Positions 1 through 64,000 of a DNA stretch of 64,000 bases are shown in pieces. Position 1 is the stretch's first letter. The number at the start of each line of letters is the position of its first letter. This DNA comes from Octopus vulgaris (taxonomy: Eukaryota). A model generated the notes under the pieces. The model searched no databases. It saw only the letters and a list, made by a program, of their open reading frames with translations, and was not told the origin of the DNA. The position numbers and the translations under genes were made by a program. The stretch is taken from the NCBI GenBank assembly GCA_951406725.2, contig OX597818.1, positions 75,268,001 to 75,332,000 on the forward strand, written 5' to 3'.

Positions 1-394
1 AAACGGAATTATAGGATTACGAAATTAGGTATTTAAAAGTTGAAATTACAGTAAACGATTAAAAGAAAAGCTATTGATGATAAATAAAGTTTAGGAGAAT
101 AATGTGCGAACACACACACACAGTAGAAAGAGTAGGTAAAAATATAACATATATTCTTTAAACGGTTTTGGCATTAAAGCTGAGGTTATACTGGGGCACC
201 ACGTTATGTGTAAAATATATATATATATATATATATATATCCATAAAAATACATCTACATCTGAACGCGCGCACAAATACATACAGGAACATACGTATCA
301 TTAATGATAAAGTACATAGGCATATATGAAAACATATACATAAATACATTCATATTAGCATATATGAAGTATACACATGTAGCATAGACTCCGA

Positions 395-1402
395 TGTAAT
401 TTCTCTCTCCCTTTATTATATATACGTGCGTTCGAAAGTAACAGGGAACAGCTAGCCTTTGCCCGCTATTTGGATCCCGTTCTGTCCACTACTCTCATTG
501 ATTTGGTATTGGCGCAATCTGTCTCTTACTCGATTGCGCCAACGGCCGCGTATAATCAGTCAGTTGCTCAAAATACGATCATACGATCTGCTCCTTATAA
601 AAACTCACCTTTTCCTCCTTCCGACGTCTTTGGTTCCAGACCTTTTAAGGTCTAGCTACTGACAACAAAGACACAGCCAGTTCCAGCGACAACACCAGAA
701 AACTACCACCACAACAGCTCCGTTGAGACTCACCGACTTCACCCAACAGCATTACGGCAACCACCGTCTTCGTCGCCACCATCCTGTCTTTAATGTCAAC
801 ATCATCTCTCTTCATATACAGCTCAGCAAGTAATCCTCCCAGGTTCAAAGAGTTCACTGTTTGTGAATTACTTCACCACGGATCAACAACTAATATATTA
901 CCTGCATGAACTCCTGTACCAAGTGACCCAGACAGCAGCATCACAGCCACGACTTCACGTACGACATGTACATGTAACCGGCTCATGTACCATGTACCTG
1001 TAACCACGCCATGGCCGCGACTTCTTGATACAGTATTTCAACTACTGTGTACTATTGACTACGAACAGGTATCAGTTATCTTTCTTGTGTCTATGAACTT
1101 ACTTCTCACTTCAATGACTCTTTCACTGTCACCTTTATTGCCATCCTTATATGTTCTTAACACGCATACATCTATGCTTACACACACACACACATACATT
1201 TTGTCCTCATGACAGCCTGTCTATTATTCTGTATACATGACGCACACACAGACACATATTAATTTATTAATAAATGTTCCCTTAATCATTCTACGCGGTT
1301 GTTTTTTTCCATCTGGCATTTATGTGTTCTATCCAATTCCTCTTTATTGTATCGGCCGTGTGATGTGGTACTAAAGCGTCATGCTCGTCACCTCGCATCA
1401 CA
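395..1402. mobile_element. Possible solo-LTR-like relic
   Basis: GC-richer ~1 kb block starting TGTAAT and ending ATCACA (imperfect TG..CA inverted ends), with AATAAA near 1268; no clear TSD. Confidence 0.25.
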
Positions 1403-1782
1403 CGGTCCCTTATGCACACAAAATATGTATATGTACTCGTAGAAATAGACAAGTATGTTAAACATATATGCAAACAAGATAATGACGACTAGAGAAAAGC
1501 AATTTGTATACTGAGACAAAAAAGTAATTTAGGATTTTAATCATAAATGATTAAAATAATAAAATATAAATATTATAGATGAAATTGCTCTCTAAGAATG
1601 GTGGCTGTTGAAACGTTTACAGGTTTAATATATTAATTTTCTAAAAGTGATGATTTTATAAAAACCCAAAGTCCTAGCTATGATGTGAAAAACAAAGTGA
1701 ATATAAAACACAAAAATAAAATAACATAAAATGGGAAATATCTCCCACTACCAAAATGTGACCTTTTGAACTTATAATTTTC

Positions 1783-1860
<78 letters not shown>

Positions 1861-1873
1861 TGTGTGTCTGTGA

Positions 1874-2171
1874 AGGCGCAATGGCCCAGTGGTTAGGGCA
1901 GCGGACTCGCGGTCGTAGGATCGCGGTTTCGATTCCCAGACTGGGCGTTGTGAGTGTTTATTGAGCGAAAACACCTAAAGCTCCACAAGGCTCCGGCAGG
2001 AGTGGTGGCGATCCCTGCTATACTCTTTCGCCACAACTTTCTCTCACTCTTTCTTCTGTTGGCCTGCTCGCTTAGCCAGCGGGGTGACGTCATTTGAAGG
2101 CTAAAACAATGCGAAGCGCATTGTGACCAGTGATGTGTAGCAACATTTGATAGCCTGGTCGGTCACGGTGA
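1874..2171 (+). mobile_element. tRNA-derived SINE (family S3), full length
   Basis: A box TGGCCCAGTGG, B box GGTTTCGATTCC; near-identical reverse-complement copy at 52109-52312; flanked by (TG)n and (TA)n. Confidence 0.85.
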
Positions 2172-2477
2172 TATATATATATATAGATACAATACCAATA
2201 TTCCTCTGAACTTTTTAATAATTCTATCTGTAAACTGTTTTTAGCATTTTCTTATTATTATCAAATAATGTATATATGTATTGTAATCTTTTGTGCCCAA
2301 TATTTTAATGAACTTGTTAAATTGTTTTATATTTTCCCAAGATTTTCCCTTTTAAACTGTTTTTAACATGTTATTATTATCAAAGAATGTATAGATGTAT
2401 TGTAATATTTTGTGACAACCAGTACCTAACGCAACAAAGCTTTTACATGTTACTTTTGACAATCTTTTTCTAAAAAA

Positions 2478-2581
2478 GTGAAACCGGTCAAGTAAATAAC
2501 ATCTTTTAAAATTGCATTTTCAAACCTTAGTGAAACCGGTCAAGTAAACAAACATCTTTTAAAATTGCATTTTCAAACCTT
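2478..2581 (+). repeat. ~52-bp tandem duplication
   Basis: GTGAAACCGGTCAAGTAAA..CATCTTTTAAAATTGCATTTTCAAACCTT occurs twice; a looser duplication lies at ~2232-2295 and ~2355-2414. Confidence 0.8.
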
Positions 2582-2582
2582 C

Positions 2583-2658
<76 letters not shown>

Positions 2659-2940
2659 GAGGGCATTATTACACATAAATGCCGCACGCTAGGAGGGACT
2701 CTTAAAGTCATAACTACCAAATATAAACAAATCGTCATGATATATCTTGGATTCACTTCACTGAAGAGCAAGGGACGCGGATAATTGCGTTAATTGCGAA
2801 ATCACAGGTGATATGGAGCTAAATTCTGTTTTTAAATGACTCGCTTCGAGAATTGCATTCGGTACGATTTGTTTATATTTGGTAGTTATGACTTTAAGAG
2901 TCCCTCCTAGCATGCGGCATTTATGTGTAATAATGCCCTC
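2659..2940. mobile_element. MITE with 77-bp terminal inverted repeats
   Basis: 2659-2735 is the reverse complement of 2864-2940 with 1 mismatch; TA-rich flanks; no ORF. Confidence 0.85.
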
Positions 2941-3069
2941 TATACGATATAAATAAATATTTTCAAAGAAAAAAATTTACAGTTTTTTTTCTCTTATGAG
3001 GTTTTTCACGCTAACTACTTGATAATTTCTTGTTAAGATTTCTTAAGATTTTATCCTATTTTTTAAATT

Positions 3070-3134
<65 letters not shown>

Positions 3135-3135
<1 letters not shown>

Positions 3136-3170
3136 CGTAGGAGTGGCTGTGTGGTAAGCAGCTCGCTTAC
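3135..3170 (+). mobile_element. 5' head of SINE family S1, interrupted
   Basis: GTGGCTGTGTGGTAAGCAGCTCGCTTAC matches the head of intact S1 copies (e.g. reverse complement of 16505-16535); similarity stops abruptly. Confidence 0.75.
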
Positions 3171-4978
3171 TTCCGCACATGCGCATTGGTGTTTTGCTTC
3201 AACACTTGAACAAGGAGGACATAAGCTAGTGTGCTCCGTCCTAAAACTGAAAATTAAAAAGTCCTTTCGAGGTAGGTGATCTTGTTTGTTTTGAGCTGGG
3301 CGTGATTTATTATCTGGGAATTTTTTTCAGAAATTTCGCCCATCTCTGAGACAATTTCGCCTGCTCTCGGCGGCTATTGTAATTTTTGCTTGTTGAAAAA
3401 ATGTTGGGGGCGTATCCCCGCCCAAAAATTGAAGTTTGTTCCAGTCATTGAAAATTTTTGTGGCCCATTGTGGCGAAGATTCGTCTTCTGTGGATTTAAG
3501 ATTCCAGCTCGGAGTACCAGCCAAAGAAGAGGGCCAGGAGTACCTGTGGCTGGAATTGTGTAGTTGCCATTTGGAACCATATTTTTATTTCTTCCGTGTT
3601 TTTCCTTCTGTTTTTTGAACTGTCCTTTTTGTTTTCTTGTCTTATTTTTTACTAGTTATTTTTCGTTCGGAGATTTGAACTTTCTTCCTCATGGCGATAA
3701 AGAATGGTGCCGCTGCCTTGGACTGGGAGATTTTCCCACCCAAGCAGTGGTTAAAAGATATGGAGGAGAGGACGGTGGTGGTTAGAACTTATTCTAAAGT
3801 TCTTGATTCCATCACCGTCTTCCCAAAACCAGTTATAGAAAATGAACTAAAAGACTATTTGTCCTCTGTGAAATACATATTCCGTGGTGTCAAACATGCA
3901 ACTGTATGGTTGCTGTTTGACAACCGGGAAAAGACTCGCAAATTTGTGAGTCAGCCTTTAGGGGGCAACGAAATTCTGTTCCTCTCGTCGTACTGCGGGA
4001 GGAAATTAATAAGAGCCTGGGTTTGTGGGTTACTCCCAGGCACCGAGGTGGGTTGGATTGAAGATACCATCCGACGGGGACTGGGGGATAGCGGGCCCAG
4101 GCTCTTAAATGTAAGGGTATTGCCGGCGGTTGATTGGGAAGGGTCAAAAGCGATTTTGACCCTGTGGACCCCATCGGCCGCAACAGATCTGGTTTTTTCC
4201 TGATTTTTTTTAAATGGCTGGCTGCAGGTATCCGATGATACTTGAGGGACGTCCCCTCAAGTGTCACTCATGCCTGCAGCCAGGCCACATTAAAAAGAAC
4301 TGCCCCCAGGACCATGATAAGGTCCTGGAACAGTCACTGGATGTCACCTCCCCTACCCGGTCAAAGGGAGAGGTAGATGTGGTTGAGGATGCTGAAGCCT
4401 CCTCAACTCAAAAAGGATTAAAAAGGAAGAAGGATCCTAAGGCTTCGGAGGGTGGGGGAGTTCCACTCTCCCGAAGTCAGGAAGAAAAGAAAAAAGAAAG
4501 AAGAACGGGTCATCGCAGGGGGGAGATGATGTGCCGTCTGCATATCCCGAATTTGTGCCACACACGGTGGAAAAAACGACCCCCACCCTTAAAGATGGTG
4601 AATTAATTATCTTTTTCTACAAGGGCGGAGAGGTGGAAAAAATAGTAAAAGAACACAAAGACAGTAGATATGCCCTTCACACGGGATCCCGAATGGCCTC
4701 CGCAGATAGCTGTGGGAGTAATAAGGTTTCCCTTGTGGGTAAGGCTTAAAGGATTTGGAGAGGAGTGTCGCATATGGCCGTGTGGCCCTTACACGACTTA
4801 CATGTCCTACATGAGTGAGGCATGGGAAATGGCGGGATATAGGAACTTAAGCGGCATTGAAGATAATGATGAATATATCGATGGATATATCGATGAGCAG
4901 GAGGTGATATAACCTCGTTAGAGGGTTTGAAACTTCATCTTATTGTATTATTTATAGTGGTTTATAACCTCAATTGTG
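3171..4978 (+). mobile_element. Tx1/L1-type ORF1-bearing element A (3' terminus not visible)
   Basis: 5'UTR and ORF homologous to element B (24993-27110); ends in (TA)n. Confidence 0.75.
3691..4912 (+). pseudogene. Frameshifted Gag-like ORF1 with CCHC zinc knuckle
   Basis: ORFs 3691-4203, 4214-4606, 4531-4749 and 4670-4912 join; ILEGRPLKCHSCLQPGHIKKNC knuckle, K/E-rich linker, extra C-terminal domain. Confidence 0.85.
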
Positions 4979-5320
<342 letters not shown>

Positions 5321-5767
5321 ATAATAACGATAATCCTCGGATGGAATTTTTATAAATATCTTAATGCATCGGTACGCGCGTTTTCACAAATCACGTCTCG
5401 TAAGATTATAGTCCGTATTCCTGGTACGATTGCAGTGTAGTCCATAGTATCCGTGGGCATTGGGCAGATCATCTTCATAAATTCATTTCTGCAAGCTATA
5501 TAGCATTAATGGACGTTTAACTGAGGGTTGTTTATCACTTTTGACCAGTGAGGAGGTTGAATGAGGTATGTGAGTATTTCCATCCAGTGATTATCGTTGT
5601 TAGTACTATATTTATCCTACAATATATCGGTATAGCTCGGTGTAACCCCCCAAAACTGGTTCACCAATCACCATCATTAGACTGTAGCCGGCATAATGGA
5701 ATAGAAGCTTTAATTGCATATTCAAAACGTTTCCCCGTAAACAGTTTTAAAAGATATATATATATAA

Positions 5768-5941
<174 letters not shown>

Positions 5942-6524
5942 CATTTGGTCTGCGAACGGGCAGGGAACAAAATAGTCAATAGATGTAGTTGAGAGTTTTG
6001 GTGCTGTGCATTTGAAGTCCTCAAGCGTAAACAATCGGTTGCAAAGCCACTATCCAGCAAATTGTAAGTAACGCGTAATATAACTAAAAGGACTCTTCAT
6101 GCACCGAAAAGATCTATGAAATTTCGCTCAACCTGTTAAAAATAAAAGACAAAATGTTCCCAATGTAGGACATAGACCTGAAAAAAGATTAAGGGAGAGT
6201 CATGTCTGATCGCATCACTGAATACAGATATCTTTTTGATCATGGAAATCCTGGATTTTATCAATAGCAACAGCAACAATTTCTATGTATTTTTATATAC
6301 AATTTCAGTTTGTCATTCTATGTTGCTTATATTTTGATCAGCACCAACAGGAACAATACTGAAAATAGTCCTTATGTAATCAATAGGTTAAATCAAAATG
6401 TTCAGTTGACTTGTAGTCAATCGAATAATTCAACTTCAATCAGATTCGTTTGTTTTTTTATATTACAGATAAATAGGTAAATAGGTAGATAGAGAGAGAG
6501 GGGGAGAGGGGGAGAGGCGGAGGT

Positions 6525-6596
<72 letters not shown>

Positions 6597-6655
6597 GTAG
6601 AGTGAGAAATAAATTTGTATTTTAAATCGATATAAGGTATAACAAATAAATACCA

Positions 6656-6702
<47 letters not shown>

Positions 6703-6743
6703 ACGTATCCCTTTTATACTCTCTCTCTACTTACACACACACG

Positions 6744-6839
<96 letters not shown>

Positions 6840-7746
6840 TTATACATATATATATAGATATTTACGTATAAAATTGTTTTAAAATGAATAATGTATATAG
6901 GTCACTTGGAATTTCAAGAAAGTGATGTCGCTTCCAAGGTGATTTCAATTGATTTATATTTTCCTTCCAAAGAAATAATAAAGTCCATATTGTTTTAAAT
7001 GCATAGAAACTTCAAAAGAATGTTTGACATTTGAGAGAAATAGAGAGGAAGTGAGAGAGAACGAGAGAGAATGAGGAAGAATTAGACGTGTGTCTGTGTG
7101 TTTGTGTGCGTGCATGCGTGCGTGCGTGTGTGTATACATGCAATTTGAAAGTCAAGACTAATGATCGATATAGTATTAATACTGACAAAGTAGTGATTTT
7201 ATATTCCATGGTACGTGATATTCATCGATGTGTGATCAGAGATGTTGACTTCAGATGAATGGGATTAAGGTTTTTTTTTAAGTTCCTTCGTGTCGTTTGT
7301 TATGTGCAGAAAAGAAATAAAATCAATGTAGTGACTATGGAACCAGGAATAAGATATTCATTATTTACTCTTCCCTGACCAAATTCTGATTTGAATTAGA
7401 AACTCAGGTCATGTTCTTTGCGGGGTTCGTAATGAAAATCTAGTAGGGGTAAGAGGTTGTGTTCTAAAACACAAATTACCCAATATTTAATGTTTTGCGT
7501 GTCCATGTATTTATTTATTTCAAAAAGGTGTATTTTGCATATGTAAAATGAATTAATTGTATCAGAAAATAAAAATATACGTATTGTGTATGAGATGTTT
7601 AAAGCTTTAGACTGCGTAAAATAGAAATAATGTTTTAGTAAATATTGTTAAGATAGATAGATAGAGAGAGTGAGAGAGAGGGGCGGGTAAGAGATAGATA
7701 GATACATTTATATTTTAAATACGGTTATATTGCATATAACAAATAT

Positions 7747-7782
<36 letters not shown>

Positions 7783-7802
7783 TATTAGAAATATTCTTTT
7801 AA

Positions 7803-8000
7803 TCCTTTACTTGATTCAATCACTTGACTGCGGCCATGCTGGAGCACTGCCTTATAAGGTTTTTAGTTGAAGAAGTTGAAACGAAGACTTATTCTTTGTA
7901 AGCCTAGTACTTACTCTATCGACATTTTTTGCCGAACCGCTAGATATGGAGACGTAAACTCACCAACATCGGTTGTCAGGCGATGGTGATGGGACGTACA
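7803..8000 (-). mobile_element. SINE S1, 3' half
   Basis: TTGACTGCGGCCATGCTGGAGCAC..GCCGAACCGCTA matches 16140-16330. Confidence 0.8.
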
Positions 8001-8036
8001 CACACATAAAGACTACATGCATAAATACACACACAC

Positions 8037-8094
<58 letters not shown>

Positions 8095-8105
<11 letters not shown>

Positions 8106-8480
8106 TGAGAATGTGTGTCTGTCTGTCTGGGTGTTTCCTTAAAACTTGAGAACTACATCACCAATTTCATTCAAATTTTACACATGCCTTACTTAGGGTC
8201 CGTGGAGTGTAATCGGCAAATAAAATGTTCAACTTCTTACTAGGGCGAGCCCATAGCAATATCATATATTCTTCACTATTTCAGTATTACGTGTTAAAAG
8301 TGAAACAAAAACATTTCTCTATTTTATGTCAGATACTTTCACTTTAACAATAAAAATTAGAGATATAATAACAATTGAATTATATGTAGTAAGTAATAAT
8401 TAAAATCAAACTAAAGTATAATATAATAATTAAATCGTCACATAACAATTAAAAGTAAAAATAGCAATTGGTATAAAATT
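8095..8480 (+). mobile_element. Non-autonomous Helitron-like 5' segment
   Basis: TATATAAAACTGAGAATGTGTGTCTGTCTG..CCAATTTCATTCAAATTTTACACA layout typical of invertebrate Helitron 5' ends; similar to reverse complement of 42620-42720. Confidence 0.5.
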
Positions 8481-8555
8481 GCATCAATGACTTGAACTTG
8501 AATAAGTGGTTTCACATGACTGGGAATAAATTAAAAATAAAATTAGTGTGCAGAA

Positions 8556-8995
8556 ATGGACGAAAACAAAGACGCTGAATCTAGGATAACACCACCAAAC
8601 GAAATAAAAAATTAAATTAAAGAAAGGGCTATTGTCTATAAAGTATACAATGTAGAGAAAAAAAAGATTTGAACACCTGGAGGAAAACACAATCGAAAAT
8701 TGTCTTGGTGCGACTATGAAAGATATCAAGTATCTAACCAGAGGCGGTAAATTCGCCACAATAGAAGCAAGGTTCCAGTCAACGGACTGTGCAAGGGAGT
8801 ACTCGACTCGAACCTTGAAAAGTGGAAATATTTTATTTTTACCTTTATATCTGGGACGTAGGACGTCCCGGATAAAAATTTAAAATTTCCCCCCAGAAGT
8901 AGAGGTAGGCTGGATTAGAGCCACACTTCTATACAGGAGGGAGGACACGATACAATTGATCGAAATTGCAAGAGACGGGCCTACATTTCCAGTCT
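8556..8995 (+). pseudogene. N-terminal fragment of the Gag-like ORF1 family (copy E)
   Basis: Manual translation AIVYKVYNVEKKRFEHLEENTIENCL..KYLTRGGKFATIEARF..LFLPLYLGRRTSRIKI*NFPPEVEVGWI aligns with 55386 ORF (YYNRGRKFATVVVHF..LPSYCGKRAVRIRI). Confidence 0.8.
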
Positions 8996-9163
8996 GTTAT
9001 ATATTATGAGTATTGTTATCACTAGCGATATCAAGATATAACTTTGTATTTTGTATTTTATGTGTAGATGTATATATATAGATGTATATATAATATGTAC
9101 ACATATACATACACATATATACATGCACTAGCACTATGACTTGGCAACGCCGGGTCATAATGT

Positions 9164-9222
<59 letters not shown>

Positions 9223-11380
9223 GTAATCAACTGAATAAGTGTATAGATATGTATATGTGTCTGTGTGTATACATGTATAGATGTAGATAGGTATGTAGAT
9301 GGATAGGTATGATCATGTATGTATACAGTGTCAGATGAAACTTAGTATCACTGATAACATGTAACCCAGTACATGTCGCATGGTCAGGCTGTTGGCGTCA
9401 AAATCGACAACCCTACCATCCATGCTTTTTAAGGAAGGTTGTTTTCGTTGGACACCCTGCAGGACGAAAAACCAAAACCAGTCGAAGTATGGATAAACTC
9501 AGTAGAGTCTACGACCATCCAACAGCTGGGAATGTGAGATTCCTAGTCTTTGTTTAGACATCTCTCAAGAAGGAAATTTCGAAATAACACGTGTCTCATT
9601 GTGAAACCGGAGATCTTACTTCTGCTTCTTTTCTGTACTACTTGGCTTTGTAGGTGACAGCCTTAGCAGTGCTGTACAAGCTGTTATTGACTTTATATAT
9701 TTGTACGGGTATTGCTGACAGCTATTGTCTTTAACATCTAGGATAAGATAACTTGTCAACGATGGTCAAACTCATCTACGAGCAGACAGCTATCATGTAT
9801 GGTAGATAGATAGTTAGGTAGGTAGGTAGGTAGGTAGGTAGGTAGGTAGGTAGGTAGGTACGAGTGTGCATGATATATATGTATGTATGCATGCATGTGT
9901 GTACGTACGTATGTATGTATGTATGTATGTATGTATGTATGTATGTATGTATGTATGTATGTATGTCAGTACAAGGTTGATTACCTTTTGCCGAACATGA
10001 TATACAAAGTATGTTATGCAAAACAAGTAGAAGAAAGTGAGAACAACTTCCATGGAACTGAACGACAGAGTTCCATGTAGCGACTGAAGTGATATGATTC
10101 TGTGTTGAAACTCAACACTCCAGCTTTTTGTAACTTTGAGCAAATCTTAAACCTTCAGAAAGAGAATTCGGTGGGAATTCCTACAATTTTTCTTTTATGC
10201 TAACCGTCTTACTAGTTACATGTCAGCCGATATTGTTTAGTCGAAAAACGTACACGAAGGCGTTCGTACCTTTTTTTTTCTTTTTTTTTTTTTTTGCAAT
10301 ATAGTTAAGTTCACGGAGGTGGTTGTAGTATTTAATTGGACCGTGATTCTAAATTAGAAATGTAAGAGAGATGGTTCGATGATTTAAACTAGAAATTTAG
10401 GTCTTACTTCTCCCTAGTCGAAATAATGACTTCTTATATTGGTACAAATTAACATATTTATGATTGACTTTGTGATGTAATATACAAAATAGACTGTTTG
10501 TTGATAAATGTGGAACACCTTTGATCAAAGCTGACCACGGACCAAATATCAACAATAACAAGGTAAATATCAGATGTACCGAGGATACAGGGCCATGCTG
10601 GTTACAAAACGAAGCACATTTACTTCCTTTGATATGCCAGATATACCAAATGTACATTTTAGTCCTCATGGTGGTGGTGGTGGTGATGGTGGTGGTGGTA
10701 TCGGCGGCAGTAGTTTTCTTATTGTAATTGATGTTGTTAGTTTTCAAATCTTTATTTGTTGTGAAACGCCTCATTATTTTAGTGAGAGTCAGTTTCGGTG
10801 TTCGCCTCTCGACGTTTCTAAGTTAAAGTAATTAGCTAATAGGTTATTAAGCATAAATCTATAGAAAGCCGGCTTTATAAAATGTGTTATTAATTCCCGT
10901 AGCATTCTGATGAAATGGCTATGCTATCAATAAGACCATTTTATTCACTTTCTTTTCATTATTGTGTAATGAAAACGAGACATTTTACGCTTCTCTGGGC
11001 GAATTGAAACTGTAATATTTGAGAAGTAAGTTGATTGAAGATAGAGAATATTTGAGAAAACGAAATGATTGCAGATAATCGTCTTGGAGATAGAGGCCAT
11101 GTCACTACATGGAATTCCATCTTAATATATATCTCATAATCGTAATTAATGATTCCTTCTTCACGGAATATGTGATTATCAACTTTATATTGAAAGAAAA
11201 TAGCGAATGAACAAAACAATATATAAAAATATGAATAGATATTTTGTGTCAGCATATTTGAGAGGCAAAACAATGTTTTCTACAACATACCACAATAACC
11301 GTATACAATGTTTCATCAGTTGTGCGTTCAAATATGATCAATCAACAGATATTTGGTAGTTTTGAGAGTAGATAAAAAAC

Positions 11381-11418
<38 letters not shown>

Positions 11419-11420
<2 letters not shown>

Positions 11421-12332
11421 GGGTGTCCATAAAGTCTCTTTACAATTTAAAAAAATTATTACAAAAGCAGTTGATGAGATATTTTAATCAGATTTGTTTT
11501 ATTTTAATAATTGTTTATTAAAGTTTTTTATTGATATTACGTTTTTGTGTTTCAGATACTCTGTTGATGGAAGAGAACTGATTCACTGAACACCTATAAA
11601 ATGAGGATGAAGCATTCCTCAAGCGAGTTTGTTTTAGTGACAAGGCGACTTTCATATTTCAGGGAAATTAAACAGACACAATTTGAGAATCTGGGGATCA
11701 GAACACCCCCATGTGACTAGGAAGCTTCAACTGTATAGTCCGAAAGTGAATGTGTGGTGTGGAATCATGTACAATCGAATAATTGGTCTATTTTTTTCAA
11801 CGAGGCAACAATTACTGCAGAATGTTTTCCTCGGCCTTCTGACCGAATATGTGGCCCCACAACTGATTGATTTACAACCAACCATCATTTTCAGCAAGAT
11901 GGTGCACCACCACATTGGAGACGATATGTTCGTCGGTTCCTCAATCAAATATTTCCAGACCGATAGATTGGAAGGGATGGGCCAATTCCATGGCCACCGC
12001 GTTCGCCAGATATCACTCCCTTGGACTTTTTTTTATGGGGTTATGTAAAAGATATCATGTATCAAACAAAGATACGGGACATTACTAACTTGAAGCAAAG
12101 GATTCGTAATGCCATTACCACCGTTGATGAGGCTATCCTACAGCGAACATGGCAAGAAATCGAGTACCGTCTTGATGTGCTTCGCGCAACTAATGGTGTC
12201 CATATTGAGGTCTATTAAATAACAGTTAAAACATTTTCATAATCACTTATTACAATAAAACAAATCTGGTTAAGATATCTTATCAACTATAATAAAATTT
12301 TTAAATTGTAAAGAGACTTTATGGACACCCTG
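11419..12332 (+). mobile_element. Internally deleted Tc1/mariner transposon, DD41D spacing
   Basis: TIRs CAGGGTGTCCATAAAGTCTCTTTACAATTTAAAA at both ends, TA TSD; relic DGAPPHW..WPPRSPDITPLDFFLWGYVK with 41 residues between 2nd and 3rd D; stops and frameshifts. Confidence 0.92.
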
Positions 12333-12427
<95 letters not shown>

Positions 12428-13044
12428 TGTGAAGCTTTACATAGCTTCGTACGGTTATCGACTGCTATTTCCAGCAAAAATTGGTACCTTGTTGTGCCAC
12501 CATTTCCTATTTATAATTCTACCTTTACGGTGTTTTATTTCGCAGGAAAATAATAGTATTATATTGTAATAATATTCATATTTTTTGCTATATAAAACTT
12601 TTTCACTGAACTCGGTTCCGTTTATGGCTGGGGCTACTGGCCGAGTATATAGGCATTGATGTAACGGATATTCTAAATTTAGACTTCCGGTAGACCTAGC
12701 GGACGGTAATTTAGCGGATAACCGTAGTTTAATTTATATAGACGAGAAGAAAATGGATGAAAAATAACAAACAGAAGTGTATCTTTTGCGCTAGTAAGCC
12801 ATTATTTAATTAGTAAATAAAGGTGAGTATGAAGTTGATTACGATCATGTCTGTTTACCATAGTGAGGAAAATATATATTTATATTTTTGCCTCATTGCC
12901 AATGTTAGACATCGTCAGAACGAAGAAGTCAGAGGTAGAGAGAAGAAGAGTGAAAGATCAATGGTTACATCGGGAAAAATAAATCAAAGATTCGAGTGTA
13001 TTTCATTATAGTCCATTGTGAGGTGGATGAAGAATATAAGTTAG

Positions 13045-13333
13045 TTGGAGCGGTTCTTTCAGTTATGGCACCCTCTTCATACACAGCACAAATGTTTAGA
13101 GCAGCTTCTGCAGCCTTAGAACCTTGATTAAAAGCGAAAAGAAGGAGGTGTCGAAAATGCTCGTGTTTCTTAACTTGACATTCCATTTTAATGATCTGAA
13201 AATAAACAAAAATTAACTAAAATTAACTAGAAACAAAAAACAAAATAGATTCCAAAATGATTCAAAAATAGAATTCTCAAAAAAATAGATTCCAAAATTT
13301 AAAAACACGGCGGGAACTTAGTTGCCAACCCAA
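13045..13333 (-). mobile_element. mariner 5' fragment
   Basis: TA+TTGGGTTGGCAACTAAGT terminus; MECQ..HFRHLLLFAFNQGSKAAEAALNICAVYEEGAITERT is a mariner HTH start. Confidence 0.85.
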
Positions 13334-13345
13334 TACATACATACA

Positions 13346-13636
13346 TTAATCCCCATTAGACTCATCCAACTCTTTCCGAATCTTCTGCACTGTCCTCAGA
13401 TTGACACCCAAGAACTCTGAAATGTTCGTATTGGAGCTTCCGGTGCGAAATCCAAGCAGTACAGCATGTCGTTTCCAAATTTCTGGTCGAGTGAACTGCG
13501 TCATGGTACTGATTTTCTCACAGACGGTACCCATCTAACCCAACTATACTATGTAGTCGACAAAAATCAAAAACAAACAATGCGCATGCAAGAAATTAAG
13601 AATATAAAATGGCGACAATTTACCCATCGCAACCTG
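13346..13636 (-). mobile_element. Tc1/mariner-like 5' fragment
   Basis: TA+CAGGTTGCGATGGG terminus; KRHAVLLGFRTGSSNTNISEFLGVNLRTVQKIRKEL is HTH-like. Confidence 0.7.
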
Positions 13637-13637
13637 T

Positions 13638-13730
<93 letters not shown>

Positions 13731-13769
13731 CCAATATATACTCATATGTATATATACACAGGCACCTTT

Positions 13770-13982
13770 TTATTTTAACTTGCTTCAGTCATTTGACTGC
13801 GGCCATGCTGGGTTACCACATTGAAGGGTTATAGTCGAAGATATTGACCCCCAGAACTTTTATTTTGAAGCTTAGCACGTATTCTACTAGTCACTTTTGC
13901 CAAACCGCTAACTTACAGGAACGTAAGCACACCAAAAAGAGGTGGCGTGGGGACAAACACAAATAGAATCACAAATACACAC

Positions 13983-14039
<57 letters not shown>

Positions 14040-14218
14040 TACATACATACATACATATACGTCGGACTTCTTTCAGTTTCCGTCTACCAAATTCACTCAC
14101 AAAGCTTTGGTCGGCCCACGGATATAGCAGAAGATACTTGCCGAAGTTGACATGCAGTGGGACTGAACTTAGAATCATGTGGTTGGGGAATAAGCTTCTT
14201 ACCATAGATTCTCGCCTA
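13770..14218 (-). mobile_element. SINE S1, near full length, diverged
   Basis: Colinear with 16140-16535 including internal (TA)n. Confidence 0.85.
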
Positions 14219-15039
14219 TAAAGATATATTAATGAACCGTATTTACAAATATGAATTGGTAAAGAAACGCTTCGGTCAAATCTATGTTAATTATAGAAAA
14301 CTAAATCACATAAAAATTATAAATAAATAAAGAATAATAATATGTTAACGTGACAAGATCCTTCTCGCATTTTCGTGCGTAAATGTTCTGACGCAAATCC
14401 ATTTGTTAATAGATATGGTAAGAATGTGAATAGCTGAATCGATAATGTGCCGGAAAAAAAAACATTCTACAGGCCATCTCTCTGCGTCAATCCCATGCAC
14501 TTCCTTGTCTTTCTGTCCTAGACACATAAGCATGAAAAGATCCGAACTAGTTAACGCTAAATGCGTACGAAATCTTAGCAAGAAACTGAAGCAGTCATAG
14601 CTACATTCAAAATCTCTCAAATGATTCTTTCATTCTCAGTATGGAGGTCAACTATTGATTTTAGTGCAGCTTGAAGAAGTATTCACCTAAAATAGTAGCC
14701 AAATCTCTTTAAGAGCACAGTCCATTGTCTTAAAAGGGAAGAACAAATTAAATAGTATTTTCCCGGGTACATTAAGGTTGAATAAAACAGATGGTTCTGT
14801 CTGGAATGTATTTCATTATAGAGCTTCTCTATCACAGATGTGTCTAATTAAATTCTGACGGCTCAATGAGTAATGTGTTTTATCAGGACTAAGAGTTTTC
14901 GGATGTGTATCTGAATTCTGCTTAAGCGGCAGTCTATATTACTTCATATAGTTAGAATAGTAGTATTTCTTCTTGCGCGTACGCACACACACACACAAAT
15001 AAATATAAACATATAATCTCTTATATAAAATCCGTTCTG

Positions 15040-15800
15040 TGTGTGTGTATATGTGCGTGTGTGTGTATATGTGCGTGTGTGTGTATATGTGCGTGTGTGT
15101 GTGTCTTCTCGGATCTCGGGCATCCTCCATCCGATTGCGCTCAAATTTGATTTGTAGTACCGATGGTATCAGGGCGTGTATAATTCTTGAAAAAATTACA
15201 AAAATCGATTCCAGGTGAGAATGCGATCGATAAAGCTGTGGGAAATCGTTTTTTCTGGTTGCACAATCGACTATATGGCACTGATAGGAGTTGCCTCCTT
15301 TAACACCAAGCATGCATACTTCATACACAGTTGATCATTTTTCTTTTTCTTTTTCAACTACTGTTAAGTGCCAAACAAATTTGCCAAACTCAATTTAGTT
15401 AGCTCCCTTTAACTTTTGGATGACGTTCTCGAGGCAAAAGTTATCACGGGTCAAGAAGCAGAGGATGTTGGTTCTATTTCCCGCATGCCATTGATTCCGT
15501 CGGACTGTGTTTACCCGATGAAACGCGTTCAATTCCCTATTCGCCTAAACTTCGCGATGACCATCAACAAAGCACAGAGGCAATCATTGAAAATCGTGGG
15601 GTTGGACCTAAGTACTCCTTGCTTTTCGCACGGACAACTGTATGTGGGCTGTTCGAGGGTTGGCTGTTCGACAAACCTTTTCTACTACGCTCCAGACGGA
15701 GTAACAAGGAATGTGATTTACAAGTCTGTGCTCCAATAGCTTTTCCATGCCCTTGAACATCCCGTAAAGTAAGTTAGCTTAAAATTAGTTACTTTGTTCC
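15040..15800 (+). mobile_element. Internally deleted Helitron
   Basis: Helitron-like 5' segment (CATCCGATTGCGCTCAAATTTG) followed by Pif1 helicase C-terminus. Confidence 0.65.
15416..15739 (+). pseudogene. Helitron RepHel Pif1 helicase C-terminal fragment
   Basis: KRVQFPIRLNFAMTINKAQRQSL and FSHGQLYVGCSRV (SF1 motifs V/VI), TRNVIYKSVL end. Confidence 0.92.
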
Positions 15801-16139
15801 CTAGGTTGTTGCTTTTCATCAAAAATCACCCCAAGTTGATTTCCTACATGTTTTATCGGATAAACATGTTTGTGTTCTCCCAGTCAACAGCCTTATCATT
15901 ACTGGTACTTTAAACTCTTCGGTTGCATATTTGTGTGAATAAAATCGTTTTTCTTTGGAATATAAAAAAGTCTATCTTTATATCTTCTTTTGCTGGTGTC
16001 TCAAATTTAGGTTTAATCAGTGTTTTTCAAAGGGGAGGCCTATGGGATGGTCGGACAAGTTGTTTTGAGAAAATTTGGTATAAAATTTTTGACAACTCAA
16101 CATCGTCCATTGGACGGGGGGCATTTTGCTCGTGCATAT

Positions 16140-16535
16140 ACTCTTTTACTCTTTTACTTGTTTCAGTCATTTGGCTGCGGCCATGCTGGAGCACCGCCTT
16201 TAATCGAGCAACTCGACCCGGGACTTATTCTTTTGTAAGCCCAGTACTTATTCTATTGGTCTCTTTTGCCGAACCGCTAAGTAACGGGGACATAAACACA
16301 CCAGCATCGGTTGTCAAGCAATGCTAGGAGGACAAACACATACACACAAACACACACACGCATATATATATACATATATACGACGGGCTTCTTTCAGTTT
16401 CCGTCTACCAAATCCACTCACAAGGCTTTGGTCGGCCCGAGGCTATAGTAGAAGGCACTTGCCCAAGGTGCCACGCAGTGGGACTGAACCCGGAACCATG
16501 TGGTTGGTAAACAAGCTACTTACCACACAGCCACA
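16140..16535 (-). mobile_element. SINE S1, near full length
   Basis: tRNA-like head (TGGCTGTGTGG; GGTTCAGTCCC), body, internal microsatellite, tail ending GTAAAAGAGTAAAAGAGTA; many copies in window. Confidence 0.9.
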
Positions 16536-16602
16536 ATAATGGGTAAGGAGACATGTACATCCACAAAATTTATTTTATAGTTATATACAGCATATTGTAA
16601 TT

Positions 16603-16685
16603 ACCTACACGTGTTTCCATTGCAGCGACTACTCGCTGTTACAAATGCAACCTTGCAATATTGTCGGTGCAGCTTCATCAGGGTC
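16603..16685 (-). ncRNA. PLE-type hammerhead-like motif with extended stem II
   Basis: Minus strand ACC-CTGATGA-[..TGCACCGAC..GTCGCTGCA..]-GAAA-CACGTG-TA-GGT. Confidence 0.55.
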
Positions 16686-16802
16686 TAACAACTAATTGTA
16701 GACACTGGCGTTGGATACTGACCGTTGTGGTTAGCCATCAACTGGAACTCAACCGAGAACTAATGCGATATCTGCCCGAATAATATATCCCTCCAAACTC
16801 AC

Positions 16803-16867
<65 letters not shown>

Positions 16868-17844
16868 CGTGTGCGTGTATGTGTGCGTGTGTGTGTGTAC
16901 ACACTTATACATGTACATATAGGTTTGTTAGTACAAACAGAATGGTTAGATCTCAAACATGATTATATATATAAAACACACCTAAGAACACTTCAAAAAT
17001 TATCAGTGGGAGGAATCAAGTCACAAATGGAAGATTTGCACAGCAACATAGGAGGTTTTCTGACTTTCTTTCATCATTAGATGAGGTAGATGACGATGAT
17101 GTTCTAGATAGCACAGAAGAATACGATACTTCAATTAAGGTCTGGATTGGAAGAGTGCACCGATTTTCCTCCATTTGCACATTCGATTGACAGCAATAAT
17201 GGGAATTTAAAATGAATTTATGCGCAAATGATTTTATAGCTCTTTAGTCATTATTTTCATAATCTAAAAGAGTTAAAATCGTTTTTTTATGGTTTTCCAC
17301 TTATTAAAAGCAAAAATAAATATAAAAATTAGACTTAAGATGAAAGATATTCTATATTTTTTTCCCGTTTTGCACACACATTCATGCAACCCTTTCTCGC
17401 CATTTAAGGGTTAGACACCAAGCTATGCTTACAATTTTATCATAAGAAAAGAGAAAGTACATTTAATATTGATCTGTGGTGTCCAGTATTTGCTTCGAGA
17501 CACGTGAGTTCCATCAAAAGTTACAGCCGTGGCACAATGCTTTGTCGTTTTTGTTTAGTGATTAGATTTTATTTACAATTTTCGAGGATCATGAGTTGGA
17601 TAAGAGACTTACACCCGTGGAGATTGGCTTTAATTAAAATGTTGCAAACAACACTCAACAAGCGAGGAAATAAATGGTGTGCTGACTCAATATTTTGTCC
17701 TTGTTTTCTTTTCTTTTTTGTGGAGGTGGAGTTATAGAGTTGTTTAAGGACTATTTCTTGCAGGTGTGTATGTTTGAGAGAGAGAGAGTGAGAGAGAGAG
17801 CATGTAAAGTTTTGCTACACGTAGTTGGGAAGCAAGCTTCTTAA

Positions 17845-17893
17845 ACACACCAACATCGGTTGTCGAGCGATGATGGGTGGCACAAACACACAA

Positions 17894-17972
<79 letters not shown>

Positions 17973-18133
17973 GAGACGGGATTCTTTCAGTTTCCTTCTA
18001 CCAAATCCACTCACAAGGCTTTGGCCGACTCGAGGCTATAGTAGAAGACACTCGCCCAAGGTGCACGCAGTGAGCTGAACCCGGAACCATGTGGTCAAGA
18101 AGCAAGCTTCTTACCACACAGCCACGCCTGTGC
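17845..18133 (-). mobile_element. SINE S1, 5' two thirds
   Basis: Matches 16290-16535. Confidence 0.85.
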
Positions 18134-18147
18134 GTGTGTGTGTGTGT

Positions 18148-18226
<79 letters not shown>

Positions 18227-18454
18227 TTACAGACAAGAAAGTAAATTTCGATTGGAGTAAAGCTGTAAGGAAGTAGATGAAGATAAGATGGATAAAGATA
18301 AGAAAATTTGACATAAATATGAATGGCTTCTCCATAATTTTGCAAATTCTCCAAATGTATTACTCTTTAACAAGAATAGCACGGATCATCAATACTATTC
18401 TTGTTAAAAATAATAAATGAATAAATAAGTAAATAAATATGTATGTATCTGCGT

Positions 18455-18657
18455 GTATTTGTGTTTGTCGCCTAACGGCGCCTTTCAACCGGTGCTGGTT
18501 TGTTTTCCTTGTATTTTAGCGGTTCAGCAAAAAGAGGCCGATGAAATAAGTAGCAGGTTTTTTTTAAATAAGTACTAATGTTAATACGTGCGGTTAAAAC
18601 CTTTGCAGGCGCTGCTCCAGCATGACTATTGTCTACTGAATGAAACAAGTGAAAGAT
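18455..18657 (+). mobile_element. SINE S1 3' half, diverged
   Basis: TTAGCGGTTCAGCAAAAGAG..GCTGCTCCAGCATG..GAAACAAGT. Confidence 0.7.
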
Positions 18658-19221
18658 AGATAGATAGAAACATACGCACTAAGACAGTATCAGATTAAAA
18701 TGATAATGTATAACATATTTTATAATGTATATATAAATTCAGAATTTTTGCTATACTATTTTATCCAAAGGAAACTTCTTGAACAGACTTGTGAAAGTAA
18801 AAGCAAAGCAAAACAAAAATATCTCAATTTTTCTTAATACACAAGTTTCTTTGAGAGTTTCTATGAGGCAAAATATTCCATGCTTGTATATACATTTCAA
18901 ATGTTATATACAGCGGTATTCTGAGTGTGAGAGTGTATAGGTATGTGTTCTCTGTATGTACGTGCATGTGTGTGTATGTGAATGTGTGTGTGTGAATGTA
19001 CATAGTAGATATACGAGCATGTCAAATGGAACGCTACTATATATAATATTTTATCGCAGAATGACTCAAAGACAGTTGTGTGTTAAAAGAATAATAAAAG
19101 GTGGCTAATCCAACAAGCTCTGTGTTTTTCTAAATATACACGTCAGTTCGAGAAATAGGTTTAAGACAAAATATTATAGCCTGAGTGGTTCTCAATTTGA
19201 ATATATATTATAAATGTTATT

Positions 19222-19392
19222 CTTTTAATTGTTTCAGTCATTTGACTGCGGCTATGGTGGAGCACCGCCTTTAGTCGAACAAATCGACCCAAGGACTTAC
19301 TCTTTGGAAGCCTAGTATTTATTCTATTGGTTTCTTTTGCCGAGCCGCTAAGTTACGGGGACGTAAACACACCGGTATCGGTTGTCAAACAC
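19222..19392 (-). mobile_element. SINE S1 3' half
   Basis: GTTTCAGTCATTTGACTGCGGC..GTTACGGGGACGTAAACAC. Confidence 0.85.
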
Positions 19393-19428
19393 AAAGACAT
19401 ATATATATATATGTCAATACACAAAGAC

Positions 19429-19461
<33 letters not shown>

Positions 19462-19504
19462 ATTAAAAAGGGTGGCTTATTAGCAAACTGAACCTGAAAG
19501 ATTT

Positions 19505-19674
19505 GACCATCTTAATCTCCTCACCAGCGGCTCTTAATGCCTAGGGTTAAGCTCAATGACCTCTGTCAGTCTATAAGATAAACCGTTGAAAACATGTGCT
19601 GATTTCCAAGATGGTCAAAGTGTAAACAACCAATTAAAAGGCGTTAAGAGCCCCTGATGAAGATTAAGATGGTC
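19505..19674. repeat. ~37-bp imperfect inverted repeat
   Basis: GACCATCTTAATCT..GGCTCTTAATGCCT (19505-19542) versus AGGCGTTAAGAGCC..AGATTAAGATGGTC (19639-19674). Confidence 0.75.
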
Positions 19675-19859
19675 TACATCAACATCCGAAATCCCGATCC
19701 AGCTATGTACGTTGAGGACTTACCTCCCTTTGTCAGTCACTTAAGACAGTGCGTTTGTGGCTTTGAGTTATATTTTCCGTATGATATGTTTTATGTCTAT
19801 CATTGTTTGAATTACATAATAGTGGTTTTTATCTAATATATATATATATATATATATAA

Positions 19860-19990
<131 letters not shown>

Positions 19991-20089
19991 TGTGTGTAGT
20001 CCTTGAATTTCTTAAGCAGTTCTATATTTTTCGTAAGAAAGAACGATGATATTATTTCATTGACCTTTAGGAGCAATTCTTATAGACTG

Positions 20090-21033
20090 CGAAAATGAAT
20101 AAACAATTTTGGGCATATCAATCAAAAACAACCCCATACCAGTGAGAGACAGATATATGGTATAAAACTACAGAATTCATAAACTAGCTTAGATGACGAG
20201 TATTCTTCTACGACAACAAAAACAAAAATGAAGATTAAAAAACTTACGACAAATACAACCTTAAATCATGCAAGAACTCTCCTTCTAATCCAGCTCTCGT
20301 AAATTTTTGAGAAGGATCTCATGAAGCTTATAAAAGACTTGAAATTTTCTCAGTACAATATTTTTTTCCAGAAAACACTTTCGGAAAACAACTCAAAAAT
20401 AAAATCTTCCTAGGACTTACATGTATTATCTGATAAAACCGGAAATATTTACGCTGTGCCGTCGGATATCTATAATGACCTAATGCTTAAAGAATTAAAT
20501 ACCAATTACAAATACGCGAATAATACCGCATTGGACGATATTAATAACATCCATTATAATCTTCTCTCAAACTTAGCCCTGCTGGACAGAACTCAGCCAT
20601 ACACAGCGAAATCCCTCACTGCATCTAAAAGGACCACAAACCTAATTTCCAATCAAAGCCTGCTATTAGGCTAATTTGCCCAACTAAATCTGATTTGGGC
20701 AAAGTTAGCAAATGTATTATCAATAGGATTAAACCTCTCGTTAAAAATAAGCTTAAACTCCCTTTATGGTGCTCTACCGGCGATGTGATCACTTGGTTCG
20801 ACCTGCTCGAAGATAAGCAACGTATCCATTTTGCTAAGTTTGATATTTCGAACTATTTCGTCTCCATATCCCCTTTTCTTTTAAATGAATCCTTGATTTT
20901 TGCTCACAATTTTACTAATATCCCTAGATCAAATATTGATATAATCTTGGCAGCCAGAAAGACCCTTATTAGCTTTAATGAACGTAATTGGATTAGATCT
21001 GATTCTACGGACTACTTTGATATAACTATGGTA
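20090..21033 (+). pseudogene. Penelope-like element RT, N-terminal fragment
   Basis: SDKTGNIY, IRLICPTKSDLGKVSKCII, FDISNYF, FDITMG motifs; stops and frameshifts. Confidence 0.8.
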
Positions 21034-22700
21034 TATGGAAGAAGTTTAGGGACAGTAGAAATTAGGAGGGGCATCTTCCAAGGGGACTGCCTGTCCCACT
21101 GATCTTTGTACTGTGCTTGATACCGCTGACATTGATTCTCAGGAAAGCATAAGCTGGGTATGTATTCAAAAGCCGCCAACAAAAAGTCAAACATTTGTTA
21201 TTCATGGATGACCTCAAACTTTATGGTAAAGATGAAGCCCAAGTTAGTTCCGTCATTGATACGGTGTATACCATCAGTGCTGATATCAGAATGGAGTTCA
21301 GACTGAGAAAGTGTGGTGTGTTAGTCTTGAAGAGAAGCAAAATCAAATGTATGGTCGGGCTAACGATACCGTCGGGGGATGTTATGAAGCAGATAGAAGA
21401 GACGGGCTATAAGTACCAGGTGATTTTGGAAATGGATAAATTGATGGAGAAAGAAATGACAGAACAATTTAAGGTGGAGTACTTACGCAAACTGAGACCG
21501 AACCTTAATTCGAAATTCAACAGACGGAATCAGATCGAAGCTATCAACACCTAGGCGGTTTCACTCCTTAGATATGGAGCAGGGGGTAATCGCATGGACA
21601 GTAGACGAACTAAACAGCTCTGACAGAAAGACAAGGAAGTCATTAACTAGATATGGGTTACTCTACCCAAAAAGTGACAGACAGACTGTAAGAGAGGGAA
21701 GAAGACTTATTGGATGCGAACACAGCATTAAAGCAGAAGAAAATAACATAGTATGGTATGTAAAAAATGCCACAGAACCGCTATTATTAGAAGTAAAACA
21801 GTCAGGCTTGTGAAGGATGGAAGATTGCAAAGATAAAGCACTATACAAGAAATTGAAAACAAATGAAACTGAAAATAGGTTGGTAAAGAAAAGAACGCAT
21901 GGTCAATTTCATAGGAATGTTGAAGATAAGACAAACAGAGAAAACAGATGGCTGTGGATGACTAAAAGTGATTTAAAACTGCAAACGGTGGCTCTAATCT
22001 GTGCTGCCCAAGAACAAGCACTAAGAACAAACTACATAAAATATAGAATAGGCAACACAGCAGAAAGGGATAAGTGCAAAATCTGTGGACAAAACGGTGA
22101 AACCGTAAGGCTTATCACCAGCCAATGTACGCCACTAACCAAGAAGTAATATATTTGACGCTACGACTATATAACTAGGCTTGTCCATTGGACAGTTTGC
22201 AACAAGTATGGACTTGACAGAGCAAAAAATAAAATTGGTACGATCACAAACCTGAAGGCATCGTCGAAAATAGAAATGCAAATATCCTATGGGATTTTAT
22301 AATTCAGTGCGACCATGAGATAGAGAATAGGAAGTCAGGCATAGTCTTAATTGAGAAAGAAAACAAACTATGCTGGATCATAGATATAGCATGTCCAGCT
22401 GACAACAAGATATGAGATACGGAAGAAAGAAAAGTCGGGAGATATGACAGGTTAGCTTGGGAAATTAAGCAGTTGTACTCGATGTAAAAGGTAGCAGTAG
22501 TACCAATAATTGTAGGAGCCCAGGGAACATTGAGTAAAAATATCGAGAAGTACGTGGAACAAATAGAGGCTGCAATAAGGGTGGAGCACTTGCAGTAAAC
22601 TGCACTGCTTGGAACCGCTCGAATACTCCGGAAGGTGCTCGAAAAATAGTGAACAGCTGACACCGTAGTACATCTCCAGCGTTAGAAGCTGTGCAAAGGC
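21034..22700 (+). mobile_element. 5'-truncated RLE non-LTR retrotransposon (R4/Dong-like), decayed
   Basis: RRGIFQGDCLS, LFMDDLKLY, CAAQEQALRTNY, CKICGQNGETV zinc finger, IVLIEKENKLCWIIDIACPAD RLE; ends in (AAT)n. Confidence 0.88.
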
Positions 22701-22782
<82 letters not shown>

Positions 22783-22856
22783 TTGAAAAATACCTTAGGA
22801 ATGATAACCCAGGTTCGAAATTTCCCCCAAGACATCTGATGAAGGCTGGAGGGTAT
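22701..22856 (+). mobile_element. (AAT)n plus left part of hammerhead-bearing SINE tail (continues at 24792-24870)
   Basis: Matches reverse complement of 41735-41880; interrupted by a LINE. Confidence 0.85.
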
Positions 22857-24770
22857 CATCATCATCATTGTTCGACCGTGGTCGAGACAATGGAATTTAC
22901 CATGTTGCGCCAGACTTCACGGTCCATCATAGCATTACGGAGGTCCTGTTGCTGGATGCCTGTATCCCTGGAGATTACATCAAGGTAGGAGAGTGTGCGC
23001 CCTCTGGTGTTGCGAGTAGATGGCTTCCAGAGGAGAAGAGTATAAATTACTTCTTTTTCAGCTCTACAACAATGTCCAGCAAACTGGACTCTCCTACCTT
23101 TCACAAGACACAGGTGGTAATTTCCCATATATTTGCATTTTAGTTGGATGGCGCCTCCACGAGAGATTTTGAGCTCTCACAAGGAGGCGAGTGTAGGTTC
23201 CATCCAACCGCCTCTCAAGCTTCTTTGATAACGTCCAGGTTTCTGAGCCATATAGTAGGATTGGTTCGACTGTGGCTTTGAATATTTCAAGTTTGAAGTC
23301 TCTACTTAGATTTGATGACCAGATCTTATGCATGTCATTACAGGCTGACCAGGCCATACCCTTTCTAGTTAGAAAGTCTTTTCCAGATGATGATATGTAT
23401 GACCCAAGATATTTATAATCAGAAACCATATTTAAAGGTGCACTGTTGAGAGTGTGGATGATGCAATCACTGTTGGACAGGCACTTGTTTATGTATTCAG
23501 TTTTGGTCTCATTGAGGTAAAGACCTACACAATTTGAGGCTTGTTCAAGAGATTGTAAAAGAGACTGGGCATTGGAGAGAGAATCACTGATAAGAGCGAT
23601 GTCGTCAGCAAAGTCAGTGTCTGTCAAGTACTCAGCTGGGTGTCTGGAACTTCTTCTTGGTTTTATTTCAAAGCCCTTGCCAGAGATGGTATCAACTGAC
23701 ATACGTAGCACATAATCAACAACAATGATGAAAAGAAATGGGGCGAGTGTGTCTCCCTGCAGTATTCCGGCCTCGATCGAGAAAGATGATGTTTCTCCAT
23801 CAGGGGTTAAGATGGTTGAAGACGTATCTGTGTAGAGGACCTTGATGGCAGAAATAATTTTGTCTGGTATCCCATAGAGCTTAAGGATTTCAAACATCTT
23901 GTACCTATCTACAGAATCGAACGCTTTAGAAAAGTCTACAAATACCATTGCAAGATCGCGATTAAATGCTTTTGATTCTTCAATAAGTCTGCGCAGGCAT
24001 AGTATCTGGCTCAGCGTTGAGCGCCCATGTCTGAATCCATTTTGGTTCTTTCGGAGCAAAGGTTCAACAAAAAGGACAAGACGATTTAGGATCAGTTTGT
24101 TGTACAGTTTTGCAGCAATTGACATTAGAGATATGCCCCTGTAGTTGGTGACGAGGGACAAATCGCCTTTTTTGGGTATTGGAATGATTTGAGATTGGTG
24201 CCAAATCTTTGGAGCGACAAAGGTGGAAAGTGTGTGGTTGCAGAGGTTAAGCAAAAGTGTGTGAAATCTATCATCCTTCCAAATCACAGCCGGAATGTTG
24301 TCGGGACCAAATGCTTTCGAGGCTTTTAGTTGCTTGGTGGCTGCTGTTAGTTCAAATATGGTAAAAGGGGAGGTGTTGATGTCCAGCGTGTCTGATATAG
24401 GCACACTTGGGAGAGTAGGGTTATCAGGGATTTTGGCATTCTTCCCAAGGAGGTTTTTAAAATGGGTTGACCAATTTTCTAAACGTTTCTTAGCTGATCC
24501 CCCTTTAATTCTAATTGATGACCCAGAATTTTTGCCTGATAGGTCTTTGATGGATTTCCAGGCGAGATGGTGTTTTTTACTAATGTGCTCTTTCGATAGT
24601 TTACTAATTTTGCCATTGATAAATTCGACCTCGGCGTTCAAGTAAGCCTCATCAAGATTCTTCCTGGCAGCTATGAGTTGGATCTTCAGTGACTGGGATG
24701 GAGAACGGTGGTAAGCTAGTGATATAGACTTTAGATGGTTTCTGGCTTCGATGACATTTGGGGAATTAGA
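22857..24770 (-). mobile_element. 5'-truncated RTE-like LINE with (GAT)n tail and 10-bp TSD
   Basis: TSD TGGAGGGTAT at 22847-22856 and 24792-24801; long RT ORF. Confidence 0.92.
23094..24770 (-). CDS. Non-LTR reverse transcriptase (N-terminally truncated, frameshift near 23100, C-terminus in 22865-23128)
   Basis: GPDNIP, NYRGISL, QNGFR, FVDFSKAFDSV, GILQGDTLAPFLF, FADDI, YKYLGS, LLYGSETW. Confidence 0.9.
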   Translation of the reverse strand, partial: SNSPNVIEARNHLKSISLAYHRSPSQSLKIQLIAARKNLDEAYLNAEVEFINGKISKLSKEHISKKHHLAWKSIKDLSGKNSGSSIRIKGGSAKKRLENWSTHFKNLLGKNAKIPDNPTLPSVPISDTLDINTSPFTIFELTAATKQLKASKAFGPDNIPAVIWKDDRFHTLLLNLCNHTLSTFVAPKIWHQSQIIPIPKKGDLSLVTNYRGISLMSIAAKLYNKLILNRLVLFVEPLLRKNQNGFRHGRSTLSQILCLRRLIEESKAFNRDLAMVFVDFSKAFDSVDRYKMFEILKLYGIPDKIISAIKVLYTDTSSTILTPDGETSSFSIEAGILQGDTLAPFLFIIVVDYVLRMSVDTISGKGFEIKPRRSSRHPAEYLTDTDFADDIALISDSLSNAQSLLQSLEQASNCVGLYLNETKTEYINKCLSNSDCIIHTLNSAPLNMVSDYKYLGSYISSSGKDFLTRKGMAWSACNDMHKIWSSNLSRDFKLEIFKATVEPILLYGSETWTLSKKLERRLDGTYTRLLVRAQNLSWRRHPTKMQIYGKLPPVSCER

Positions 24771-24791
24771 AGGTATATCAGGAGGGTATAA

Positions 24792-24870
24792 TGGAGGGTA
24801 TATCAGCCAAAACGTTGTCTTAACAACAAACAAGATGAGGACAAATATCCGTCAAATGTAAATAACGTGC
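24792..24870 (+). mobile_element. Right part of hammerhead-bearing SINE tail
   Basis: TATCAGCCAAAACGTTGTCTTAACAACAAACAAGATGAGGACAAATATCCGTCAAATGTAAAT matches reverse complement of 41740-41810. Confidence 0.85.
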
Positions 24871-24894
24871 TTAATTTGAAGTTTATAGCTTAGT

Positions 24895-24953
<59 letters not shown>

Positions 24954-24955
<2 letters not shown>

Positions 24956-24992
24956 CACAGGCGTGGCTGTGTGGTAAGAAGCTTGCTTACCA
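24954..24992 (+). mobile_element. 5' head of SINE S1, interrupted
   Basis: GGCACAGGCGTGGCTGTGTGGTAAGAAGCTTGCTTACCA. Confidence 0.85.
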
Positions 24993-27110
24993 GAAGCCTA
25001 CTTCCCACTGCGCATGTGTTGGTGTCAGTGTGCGCATGCGTTTTTGTCAGCGTTGTGCGTATCACCGAAAGAAGTAGCCAAGCTGTGTACAGCTGGAGAA
25101 AAAAGAAGTTCAACTGTAAGTTAAGACTTTTGTTTTTAGGGTCTAGTGGGGGTTTGTTGTTTGCGGTAAATATTTTTGTACAAGCAAGTAGTCCTCACTG
25201 GATTCTAAACTTTGGTCTGCCTGTAGTTGAGCAAAAATGGTTCACGTTAAGTGAATTTTTTTTCTCACTTAACTGTGAGAATTGTTGCTTAGGGACGTAT
25301 CGCGCCTCCTGAAAATTTGTTCACTTTTTGTGAATTTTTTAAATAATTGTGAGAATTGCTGTTTTGGGGGAGTGTCTCACCCCCGAAAATTGAACATCTT
25401 GTATACCAATTTTTGTGAAAGTTGTTTCCCAGTCGTGGCGTTCCGGGTTCGACCTTGGTCGGAAGATGATTTTGCTGTGTTTTTGAACTATTGACTTTCC
25501 TTCTACCCTTTTTTGACTTTCTTTTTTCGTGAATTGTTTTGATTTTCTTCCTTCCATTTTATTGCGACTTTCTGTGATTTCTTTCTTTTTCTTCTTTCTT
25601 TTTAAGTTTAATTTTGAACTATTTTCGAACTGTTATTACAAAAAAAAACATGGCAATGAAAAAAGACAGTGTTTTCGAGCGGGTAATTATACCACCCAAA
25701 CAGTAGTTAAATGACATTGAAGAGAGGACGGTGGTGTTGAAGGCTTACTCCAAGTCGCTCGACACCATCGCCCTAATTGAAAAGACTAATTGAAAAGGAG
25801 TTGGCAGAGTATCTGCCGACACCCCTAAATAGGCTCGCTAATTTGTGGGCCAGCCCTTAGAGGGCAAAGAAGTTTTGTATCTTCCCACGTATTGTGGGAA
25901 GCGGTTGACAACAGCTTGAGTCTGCGAGTTGCCACCCGGAATAAAACCCGAGCGGATAGAGGAGACTATCCGCCGGGGTCTGGGTGGCAGCGGAGCCAAG
26001 GTCCTTAATGTGAAAATTGTTCCTGTGGCTGATTGGGTTGGGTCAAAAGCTGTTTTGACCCTGTGGACCCATTCAGCCAATCTGGTTATGCCAGATTTTT
26101 TTGAAAATGGCCGGGTGCAGGTACCCGGTGATTCTTGAGGGTCGCCCCCACCCCCCACCCCACCCAGGTGTCATCGGCTATATAAAGAAAAACTGTCCCC
26201 AGGAACAAAGTAAGGTCCTGGAACAGTTGGTTGAGACCGCTGTAGAAGAGGGAACGAAGGCGGTCGAGGAGGCGGAGAGCTCTTCAAAGAAGAGCTGCAA
26301 GAGGAAGAAGGTGAGCAACAATGGGTGCTCACCGAAGGATCCTAGGGATAAGGGAGGGGAGGCGATTCTCCCTACCACGGAGGAGACGCACCCTCCCTCA
26401 GGTGAGAAAAAAAAGAGGAAGAGGAAGAGAAACGGGTCATTGCCGGCAGTCGGTGATATAGTACCGGAATGTCCCGAAACCTCGTCGATGGGGGCTGTGC
26501 CACTGGCAGGGGAAGAGATACCGTCGGTGGGAATTGTGCCGCCAACAGCAGAAGTGACTACCTCGTCCCCGGACGAAGACGAATTATTGGTCTTCTGCTA
26601 CAGAGGCAGAGAGGTGGAGAAGGTGTTGCAAAAAGCACTATAACGGAGTACCTTTAGCCTGCACAGGGGATCCCGAATGGCCTCCGCAGATAGCTATGGA
26701 GGTCATAACGTTGCCCGTGTTGCTTAGGCTGCAGGTACTCAACGAGGAATATCGCTTGTGGCCGGGCAAGGACGACACGGCCCCCGCTTTGTGCTTGAAT
26801 GAGGCGTGGGTGATGGCGGAGGATGGGGTCACAAGCGATGTTGGGAAGGAATATGGATAGGAGGTTGAAAAGCTTCAATGTTATTGAAAGTTCCTAGTTT
26901 GGAAAAAAGGTTAGAGGCTTAGTGCCTCATTTTGTGAACAATGCTAGAGGTTTGTTGCCTCATGAATAATATAAGAGGTCAATGTTCTGGGGAAAGAACG
27001 ATCGGTGGGCGTCGCTTTTCCCCCCATTAATCATCATTTTCATTTTTCATTTCATATAACATGTCTGTGTCCAACCCGCAGCTTCCTATCTCTATGTAAG
27101 GCCTTTATGG
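24993..27110 (+). mobile_element. ORF1-only Tx1-like element B
   Basis: Homologous to element A; ORF1 followed within ~210 bp by a Tx1-like tail (CTCTATGTAAGGCCTTTATGGC); no ORF2. Confidence 0.78.
25650..26897 (+). pseudogene. Decayed Gag-like ORF1
   Basis: IEETIRRGLGGSGAKVLNVKIVPVADWVGSKAVLTLWT and MAGCRYPVILEGRP align with A; knuckle degraded; frameshifts. Confidence 0.85.
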
Positions 27111-27268
27111 CGTGTTTACGGTCCCGTAAATTAGCGGCTCGGCAAAGAGACCGATAGAATAAACACTAGTCTAACAAAGAATAAGTCCTGGGGTCGATTT
27201 GTTCGGCAAAAGGCGGTGCTCCAGCATAGCCGCAGTCAAATGACTGAAACAAGTAAAAGAATAAAACA
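27111..27268 (+). mobile_element. SINE S1 3' tail
   Basis: GTGTTTACG..GGCGGTGCTCCAGCATAGCCGCAGTCAAATGACTGAAACAAGTAAAAG. Confidence 0.88.
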
Positions 27269-27305
<37 letters not shown>

Positions 27306-27307
27306 CG

Positions 27308-27360
<53 letters not shown>

Positions 27361-27759
27361 CAGAATGCAATTGTGTATGCATCAAGCAATATGTCAATAA
27401 GTCTTTGTTAATGATATGTCTTGAAGCAAAATCATCTATGAATAACATATAATAAAAATATACACTCTGACGGAAAACAGCGGAAATCTGACTGCAGTGC
27501 TAGAAGCTTGCATTTTCTGTAATTCAGACAGCAAATTATCAATTACATTAAAGCAACTCTCTGAATTTCATCCTTCTAAGTTAGATGCTTTAATCTTACC
27601 AACTAGTAAATTCCATTTAAAATGCAAATATAAAAGCATGTGTGTTTTAGCGACGTATCTCGGTGTGAACATATGTGTGTGTGTGTGCGTATATGAGAGA
27701 GGGTGCGAGGAGTGTGTGTGTGTGCTCACGCGCGCTCACGTATACGAAGCAAAATGAAA

Positions 27760-28880
27760 GACAGAAGAAGGCGTTCTGGAGCTGTTGCAGCGCTCCTGCT
27801 CTGTAACGGTCGATACCCCATAAACCAGTGCTCTCCCTTTATCTATTGGTTTGATGATGATGTCTTCTCAGTATCAAAGAGAACGAAGAGTAGATAGTTC
27901 AATCCGGAGAGGTTTGAGCATTCTGAAAGCTTTTGGGAATCACAGCAGTCTACTGCATAGTGACGTATTTCGATGAACAGGTCCAGGCTGCTGAACTGAT
28001 CTGGGCGTTGATTATGATGGTTGGTGGCTTAGGTCAGTAAAGCAATCGTGGACGTTTGGTGCAGGAGATATACCATTTAAAAAGGTGCGGTTTTATGCAG
28101 TGCAAAGACTGCTCAAAGTCAGAGAAGATCCAAAGCTCATTGCTAGCAGGTGTTAGAGGTAGGCAAGGCAAGCCCCTATTTTGAAGGAGGCTTTCAGCTT
28201 GAAACAGTAGTAAGTAGCAACAGCGAGTGGAGTGAAGAAACTAGTAGAGTGGTTTGGGGTAGAGTGTCGTGGAGAGCGCGGGTAAATGTTAGGTAAATAT
28301 GATGGCGGTGAAGAGTATAGGAAAGACAAGAGTGAGAGAAGAAAACAGAAAGGTCATGAGTAGTGTGTGAAAAGACAGTTGGAAAGGAAGAAGTGAGGAA
28401 GGAAAAATGAAGAGGGGACAAGTAGGTATGAACAGAAGGGTAGGGAATTGATAGGTGAAGAGTGGTGGCTGCTGGAATCGCGGGGTTGAGGAGTGAGTGT
28501 AATGTGTGAGTCTTAATGAAGTTAATGAAGTTGGTTAAGCAGGAAAGAAGCAACTAGAAGAGAAACAGAGGAGGTATTGGAGAAGATGACGATAGGGCAC
28601 GAATCTGAGAAATGATGGAACGGAAGGTGGTATCCAAAGAAGTCGGAAGGTATGGAAGAGGATATGTTCAAAGAAAAGGATAGAATATGATGTTGGTTGA
28701 AAGAGGAATCGCGACCCATAGTGAAGCGAAGCGGAGTTGGTACAATCAATATTTCAGAAAGTCGACATGATTGGGAAAATTTGGAAAGGTTGGAAGCGGG
28801 AAAGCCAAAAGGAAAGGCGAGATAGAAAGAAAAAGGAAAAAGAGAAAAGGAAAAGAATAGTAAGATCGCGGAAGATCAGG
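27760..28880 (-). pseudogene. Heavily decayed, probably rearranged Penelope-like RT fragments
   Basis: Minus-strand EDIIIKPIDKGRALV (~27825-27870) and SCPIV..IK remnants (~28510-28610). Confidence 0.4.
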
Positions 28881-29325
28881 GAAGGGCAAAACGTGTGTGT
28901 GTGTGCGTGTGCGTGTAATATGTTGTTGGATTGTTCTATGTAAATTGGTAGGGGTGGTCTCTGAAGAGCAAGACGTCTTTATTTTGTTATGGATGTGTTG
29001 GCCAGTAAAGATCATCAGTAATGTTCTGACCACGCATTCATATTGTGTCTGCAGTTTCTTAGTTAAGTGTGTTTCAGCGTTTAGGGTTTGGGGTCTGATG
29101 TTTGGAGCTTGAGGTATTGTTTATTGATGTATGCAGCAATTGTGACTTGATCTAAATGTAACGACAAGATTAACATGACCTCTTTGAAGGTTGTACACGT
29201 GTCTACAAAGTAATTTGTATATTTTTACATGCGTGAATAATCTAGTAGTGTGTGCTTGTGTGCATGTGTGTGTGTATGTGTATATACATATATTTATATA
29301 TGTATATATATAGATAGATAGATAT

Positions 29326-29364
<39 letters not shown>

Positions 29365-30334
29365 CATGTGTATGTGTGTATATATATATATATATTTATA
29401 TACATACATATATACATACATACATACATACATACATACATACATACATACATACATACATACATACATACATACATACATACATACATACATACATTTA
29501 CATATACGTATGCATGTACGTACGCATCTTGATGCTAGGCTGTATTACTATAAAACATTAAAATAATTAAAATAAGGAGAAGCTAAAGCTGAACTCCTTT
29601 GTCCTAGAAAATGTATCCCCACACCCAAATTTTATTATACGCTATCAAATATCGCGATTCAATTAAAACGACAAGCATAAAGGCCTTTGTATTGGAAAAA
29701 TGGCGGCTCTTTTCTTAAATTTTATTTCACCTTATTTTACATTGCTATTTATTTTCTTATTCATTTTATCAATTTATTAGGTATTTTTGTTTTGGTTTCA
29801 TTTTATTTTATTTTTTCTTATTCTGGCATCTTAAAGAAAAGCAATAACATACGGAAAGCAATCTAACATATTTCTAAAGCCTTCTGTTCGTTGAATGAAA
29901 AACTCTGGAATAGCTTCTTAAGAGTTGTTATTCAAACAAAATTTAATTGCATTTACTGGCAATAGTAATTTATGTAGATAAAACCATCTTTTATGGCCAG
30001 TAAGTTCGCTGGCTTACAACACCGACATTCTAACAGCTATTTGGTGAAAGGTCATAAAAATGTAGAAAGGAAAACAAGAGGTTAATGCTGAGTTAGTCAG
30101 GGTGTCGCGTGTTGGGAGGAGAATGGCGCATTATTTTACAATGTCATTAGAAATTACAACAATACGCATGCGTACATAAAGTTCGCTAGTAAACAGAAAA
30201 TGCATATATTTACATTTATGTATTTATTTGTTATGGATATAAATATATGTGTGTGTGTATGGATACTTATACATAGATACACACACACACATATGTACAG
30301 AGAGAGACAGAGAGTTACATATGCAACACATATA

Positions 30335-30549
30335 CAGAGCGGGTCAAAAATTGGGCACCAAAGCGTTTAAGGTTTTATTTATATTAGGTTAGTATTATTA
30401 TCATTATTCAGTTTGTTCATCATGTACATGTATGTGCATATTCACCATTATTTTATTTATTTTATTCAATTTTAGAAAAATGAAACTATCTCTTCAACAA
30501 TTCCGGAGCGTATTGAATTTATTTTGTGCGTAACTTTTGGCCCACCCAG
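30335..30549. mobile_element. Tc1/mariner-type MITE, degenerate TIRs
   Basis: TA-CAGAGCGGGTCAAAAATTGGGCAC versus GTGCGTAACTTTTGGCCCACCCAG-TA. Confidence 0.6.
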
Positions 30550-30703
30550 TATATATGTATATCTATGTATACATGCAACACAAGCAGACGTTAATTACTG
30601 AATTTTATGAATACACGTGTGCATATAGTAGATAGCTACATGGCTATATATATACACGCACATACGTACACACACACGCACATACGCGCGCGCACACAAA
30701 CAC

Positions 30704-30844
<141 letters not shown>

Positions 30845-30845
30845 T

Positions 30846-32266
<1,421 letters not shown>

Positions 32267-32267
32267 A

Positions 32268-32506
32268 CTTTCTTTATTGGCCACACAGGGCTGAACACAG
32301 AGGGGACAAATACAAATGAAGAGCTTTTCTTTTCGTAGATGGAAAAAGGAAAAGGAAGAAAAAGGAAACAAATGTAAAATTTCGATCAAAATGGATCGTG
32401 TATCATAGAAAGAAATATTTTTTTTAAATAGTAAGAAACAAGATTTGGTTCATTCGTGGAAAGAAAAGCCTACAGAAAAGACCAAGGTAACCTCAGGCAG
32501 GGAACA
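32268..32506 (-). mobile_element. Second Tx1 3'UTR fragment in (GATA)n
   Basis: Homologous to 30846-31090; ends CAGCCCTGTGTGGCCAATAAAGAAAG. Confidence 0.88.
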
Positions 32507-32537
32507 TAGATAGATAGATAGACAGACAGACACACAC

Positions 32538-32644
<107 letters not shown>

Positions 32645-33304
32645 CGCATACAAGCAAACAAATGCATGTACTTCTTCGCATACACTTACATGGATACAAA
32701 TACATACATGAACACATACACATATTTACATACTTGAATTTATACTCACATACAAACATATACATGCACGCATACATATTCACAAATTCCAGCATTGAAG
32801 ATTTCTATTAGAAACCAATCCCTTTCTCTCGAGAATTAATTCAAGAAAAAAGTATGCTACATACACTTTCAAATATTCACACGCACATTCACATGTCCAT
32901 ACACAAACACATATATTTAAGCATACACACGTACACATTCACACAAAAATACTAAAGTGTAATGCTTGTATTTTTGTACACATGTAGGTATGTATGCATG
33001 TGTACATACGTATATAGATCTGTTTGCTTGTCTGTATATATGTATTTATGTATGTATTTATGTATGTATTTATGTATGTATGTATGTATGTATGTGTGTA
33101 TGTATGTATGTATGTATGTATGTATGTATGTATATATGTATGTATGTATGTATGAATGTATGTATGTATGTATGTATGTATGTACATATTGTTGTCAAGT
33201 CAGCTCCCTAGCGTGACATCAGAGCAATAAGAGAAATATGTTAACGAATTATATATATATATTCATTTATTTATGTCTTTATACATACATATGTGTATGT
33301 GTAT

Positions 33305-33842
33305 TCTTTTATTCTTTTACTTGCTTAAGTCATCTGACAGCGGCCATGCTGGAGCACCGCCTTGAAGGGTTTATGAGTCGAAAAAATCGATCCGAGAACT
33401 TATTTTTTATGCTTAGTACTTATTCAATCGAACTCTTTTGCCGAACCGTTAAGTTAAGGGGGTGTAAACACACCAACATCAGTTGTCAACCAGTGATGGA
33501 ACAGACACAAACGCGCGCGCACGCATACATATATATACGACGAACTTCTTCCATTTTCCGTTTACCAGATTCACTCACAAGGCTTTAATAGGCCTGAGGC
33601 TATAGTAGGAAACATTTAACCAGGGTGTCAGGTGGTTGGGAAGCAAGTTTCTTACTCGAATAGTACTCGAATACCAAAGGTAGAGTAATATAAAACGAGC
33701 TTCTTTCAGTTTCCATCACAAGTTTTAGTTGACTTAGGGCTATAGTAGAAGACACTTGCCCAAGGTGCCACACAATGACACTGAACCCGGACGCCTGTGG
33801 GTGGGAAGCAAGCTTCTTGCTACACACCACGCCTGCGCCTAC
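33305..33842 (-). mobile_element. SINE S1 copies (rearranged/tandem)
   Basis: Tail 33305-33500, body 33535-33655, second body and head 33698-33842. Confidence 0.8.
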
Positions 33843-34387
33843 ATATATATGTATGCGCGTGAGTGGTGTGTGTGTGTGTGTGTGTGTGTATCCATGATAA
33901 TGCCTACGTTTGGAATTTTAAATAAAACGATAATTGATTTACGTAACAAACCTTTCGTAAAATTTTCAAATGCCGAATAGTGTCGCTAAATTTTATAAAA
34001 GAAGCTTCTTGAAAAGAAAACTAAATTTAAGCCGGAAACTCTAAAATACAGGAACTGTACCATGTGATTAGCGAAAATACAGAAGGAAAAAAAAAGCGAA
34101 AAGGGAAGAAGATATTTAACTAGAGTGGTTCGGAGTGGGTATGGAGTGTAACATGTCAGTGAACAGAATATTGATCAGCATCAAAGAAACAATACCAGAG
34201 AAACAGGTCTTTAGAAGTGGTAAATGGGAAATAAGCCAATGAAAGATCTACTTCGTTATCAAGAAAGAAAGAGTTTGATATTTAAAGGCATGCCAAAATT
34301 GCGAACGTTTCAGAAAAACAGAAGCCAACAGAAATTGTACTTCGATGATAGTGATGGTCAAATATATCATTGATGTGTGTGTGTGTG

Positions 34388-34425
<38 letters not shown>

Positions 34426-34564
34426 CAAATGCATATGTGCGTGCATGCACGTATGCATTATATACATTGTAAGCATATACTCACATACACATACATTTAT
34501 ATATATATATAATATATACACATACATATATGTATGCATATATATATACATATATATGCATAAC

Positions 34565-34608
<44 letters not shown>

Positions 34609-34652
34609 GTGATTGGGATATATATATACATATATATATTTATACATATATA

Positions 34653-34720
<68 letters not shown>

Positions 34721-35315
34721 GAGAGAGAGAGACATGTATATGTATATGTACATAGATACATAAATATATATATGTGTGTATATGTGTGTGTGCATGTATG
34801 CATGTATAAACGTATATTTACAAAACTATGTACTTAGGTATATCTATGGGCGAAGGTAGATGTCATAGTTAATCAATAAGTACACAACAGAAAAACTATT
34901 AGTGCTTTTAGTTGTTTTTTTTAATTCGATAAAATTAAGGCTCACAAAGTAGATAGCTCGTTTCGCCGATGGCTGTTCAGAACATAAAAATACTTAGATG
35001 ATCAACAATATACAAAGATAGGGGAAAACGCGATCAAAGAAACAAAACCAAACTCAGGATACGAGCGTTAAAGAAATATATATACTGAGTAAGATAACTG
35101 CTTACATGTAAAGGCAATTGTGAAGGAGGAAGAGCATTTCAAACTAAATCGAAATCAACCTTATATAAAGTGAATGAGATGAATGAAAGTAAACAGGCGA
35201 AAATTCAAGTAGAATTCTAATACTGTAATTGTTAAATAAGTAGGTGTTGAAGGTAAACCAGTCGCGTAAAAATACACATAGATACATATACTTTTACATA
35301 CATACCCGGCATATA

Positions 35316-35359
<44 letters not shown>

Positions 35360-35420
35360 AAAAAGAAAATGGAGATTGGGAAGCTAATAATTGTTTATTA
35401 TTAATAACAAATCAATCATC

Positions 35421-35503
35421 TTCCCTTACAGCTGTTTCAGTTAATACGCTGTGAATTAATTAAATATTAAATCCATATAACCTGAGTATATCTTCAGATG
35501 GAA
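35421..35503 (-). ncRNA. PLE-type hammerhead-like motif
   Basis: Minus strand TTCCAT-CTGAAGA-[long stem II]-GAAA-CAGCTG-TA-AGGGAA, ~500 bp from a PLE RT relic. Confidence 0.55.
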
Positions 35504-35974
35504 AAAAATATATCAATGGATGTTTTATAAATGTGTTTATGAATTCATTATTGCAGACAGAATGATACTGTTTATAAATTGTATTTTTATATGTTCGGTC
35601 GAGTAGTTTCCAGGTTGAGTAGAGATGAGATAGAGTAGGTGAATAGAATTAGTGTAATAAATGAATAAATTATATAGAGATGATAGTGGAAATTTAAATA
35701 TAAATAAGGTAAGAATGTAATATAAGTTTTTAAGGTATAAATAAAGTTAAGAAAATGTGCATATATGCAAGTACGCACGCATAAATATATATACATACAT
35801 ATATGTATCCGTACGTCCATATATATATATATATATACATACAGACCCTCACATGTACTTACACATATACATACACCAAAACGCACACACATATCTGCAC
35901 ATATGCGTATATACGCATATATGTATATATATGTATATGAGCGAACACAATACATATGCACATTCGCACATATA

Positions 35975-37237
35975 TCTATGTTCCAAGCCTGGAACAACGA
36001 TATACCGACGCTGTAAAGACTTCGCAAGGACCACAAAATAACTACCAATACAGTGGCGGGACCACCAACGAGACCTGCGGAGCGAATATCGCTAGCAACT
36101 ACAGGATCTCCTACTTCATCTCAATGATCATACGCCCCATAATCCAGATGTCACCAGATGTTTGTGACAGCACGGAAGTTCTCAGCAGAATCAACGACTG
36201 TAACAACAACACCTGCGACCTGATAGGCTGTATAGTGTGTAGCATGGATGTGGTGTTTCTATACCCATCCATCAACGTGAATTTTGCGGTGGAGAAGTAC
36301 GTGGAGATGATCACTGAGAGCGAAGTGGAGTTTCACAATGTTAACACAGAGAAAATGGACCTCCTACTTAGACCGACATATGACAATGAATATTTAGACA
36401 AATATTACCTTAGAAGTTTCTTCCCCAGTAGACGTTTAAGAGGTGGACCCTACAATATCATCTATGGCTAGGAAGATCCCTATAGGGAGATTGAACGGAT
36501 GGACCAGAACCATACGAACCCCCGAAAACCAATATCAAGTAAAGAAAATGATCGCACATGCTCTAGAAGCTAGTATAGGAGTTACCCTAAAAGGCTACAC
36601 GTTTAAGTTTAACAACAAAATATACACCCAGGATCAAGCGGCAGCCATCGGGGTTAGCATCGCCGTTGATGTGGCCTACTTTTTCATGGTATAGTGGGAC
36701 AGGATGCTTAAAGAACGCCTGACACAGAACTCCATACTCATGAACATGTACTCCCGATATGTCAATGATATTAACATAGGAGTAACGGCACCCCCACAAG
36801 ATAGTACCCTTGAAATAGAAATAGAAACTAATACTATGGAGAACATCGATAAATAGCTAACTCCATCCACCAGACTACCCTACGAAACACCCTAACCATA
36901 GACTACCAGTACGACGTACAGAACTCTGGCTGGAAACTGTGAATAATAAAACCCGAATCCTCCATTCACACTATGCCAAACCTATGGCCTCCAAATACCT
37001 AATCCACCGGAACTCAGCTATCGCGGACAATGCCACCTTCAATATATTGATGGCAGACCTCATCAGAGTAATGAGAAATGTGTCCCGCATGTGCGACCCT
37101 ACAGAGTTAAAGCGACACATACAACAATCGTTCGCTGCATGCAGTTCTCGGGATACAGCCGTAGAGAAAGGATCAGAGTATATAAAGGAGCCATGCGGAA
37201 ATTTGAAACTGTCATGCGTAACGATAGGAATGGGATT
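35975..37237 (+). pseudogene. Penelope-like element RT relic
   Basis: CSMDVVFLYPSI, FKFNNKIYTQ..AAIGVSIA, YSRYVNDI, HYAKPMASKYLIHRNSA. Confidence 0.85.
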
Positions 37238-37423
37238 TGTTCGACTAAAGGTGGTGATCCAGCATGGCCGCACTCAAATGACTGAAAAGGAAGTAGAATA
37301 AAAGGATATATATAACATGCATATGATATATATATATATGTGCCCCAGCATGGCTACAGCTCATGAGCTGAAACTAGAATCAATCAATCAATCATATATA
37401 CATACATACCATACACACACACA

Positions 37424-38300
37424 CAGATGACAACTAAATAGACACTCTTATAATCATTAAAATTTATTTAAATCTGAAATTATACACTCAAATTATTTAT
37501 TAATTGTTATAATGTGAATATTTAATATTTGGTAGACAAGCCCTTTGCATTTTTCAATGCAAGGCCCCTATTAGGCACGCTACTGATCAGATGACATATT
37601 CTTTTGAGACATTTCTTGCCAAGTTTCATGCAGTAATCTCAAAAGATCTAACTTTGAAGATGCTTTCTTGCTCTTTTTATGAAGTGTCCCATCCATTATG
37701 CCCCAGAGGTGTTCAATAGGATTCATATCTGATGAATGGCTTGACCATGGAAGCTTTTTAATGCCATTCTCTTCCAACCAATCTTGGGTCCTTTTAGCCG
37801 TGTGACAAGGAACCCTATCTTCCATAAATAATCTTCTTTAATCATTTCACCCGTGGAGAAAATTGGAAGGAATCCTTTCTGCAATATAGAGATATATTTA
37901 TCTTAGTATATGTTTCCTTCACATTCCACCAGCTCTGACTGACCATTGCTCCAAATTGTTCCCTCAGATTATCACAGAATAGCTGCTGTGTCTCATTATT
38001 GGTTGCAATCTTTTCACATAAAATTCTTGATCACAGAGTCTCCAGACCCACACTCGATCACTGTCAGAAAATAGAGCAAATCTGGATTCATTGGAGAATA
38101 TGACTGTCTCAAAATGCTAGTGGCCTCTCTACCATCTCTCTGGCCCAACCTTTTCTCCGTTTGATGTTGGCTGGTTGAAGAAGTGGCTTCCTTCTCGCTG
38201 TTCTGCCATAGTAACCAAGTTAGTGGAGATACCTGACTGCTGTTCTGCAACTGACATCAACTTGTTCTGCTATGCCAAAGGCCTTGCAACGAGGTTTACC
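37424..38300 (-). mobile_element. Tc1 transposon relic
   Basis: MEDRVPCHTAKRTQDWL..WSSHSSDMNPIEHLWGIM catalytic region; boundaries approximate. Confidence 0.8.
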
Positions 38301-38814
38301 CTCTACACTTCTTTTAACAAAGAAAAGCGTCTTGTCAGAACTAAAATCTCATATTTCCCTAACACGAAATTTAAAAACAAGATGTCACGGTTGGTCGGGG
38401 AAATGCAATGCATTACCTGATTAGGTAACCAAAATAAGCCATTGGTTAGAAACGTATTTAAAGATGTTAGGAATAGGTATAGGAAACGAAATAGTGGTAG
38501 TGAGGAGATAAGTAAAACCAAGAACGCTATCATTTATAGATTTATCTACTTCGAGCTAGAACGTTAAAAACAATTTCCTATCTCTAGAAGTCTCAAATCC
38601 CTGAGCCCGAAGATTACTTGGAGACACAAGGCACGCTATATAAATCTGCCTAATCAAAGTATCTCTATGGCAAAAGAAAACTGTTAATACCTCTTATTTT
38701 AAAAACTGTGTGTACATTAAATATATATATATATACATACAACATATATGCATATCACAAACACTTATATACATACATATACACGTATATACAACCATAT
38801 TTACATATAATACT

Positions 38815-39027
38815 TGTTTCAAATTTTAGCACAGGGCCAGCAAGTTCGGAAGAGAGGTGGTCGTTTTAATCGATCCCAGTGTTCAATTTGTACTTACTTT
38901 ATCAACCCCAAAAGGATGAAAGGCAAAGTCGACTTCGGAGGAATTTGAACTCAGAACGTAAGGACGGATGAATTGCCACTAATCATTTTGCCCAGTGTGA
39001 TAACTAATCTGCCGGCTCGCCGCCTTA
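38815..39027 (-). mobile_element. SINE family S2
   Basis: GGCGGCGAGC head, GAGTTCAAATTCC B box, TTTGCCTTTCATCCTTT core. Confidence 0.85.
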
Positions 39028-39059
39028 TACGTACATATAATATTATACAGATATAAGAT

Positions 39060-39247
39060 ACAATCGGTAGCACGCCGGACAAAATGATTAGGTCGTTCTT
39101 ATGTTCTGAGCTCAAATTCCGTCGAGATCGGCTACGCATGTCATCCTTTCGAGCTTAATAAAATAAGTAGAAGTAGAATACAGGGATGGATGTAATCGAC
39201 CTATCCACGCCGCCGAAATTGCCAGCCTTGTGCCAAAGTTTGAAACA
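39060..39247 (+). mobile_element. SINE S2, diverged
   Basis: TAGCACGCCGGACAAAATG..CATCCTTTCG..GCCTTGTGCCAAAGTTTGAAAC. Confidence 0.8.
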
Positions 39248-40994
39248 AATACTTCACACACATATACATCCTCATTCGGTTCGCTCGCTTACAGAGTTGC
39301 ACAAGTTTACATGCAAACGCATACATACACGACTGCATACACATAAACACGTACACACATGTAAATATACACACATTGTCATGCATGCAAGTTGCATTAA
39401 ACTACACACAAACACACAGATATTCCATATGACCAATTGGCAAAAATAGACACGCAGCAGCACGCTCAAGAGAAAACAACCAAAGTTATATCCACATGAA
39501 ATGTAAAAAAAAAAAATTAACTAAAATCAAAATAAAAAGTATACAAAATGCTGAAAAACATGTTTTATTAACTTTTCGTTAATTTCCCAAAAGAACCGCT
39601 CGTCTATTATAAGGTTTCAAAACTGTTTTACTATAATTCCAGGTTGCTGACACAATTTCATTTCATCTGCGAATGTTTTTTCGATTTTGGTGGTCTTCTT
39701 TTTTCTCCTTTTTGTCTTTTTGTTTTGATTCTCTCTTTTTTATATTTGTTTTATCCCTTTATTTTGTTTGTTTCTTTTCTTATTTTCATTTAACTTTAAG
39801 AAAGTTTTAAAACAAAATAATTTTTTAACGTTTTAATGGGAATGGGTTTATTTTTTTATAATTCCTTTTTTTATAATTCCTTTTTTATTAACAATGAACT
39901 AACATGGTGGGGGCGTCTACTGTAGTGTACTACTTGAACTTTGAAGTTGCAAATGTTTTGTTAATTCTAGATTTAATCTTTGTGTTTTTTTGTTTTGTTT
40001 TGTGTTTTTGTCTTTGGTGGGGTTTAGGGGTTTTTTGGCCTCTCATTCCTTTCAACATCCAATCTAATTTACTATCCCCATATAATGACGGCCGATATAA
40101 ATAGCTTATTGGTTGGTTGGTTGGTTTCTTTGATTTCAACAGTTACGCTTCACATCGTATAAATTTAGGGCGTGAGATGATGAAAGAGAGATACGGAGAG
40201 ACTGAATGGAACAGATACAGGATGAGTACACATACTAGGTTTGGTGGCACACAATGCGTAAAAGAACGTCCCTCGCGCGCACACCCACTGTCTCACACAC
40301 ATATACACACTAAGGGAGAAAGAATCATAGAGAGGGGAGGGGAAGGAGGATGAGGGTTGGGAGGCGGGGAAGAGGGGGAGGAGAAGAAGATGGGTGAAGA
40401 GGAAAAGGGGAGGAGAGGAGGAATAAATGATGGAATAGTTATGGAAGGAGTTACACAAATGAAAACTAAGAAGTTGTTCTCCATAGACAAAATACAACAG
40501 TGATTAGCTTATTCACGTTCGAATCAGCCGAAACGAATTTAGAATTTATATGTACGTCATTGTTTTGCTTTATTTAATTTCATTTTAAAATAATAATTTT
40601 GTTGCTGTTTGTTTTATTCTGTTTTTGGTTTTTGTACTTTAGGGTTTTGAAAATTAGAATTCATTTCATTATTTTGTATAAGCAGCAAGACAACTGATAA
40701 AAGTTATTATATTATGTATGATACATTTTCTGATAAAACTCTTGGTGGCAAAATATGCTTACAAAGTTACCTGTCATATGTAGTCCCTTGTCGATAATAT
40801 ATATTGATCTAGTTATTTTACTATAAGTTATTATTCAAATCACTTACCAAAAAACTACAACACTGAAAATATTATAAATGATGGTAAATAACACGGTTTT
40901 TTAAAATCTCATTGGAGTTGGTTTTGAATGTTCGTCGTTCGATATGTCTTTAGAAATTTTATGGAAATATCTGCCTATTGTATAAGTCAATAAA

Positions 40995-41635
40995 TATTGA
41001 TTTCAATTTTTGACACAAGGCCAGCAAGTTCAGGGGATGGGGTAAGTCGATTACAACTGGTACTTATTCCATCTATTCAGAAAGAATAAAAAGTAAAGTT
41101 GACCTCGGAAACATTTGAACTCAGAACGTACACGCTGACGAAATGCTGCTAAGCATTTTTCCCGGCACGCTAACGATTCTGACAGCTCCCCGCCTTCTAA
41201 GTCAATAAGTATTAGATTCTATTAAGTTGATAACAGACTCGTTAAAACGCTGAAAAAATGCTTTGCAGTATTTGTTCCGGTTCCTTCCATTCTGGTTTCA
41301 AATCCTACCTAAATCAACTTAGCCTTTCACCCTTTCGGAGTCAGCCAAATACTGAGGTCAATGTTGTGGATTAATGCTCTCCTTTCAAGATTGTTGGGCT
41401 TGTGCCTAAATCAGAAACCATTTAGCATGGCCCCTTAACAGAATCATCAGATCCTCGGAAAAATACTTTGCGGTATTTTTCCGGCGCTCTTTACATTCTG
41501 AATTAAAATCCTGCGAAGATTAACTCTACCTTTTATCCTTTCATCGTCGATAAAATAAAGTACCAGCCAAATATTAGAGTCACTGGAATAAACTACCCCT
41601 TTCCCTAAAATTCCTAGCTTTGTGCCAAAATTTAC
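40995..41635. mobile_element. Cluster of S2 SINEs (minus 40995-41197; plus ~41230-41420 and ~41435-41635)
   Basis: Repeated S2 core and tail motifs. Confidence 0.75.
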
Positions 41636-41661
41636 AATTACTGTTGTTGCTGTTGTTGTTG

Positions 41662-41725
<64 letters not shown>

Positions 41726-41734
41726 CTTTATTAT

Positions 41735-42068
<334 letters not shown>

Positions 42069-42202
42069 GGGTCGGTAAAATATGTATTAGTTGAACACTG
42101 GGATCGATGTAATCGACTCGTCCCATCCCCCAAAATTGCTGCCATTGTGGGCAAAATTTGAAATATTATTATTGTCGTTGTTGTTGTGAGTATTTATAAG
42201 CT

Positions 42203-42343
42203 ACTAGCAGAGATACCCGGTGTTGCTCAGGTTTAAAATGGTATAGTTTTCTATTCTTTTACTTGTTTCAGTCATTTGGCTGTTGCCCTGCTGGAGCACC
42301 ACCTTTAGTCGAACAGAAAGAACGAAAAAAACAAACAAACAAA

Positions 42344-42379
<36 letters not shown>

Positions 42380-42719
42380 GGGATAAAGAAACAAGGAGAA
42401 AGAAGGAAGGAAAGAAGACAGACTAAAAGAGGGGAACTATTGCAAAGGGTGAGAGAGAAAATATGTAAGCAAAAGAAATAGGGAATGAGAAAAGGGAGAG
42501 AATCGGTTGGAAACTGCAGTTTTTAGAGAAAACCACATGTGAAACACCGTTTTTTCCGATTTCTCGCTTCATGCGGAAGCTCTGGGCCAAAATTTATAAT
42601 GCATGATCATCCTCGGCACATTAGTAATGTGTGTATAAAGTTTGGTGAAAATCTGTTGAAAACTGTTGAAATGCATACAGACACAGACACACAGGTAGCC
42701 TTCTTTTATATATATATAT

Positions 42720-42720
<1 letters not shown>
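42203..42720 (-). mobile_element. Non-autonomous Helitron with an inserted SINE S1 fragment (~42250-42315)
   Basis: Minus-strand 3' end GCAACACCGGGTATCTCTGCTAG|T; 5' end TATATAAAAGAAGG..TGTGTGTCTG..GATTTTCACCAAACTTT. Confidence 0.65.
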
Positions 42721-42779
<59 letters not shown>

Positions 42780-42787
42780 ATAGATAT

Positions 42788-42830
<43 letters not shown>

Positions 42831-42831
42831 T

Positions 42832-42889
<58 letters not shown>

Positions 42890-42904
42890 TACATGCTAAT
42901 CTAA

Positions 42905-43125
42905 TTAGCAGTATAATAATCTTGAGGTTTGGTGACAGCATGTTTCCTCAAATCTCAAGAACATTTCTGCTGGTCAGCAATATTAGTCTTAATTCCAATA
43001 TCCCTCACTCTCTTGGGTATCGATTTGAGTGTTGTACTAAGTGCACCAGTCACCAAAGGAAACGTTGCTGTTTTAGACATCCATAGTCTCTTCGGTTCTC
43101 TGGCTAGTTCCAGATATTTCTAACG
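42905..43125 (-). pseudogene. RLE LINE 3' fragment
   Basis: Minus-strand KYLELAREPKRLW..FPLVTGALST resembles the RLE C-terminus at ~22440-22540. Confidence 0.5.
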
Positions 43126-43374
43126 AAAATTCCTTTGATATAAGCTCTGTTATTATAAGAAATTTCAAATTCTCTGCTCTTACACTGTATGTTTTGATCT
43201 CTATGCTCAATCTTAATAGGGAAAGAACTATATAATCTTGTAACACTTATTCTCTATCACAGCCTCTAGTCCGAGATTATACAACTTTCCTGTTATCAAT
43301 AATATTAATACGCTAACTTTTTGTTTCTGCACGTACCTGTTGTGTGCGTTACACTTACTTCAAAGGAGTGGCAA

Positions 43375-43740
43375 AGCGAGAGAGAGAGAAGGACAGAGAG
43401 GAAGTAAGAGAGAAAGAAAGAAAGTAAGGTAGAGAGAAAGTGAGAGAGTGAGAGAGAAAGACAGAGAGTGAAAGAAACTGTGAGTGGTGACGGCGTTTGC
43501 TTTGTGTTCATAAATGTTTCAGAGAGGACGTAAGAGAGAGAGAGAATGAGAGAGAAAGAGAGATAGTGAAAGAGACAGTGCGTGGTGACGGCGATCGTTT
43601 TGTGATTTTAAATGTTTCAGAGAGGAGGTAAGAGAGAATGAAAGAGAATGAAAGAAAGAGAAAAAGTAAGAGAGAAAGAGAGAGAGAGAGTAAAAGAGAC
43701 AGTGAGTGGTGATGGCGTTTGTTTTGTTTTTAAATGTTTA
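43375..43740 (+). repeat. Minisatellite, three ~100-120-bp GA-rich units
   Basis: GTGAGTGGTGACGGCGTT..TAAATGTTT at ~43480, ~43578, ~43702. Confidence 0.75.
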
Positions 43741-44073
43741 TCACATTGCAAGAGAAGAGGATACATAGATACATATACACATTGTTAAATCAAAAGCGGG
43801 AAAGAAGAGGGACACAAAGGAAGTAAAAAAGTAAGAGAGAAAATGAAAGAGACAGTAGATGCATAAATCCAAGGAAATATTCATATATAGATACATAGGC
43901 GCAGCAAATACTGGCTATCAATTTCACTTTTCATTACCACACGAGGATAAAATTAACTCACAAATGGCTGAGTTCTCCAAAGACATGTATAACGTTAACG
44001 TAGTTCTCACGGAGATTCAGCCTCACACAGAAATCTGGCAAGATGGCTTCTTTGAGTTACAGCTACAACTCGA

Positions 44074-44120
<47 letters not shown>

Positions 44121-44126
44121 AATGTA

Positions 44127-44198
<72 letters not shown>

Positions 44199-44330
44199 GT
44201 TTGGGTTAGTTAAAACATGTTTGCAATAATTGCAATAATAAGTGTCACCTGGTGGAAATAAACGCAATTATCAAACTTTCATTCAGAAATCCATTTAATA
44301 TTTCATTCTTTTGCATTTCAATTTGTACAT

Positions 44331-44968
44331 TTGTACCCAGAAAGTTTCAACAACTGCACGCCAGAAGAAATGAAAAAACGAGTAATTTTATCTCGTAAAA
44401 ATTCTGACTGTCTTGCAATAAATGAAAAATTTCTTAATATTATACCAGAGGCACTTAAAACGTACTTAAGCACAGATTCAGTGTCCTACAATAATGAAGT
44501 GGAGGTTCAGGACTATCCATTTGAATTCATAAACTCACTCACTCCATCCGGTACTCCTCCTCATCGCCTCAAGGGGCTAATGTAATGCTGTTAAGAAATC
44601 TTTCAATCAGTCAAGGCTTTTGTAATGGAACTCGCATGATAGTGCAAAGACTTCATGAACATTGTGTAGAGGCATCATTGATAACAGGTTCCAACAGAGG
44701 TCATACAGTTCTAATTCCCAGAATTAAACTAGCTCAAGTCATGCAAATATTCCATTCACACTAAATAGACTTCAAGGCAAGCATTTGAAACACTTGGAAT
44801 ACATTTGCCGCAACAGGTATTTTCTCATGGCCAATTATATGTCGCATTTTCAAGATCATGAGCTATGAACAATCTCATAGTAAGTGTTATGTCACTCTAT
44901 CGGGATAACAGACAAGACCAAACACGTGGTGTGGCATACACACAAAATATTGTCTAACATGAAGTACT
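44331..44968 (+). pseudogene. Helitron Pif1 helicase relic
   Basis: EFINSLTPSGTPPHRL, MLLRNLSISQGFCNGTR, VLIPRIKL, VFSHGQLYVAFSR. Confidence 0.9.
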
Positions 44969-45152
44969 GTGAGGAAGACCACTGCACCAGGTAGCATCAC
45001 CACCACACCATCCGCTCCATCATTACACACCTACATTACACCTTTAAGATCGGGGAACCAGTTATGGGCTCGCTGGATCTCTCTCGGCTTACCAGCGAAC
45101 CACAAAATCGCTCCAGCCAGCAACACCACTACCTCCATGCCCGTCATATATA

Positions 45153-45188
<36 letters not shown>

Positions 45189-45294
45189 TGTACGTATGTA
45201 CGTATGTATGTATGTATGTATGTATGTATGTATGGATGGATGGATGGATGGTTGGATGGATGGATGGATGGATGCGCGCGCGCGTGTGTGTGTG

Positions 45295-45518
45295 TGTGTG
45301 TATGTGTTTGTGTCTGTGTTTTTCCCACTACCATTGTTTGACAACCGATTTTGGTGCGTTTGCGTCCCTGTAATTTAGCTGTTCAGCAGAAGCAACTGAT
45401 AGAATAAGCAACCAAACTTACAGGAAATAAGTCCAGGAGTCAATTTCTTCGACTAAAGGGTGGTGCTCCAGCATAGCCACTGTCAAATGATTGAAACATG
45501 TAAAAGAATAAAAGAATA
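45295..45518 (+). mobile_element. SINE S1 3' half
   Basis: TTGACAACCGAT..GGTGCTCCAGCATAGCC..GTAAAAGAATAAAAGAATA. Confidence 0.8.
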
Positions 45519-45599
45519 CCAGAAAAAGGCACCAGAAGAAGGTTTTTTTGAATATATTTATCTGTGTATTTTATTATTATGTTTTTAGTTTTGTTTATA

Positions 45600-45870
45600 T
45601 TGTTATCAGTTTATGGGGATCTTATTCTGTCATATGCTGTGGTGTAATGAGGGGTGTGCTAGTGTTCCATTCCAGTTTCCTATTCAGGCTAGGTTTATCT
45701 TCTATTATGTGCGTAGCTTCCGTAATTTGTCCAATTGTTGCGTCTGTTAAATGTGTGGACAAGATTTTAACTTCTATGTTGTTGAGTGAGCCCCTGTGTT
45801 CACCTGACACAGAACTCCATACTCGTGAACATGTACTCTCGCTATGTTGATGATATCAACAATCAACATA
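45600..45870. mobile_element. Penelope-like fragments joined in inverted orientation
   Basis: Minus 45622-45802 encodes QITEATHIIEDKPSLNRKLEW (GIY-YIG-like C-end); plus 45803-45862 matches RT segment 36718-36777. Confidence 0.65.
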
Positions 45871-46004
45871 GTGGTTAAGCACAACAGATTAAACTGTTGG
45901 AAAAAATTCCTAACCGCCAGAAGTAACTTTAGATGCCAAGAACTTTCCAGTTCTATATTTAAGAGATGAGGAATTATGTACATTATTTACATTCGATGAA
46001 TATC

Positions 46005-46147
46005 TGTCCTCATCCTGCCGCCTTCATTAGGTGTCTTGGAGAAATTTCGAACCTGGTATTATTCGATGTTATTATTATTATTATAATTCAACTCAAGCCT
46101 GGAATCGAACTCGGAATCTTGGGGTTAGTAGTTCGCGCTCTTATGCA
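46005..46147 (-). mobile_element. Truncated S4 hammerhead-SINE copy
   Basis: tRNA-like head part, short (AAT)n, CCAGGTTCGAAATTTC..GACACCTAATGAAGGC. Confidence 0.7.
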
Positions 46148-46672
46148 GTGAATTTTAGGGCTTATAAATCTAATATTTTCCCATCCTTCCTTAATACCGG
46201 TCCCCATATGCTATTCATGTCTGCACTCGGTCTGCTTAAGTCGTCCTAACATACGTGCTGCTTTATCAAATTCTACTGTGGTCAACTTTGCCTTTCATCC
46301 ACTCTGAAAGCAGCGTTCTTAGGTCGATGTAATCGATTTGACCCCTCCCCATCAAAATGCTGGCCTTGTGCTAAAATTTAAAAGTATTAGTTGTAGTAGC
46401 AGATATCATTTGCACCTTGTTTTTGTTTTTATTGGGGTGGGTTTCGAACGTTTGGAAATATTCCGTATTGTCTTCAAAGTAAAATTTAAATGTTTATGTA
46501 TAAGTAAGTCTATTAATATTTGATAACGACATAAATTACACCGAGGTCGTCATTGCCTTTCAACATTTCAGAGTTGATAAAATAAGTACCAATCGAACAT
46601 TGGTGTAAATGTAATTGAATTATTTCCTCCCACGAGCTAAGATTTGAAGCCAATATTAAGATAATAATATAG

Positions 46673-47220
46673 AGCGGCGAGCTGGCAAAAACGTTAGCAC
46701 GCCGGGCGAAATGCTTAGCGGTATTTCGTCTGCCGTTACGTTCTGAGTTCAAATTCCGCTGAGGTCGACTTTGCCTTACATTCTTTCGGGGTCGATTAAA
46801 TAAGTACCAGTTACGCATTGGGGTCGATATAATCGATTTAATCCGTTTGTCTGTCCTTGTTTGTCCTCTCTGTGTTTAGCCCCTTGTGGGTAGTAAAGAA
46901 ATAGGTATTTCGTCTGCCGCTACGTTCCGAGTTCAATTTCCGCCGAGGTCGACTTTGCCTTTCATCCTTTCGGGGTCGATGTAATCGACTTAATCCATTT
47001 GTCTGTCCTTGTTTGTCCCCTCTGTGTTTAGCCTCCTGTGGGTAGTAAAGAAATAGGTATTTCGGGTCTCTGAGTTCAAATTCCGCTGAGAGGTGATTTT
47101 GCCTTTCATCCTTTCGAGGTCTATGAAATAAATGCCAGTTGACCACTGATGGATCGATATAATAGACTTAGCCCTCGCAAAAAACTGCTGGCCATGAGCT
47201 AAAATTTGAAACCAATATTA
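46673..47220 (+). mobile_element. Tandem/nested S2 SINE array; two units end in a Tx1-like tail
   Basis: Junction GTAGTAAAGAAATA|GGTATTTCG at 46903/4 and 47055/6; last unit has the ordinary S2 tail. Confidence 0.85.
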
Positions 47221-48066
47221 CATAATGACTAAATATACAAAGAAAAATTGCTTTTCCATTATTCACCTTTGCTGAATGCAGCATTGACCAGAAGGAATTA
47301 ATGTTCTCAGACAATTGTCTCAAAATAAATCTGAAATATCTGTCAATAAAAAAAATTCTATTAATATTGGATTCTTACTAAGTCGATGTATATTACTTTT
47401 TCATTATTTTTTTTCTTCTTTTTTCATCTTTCTTCACTTTGTTGCAACATTTAACTTTAAGGATGTCAATGTTCTATATATAGTAATCATTTTAAGCTCT
47501 GGCCAGTTGTCCTTTCATTTGTAAGTCTACTATTTTTATGAACTTTGGACCTGTGGGTCTCTGGTATTGTCTCTTCCTGAACTTTGGACTCATGGGTCAC
47601 TTGTAAATTTCAGATTCAATTCTAGTTTGTTTTTCTTCTCTGTCTATTGTGTGCAAGTGTGTGTGTCTGTGTGTCTGTGTGTGCTTGTATGTACGGATTT
47701 GCTTAATATATTATCATTATTTTTAGATAGAATAGTTATTAATAGTATTGCTTCTCTGATGGGAGCAGGTCTTTAACTTTTTGAGACGTCGTTTGCTATG
47801 TATTTATAAATTCTTTGAAGGGTTACTTTAAATATCTACTCATTGTATAAATCTATATATCCTGGGCTATATTTTTCTCTCTCTCTCTTTCACTCACCCT
47901 CTATCTTTCTTTTTATCTATCTAGCTATCTGTCTGTCTTTCTATCTCGCTCAATATCACTACACACATACATAATTTGACGGTCTGACATTTGAGTAACC
48001 CATTCACACATTTACACACACATGCACACACACTCGCACACATACACATTCGCGCGCGCCCGCATG

Positions 48067-48115
<49 letters not shown>

Positions 48116-48221
48116 CCACAAACATACTTATGCGTTACCAGAAATTGATATTGCATGAGTGTTCTTCAAAGAGATTCTACTCCTGATAAAAATAAAACTT
48201 GTTTAAGGGTTTCTAGTTTAT

Positions 48222-48258
<37 letters not shown>

Positions 48259-48398
48259 GAATTAGCAAGAGGAGACACATGGGACAGAAAGTCGCTGAAG
48301 AAGTAACAATGTGTAACGAAAAAACTTTGAGAGTGAAGATCAAATAAATAGTGCTTGTATTTAATTGGCAAAACGTATGACCTTCCCCAAGTATTACA

Positions 48399-48490
<92 letters not shown>

Positions 48491-48504
48491 ATATATATAT
48501 ATAA

Positions 48505-48743
48505 CGAATTATTAGTGATCAGCAGTGATTATGTACGAGCAGAATTAGGTAAGTTGAAATATGTTTGTCACATATTTCAACTGCTAAATGGCAAATACAC
48601 GGCAGCACTGTGGATAAAAATCTCTCTTATGGTAAAACGATGTAAAAACACCAGGTCCTTTCAGTGTCGCCATCTATTCGGAATCTCAGACATCGTTGTT
48701 TCAAGCTTCTTTGCTATTTTCGATGAGATGTACCTAACAGATG
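48505..48743 (-). repeat. Retrozyme-like repeat, left part (unit ~337 nt together with 51288-51385)
   Basis: 48505-48700 is directly repeated, diverged, at 51386-51584. Confidence 0.75.
48683..48729 (-). ncRNA. Degenerate type I hammerhead-like fold
   Basis: ATCTCA-[TCGAAAA]-TAGC-aaagaa-GCTT-GAAA-CA-acga-TG-TC-TGAGAT: stems I-III and GTC site present, core deviates from CTGANGA. Confidence 0.45.
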
Positions 48744-48929
48744 ATTCTTAATTACGATAATTATATATCACCCATAGATGGGACAACACAGGACATTGCA
48801 AACAAATAGTGCGTTTATGAGTTCTTTTTAATGTGGTCTTAAAAATAAGTTTTACAAGTTTACCCTTGGCCATTAAGCCCAACGGCTACACCATACTTTT
48901 CTACCATGGATGAGATTAAGTAGGGCCAT

Positions 48930-49998
48930 TCATACCCAACTTCCTTGCCACTTTTTCCATCTTTTTCCGAATATACTTCGCGACAGGTGTCTCCTCTCCA
49001 GCCCTATTTTGCTCTTCAGATGATATCTGAAGTAATATAGGAAACCAGAGCCGGAGATGAAAATTCCCGTCGCGACTCCTTTCATTCTAGTTTTCCATAC
49101 ACACTCTTTCAATATTGTGACTGTGCATAAAAAAAACATGCCTCACCTTTCTTTGATAGTCCGGGTAGCGGTACAATCTCGATCATGGAATCAGCAGACA
49201 GATGTACGCTTCCTAGATGCGACAGAACGTGTTCTACATAAATTATCAAGCCCGAAATCTCCGGATACTGTACAAGGGCGTGCAGAACGGTTTTATCATC
49301 CTGTCCGCACCTCGGGCATGCCAGTGGCACAGAAATCCATACCTAGACAATTTGTCGCGAACAGGTAACGCACTCCTATAGCACTGCCAGGTCAGGGATT
49401 TCTGGTAGTTATCCAGAAACAGGTTGGCTAGCTGGCCCTCACCGAGCCCCAGATCTTCTCTTTCTGACGTCCCCACTTAAACTCTACCAACCAGGTCCGG
49501 ATTAGGGCCTCCACCCTATCTGCCACCTCACTCCAATTCTTCTCTGTCTGAGAACCCGGTCCAAACCAGATTCCAATCAATTTAACAGGACCTTCCATCC
49601 AGTGACCCACGAGACTAGAAGTTATCGTCTTGGCACTCAAGGCGCCGAGCCGCAAGCCGATGGACTTGTCCTTGTTAATTTTTGCCCCTACCACCGCCTC
49701 GTATCCTTTGATTGCATCCTCTACACAAGGTAGCTGAGCTTCATCGGACAAAGTGATAGTGACGTCATCAGCATATGCAGAAACAGACTTACCACATCCC
49801 AATTCATTGGGGATGCCCCCCAAACCCTCCAACCGCCGCAGCAGTACATACAAGAGCCAGTACATACAGAAGCGGAGACAGGGGCACCCCTGACGAACCA
49901 AGCGCTCGATCTTAAACGGCACCGACGGGTATTCGTTTATCTGGACTGTAGATTTGATGCCGCCGTAAATGGCAGTGATCCAACCACGGAAGTCTGGT
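48930..49998 (-). pseudogene. Tx1 ORF2 relic (RT second half and C-terminal zinc finger)
   Basis: VRQGCP, VSAYADDVT, GAKINKDKS, WQCYRSALPVRDKL, CPRCGQDDKTVLHALVQ; homologous to 31353-31949. Confidence 0.9.
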
Positions 49999-50934
49999 AA
50001 ATTCCATTTCTTCCTCTGTGTTTTGAATTGTATCTTGTGTTTTTCCTTGTGTTTTTTCTTGTGCTTTTACTTGCGTATTTTCTTGTGTCTTGTCTTTTCA
50101 GTTCTTGTTTCTCCCGTCTTTAGTGGTTCTTTTTGGGAATAGGCTTCACACTTTTTTCTTTAGGCTTGCATTCAGAGCGGACGGGACTCTTTTCGCCGCA
50201 CTTAAAGCAGCGTGGCCTACGCCTCTATACTGCAACTCCCACACTCAGCCCCTCCCCTATATATATCCTATCGAGCAGTCCTTCTAGTACTTCAGAGGTG
50301 GCTTGAACCACGATCTCGAGGGTTTGCCCCTTCCAATTTTCGGCCTCTTTCTTCTTTATCTGTAAAATAGACATTTTTCCTCCATATCATAAGTTATAGC
50401 AGCTGCTATCCAAATTACGTTGTACCTGCTGGTATATCTTCTACGGTAATTTTTGCCGTTCTTCTACCCAAATACGTTGGTAGTAAAATTATTTCCTCAT
50501 TTTTTAATGTTCTTGTTGATAACTCCTTGGCCGTGTTATCGTTGGCAAACTCTGCTTCCACCGTGGCATTCTTTCAACCACGTCCACGTACACGATTTTC
50601 TTCCATATAGGTGCCAGATACCTTTCAATTATTTCACGTTTACAAGTTACAATTCTTTTTTCCTTTAGGTTATAGGTTTTGTATACCACTGTTCTCGCAG
50701 CTATATTTTGTACAATATCCTGCGGAGGGAGCAACTTCGTATCATTTCTGTTATTTTTTACGAGATTTTTATAGTTAATTGAGCCCTCGTCACCTCTAGC
50801 GTTATCATATTACCGCCTACGGCGGCCGAAAGACTGGGTTTTTCCTTAAACACTTGTTTTACATTATCAGTTTCTTTGCTTGGTATGTTTTCCATTTCTG
50901 GGAAACACTCCTTAGGCATTACGTTGAATTCCAT
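49999..50934 (-). pseudogene. Gag-like ORF1 relic
   Basis: AARTVVYKTYNLKEKRIV, GRRTAKITVEDIP, RPRCFKCGEKSPVRSEC degenerate knuckle. Confidence 0.82.
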
Positions 50935-51268
50935 AATGTAATTTTACAGAAAAATAAATTCCTTAAAAGGGAATATACAAATTGACAAAAATATTTTTTG
51001 GCAAAAGATTTTTGCTAAAATTATTGACAAAAATAATATTTTTTACTCTGCAAAGGGTAAAAGAATCAAAGAATTCAAATCACAAAACGTCCAATAGCTG
51101 TTGTTTCCAACAATATCAAAAATTTAACAATTTTCTGCCCCGCCGGGCGAAAATGGCAGTTCATAGATTAACAGCAGTTCAAATTTCAACAGGTACAACA
51201 AACAGTACAATAACATAGAATCATTAGATAATAGCAGATAGAACTCACAAACAAGCAACAGACAAAAG

Positions 51269-51630
51269 GAGATGTACCTACGAGATGCAACTCTAAACGG
51301 ACTTATAAAGCTACAGCTTTATGTATAACTCACTCAACACATTGACTGATTTGCGCTAGTATATCGCCCGATCGAAAGAAAATAGCGAATTATTAACGCT
51401 AAGCAGTGTTTATGTATGAGCAGAATTAGGTAAGTTGAAATATGTTTGTCACGTATTTCAAGTGCTAAAAGACAAATACACTGCAGTTACCATGGAGAAA
51501 GCATTTCCCTTATGGTAAAAAAGGTGTAAACACCCGGTCTGTTCAGTGTCACCATCTATTTGGAATCTCAGACATTGGTGTTTCCGAAAGCAGCCACTAT
51601 TTTCGAAAATAGCAAAGAAGCTTGAAACAT
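51269..51630 (-). repeat. Retrozyme-like repeat, right part, ending in a short inversion
   Basis: Repeat of 48505-48700; 51603-51629 is the reverse complement of ~48697-48723 and overlaps the palindrome CTATTTTCGAAAATAG. Confidence 0.75.
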
Positions 51631-51821
51631 CATAAACTTTGACTGCCTGGATTAGCATTTAAATAAGTGCAGAGTTGCAAAATGCAAAGTTGGGCAGAAT
51701 ATATATGAAAATTTAGAGAATTTTCCAAATGCTGTTTATACCGTTTATACTGTTTACACTACGTCTAAATTTGCAGTTGATTGTACGTTTTAAGACGCTT
51801 CTTGCAATTGCTATTACAATA

Positions 51822-52022
51822 TGAGTTTCAAATTTTAGCACAAGGACAGCACTTTCGGGCGTGGGTGTAAGTCGATTATATCGATCCCAGCGGTCAACGT
51901 ATTTTGTCAACTCTGAAACGATGAAATGCAAAGTACAACTTTAGTGGAATTTGAACTCAGAGAGTAACGACGGATGAAATGCCCTTAAACCCTGCATACG
52001 AACGATTCTGTCGGCTCGCTTC
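51822..52022 (-). mobile_element. SINE S2, diverged
   Basis: GTTTCAAATTTTAGCACAAGG..GGAATTTGAACTCAG. Confidence 0.75.
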
Positions 52023-52108
52023 CTTTCCCAAGACTTCTAGGTGGATTACCTAACACCAAAGGAGGGCTCCACATACATATACAGTCTGTAAATATATATA
52101 TATATATA

Positions 52109-52312
52109 TTGGCGAGCAGGCCAACAGAAGAAAGAGTGAGAGAAAGTTGTGGCGAAAGAGTACAGCAGGGATCGCCACCATCCCCTGCCGGAGCCTCGTG
52201 GAGCTTTAGGTGTTTTCGCTCAATAAACATTCACAACGCCCGGTCTGGGAATCGAAACCGCGATCCTACGACCGCGAGTCCGCTGCCCTAACCACTAGGC
52301 CATTGCGCCTCC
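52109..52312 (-). mobile_element. SINE S3, 3'-truncated
   Basis: Reverse complement of 1874-2072 with few mismatches. Confidence 0.88.
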
Positions 52313-52314
52313 AC

Positions 52315-52422
<108 letters not shown>

Positions 52423-52593
52423 GTAGATAGATAGATAGGTAGGTAGGTAGGTAGGTAGATATAGATATATATATACACATATACATATACATATACATGA
52501 GTGTGTGTGCGCCCGCGGGTGTGTGTGCGTGCGTGCGTGTGTGTGTGTGTGTGTGCATGCGCGTGTGTGTGCTTGTGCGCGCGTATGTGTATA

Positions 52594-52783
52594 TGAGATG
52601 TTGAAAAGTTCCTGTATCACGAAAGGCCTGGTTGGAGGCGTATCTTTCGCAGTTCTTTTATAAGGCTTAGAAAAACTGAAGGACCGCTGCAATAAGTGCG
52701 TGAATCTGAGAATAAAATCATAATTAACTGATCTTATTGCATTTTCCTTTACCCAAAACCAGGAACTTTTTAGCACCCACTCG
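52594..52783 (+). mobile_element. mariner-derived miniature element
   Basis: TGTTGAAAAGTTCCTG versus CAGGAACTTTTTAGCA TIR remnants; internal GLEKLKDRCNKCVNL transposase C-end. Confidence 0.65.
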
Positions 52784-52964
52784 TGTGCGTGTGTATAATG
52801 TAATATACTATATATAATATATGTGTGTGTCTATATAGACAGACAGACTGACAAACAGACAGAGAGATGGATACGTTTATATTGAACAGTGAGAATGAGT
52901 GCTCAACACCGCATTCGTGGATAAATATATTTTATTTCTGATTTAACAAATATCAAACCTTCCA

Positions 52965-53265
52965 CTTGGAACGTTGGCGTTCCTCTCCATCTTAGATGAA
53001 GAGAACGAGATTTCTCTCAACATGAAACCAATAGTATCCTCATTCACCTACAAATCAAGATGTATATATACCGTTAATCCCTACACAATATTTTTCTCTC
53101 TCCGTTTTTTCATTCTCTCTCCATTTTTTTCTGCTCATACCTTTCTTTTGAAGAGCGTACGCTCGAAACGTCGAAGACGTTTCCATTCTCCCTAAGTGTC
53201 AAACTAATACACCTGCTTGCTGTTGCCTCACCTGTTTTCGTCTTTTGTTTTCTGTAAATTTGAAC
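52965..53265 (+). mobile_element. Penelope-like 3' end/pLTR relic with hammerhead remnant
   Basis: TTGAA-GAGC-gtac-GCTC-GAAA-CGTC at ~53148-53172. Confidence 0.5.
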
Positions 53266-54379
53266 CGTGTGTGTGTGTGTGTTGAGAAAAACTTTTTACA
53301 AAGAAGTCTTGATACAGTCACAGTATTTGAGGGAATATTTTCTTCAATTAATAAATATTAATATATATAAAATGTCTTTAAACATTACAATATGACGCGA
53401 ACCTTTTAAAAAGAAACTGACTTTAACTATCATGTGTGTGTGTGTATAGAAATGTATATATGTAAACGGTATATGTGTATATATATATAATGTATGTATA
53501 CATTCAGAGAGATGGATAGACATAGATAATACAACACATATAAAATATATATAGATACGTATAATATATACATGCATACACACGCATAAATATACACGAA
53601 TATATTCATACATATATATATACATATATAGACGTGTATATATATATGTGTGTGTGTGTGTGTATGCATATATATGTATATATATGTATATGTATATATA
53701 ACGTTTATAAATATAGGCATGCCAACATATATACTTACAGACATATGTCCACATACCGTGATAGAAACTATAATAAATATATCATGAAGTGAAATTTATT
53801 TAATAAGCCTTTATTTTTGTAAACTTTTTAAATTTCAGATATTTAATGCAGTTATCGATTTTGTGAAAATTTGATCATCAGATAATATTTTACAAATTTA
53901 ATTCTGGGAACGTTTCCCTAGAAAATCAATTGAGGCGTAAATATGAAATCTATACATAATTGTATAACAGCTATTTCATGTCTTCAGGTTAATACTTATA
54001 ATCCATGCAAACGGCGAATATACATGAACATGCACACACATACACACACTCACACTCACACACATATTTATAAATACATACTCTTGTATAATTATACAGA
54101 CAATAACAAACATAAACATACATAAAACAGTGAGAGAGACAGAGAAATAGAGAGAAGGTACTTTTGTACATTCGTACACACACATGACTCCATCTTATAT
54201 GTTTTATATAACTAAAACCCCTCTAATTTACGTATATGTATTTGTATATGTGTATGTGTGTACATATATATATATGTGTGTGTGTGTGTGTGAGTTTGTG
54301 TGTGTGTGCGTGTACATATATATATAATAGAGAGATGAGACAGAAGACAGACAGACACAGACAGACAGACAGACAGACA

Positions 54380-54417
<38 letters not shown>

Positions 54418-54440
54418 GACAGACAGACGGACAGATAGAC

Positions 54441-54540
<100 letters not shown>

Positions 54541-54935
54541 TAATGGTTTGATAGCTGTGTTAAATAGAAATATAACAATATAACATACATGCGGAATATT
54601 CTGGTATCTAGACATTTTGATTGAAATATTTTTGTAATTCTTCAGAAACATTTTGGAACCGCAAATGTGAACCACAGAAAATTTTGCCATCTATCAGCGC
54701 CCCCTCCGTCTCTATTCCCTTCTTTCTGAAACACGTATTTTCTATGCGTGCGTCTGTGTGTGTGTGTGCGTGTGTGGATGCGACTATGTATAGGCAGGTT
54801 TATATGACTACTAGACGTAGGCAAAGAAATTAATCTTTACAATTGATGTTCAAAACAGATCGGTGTTGTTTATGAAATATATTCTGTATTTCACGCAATG
54901 TAAAATCAATGTTGAATTGCAATATTCCCATGATA

Positions 54936-55208
54936 TTGTTCGAAGGTTTGTAATGGACGCAGGTTCGTGTGTCAAATAGCTAGTTTGAGGCGGTGGCCTC
55001 TTGGAGCTAATCAGCGACAGCTTTAGTCTAATATTTATAAGACTGCCATATTAGTATGGCGATAACTATTAATTTCCAGTAACGCTGCCGTAATCTCCTT
55101 TAGAGAGACTTAGTAATTTTAATATTTCTATTATTGAAAGTAAGTGGATGTATTCCACTGAAACTAGGTAAATAAAGCCTTCGAACTGGGACGATCAGTA
55201 GCGACACC
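54936..55208 (+). repeat. Retrozyme-like repeat, left part (unit 365 nt together with 57356-57447)
   Basis: 54936-55073 repeated at 57448-57585 (138 bp, 3 mismatches); many hairpins. Confidence 0.85.
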
Positions 55209-55385
55209 CGCTTGTTTTTGTTTTTGGTGACTGATATTTCTGATTGCGTTATTCGTGTGTAGCTGTATTTTTTTTGGCATCGGAAAGATTTTGACTACGT
55301 TATTGTGGTGTCGCGGTTCGTGAGATCGAATCCGGTGGTGGAAGTTGTTGCGGCGTGGTGAAGTTTTTTAGATTTTTTCTCGAAC

Positions 55386-56708
55386 ATGGAAAGCCAGACG
55401 TATGCGGGTGCAGCAGGCAAGGGCCTGGTTGCGAACGAATTGCAGTTAGAAGAAGTCATCGTCGAGAAGGAGACGTTGAACAAGTATTTCGACAGCTTGA
55501 AGAAGGAGGGTGACTGTGTGAAGGTCACACCACCCGACGAAGAAACGGAAGAAGCGGAGAAACGGATTATAACGTACAAAACATGGAGTGTGACTTCGAA
55601 AAAAATAGAAGTGACACCGATAGAGGAAGTTGAATGCTCTCTTAAAGAAATAGAAGGAGAGTCTACCTACTATAACAGAGGTAGAAAGTTCGCAACGGTG
55701 GTCGTCCACTTTAAAAGTGAAGACGAGGCGAAGAAGAACGCAACGAAAATTTTAAAAACTGATAGATGGATGTGTTTACCAAGCTACTGCGGGAAAAGGG
55801 CAGTCAGAATAAGAATAAGCAAGATTTCGCCCGAACTAAATATGGAAAGGATATTAGCAGGAGTGGTGTTTAATTGCAAGGAAAACGTGGAAATGTTGAA
55901 TGTCGAAAAATCAAAAGATGTAAAGTGGTGGGGTTATGCAGTGCAGGCGTTAGTCCACATTACAATGCCTGACCTGTATAATATCCCGGAGGAGTTGGTG
56001 TTCCCCGACGAGACACGGCTCAGAGTCGTGGTGGAGGGGAGAGTGTGTCACAAATGCAAAATAAGAGGCCACATGAAGGATGTGTGTCCGCTGAGAGAAG
56101 TACAGGAGAAAACGATAGCACTGGAGACTTCAACGAATGAGTTGCAAGATGCGTGTGTGGAGGAGGAAGAAATCGTTACTACAGATAATGCGGAAAGTGG
56201 TGAAGAGTTGGAGAAAGAAAATAGAAAAAGAACGCTGGTGGAATCACCACCTAAAGAACAAAAAAAGAAGAAGAAAAAAGCGAAAAATAAGATTACTGAC
56301 GAGAAGGAAAACCGAACGGGAGAAGAGGATACAAAAGCAAAAGTGAGTGAACCACTAAAAGCAGTTGAAGAATGGGACAGAAAATTGAAACAGCAGTTGA
56401 AAGATAGTAAGAGAGGAGGAGGACTCAAGGGAAAGAAATACAGAGTGGCAATGTTATACGACAAGGACTTAAATTTGGAAAAGATGTTGCCAGGTAGGAA
56501 AGACTTAATTAGAGTAAAGTTGACCCCAGGAATATTTGATAAATATTGGAAGGCGGTAATAGTGGAGAAAGAGACAGTACGCAAATTGAAGGAATATAGC
56601 GCATTTGAATGGTTATATTTACGTTATGACACCTTACCAGTTGATGTGGATCAGGAAGGCTTACAATGCCTGACCTGTATAACATCCCGGAGGAGTTGGT
56701 GTTGGTGA
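55386..56708 (+). CDS. Gag-like ORF1 protein, 440 aa, CCHC zinc knuckle, K/E-rich linker, extra C-terminal domain
   Basis: Open frame; VVVEGRVCHKCKIRGHMKDVC; homologous to four other copies in the window. Confidence 0.85.
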   Translation: MESQTYAGAAGKGLVANELQLEEVIVEKETLNKYFDSLKKEGDCVKVTPPDEETEEAEKRIITYKTWSVTSKKIEVTPIEEVECSLKEIEGESTYYNRGRKFATVVVHFKSEDEAKKNATKILKTDRWMCLPSYCGKRAVRIRISKISPELNMERILAGVVFNCKENVEMLNVEKSKDVKWWGYAVQALVHITMPDLYNIPEELVFPDETRLRVVVEGRVCHKCKIRGHMKDVCPLREVQEKTIALETSTNELQDACVEEEEIVTTDNAESGEELEKENRKRTLVESPPKEQKKKKKKAKNKITDEKENRTGEEDTKAKVSEPLKAVEEWDRKLKQQLKDSKRGGGLKGKKYRVAMLYDKDLNLEKMLPGRKDLIRVKLTPGIFDKYWKAVIVEKETVRKLKEYSAFEWLYLRYDTLPVDVDQEGLQCLTCITSRRSWCW

Positions 56709-57130
56709 AGGAAAACCGAACGGGCTAAGAGGATATAAAAGCGGAAGTGAGTGAACCGGTAAAACTAACAGCAGAGGAAGAATGGGACAGAAGAAGGGCA
56801 GAGCAGATGAAAATTTGTAAGAGAGGAGGATGACCCAAAGGAAAGAAACACAGAGTGGTAATGTTATACGACAAGGACAAAAATACGGAAAAGATGTTGG
56901 CAGGTAATAAAGGCTTAATTAGAGTAAAGTTGAACCCAGAAATATATAGTGACCTGTGGAAGGCGGTAATCGTGGAGAAAGAGACAGTGAAGAAAATGAT
57001 GTATGATTATAGTGTATGTGAATGGTTATATGTACGTTATGACACCTTACCAGCTATTGTGGATCAGGAGAGCTTAATAGAGTATATAACAGATGAAGAT
57101 CCAGGCATTACAGAGGAGCGCCCGACGTAG
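56661..57130 (+). pseudogene. Internal duplication of the ORF1 3' part carrying the likely original C-terminus
   Basis: 56661-56703 copies 55960-56002; 56707-57070 copies 56303-56660 (diverged); ends EYITDEDPGITEERPT*. Confidence 0.85.
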
Positions 57131-57355
57131 CAGAGTAATATATGTAATTATAAAATTGTAAATTGTAAAATTGTATTTTAAATGAAACTGCGAGTTTTGG
57201 GGGACTCGTAAGCCGTTCCATCTAATCCATTATAAATATCCATTTCAATTCATAATTTTCGATTTTTTTTACTTTATGTACCCCACGTCCTGTCTTGTAA
57301 CGTCCCTCTTAATTCGGGCCTTAGTGCCTATAATAAAGATTTCAGTAGCGACACC

Positions 57356-57585
57356 TGCAACTCCGGCTACGCTGCATTGATAAGGGGCAACAACCCTGAA
57401 ACATGTCTGTAGCTGTCTGACTGGCAGGATGAAGCGGCTGACCTCCCTTGTTCGAAGGTTTGTAATGGACGCAGGTTCGTGTGTCAAATAGCTAGCTTGA
57501 GGCGGTGGCCTCTTGGAGCTAATCAGCCACAGCTTTAGTCTTATATTTATAAGACTGCCATATTAGTATGGCGATAACTATTAAT
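57356..57585 (+). repeat. Retrozyme-like repeat, right part
   Basis: Hammerhead segment followed by the second 138-bp direct repeat. Confidence 0.85.
57371..57413 (+). ncRNA. Type I hammerhead ribozyme motif (core mutated)
   Basis: GCTGCA-[TTGATAA]-GGGG-caacaa-CCCT-GAAA-CATG-TC-TGTAGC; two transitions from CTGATGA; short palindromic stem III. Confidence 0.7.
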
Positions 57586-57726
57586 ATATATATATATTAT
57601 TGTTTACGTAGACAAATATCAATATATTTACTAATATGTAAGCATCTGTTCATGTGTGTATATGTATGTGCGTGTGTTGGTGAGCAAGCGTATTGTGATT
57701 ATAGGTGTCTATACATACACGTAATA

Positions 57727-57762
<36 letters not shown>

Positions 57763-57917
57763 TGTATGTATGTATGTATGTATGTATGTATATAAAGACA
57801 TATTATATAGATATATATGTGTGCGTGTATATATACACAAATATATATATATATGTATATATTATATACAAATATATTTTTTTATATTATACAGATACAC
57901 ATATGTACAAATATACA

Positions 57918-57986
<69 letters not shown>

Positions 57987-58082
57987 GTATGTATGAATGT
58001 TCGATTGAAATACGAGTATGTATCTTGTATTATCAGTATTTTTGTCAGCATGAATTTATATGAATGCGTATAGGCATAATTT

Positions 58083-58242
<160 letters not shown>

Positions 58243-58597
58243 TACACTTAGTTTTATTATTATCATCAATCTATGTAGGAAAGATATAACTAAATAATTA
58301 GTCAATTTCATATTTAATTACAGAGAGAGACAGGGTTTGAAATATCAGAGACACCATGGCTTAGAGAGGAATAGATAAGGTGAGAGGAAGAGCGCAACAC
58401 GTTCGGCGTGTAGGCAAGTTATATGAATGATACCTTGGGAGATGAAACGAAATCTAGACTGATAGAGAACCATAAATATCATATTCTAATAGACTTCATT
58501 CAATGGTTGTGTGTTTCGGAGTGTGTTTTTTTTAAATTCCATTTTCACCTGCTTTATAATGTGGTTTGGTTCCATACGACATCGTTTTAATGGCTTT

Positions 58598-58672
<75 letters not shown>

Positions 58673-58816
58673 ATTATATCTTAATCCCTTGATCATTGAA
58701 TATCAGATTAATGGTATTTTTTTTTGATTTTCTGTAAAGTCAGTTCGTGTTTTACATCTACATATATATATTGCGCATATTTGTATGTATGTGCGTATGC
58801 ATGCATGTTTATGCAC

Positions 58817-58859
<43 letters not shown>

Positions 58860-59006
58860 TATGTATGTATGTATTTATGTATGCATGTATGTATAAGCAT
58901 TTATATAATGCAATATCTAGAATGGGTATAACGCATTCTAATTCTCTCATTCTGATAAAAGAACTGACACACCCAAGAACAGGCATCAAAACACACACAC
59001 GCATAA

Positions 59007-59054
<48 letters not shown>

Positions 59055-59170
59055 ATATACGTACATATATATATATGAGTATGCGTAATGTATGCGTATA
59101 TATGATTGATATCATCTTTATATTGTAAATCTTGGTGTTAACAAAAGAAAATAAACTATATATCTATCTA

Positions 59171-59219
<49 letters not shown>

Positions 59220-59314
59220 TCCCTATTTTCTATTGTTAATATAGATAATTGGTTTTCTCCTTGAAATTCGTGTATATAAACATTCATAAGCACATTGAAA
59301 TTAGTATATATGTT

Positions 59315-59367
<53 letters not shown>

Positions 59368-59974
59368 CCACATTCAAATGACTGAAGCAGATAAATGTAA
59401 ACGTAATATACACACGCGCGCACGGCTGATTATGTTAGTAAGCTAGATGTTCAGATTTTAGATAAACGGATACACAGAGAGTCATAGCAAATGGAAATAT
59501 TGACAAACGACGATAGATAGTATTTATTTCAAGAACTCAATGTCATTTATTTCAAGAACTCAATGTGAATTCTTGTAACTTCTGCGTGTTTTTAATTCAA
59601 CAATATGGCGCCGATAATTTCAAAGAGACCTTTGAAAGGTACTAATTACTTGGATATTTCGCTTTTTCATCCAATTCTGGTGAGTCATATAAGAGGTTAG
59701 TTTATACGTCAATATTTCCCTTATTTGTTGCTACGTGCGTGTGCGCGTTTCTTTGGTATATATTTCATAGATGAATGGGATAAATGTTTATCATCAATGT
59801 GATATCTAGCTAACATATTTTTCAGTCATAGCACTGCTGCATACATAGATTCGTTCATCTATTTTTTCCTCGCATCGTTCATAACAACCTGCCTCTCTAC
59901 CTACTTGCCTGTCTAGTCGTACATCTATCGGCTTGTTTGTTTAGTGACTTATATCCATCTGACTCTCTACTTAC

Positions 59975-60342
59975 CTGAAGGTGTGTGACTTGGTGAATAT
60001 GATGTTCGGCTCATGATCATTAAGGGTGGAGTTCAATTCCTGAATCCGGTAGCGTGTTGTGTCTTTGGGCAAGGCATTTCATTTCATGTTGCTACACTGT
60101 ATAAATGAATATCAGTCTGGTGCTGGTACAGTTGGGGGGAGAAAAAGCCTGAAATAGCTGCACCAGCAGTCATGGTCGTAAGATGAAACGAAAATGAATA
60201 CTTATTTTCAGCTGAGTTGACTGAAGAATTGAGAACATAAAGTGCCTTGCTCAGAAGCTCGACATGCCGCGCGATCCTGAATTGAACTCACAATCTCATG
60301 ATCATATGCCCGATGCCCTTACCACTAGGCCACATGCTTTCA
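59975..60342. mobile_element. Old tRNA-derived SINE fragments on both strands
   Basis: GAGTTCAATTCC..TTGGGCAAGGCATTT (plus); AAGTGCCTTGCTC..GAATTGAACTC..ACCACTAGGCCA (minus). Confidence 0.6.
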
Positions 60343-61319
60343 TGTGGAAATAGATTAGGTAATGGAAAATCTCAGCAGATTCTGAAATCTAATGTGTTGA
60401 TGAAGGTCCAAGGAAATGTTTCTCGTTTTATAAGGCAAAAGGGAAAATATAATAATGGTTTCCAGAGCTGACTCCTGTTACGGATAATCACCATTACTTC
60501 TTGTGGATTCTTCAAATATTTGTCCTGAAAGTTTGATCAAGAACTGCTTCTTCATGGTTCTTTCTGCGTAATTTGAAAAGAAAAGGAACTGAGAAACGAT
60601 CACTTTGCAAAGAATAAATTTGTTTAATTGGCAACGATTTATTAAAGATAATAATCTGCCTCCTATTGTATTTCTGTTGTGTTGCTTTCTTGTGTTAATG
60701 TATAATCAAAGACGTATCAGAGAGCTCCGAGGGATGATTCTACAGATTTCACAACGTCACTACAGAGATTTCCAATTGCCTTCCACATGAAAGCATGTAA
60801 CCAAGGCTGGTGTATTCAACTCATGATCGCAAAGTAATGGGTTCAATTTCTGGAGTGAGCGGGGCGCTGTGTCCTTGATTTTACGTTCATTACACCTGCA
60901 CAGGTGTTTCGCCAACCCAACCCCCACCCCATCCACCAATAGCATCTTAAATGTTCCACTGTGTCACGTGTGAAGGAGCGTAGGTGCCAATGTATCTTCA
61001 TGACTACATATTTAAATGAAGCAATTAGTTCAAGCATTGGTACACGCAATAACATCATACTTGCCTCTGTGTGTACACAGGCTGTACAGCACTATATAGT
61101 GCAGCACCGTTTAGTCCTGTGCTGGGCTGTACTCTACTGTACTCCATCTCCAACAAATGACTAGAAACAGTTGGTAATTATACACACAGTATTTGTACAA
61201 TGAGAATTTCCAGACTTTGATATTTAAAGCTAAATGTAGAGAATCATAGAGAATCAAATAATCTCAAATATTTCTTGTTGTTGTTGTTATTGTTGCTGTC
61301 AGCTGTTCAAGATATTCTT

Positions 61320-61320
<1 letters not shown>

Positions 61321-61395
<75 letters not shown>
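61321..61395. repeat. (AAT)n microsatellite
   Basis: Direct reading. Confidence 0.95.
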
Positions 61396-61424
61396 GCAAC
61401 AAAAACAACAACACAAAATAATTC

Positions 61425-61630
61425 TTTCTAATATAGACACAAGGCCTAGAATTTGTGGGGAGGGGTATAGTCGATCACATCGCCCAAGTACTTGACTGGT
61501 ACTTAATTTATCGACCCCGAAATCATGACAGGCAAAGTCGACCTCGGCATAATTTGAACACAGACGTAAGGACGGTTGTAATGCCGCTAAGCATTTTGCC
61601 TGGCGTTCTAACGATTTTGCCAGCTCGCCT
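61425..61630 (-). mobile_element. SINE S2
   Basis: GGTACTTAATTTATCGACCCCGAA..GGCAAAGTCGACCTCGGC..GCCAGCTCGCC. Confidence 0.85.
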
Positions 61631-62744
61631 ATAATAATAATAATATGAAAAATGGGAAATAATAATAAGTTCAAAACAATTTCAAAACTATATATGATTG
61701 CTGGTGAAGCATTATAAAATAATTGCTACGACAGTTTAGTAAAAGTGGCATGTTAATCATACTGCTAGCAACAGAAGACCAATTATTTTAAGGATGAAAA
61801 AAAAAACGTAAATGATTGATATATTTGACTAAAAATAAGTTTTCAACAGAATAACAAGTTGACAGGCTGGAAAGTCAAAAACGATCTCGTTGTCATCGTC
61901 GTTGTTGTTGCTGCTGTTGCTGCTACCGCTTTTGCTGTTGTTGTTGCTTTAATTTTCATTTTGTTTTTTGTTGTTGTTTTTTATCATTACTCCATAGCTA
62001 ACATCTTGTTTTGTTACCACGAATTAATATTTTCAGAACACTTCAAGGGAATCCAGTCGTGAAATATTCAGAAAGAGAAAATATTTTTTCAGTGTCAGGA
62101 ATAGTTAAGAGGTCAGTCATTTGGAAAGTTTGTATAATTTCTGTTACCCAGGCAGAACAAATCTGCATTTGTTGTTATTATAGTTGTTGCTTTCATTTGT
62201 TTTCTTTACAGACATCAAGGTATGAAGACAACTTTGTTTTATACAATTTTGTATATATCCTATTCGTTCAATGAACCGATGAGATATATGAAGATATATG
62301 TATAGGATATTAACCAGATAATTACAATAACTTTACACTTTTTATTATTGTTATATTGATAGCTGAAAGGCACACGGTCCAAACAGTTGTAAATAGTTGT
62401 CCAAAGTAAGCACATTAAAGTATGACAATTGGTAAGATCATTGCATAATTAACGAATGTCTAGCAAGCTTGCAGTATTAACCTCTCCTAGTATTACAGTC
62501 GTACGACATAATAACATGCATACATAAGCCACTCGCCAAGTGGACATAACATGAACATGGCATAAAGGAGAAAAAGAAAGGGCTAAAGACGAGATCTCAT
62601 TTCATTCGTCTAATCTCGATAAATTTCTGTAACCTATTATAATCAAATATATGTATGTGTGCGTATGTATCTGTATGTATGCATGTGTGTGTATGTGTGT
62701 GTGTGCGCGTGTGTGTGTGTGTGTGATGTGTGTGTGTGTGTGCC

Positions 62745-63010
62745 ACAGTGTCACGGTATCGATATGATGTATAGAATGTTCTTATACATCACTAGTCACA
62801 ATGCGCTTTGCATTCTATTAGCTTTCGAATGCTGACAAGGCAAGCAGGCCAACATTCCCCCAGATTGGTAGGCTATTCCGCCTCAGGGAGCAACATGAAA
62901 TAAAGTGTTTTGCACAAGAACAAAACGCGCCGCCCATTTCGGATATTGAACCCACGATTTAGCGATTGAGGGTGCAATAACCCTAATCACTAAGTCATGC
63001 GTTTTCATGC
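62745..63010 (-). mobile_element. Old SINE with S3-like tail
   Basis: GTCACAATGCGCTTTGCATT..GCAAGCAGGCCAAC matches reverse complement of ~2058-2130; tRNA-like head at ~62930-63000. Confidence 0.65.
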
Positions 63011-63013
63011 TGG

Positions 63014-63111
<98 letters not shown>

Positions 63112-63292
63112 ACATCATGAAAATTTTTAAGATTCGAGAGAATGTGAAATAATTCTTATTTGGGACAGTGGATTTTGAAGCAGATGATAAAGTTATATAT
63201 AATAGCTTGTATAGATTGGCTTAGAAAATAGTGGGATCGAAAAAGTTGAAAGCAGCCTCTGACTTTTGCTACCCAATATTTACATGCTTTAA

Positions 63293-63503
63293 AGGCGGCG
63301 AGCAGGCAGAATCTTTAGCATGCCAGGCGGAAATGCTTAACAACATTTCGTCCGTCTTCAGGTTCTGAATCCAAATTCCGCAGAGGTCGACTTTGCCTTT
63401 CATCCTTTCAGGTGTGATAAAATAAGTACCAGTTGAGTGCTGGGGTCGACGCTATTGACTTAACTCCTCCCCGAAATTACTGGTCTTGTGCCAAAATTTG
63501 AAA
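63293..63503 (+). mobile_element. SINE S2, full length
   Basis: AGGCGGCGAGCAGGCAGAATC..GAGGTCGACTTTGCCTTTCATCCTTTC..TTGTGCCAAAATTTGAAA. Confidence 0.85.
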
Positions 63504-63525
63504 TCGATGTTTACATGCATATATA

Positions 63526-63659
<134 letters not shown>

Positions 63660-63721
63660 TATATATATATATGTATATATATATATGTGTGTATATATGT
63701 GTGTGTGTGTGTGTGTGTATA

Positions 63722-64000
63722 CTAGGTCTGATTAGTAAGTATCCGGATTGTTGCCATTGTAACGAAGCTAAAGCAAATAGAGTGAAGCCGCTGGACTAAG
63801 ATTGATCTCAAATTCAATTGTGCATACGCACCAAGTTTTGATGTTCTCGTTCACTTCCGCTCTTTACAGTAGTGCTTGGAAGGGAGTTATGTAGAGTGTG
63901 ATCGTCGCATTGACCACGACAAAGAAAGCTGTCATGGCGATACCTGTTAATAAGCCTACTCAAAGTTGCAGAAAGTGTATGAGCCACACACAAGTGTACG
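63722..64000 (+). mobile_element. Probable mariner-type 5' end, runs off the window
   Basis: TA+CTAGGTCTGATTAGTAAGTATCCGG resembles a TA-CGAGG mariner terminus. Confidence 0.4.

Follow-up and report, generated by a model that had tools for sequence, protein, structure and literature searches.

Target-specific LINEs of the Tx1 clade have already been described, and their known targets are transposons, U2 genes and microsatellites (PMC4494074, PMC4640811). Xenopus Tx1 inserts into the piggyBac element Tx1D and the crocodilian Tx1-Mar into Mariner-N4_AMi; Tx1-8_Crp and Tx1-4_AMi target LTR elements, Keno targets U2, and Kibi and Koshi target microsatellites (PMC4494074). In that paper, the criterion for a target-specific family is more than 20% of flanks, and transcription from flanking sequence is discussed for SINEU and R2.

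Animal retrozymes are hammerhead repeats of 150–450 bp (PMC7229834) and have been argued to derive from Penelope pLTRs (bioRxiv 10.64898/2026.07.22.740005). Penelope-like insertions typically take the form of partial tandems that carry an inverted piece at the 5' end, and for some of them a bias towards microsatellites is reported (PMC8557442); the hammerhead satellite 2 of newts has an snRNA-type promoter (PMC2220036). For Octopus vulgaris, a repeat annotation of 2026 reports 13 recently active L1-Tx1 families; the words hammerhead and ribozyme are absent from its main text (PMC13282606).

In this study, a stretch of 64,000 nucleotides of Octopus vulgaris (contig OX597818.1, positions 75,268,001 to 75,332,000; hereafter the window, whose own numbering is used throughout) was analysed around a LINE insertion designated element D. 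Element D resembles the target-specific Tx1 LINEs in being probably of the two-ORF APE-RT type, in the size of its target site duplication (TSD) and in having another multicopy element as its target. It differs from them in that this target is a hammerhead-bearing repeat, entered at the 5' edge of the fold.

Characterization of Element D

Element D (48744–51268, minus strand) is a decayed, internally deleted LINE with both termini, delimited by its TSD, by the skip in empty sites and by domain matches. The 19-bp TSD with two mismatches that a first-pass annotation of this DNA had reported was confirmed on the minus strand, with the 5' copy at 51269–51287 (repeat comparison) and the 3' copy at 48725–48743 (folding). 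The chance expectation for such a pair is approximately 0.0008 in the area searched, and insertion with a TSD, a trait of the Tx1 clade, is present.

Remnants of ORF1, of the reverse transcriptase (RT) and of the C-terminal part of ORF2 are kept, and the endonuclease part is absent. The ORF1 remnant (50130–50935, minus strand, approximate limits; tblastx and translation) contains stops, frameshifts and a degenerate zinc knuckle. It showed 26–36% identity to ORF1 of the neighbouring element C (tblastx) and also matched pieces at 3.7–4.0 kb and 8.6–8.9 kb of the window (tblastx). An isolated ORF1 fragment at 8562–8973 (plus strand) was nearest to that of D, with 37–47% identity (tblastx). The RT fragment is located at 49488–49997 (minus strand; Pfam RVT_1, E = 8.5e-7; tblastn) and the frameshifted C-terminal ORF2 remnant, with a cysteine/histidine motif, at 48957–49458 (minus strand; comparison with a full-length relative). 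Residues 1–607 of ORF2 of the full-length relative, comprising the endonuclease and the N-terminal RT, had no match in D (tblastn), and by a second deletion approximately 167 codons are missing ahead of the C-terminal remnant. This copy is dead. A weak Rfam match to UnaL2 (E = 1.3) was treated as chance. Sequence searches of the index of scanned DNA with the two ends and the RT of D yielded no look-alikes, and for viral contigs the result was 0 of 47 candidates.

Affiliation of Element D

Element D is a LINE of the L1 group and probably a member of the Tx1 clade; the first assignment is taken as established and the second as likely, since the comparison included no named Tx1 reference. Neither the cluster look-up nor the Atlas supplied a Tx1 name for D. 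Its relatives are APE-RT proteins of 1,143–1,161 amino acids (among the 120 of 141 matches listed), and the full-length ones carry PF03372, PF00078 and PF13966. The full-length relative P0004 scored 413–442 bits against three U2-gene-inserted elements, 339–340 bits against two 5S-adjacent elements and, with another program than that used for the U2 and 5S scores, 215 bits against human L1 ORF2p.

An RT tree of 104 rows and 175 columns was constructed with a midpoint root and without named Tx1 or L1 references; 34 near-duplicate array loci, loci with fewer than 110 aligned residues and all proteins but 17 were left out. In this tree D, on a long branch, grouped with P0001–3 (100/98) inside a 22-row clade that includes a cuttlefish protein (100/91). 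It stands in the tree with cephalopod-like elements, outside the groups formed by the elements associated with U2 or 5S.

Among the relatives in metagenome and MAG contigs, L002, L006 and L007 are Keno-like elements inside U2 genes, and L008 and L119 adjoin 5S genes. Loci L081–L117 and L122, from record CAXXMW01 (labelled as an Arenicella MAG), are head-to-tail arrays of intact two-ORF LINEs with a period of approximately 6.4 kb; they share one common 3' region, differ in their 5' ends and ORF1s, and their units are joined by linkers of 15–20 nt. The RTs of these arrays group with the cuttlefish protein, and the contigs, filed as a bacterial genome, are thus likely animal host DNA.

The Repeat around Element D

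The direct repeats reported on either side of D were recovered at 48501–48702 and 51382–51584, with 84% identity over 204 nt. The downstream partial unit (48501–48743, minus strand; repeat comparison, high summed depth) ends at a (TG)n(AT)n microsatellite (48400–48500), which marks the end of the repeat insertion. The upstream unit (51288–51606, minus strand; repeat comparison and folding) starts with a 5'-truncated hammerhead (51606–51553), in which the 5' strand of helix I is missing. Next to it, an inverted 27-nt copy (51603–51629, plus strand; sequence comparison), comprising the hammerhead core, stem II and GAAA, folds back at a TCGA palindrome. A tandem repeat of approximately 337 nt had been proposed; the unit of 337 nt was upheld, and the array was not, as the window contains approximately 1.7 units ending in (AT)n(AC)n.

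On its sequence features, the D repeat is a partial dimer with an inverted piece, Penelope- or retrozyme-like. It shares with the animal non-LTR retrozymes a unit of 150–450 bp, a type I hammerhead, a partial tandem arrangement, AT richness and the absence of protein. It departs from them in having that small number of units, a single complete fold and a variant core. A multicopy, non-coding unit of 150–450 bp with a type I hammerhead, as defined for non-LTR retrozymes, was found (337 nt; paralogous empty sites), and one defining feature is lost at the D locus, where the inversion truncates the upstream hammerhead. The repeat units of C and D show no significant similarity, in line with what had been noted (local alignment, p = 0.90); what their downstream parts have in common is mostly the hammerhead region (p = 0.014). 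The most covered part of the D repeat (48520–48590 and 51405–51470) contains a hairpin; a consensus-like 5' splice site is also present there, on the other strand than the hammerhead. The window as a whole is AT-rich animal DNA with many microsatellites.

Empty Sites and Contig Depth

Contigs of three of four public runs joined 48737 to 51282, skipping exactly 2544 nt, that is, D plus one TSD. The support consists of five contigs with 103 letters on the short side (51282–51384 joined to 48737). These contigs are 87% identical to the window locus and are therefore paralogous repeat copies. They demonstrate that D was inserted into a pre-existing multicopy repeat, and consequently the flanking repeats are not D's own ends.

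Summed contig depth, which does not represent copy number, was 260–580x the single-copy flank over 48500–48717 (approximately 580 and 260 in the two distal repeat bins) and 7–20x over the ORF1 and tail of D, with a minimum of approximately two single-copy equivalents at the large deletion of D. The contig tables of the four runs list 40 of 1,704 variant rows and 15 of 336 joints; among the 24 of 2,603 loose contig ends listed, none fell at either D junction. A non-reference letter 7 nt inside the D tail was present in at least 11, 5, 10 and 14 contigs of the four runs. Its distances to the contig ends fit a contig start at 48719 in three runs and, in the run without the outer flank of the locus, one contig spanning 48698–48822. 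As judged from contig-end distances, not from target letters, these contigs may be junction-spanning paralogues of the D family.

The Hammerhead-like Fold

The minus-strand fold claimed beside D was confirmed as a complete type I hammerhead-like fold at 48671–48743 (descriptor against shuffles; minimum free energy, MFE), with stem I at 48729–48724 / 48688–48683, the core at 48723–48717 and predicted cleavage 3' of 48689. It passes the type I layout, with three helices, core, 3–8 pair, GAAA and a UH site. A stricter first type I descriptor gave one match in the window and missed both this fold and that of element C. The relaxed descriptor was written after the motif had been seen, and for this reason it was also run on 60 block-wise shuffles, which gave a mean of 0.017 matches and a maximum of 1, against four matches in the 64-kb window (2451, 2756, 57372 and 48728). 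U3 occurs with A8 in three of the four. The fold of element C (57354–57428, plus strand; descriptor and folding) has the core TTGATAA (U3-A8) at 57377–57383.

Rfam reported no hammerhead at either site at E ≤ 10, and none among the 150 of 274 matches listed for the window. By MFE, the downstream fold of D was more stable than expected by chance (z = -2.4; 4 of 200 shuffles as stable), and MFE gave no support to the fold of C (z = -0.9) or to the upstream copy at D (z = -0.3).

Regarding the remaining matches, 2451–2494 (plus strand) is a U3-A8 hammerhead-like fold with the core TTGACAA and a palindromic stem III; a 53-bp tandem at 2477–2581 forms a partial tandem copy there, and the whole looks like a Penelope pLTR remnant. 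Upstream of this third U3-A8 hammerhead there is no such insertion or Tx1-like end. The fold at 2756–2818 (plus strand) has the canonical core CTGAAGA and a long stem II and lies within inverted repeats (2637–2735 / 2864–2960).

Both direct repeat copies at D read TCGAAAA in the core, as had been pointed out in the form of a caveat against the fold, the expected core being CTGANGA. The core of the D fold (U3 C4 G5 A6 A7 A8 A9) corresponds to U3-A8 plus U4C, accompanied by a U10.1-U11.1 mismatch, and each of these has a natural precedent. U3-A8 is a compensatory pair with approximately 1,300 matches in Schistosoma (PMC4209133) and is active in vitro (PMC3088659). U4C lowers activity considerably in vitro and still supports viroid infectivity, and the U10.1-U11.1 mismatch is tolerated (PMC3088659). 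The caveat is thus largely resolved by published variants, U4C being weak though viable; these precedents leave it as an argument for lowered activity, not against the identification.

The fold is similar to the Penelope pLTR hammerheads of Schistosoma Cercyon (PMC4209133) in its U3-A8 core and in the inverted and partial copies. It differs from them in the added U4C and in being of the canonical rather than the minimal type, with a 6-bp stem I that has a looped extension and with a short stem II; an adjacent Penelope ORF was not identified. Between the two direct copies, the 36 core and stem positions contained one substitution and one insertion, and the 17 loop positions seven changes (p = 0.003, or p = 0.08 when loop II is counted as one event). 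Loop 1 presumably resembles that of the Schistosoma ribozyme.

Junction Register and Upstream Motif

The extended helix I was folded from the first base of the D TSD; base pairing with the distal 3' arm involves the first five bases of the TSD and does not extend beyond the TSD edge. An overlap of the TSD with the 5' arm of stem I had been described; the 3' TSD copy corresponds to the 5' strand of this extended helix, taking in the distal stem, loop 1 and five of the six nucleotides of stem I, so that the 3' junction of D is the first base of the fold. By simple arithmetic, the chance of landing within 3 nt of the fold edge in a 337-nt unit is approximately 2%.

Element C (55209–57341, plus strand), 4 kb from D, is an ORF1-only relative with a 14-bp TSD (55195–55208 / 57342–57355). 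The 3' part of its ORF1 carries an internal 360-bp duplication with 82% identity (56303–56663 / 56707–57076). The contiguous distal helix of its fold begins at position 13 of the TSD, MFE adding 2 nt past a bulge, and the C junction is consequently 12 nt farther upstream of the fold than that of D. The predicted cleavage site lies 55 nt past the D junction and 66 nt past the C junction.

From the two loci, the first-pass annotation had proposed a Tx1 lineage that targets repeats next to the ribozyme with the same geometry. On the evidence of the TSDs, the descriptor and the repeat alignment, the two stand as separate insertions of related L1-group elements, each a short way upstream of a hammerhead fold, in repeats that are unrelated to each other. 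The array was not sustained, nor was the common register, as the D TSD covers +1 to +19 of the extended fold and the C TSD -12 to +2; the TAGnnACAyC motif said to be shared by the TSDs also failed, its best match of 7/10 being reached in 10% of shuffles (p = 0.10). Between C and D, the element heads (p = 0.07) and the 160-nt tails (p = 0.35) showed no significant similarity, and the last 60 nt gave p = 0.02. At the loci of relatives in other collections, the descriptor detected a hammerhead in 0 of 122.

The sequence TA(C/A)ATAAAGC, a candidate promoter element, is located at 51316–51325 (minus strand) in the D repeat, ending 28 nt before the fold, and at 55169–55178 (plus strand) in the C repeat, its end there being 28 nt ahead of the contiguous distal helix. 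The two are 9/10 identical at equal distance (p = 0.001–0.011, with the anchor chosen after the fact). A variant empty repeat retains the length of the spacer between motif and fold (30 vs. 29 nt) and has different letters in it. Compared as a whole over 75 nt, the upstream regions of C and D showed no significant likeness (p = 0.12). The motif also occurs once at 40576, apparently by chance and with no fold seen downstream, and it is absent at that place in three animal U2 upstream regions. By its position the motif could equally be a TATA-like box or a PSE; literature searches brought up no paper on a mollusc PSE. In related LINEs, the 3' end is likewise made up of the word AATAAAG. The word ATAAAG in the CAXXMW01 head-to-tail arrays was rejected as promoter support, being the 3' end of those elements.

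Other LINEs in the Window

Elements A (3143–4978) and B (24955–27100), both on the plus strand, are related ORF1-only Tx1-like pieces that start right after the same head, of approximately 30–40 nt, of a common SINE-like repeat; we take this head to be tRNA-like. No TSD was identified for either, and a SINE-targeting or SINE-headed family is possible. Element F (30845–31958 and 32267–32500, minus strand) is a 5'-truncated 3' part of ORF2 (zf-RVT) in (GATA)n tracts, accompanied within the same tract by another short 3' end, and suggests a microsatellite-targeting sister family. Elements F, A and B suggest several target-specific lineages in the window. Additionally, an open RT frame of 585 aa, belonging to a different type of LINE (23094–24851, minus strand), was found inside an (AAT)n-associated repeat, at whose ends a 17-bp duplication was read by eye.

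Origin of the Insertion

It was observed that D entered a repeat that already existed, that its TSD has a defined register on the fold, that element and fold are co-oriented, and that the motif is found at 28 nt in both of the unrelated repeats. We consider it probable, with moderate confidence, that the lineage of D is site-specific and homes in on the presumed start of transcription in retrozyme-like repeats, from whose promoter it would be transcribed. The predicted transcription start accounts for the junction register no less well than the ribozyme does. The endonuclease, from the then-intact element or acting in trans, would nick the bottom strand at the 5' edge of the fold, reverse transcription would be primed at the nick, and the top strand would be cut 19 nt downstream. 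TA(C/A)ATAAAGC would be part of the upstream promoter, the fold would begin at the transcription start, and the LINE would be transcribed by read-through from the promoter of the repeat. A nick at or just before this predicted start would place the 5' end of the LINE 2–19 nt behind it. The hammerhead would mark the target without being needed for integration. Helix I is restored by the downstream TSD copy, so that the structure of the ribozyme behind D remains complete; what this ribozyme loses to the LINE is its upstream region. Directly read junctions of such insertions number only two. Relatives are site-specific, namely the U2-inserted elements and element F in its (GATA)n tract.

A more active role of the ribozyme appears unlikely. 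In ribozyme-coupled retrotransposition, the hammerhead would cut the read-through RNA 55 nt past the LINE, and the target-identical tail would anneal to the nicked strand and select the site. The coincidence of the D TSD with the 5' strand of helix I, the survival of the fold, the equally intact fold behind C and the cleavage positions after both junctions agree with this. However, any insertion at or ahead of the 5' edge leaves the fold whole, the relatives manage without a ribozyme at their U2, 5S and microsatellite targets, and the U4C change lowers activity considerably in vitro (PMC3088659). Excision in cis between two ribozymes would also be precluded at D, since the upstream hammerhead is without the 5' strand of helix I. 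To the same low degree, we regard as plausible a LINE lineage that uses the hammerhead of the host repeat as its 3'-end processing enzyme, with the promoter of the repeat gained and the ribozyme rebuilt behind the LINE. If this were true, the 55-nt target-identical tail would guide the next insertion, and switching between unrelated retrozymes, as in C and D, would need little change in the endonuclease.

It is decidedly doubtful that one old insertion created a composite of repeat and LINE that was then moved as a unit by Penelope machinery. C and D differ both in the element and in the repeat, and the lowest depth, at the large deletion of D, indicates that the composite was not amplified. 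On the other hand, the ends of the locus are Penelope-like in showing an inverted 5' piece, a partial tandem and a microsatellite (PMC8557442), and the repeat copies differ by 16% and the TSD copies by 2/19, figures that set no order of events. Finally, an unspecific or loosely selective LINE that landed twice in abundant AT-rich repeats is very improbable: the repeat is indeed abundant by summed depth and the window holds approximately six Tx1-like pieces, but two of the four hammerhead matches in 64 kb have a co-oriented, TSD-bounded relative 0–12 nt from the fold edge, and the C and D repeats together fill only approximately 1.1 kb of the window.

Significance

In agreement with the first-pass annotation, no paper describing ribozyme repeats as a LINE target was found among the titles and the beginnings of abstracts listed by full-text searches. 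What is new with the D copy is a further target repeat, the exact helix-I register and the UCGAAAA core, a natural triple variant; a target family is added rather than a mechanism.

Among natural retrotransposons that are site-specific and guided by an endonuclease, LINEs of the Tx1 clade make up the main set. For them, retrozymes would constitute a new class of target, with a parasite of a parasite landing at the predicted RNA start of its host repeat. With two related families that occupy two unrelated targets of little common sequence, it could be tested directly whether the site is chosen by protein, by promoter-bound factors or by RNA tails, and the insertion points would mark the unmapped start sites of octopus-type retrozymes.

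Follow-up and report, generated by a model that had tools for sequence, protein, structure and literature searches.

Insertion of an ORF1-only retroelement family at hammerhead-repeat starts in Octopus vulgaris, with start sites of snRNA-type promoters as the probable target

How does a gene without a reverse transcriptase come to stand directly upstream of a hammerhead motif, between direct repeats that resemble LTRs? The question is raised by one locus in the window, by which we mean the whole 64,000-nt stretch of the Octopus vulgaris genome analysed here. A first-pass annotation had read the locus as a separate retroelement insertion inside a 365-nt retrozyme-like unit, and had suggested that the retrozyme carries the gene as cargo. 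Our analysis agrees on the anatomy and favours another account of how the two came together, in which the element would insert at the start sites of snRNA-type promoters.

The host repeat and its hammerhead

In Table 1 we report the features of the locus. The direct repeats are 138 bp long (54936-55073 and 57448-57585) and 98% identical. The insert is bounded by the exact 14-bp target-site duplication TCAGTAGCGACACC, which has no further occurrence within the 64-kb window, and its excision leaves a host unit with a period of 365 bp, both as first described. A genome search with 57342-57585 gave 2689 first-look candidates, of which 40 were scored and the best 30 loci analysed; these were selected by likeness to the query, hence all include the ribozyme. 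The assembly has 2.8 Gb and is rich in microsatellites. The check for empty sites, proposed in the annotation, finds an empty, continuous site in 24 of these 30 best copies, the left part joining the right part directly. Upstream of the ribozyme in the best 30 loci, the unit sequence continues with no coding region. The 138-bp repeats are, as had been argued, not LTRs: they belong to the tandem host unit, and this membership, the empty sites and an ORF1 of the L1 group rule out an LTR retrotransposon with 138-bp LTRs.

Table 1. Features of the locus, in window coordinates.
Feature	Position	Strand	Remarks
Host repeat (family A), upstream 5'-truncated part	54936..55208	+	carries promoter-like motifs and left duplication
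PSE-like motif	55143..55152	+	54 nt before predicted start; putative function
TATA-like box	55169..55176	+	-28 from predicted start 55197; putative function
Left target-site duplication	55195..55208	+	predicted first transcribed bases of repeat; predicted +1 at about 55197
ORF1-only non-LTR element (HAL1-like), chimeric copy	55209..57341	+
Element 5' UTR, T-rich	55209..55385	+
ORF1, 440 aa	55386..56708	+	two RRM-like domains (about aa 25-215), CCHC knuckle 56046-56087, charged tail
Second-subfamily piece	56661..57130	+	43 nt repeating 55960-56002, then second ORF 3' part, 82% to 56303-56663
Element 3' UTR and tail	57131..57341	+	AATAAA 57332-57337, without poly(A); tail like that of APE-RT LINE
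Right target-site duplication	57342..57355	+
Type I hammerhead motif	57372..57412	+	U3-A8 core, short palindromic stem III, predicted cut after 57407
Host repeat, downstream part	57342..57585	+	its 3' end is one of two that are common in the family; (TA)n follows

The best 30 loci have a unit period of 358-365, span more than one unit in 14 cases and contain inverted parts in 13. Their 3' ends fall at unit positions 135-138 in 13 loci and at 195-198 in 12, mostly before AT-rich sequence or (TA)n. A natural 358-nt monomer folded as a circle gives z = -5.7 against 60 shuffles, and folding of a natural empty copy reproduces the long stem that the annotation had drawn around the ribozyme. The 365-bp unit behaves like a non-LTR retrozyme, a short repeat (in the range of 150-450 bp) present as dispersed monomers to tandems with no LTR; the retrozyme-like character first proposed for it holds, with a hammerhead whose paired stems are conserved. 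Metazoan non-LTR retrozymes (PMC7229834; 10.64898/2026.07.22.740005) are similar in unit length (350-390 in mussel), in their type I hammerhead with a short palindromic stem III, and in ranging from monomers to short tandems. The 5' inversions and (TA)n flanks of the octopus repeat are like those of Penelope-like insertions, for which inversions and partial tandems have been described (10.1101/2021.04.23.441226), and retrozymes have been proposed to depend on Penelope-like elements (PMC7229834; 10.64898/2026.07.22.740005). The host retrozyme was likely spread by such an element. One young GIY-YIG element, the only one tested, has more than 60 copies at 97-99%, and no sequence is common to it and units A or C in 30 loci.

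In the window hammerhead, stem I (57372-76 with 57408-12) encloses the core TTGATAA (57377-83), stem II (57384-97), GAAA (57398-401), and a stem III of 2 bp with a palindromic loop. A palindromic stem III of such short length is a sign that cleavage takes place in dimers (PMC4209133). The window has a single hammerhead of the 365-bp unit, and this locus is therefore unable to release a unit. The annotation had expected a CTGATGA consensus core and had taken TTGATAA as a sign of possible inactivity; the expected core is absent, and TTGATAA occurs in 29 of the 30 family copies (19 by pattern, 10 by eye). Among 20 hammerhead motifs from several families, positions 3 and 8 pair in 19 (12 CG, 5 UA, 2 UG), and U3-A8 is a natural hammerhead variant (PMC4209133). 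From the alignment, TTGATAA reads as a compensatory U3-A8 core and as no mark of decay. The same 20 motifs have 92.9% of cells paired and two-sided changes in 10 of 12 pairs, including all five pairs of stem I and four of stem II; the covariation score is reached by none of 500 shuffles, for a structure drawn by hand, which favours it over slid controls. Rfam has no hammerhead match in the stretch from the window, nor in an empty copy of 201 bases, and because of this the assignment rests on motif and covariation. The type I hammerhead of the annotation stands on these two as a prediction. Trimming of the element's 3' end by self-cleavage would be plausible.

The ORF1-only element and a LINE at the same sites

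The window insert has one ORF and no reverse transcriptase or endonuclease, which confirms it as a separate ORF1-only element; family members are about 1.6-1.8 kb and also without RT. The annotation's description of the gene as Gag-like is to be replaced: in the structural model, the protein is an L1-group ORF1 with two RRM folds and one CCHC knuckle. Residues 1-255, modelled at pLDDT 85.7, have tandem RRM proteins as their matches (best E of 1e-4, low TM-scores), and the CCHC knuckle lies downstream of the RRM folds. For the window ORF1, Pfam and NCBIfam have no family and the Atlas places it with CCHC and ZCCHC3-like clusters at 0.91-0.93; zf-CCHC is matched by 8 of 21 aligned ORF1 relatives. 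ORF1 is under purifying selection, with a median dN/dS of 0.15 (59 of 66 pairs, those with dS above 0.3; 12 copies, so that pairs are non-independent). The nearest named relatives of ORF1 are from Octopus bimaculoides, and those of the ORF1-only and LINE proteins together from Octopus bimaculoides and Argonauta hians. The copy in the window is chimeric: it has the 3' part of the ORF twice and a 43-nt repeat at the joint. Up to 56663 its best match is a copy on C1 (98% over 56303-56663), and beyond 56707 other copies match best (96-97%); the last approximately 14 aa of ORF1 are out of frame past the junction. A template switch is the likely origin.

A LINE of the L1 group, with both ORF1 and ORF2, is found in tandem with the ORF1-only element at shared sites. 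Its ORF2 includes APE, RT and a zinc finger (Pfam PF03372, PF00078, PF13966), and its closest solved relative is human L1 ORF2 (E 2e-58, versus 4e-22 for R2). The two ORF1 proteins are 25% identical over 206 aa (E 3e-26), and the LINE tail resembles the ORF1-only tail. By the shared sites and the tail, this APE-RT LINE is the probable helper of the ORF1-only family. Among the LINE protein relatives found by search there is no named Tx1 protein. We read 28 exact LINE tails: 22 are at family C hammerhead starts, 5 at U2 +1, and 1 elsewhere. In four of the five U2-sited LINEs, Rfam finds a complete U2 from the junction, which is U2 model position 1; in the fifth there are the initial 14 bases of U2, and another LINE. 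One LINE relative sits at U1 +1 within a U1 cluster, a single case that is 5'-truncated and without visible duplication, and none of 20 other U1 loci read has a LINE relative at +1.

For the ORF1-only family, an exact tail pattern has 133 genome-wide matches and 0 in the control, and we read 107 distinct family 3' ends. These lie at the start of a hammerhead repeat in 87 cases, at U2 +1 in 1 and elsewhere in 19. The 87 are divided into 53 strict, 14 degenerate and 3 with broken starts, plus 17 in tandem behind a hammerhead-family duplication; the strict class is a pattern test, and the degenerate, broken, tandem, U2 and other classes were sorted by eye. The hammerhead test is passed by 59 of 20000 random window positions. 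The strict hammerhead is 21-38 nt downstream of the 53 ends, a family-specific distance, so that a fixed distance to the ribozyme is rejected. At least four diverged groups of hammerhead repeats are targeted (A, B, C and a mixed D/E), and their site letters differ. Every hammerhead or snRNA site read has its insertion in sense orientation and at a single base position, with target duplications mostly of 13-21 bp; in one sub-lineage (L283, L287 and L374) the nick is about 8 nt further downstream. Five of the 19 copies elsewhere are 5'-truncated with a duplication of their own. The elsewhere sites begin alike, with a short Y|ATC or Y|CAG, and therefore a sequence preference exists.

Upstream of the sites there is a promoter-like arrangement. 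Five U1/U2 promoter types of the genome have a CAGT[GC]-type motif with its A at -54 to -56, a putative PSE, the element that SNAPc binds. The motif lies at -51 to -57 from the duplication start in 10 of 11 hammerhead-family rows (alignment anchors placed by hand; chance match 0.85% per 6-nt window). The hammerhead families look homologous in the promoter region, so the match would be nearer one observation than ten. The window motif matches that of a U2 gene, where it lies at -56, in 10 of 10 letters. The motif is present in 26 (background 4.4%) and a TATA-like box in 30 (background 11%) of 33 full-length single insertions, counts that are non-independent as the target repeats are related. 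These 33 are the insertions with both junctions; left out are 56 without detectable 5' UTR, 9 in tandem and 9 without duplication. By eye, U6 upstream regions have no such motif at -55.

Foreign bases at the 5' ends of some insertions bear on transcription. Past the U2 duplication, four U2-inserted LINEs have 14 bases matching the family C unit start, and one copy (L124), inserted at a family C site, has the start of family B. These foreign 5' tags begin at the other family's predicted +1, and would be, as indirect evidence, what RNA initiated at a host +1 leaves behind. Pol II would be favoured by the T-runs that directly follow the start, an argument also made in PMC4494074. A snRNA-type Pol II promoter is reported, in a citing passage, for newt satellite 2 (PMC2220036), which the octopus repeat would resemble in this respect. 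By sequence and spacing, a snRNA-type promoter in the hammerhead repeat is likely.

A sister subfamily with a different tail occupies TATA-type sites without the PSE-like motif, or other sites, and forms short-spaced tandem arrays; no hammerhead lies behind an element in 18 of 20 loci read. One of its TATA sites (L130) was considered as the pseudo-LTR of the GIY-YIG element and rejected, since the other 29 copies continue differently.

Explanations for the shared insertion sites

We consider it probable, at roughly 70%, that insertion targets the start site of snRNA-type promoters and that the host promoter then transcribes the element. The LINE endonuclease would be brought to promoters with a PSE-like motif, and to some TATA promoters, where it would nick the template strand at about +1 and prime reverse transcription. 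The new copy would stand in sense behind the host promoter, and its Pol II transcript would begin with the duplicated host bases, read into the hammerhead and be cut about 64 nt past the start. A cut 3' end with target sequence would favour return to the same family. Once, a multi-unit retrozyme transcript would have taken an ORF1 passenger to new chromosomes.

The return to the same family is also what one would expect if transcription factors had no part in targeting. A loose Y|ATC-like endonuclease preference would then be combined with read-through RNA that ends at the hammerhead cut and anneals to homologous target DNA, or with the long inverted repeat acting as a DNA structure in place of annealing; U2 would be reached through the four start letters that it has in common with family C, both beginning ATCG. 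In a tree of ORF1 from 79 of the 107 sites, with four long branches flagged, the target label changes 19 times, compared with a minimum of 5 and a shuffled mean of 44, and thus lineages prefer one family but switch often. The clustering by target family fits sequence guidance or hitchhiking as well. Within clades, the linker letters that join tail to target are passed on, the two copies of the duplication differ from each other in 16 of 33 insertions, and the off-target sites share a short motif, all in favour of targeting without transcription factors. The switches speak against it: well-supported branches force at least 5 label changes for A, 8 for B and 6 for C, and families with at most 2-4 letters in common at their sites are switched between. 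So do the insertion at U1 +1, which has different start letters, the full-length copies located in unrelated repeats, about 25-30 nt downstream of a TATA box, and the lack of a hammerhead or long stem in U1 and U2. We regard this explanation as unlikely on the whole; a Y|ATC-type preference and RNA-DNA annealing may contribute to start-site targeting.

The cargo reading of the first-pass annotation, with the retrozyme carrying the ORF1 gene and the association explained by composites, possibly as ribozyme-released protein-coding circles, has one clear case. A composite with a common deletion junction is found at four loci on four chromosomes (C1, C9, C10 and C15), whose outer flanks are not homologous. 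Two of its copies align over 2.2 kb at 94%, stop at the usual repeat 3' end before (TA)n and then diverge, and two have 5' inversions. At locus L302 on C10, two hammerheads 1844 nt apart have an ORF1 element between them. The composite accounts for only 4 loci of more than 100, and it is flanked by intact units and not by composite repeats; given these intact units, a linear read-through template fits better than a composite circle. Elsewhere the ages of element and flank disagree in both directions: identity between the window and L032, L033 and L035 is 97.1-97.7% in ORF1 and 90-93% in the flanks, and L033 and L047 have flanks at 96% and ORF1 at 84%. Mixed tandem stacks with a duplication between members and the insertions at U1 and U2 also argue against cargo. 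As the main route it is refuted, and as a general explanation very unlikely; comparison of elements with flanks suggests that the element reached its sites mostly by independent targeted insertion, and was a passenger in one composite only.

It is extremely unlikely that the family simply favours the open promoters of whatever multicopy repeats are highly transcribed, with the snRNA-type motif irrelevant. Such a preference would suit the sister subfamily and a few further copies, which occupy TATA/CCAAT sites lacking the motif; it would not suit the use of one base position, always in sense, at the hammerhead and snRNA sites read, or U2 type a, which has no TATA box. In part this explanation overlaps with start-site targeting. 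The probability of chance insertion into an abundant repeat (the 2689 first-look candidates), or of an LTR element, is close to nil, as 87 of 107 ends are at one position and at hammerhead repeats, where the annotation had named unrelated flanks as the mark of chance, and as the unit is tandem with empty sites and the ORF1 of the L1 group.

A more specific form of start-site targeting is tentative, and we would not expect all of it to hold. The LINE and its ORF1-only partner might be tethered to the SNAPc pre-initiation complex, perhaps via ORF1, inserting at +1 of any snRNA-type promoter and having lost a promoter of their own. Retrozymes might then provide thousands of harmless landing sites in a pool that renews itself, with the hammerhead making the RNA 3' end and retrozyme transcripts carrying ORF1 passengers, and a protein-coding circle could arise from the 1.84-kb coding unit flanked by ribozymes.

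Relation to known targeted elements

The octopus units differ from known retrozymes in their U3-A8 core and in being a regular target for a LINE family; no LINE parasite of retrozymes is reported in the parts of PMC7229834 and 10.64898/2026.07.22.740005 examined. Like HAL1 (PMC5753468), the ORF1-only element is non-autonomous, has only ORF1, makes target duplications and has a LINE-like tail. Unlike HAL1, it is from an invertebrate, encodes two RRM folds and a CCHC knuckle, belongs to a clade without poly(A), has strong site specificity, and its ORF1 is far diverged from that of the helper. HAL1 in the strict sense (mammalian, L1-derived, with a poly(A) tail) is rejected for a clade without poly(A) whose nearest relatives are from Octopus bimaculoides.

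Keno, Tx1 and Tx1-Mar/SINEU of the Tx1 clade (PMC4494074, PMC4640811, PMC6136364) are likewise APE-RT LINEs at U2 or other mobile elements, with tandem stacking and a non-autonomous partner that has a common target. Keno and Utopia cut inside U2 at nt 38/39 (flank from nt 39), in one conserved sequence, and break the gene (PMC4640811, PMC6136364), whereas the octopus family inserts at U2 +1 and in many unrelated sequences. Identity with Keno or Utopia is rejected because the junction is at U2 model position 1 and not at nt 38/39. Insertion at a position relative to a promoter is known from TRE5-A and NLTR-A of dictyostelids and from yeast Ty3 (PMC5911963). TRE5-A is an L1-group element whose ORF1 contacts TFIIIB, and Ty3 lands within 1-4 nt of the Pol III start site (PMC5911963). 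Both aim at Pol III genes, TRE5-A about 50 bp upstream and in the opposite orientation (PMC5911963), whereas the octopus family would use Pol II snRNA-type promoters, in sense orientation.

Known animal site-specific LINEs read one DNA sequence, whereas the octopus family seems to recognise a promoter position in sequences unrelated to each other. In the literature searched we find this mode in yeast and amoeba elements at Pol III genes and none for Pol II snRNA promoters, nor any LINE aimed at retrozymes or at the +1 of snRNA genes; Repbase or family lists in supplements may already name these elements. If start-site targeting is true, retrozymes, present in thousands, would explain how an element aimed at U1 and U2 survives on few targets, a question raised in PMC4640811. 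The insertions would map retrozyme transcription starts and point to snRNA-type promoters far beyond newts, and start-site-directed integration would be of interest for targeted gene insertion. With an ORF1-only partner, the role of ORF1 in target choice is directly testable.

Contigs of three sequencing runs, left out of the argument since their status as RNA is a guess, cover parts of the unit and the element, and one of these contigs bridges the promoter region, the duplication and the ORF.

Insertions beside hammerhead motifs

The deleted relative of the LINE, the ORF1+ORF2 APE-RT element, is a second case in the window of an insertion beside a motif of this kind. It carries an 18-bp duplication, and its insertion point lies 19 nt ahead of another hammerhead-like motif (core TCGAAAA, window 48723), with the U1b-type motif about 61 nt upstream. 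An extra copy of the unit is found at window 51.4-51.65 kb. At C10:96.12 Mb (L302), two retrozyme units are present and an ORF1 passenger lies between hammerheads spaced 1844 nt, which makes the locus a candidate source of ribozyme-released coding RNA. The genome also has a young Penelope-like element with a GIY-YIG domain (L344-L372; more than 60 copies, 97-99% protein identity), for which we found no link to hammerhead repeat families A or C.

Features in the window and at other loci
Feature	Location	Strand	Details
LINE relative, internal deletion	window 51350-48690	-	ORF2 piece ~62% identical to LINE
L1-group 3' ends	window ~32271, 30850	-	tail similar
Distant ORF1 relatives	window 3730-4038, 8731-8973	+	28-32%
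U2 cluster	G000:C3:20.806-20.836 Mb (L304-L306)		4 U2 copies
Sister ORF1-only subfamily	L111, L113-L122, L130 (C4:70.04 Mb, C4:27.05 Mb, others)		

LINEs at snRNA genes

Full-length LINEs stand directly ahead of two of the four clustered U2 copies, one of which is preceded by two in tandem. In several U6 loci (among L211-L225) an octamer-like motif occurs along with a TATA motif, but the U1/U2 motif at -55 is absent; other U6 loci resemble copies that lack a promoter.

L1-group and ORF1-only relatives

Both L1-group 3' ends adjoin (TATC)n microsatellites and possibly represent a relative that targets them. The second ORF1 relative is preceded by the same AT-rich sequence as the L116-L118 arrays. 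The sister subfamily forms long head-to-tail arrays that also contain members of a family 35% identical to it. These arrays lie at sites that lack hammerheads, of CCAAT/TATA type or otherwise, and the subfamily is young, as many of its copies have identical scores. At C19:1.18 Mb, one ORF1-only copy is split by an LTR-retrotransposon-like stretch.

Follow-up and report, generated by a model that had tools for sequence, protein, structure and literature searches.

We identified a 2.1-kb insertion, designated copy C (55209-57341), in a 64-kb window of Octopus vulgaris DNA (the whole stretch that was analyzed, 64,000 nucleotides). It encodes an ORF1 protein (ORF1p), has no EN or RT sequence, is bounded by a TSD and possesses a LINE-type 3' end. 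We consider it probable (roughly 0.6) that C is a member of a non-autonomous, ORF1-retaining line which is copied by the ORF2 protein (ORF2p) of a full-length relative from the L1/Tx1 group. A previous sequence-only reading had described C as an ORF1-only element, and its anatomy was confirmed: C is full-length and TSD-bounded, with a 440-codon open ORF1 and no trace of ORF2. The TSD (TCAGTAGCGACACC) is a perfect 14/14 match. Features of C, of its relatives A, B, D and E, and of two ORF2-side insertions (F and F2) are listed in Table 1.

Table 1. Positions of L1/Tx1-group copies, parts of copy C and its host repeat in the window
Feature	Position	Strand	Remarks
Copy A	3171..4978	+	Decayed ORF1 3691-4912; 66 nt past the stop, then lost in (TA)n
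Copy E	8556..8973	+	Partial ORF1 that breaks off within the second RRM-like domain
Copy B	25002..27112	+	Decayed ORF1 25650-26860; no ORF2 in the following 252 nt, which lead into the 3' half of a SINE; no TSD
F	30845..31952	-	5'-truncated ORF2 C-terminus (zf-RVT); 3' tail in (TATC)n
F2, second tail	32269-32500	-	Compared, like F, with the tail of C
Copy D	48745..51380	-	Core of a decayed ORF1 joined to ORF2 pieces (mid-RT and zf-RVT); internally deleted twice
Host repeat, first 138-bp direct repeat	54936..55073	+	Start of the 365-bp monomer interrupted by C
TSD, 5' copy, 14 bp	55195..55208	+	1/2000 shuffles reach 14
C 5' UTR, 177 nt	55209..55385	+	Sequence between TSD and ATG; 5' end full length
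C ORF1, 440 codons open	55386..56708	+	Last 14 codons are junction read-through
C C-terminal region, first (translated) copy	56303..56663	+	Stops ~20 codons before the natural end of the family
Junction piece, 43 nt	56661..56703	+	Copied from 55960-56002 of C ORF1, 42/43 identical
C C-terminal region, second (decayed) copy	56707..57130	+	Two stops, 16% diverged, in-frame indels only
Natural ORF1 stop of C (TAG)	57128-57130	+	Ends the second C-terminal copy
C 3' UTR, 211 nt	57131..57341	+	No ORF2 remnant; T-rich tract
C 3' UTR short hairpin	57316-57329	+	
C 3' UTR AATAAA	57332-57337	+	
TSD, 3' copy, 14 bp	57342..57355	+	Identical to the 5' copy
Minimal type I hammerhead-ribozyme-like motif	57371..57413	+	z -2.15; 15 nt 3' of the TSD
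Host repeat, second 138-bp direct repeat	57448..57585	+	135/138 identical to the first

Five diverged ORF1 homologs

The five ORF1 homologs listed from the sequence alone (ATGs at 3691, 8556, 25650, 50934 on the minus strand, and 55386) were all confirmed, and a six-frame search of the 64-kb window with a profile built from database homologs detected these loci and none further (best domain i-E 1e-21, 1e-33, 7e-9, 2e-26 and 1e-76, respectively). The motifs said to be shared by them proved approximate: RT(V/I)V-YK was exact in D alone, and P-Y(C/L)G(K/R)R occurred in four copies but not in A (SSYCGRK). A and C retain an intact EGR-CCHC, B and D a degenerate one, and the truncated E none. Pairwise identity of the core was 56% for A/B, 42% for D/E and 23-31% for all other pairs. 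Phylogenetic analysis with FastTree (57 rows, midpoint root, database rows covering <135 of 197 columns left out) placed A+B, C, D and E in four separate, deeply diverged lineages; deep support was weak, and the tree was used only for this separation. The nearest neighbors were O. bimaculoides P0001 for C (54%) and P0025 for D (61%).

An unindexed search yielded ORF1 homologs in 285 clusters at 50% identity (E<=0.001). An organism name was available for 16 of 26 relatives looked up, 15 of them from Octopus (bimaculoides, sinensis and vulgaris) and one from Argonauta. A word-indexed protein search with C ORF1 gave one match among 7999 scored proteins, and the alignment A1 search, which covered proteins of 794-2265 aa and is thus uninformative for full-length ORF1s of 400-700 aa, gave none.

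C ORF1 consists of tandem RRM-like domains (approximately aa 38-216), a CCHC knuckle (aa 221-234; 56046-56087), a K/E-rich linker and a C-terminal domain. No Pfam family matched it. In the predicted structure (mean pLDDT 75.5; 87-97 in the core), the top fold matches were tandem-RRM proteins, the best being IMP3 RRM12 (E 3e-5), and language-model look-alikes were CCHC and ZCCHC3-type RNA-binding clusters (0.90-0.93). The C-terminal domain is predicted to have a generic ferredoxin-like beta-alpha-beta-beta-alpha-beta arrangement (best Z 4.8, no specific match), and no usable match to it was found in the Atlas. Of 165 fetched ORF1 proteins, 14 have such a domain; the profile was built from 11 of these, and most of the remaining proteins are fragments. 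A and B have a C-terminal region unlike that of C and conserved between the two (pS 0.47, pN 0.27, p=0.018); homology of this region to the C-type domain was considered and dropped, as the score was below that of shuffles.

Several gene models (P0030, P0046, P0072, P0131 and P0151) join pieces of the ORF1 family to host domains that by eye are WD40-, LDLa-, RGS- and astacin-like. These fusions are either annotation artefacts or exonised ORF1.

Link to an L1/Tx1-group ORF2

Copy D had been taken to link the family to a Tx1 ORF2. The connection between ORF1 and ORF2 held, but it passes through two internal deletions, and the clade is best given as the L1/Tx1 group. Of the 1142 positions in the ORF2 profile, D retains just 608-781 and 958-1123. 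The RT piece retrieved full-length proteins of 1143-1152 aa with APE endonuclease, RT and zf-RVT (PF03372+PF00078+PF13966), whose best PDB match was human L1 ORF2p (E 9e-63); the ORF2 of the parent thus has the endonuclease, RT and C-terminal zinc motif of this group. In a database protein, P0139, the first RRM-like domain is fused directly to the zf-RVT region (E 9e-8), and together the two fusions connect this family of ORF1s with an ORF2 of the L1/Tx1 group. D and P0139 also show that internal deletions are common in this family and mostly break within coding sequence. Within the L1/Tx1 group, the label Tx1 is plausible for the family of C. D is located between 84%-identical copies of a ~230-bp repeat (51382-51606 and 48501-48733).

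The other ORF2-bearing copy in the window is F, in which the ORF2 C-terminus is almost open and 64% identical to P0152. F and F2 are two 5'-truncated L1/Tx1-group insertions in tandem within (TATC)n. Short repeats at 46855-46910 and 47010-47055 have ends like the F tail, which suggests a SINE with an L1/Tx1-group 3' end.

Four of the five ORF1 copies have no ORF2 at all. The usual 5' truncation of LINEs is expected to give the opposite of such an ORF1-rich, ORF2-poor pattern. An ORF2 profile found no remnants in A, B, C or E, although it picked up D and F as well as an unrelated RT located at 23.5-24.4 kb. L1-Tx1 elements have been recently active in O. vulgaris, with 13 families and 421 insertions given in the available text of PMC13282606.

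The 3' ends of C and B

The earlier claim that C runs from ORF1 straight to a Tx1-like tail was borne out. Its 3' UTR, from the natural stop to the TSD, is 31% GC, and its last 60 nt resemble those of F2 (p=0.0045, the best among 10 pairs tested) and F (p=0.029). The tails have in common a GTCCC..TCT motif, a small hairpin and AATAA(A)GA. Those of F and F2 are similar to that of C but not near-identical, and no partner ORF2 with a closely matching tail was present within the window. The stability of the terminal hairpins did not exceed that of shuffled sequences (z -1.2 to +0.7), so the argument is one of sequence similarity, not of folding energy. The 138-bp flanks of C were also considered as LTRs; this was dropped, as no polypurine tract was seen and a hammerhead-like motif lies between the flanks.

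For B, for which the same structure had been claimed, the lack of an ORF2 remnant held, but likeness of its tail to F and F2 was not significant (p=0.10 and 0.16). Its last 60 nt showed weak likeness to the C 3' UTR (p=0.026) and to the post-stop sequence of A (p=0.013). In the post-stop region of B (26910-26980), a GAGG..CCTC hairpin motif is repeated two to three times, and a similar stretch is found in A.

A doubled C-terminal region in a young insertion

An internal duplication in C had previously been missed, as had the 138-bp direct repeats on either side of the element: 56303-56663 and 56707-57076 of the duplication match at 82%. At its natural end, the second copy agrees with the C-terminus of the family as seen in P0033, P0067 and P0069. 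The two copies differ at 56 of 354 sites (transversions:transitions 32:24) and by indels of 6 and 3 nt only; the changes are clustered (17 adjacent pairs versus 8.6 expected, p=0.002), and dN/dS was 1.13 (0.57-2.9), with no purifying selection visible. In contrast, the host flanks (135/138), the junction piece (42/43) and the TSD (14/14) are nearly or fully identical (Fisher p=4e-6 for flanks and 0.011 for the junction piece against the C-terminal copies). The decayed 3' half is therefore older than the insertion. On these comparisons of sequence, C is chimeric, joining two ORF1 ends that have diverged by 16%; the second of them may have come from a second diverged template or from dead sequence in the 3' UTR of the parent.

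The insertion itself looks young: the flanks, the junction piece and the open frame all indicate about 1-2% divergence. Flanks that had undergone gene conversion could, however, give the same impression of youth. At 8.5% neutral divergence, 426 codons stayed open in 0.8% of simulations (P=0.008). The youth of C bears on two other readings. One is that C was autonomous when inserted and its ORF2 was later deleted in the genome, as post-insertion deletions are evident at B and probable at D. Such a deletion would have had little time to occur, however, and both of its ends would need to be clean, so we regard it as quite improbable. The other is domestication, with C serving as an ORF1-derived host gene comparable to L1TD1 and kept open by host selection. 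Its 440 open codons and its features like those of ZCCHC3-type RNA-binding clusters (score 0.90) are what such a gene would show, but a host gene would hardly be expected to have a perfect TSD, an intact mobile-element tail, read-through of a C-terminal junction and so recent an origin, and the closest database relative of C ORF1 is merely 51-54% identical. Domestication is very improbable.

A propagated ORF1-only line or loss of ORF2 in single copies

How often ORF2 would be lost cleanly was modelled with uniform breakpoints, deletions removing at least half of ORF2 and sparing the ORF1 core and the tail. Clean loss (complete ORF1, <30 ORF2 codons left) occurred in 1.5-3.7% of modelled deletions, depending on the assumed spacer, percentages that take no account of microhomology bias or of the selection of the window for its odd look. 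Such a loss is improbable by random deletion, which favors a propagated ORF1-only line. If B is counted, two of three evaluable copies are clean, with a probability of 0.0007-0.004; B is not firmly countable, since it has no TSD, abuts the 3' half of a SINE and has a non-significant tail. The sister lineage of C has at least two copies in O. bimaculoides (P0001 and P0005, 77% identical, with the same early C-terminus). C itself was found at a single locus in the window. Database ORF1 contigs were also considered as a proxy for ORF1-only transcripts (for example, P0031, 603 aa on a 2209-nt contig), and dropped because fragmentary assembly explains them equally well.

The same structure could result if the RT, copying an autonomous RNA, had jumped several times and skipped ORF2, leaving C as a single dead-on-arrival copy; A, B and E would then be ordinary autonomous copies truncated on the 3' side. 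C already bears the marks of two template jumps, and it is not hard to imagine a third one that bypassed ORF2. Furthermore, D and P0139 are internally deleted, the 3' ends of A, B and E are damaged, and a homolog of 861 aa (P0178) is on a 6159-nt contig, whose length would leave room for ORF1 and ORF2. Yet both breakpoints would again have to fall in short non-coding stretches (1.5-3.7%), and the 3' template had two ORF1 stops before insertion (the probability of both arising within 1-2% divergence being 0.02-0.08), hence was no healthy autonomous RNA. We consider this origin of C unlikely, if still a serious competitor.

If C belongs to a propagated ORF1-only line, it would be transcribed from its own 5' UTR, and its ORF1p, with two RRM-like folds and CCHC, would coat its own RNA in cis, which we propose as the reason that the frame stays open. 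A borrowed ORF2p would recognize the 3' hairpin/AATAAA tail, nick the target (the hammerhead-bearing 365-bp tandem repeat) and prime reverse transcription, leaving the 14-bp TSD. The doubled C-terminal region may have arisen by template switching or recombination of two diverged family members, before or during insertion.

Copies A and B and the repeats that host the insertions

The sequence-only reading had proposed at least two ORF1-only lineages, A/B and C. The anatomy of C fits this proposal, but the 3' ends of A and B do not prove absence of ORF2: neither retains a 3' junction proving that ORF2 was never present, the 3' end of A is lost, and searches for TSDs of A and B gave only 8-10-mers at chance level. 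That the end of B abuts the 3' half of a SINE implies a deletion there, which could have removed ORF2 as well. dN/dS between the ORF1s of A and B was 0.23 (0.15-0.34; dS about 1.1; 229 codons from locally aligned segments), which, on this estimate, shows two long-separated functional ORF1 lines under purifying selection. It says nothing about absence of ORF2, because such selection is equally expected of autonomous ancestors. We take A and B to be separate insertions from another, distant lineage, which may likewise be ORF1-only.

Both start at the same position, around nt 38, of a SINE head (heads 3133-3170 and 24955 to about 24991-25001), and their first motif, TTCC..CAC..GCGCAT, directly follows the CTTAC of the head. 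The heads differ from free SINE copies by 0-2 mismatches in 22, far closer than the UTRs of A and B are to each other, and differ between A and B the way two SINE variants do. Heads like those of free SINEs next to diverged UTRs point to A and B having inserted separately at a shared site, not to capture of a head (n=2), and A/B is possibly a SINE-targeting lineage.

With C excised in silico, its host is a 365-bp, 43%-GC monomer followed by 138 bp of a second (1.4 units; 54936-55208 + 57356-57585). Neither this host nor the SINE heads had been noticed in the sequence-only reading. The hammerhead-like motif contains stem I (GCTGCA/TGTAGC), the core TTGATAA, stem II (GGGG..CCCT) and GAAAC-AT-GTC. 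Its U3-A8 pair, which replaces C3-G8, is a natural variant of hammerheads. Searches of the motif and the C region against Rfam gave no real match at gathering thresholds or by E-value. With its predicted hammerhead, the host repeat would fit a PLE pseudo-LTR or a non-LTR retrozyme. F and F2 end in (TATC)n, C lies in a tandem repeat and A/B in a SINE head, each on one or two copies.

Other elements in the window

The surroundings of the copies are microsatellite- and SINE-rich eukaryotic DNA. A 585-codon open RT frame on the minus strand (23094-24851; Pfam RVT_1, E 6e-32) belongs to a different, apparently young LINE, presumably of RTE type by its motifs. An inverted pair of 92%-identical short repeats (41803-41961 and 22701-22861), located beside (AAT)n, resembles what we take to be Penelope-like ends. 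By their motifs, the frames at 15413-15739 and 44262-44585 presumably correspond to the C-terminal helicase part of Helitron Rep/Hel proteins.

Comparison with known systems

Neither a Tx1-derived nor a cephalopod ORF1-only LINE was found in the literature searched (Repbase, Dfam, subscription papers and the O. vulgaris repeat library lying outside the search) or in the accessible portion of PMC9115989. The ORF1-present bipartite LINEs named by Kojima (PMC5786205, in the part on such elements) are from Jockey (HeT-A), L1 (HAL1) and CR1 (Ag-Sponge), and that list includes no Tx1-derived example. C is probably an ORF1-only LINE of a kind already known and not a new mechanism.

HAL1 (half-L1) of mammals is a non-autonomous L1 derivative that encodes ORF1p only and has arisen several times (PMC5753468, in the text available). 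C is like it in being non-autonomous and encoding ORF1p only. The HAL1 label of the sequence-only reading is retained as an analogy, not as membership: HAL1 derives from vertebrate L1, whereas C is a candidate family with an ORF1 of tandem-RRM folds and CCHC that matches no Pfam family, octopod named relatives and an L1/Tx1-group parent. HeT-A and Ag-Sponge also derive by internal deletion, with ORF1 and the 3' end retained, and their proteins are thought to multimerise with those of autonomous partners (same part of PMC5786205). HeT-A is bound to telomeres, whereas C is in a small tandem repeat. TRE5-A.2 of Dictyostelium, like C, has no ORF2; it was shown by experiment to be mobilized in trans by TRE5-A.1 ORF2p, and its integration is targeted upstream of tRNA genes (PMC5633606, in its accessible text). 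The partner of TRE5-A.2 is known and tested, whereas that of C is putative.

The window copies appear to have inserted into repeats, and insertion into other repeats is typical of Tx1-clade LINEs: Tx1 (into Tx1D), Keno, Kibi/Koshi and the crocodilian Tx1-Mar insert into repeats or microsatellites (PMC4494074, in the part on targets). These target-specific LINEs are autonomous, whereas specificity in the window is based on one or two copies each. That part of PMC4494074 names neither SINE heads nor hammerhead repeats as targets; if real, these would add to the Tx1 list. Non-LTR retrozymes and PLE pseudo-LTRs are described as tandem arrays of low-GC monomers, each of ~300 bp and bearing a type I hammerhead (PMC7229834; bioRxiv 10.64898/2026.07.22.740005; both as far as accessible). 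The host of C, at 365 bp and 43% GC, is of this order, its length lying within the 150-400 bp taken as the range for such monomers; it differs in having 1.4 monomers and a single, minimal, predicted motif that has a variant UUGAUAA core.

It is conceivable, although rather improbable, that octopods hold a guild of ORF1-only Tx1-type lines, several of them deeply diverged (23-31% ORF1 identity between A/B and C) and of independent derivation, each riding a partner with its own target (a fixed site in the head of an abundant SINE for A/B and a site next to the hammerhead of a retrozyme-like repeat for C). In such a guild ORF1 would diversify free of ORF2, which could explain the large number of ORF1 clusters. 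Elements of this kind, having no RT, would remain unclassified under RT-based annotation, and in gene prediction they end up as 'CCHC-type' host proteins. If C proves to be multicopy, it would extend the ORF1-only kind known from HAL1, HeT-A and Ag-Sponge to a new clade and phylum and provide a natural test of the role of ORF1p in cis when ORF2p is borrowed.
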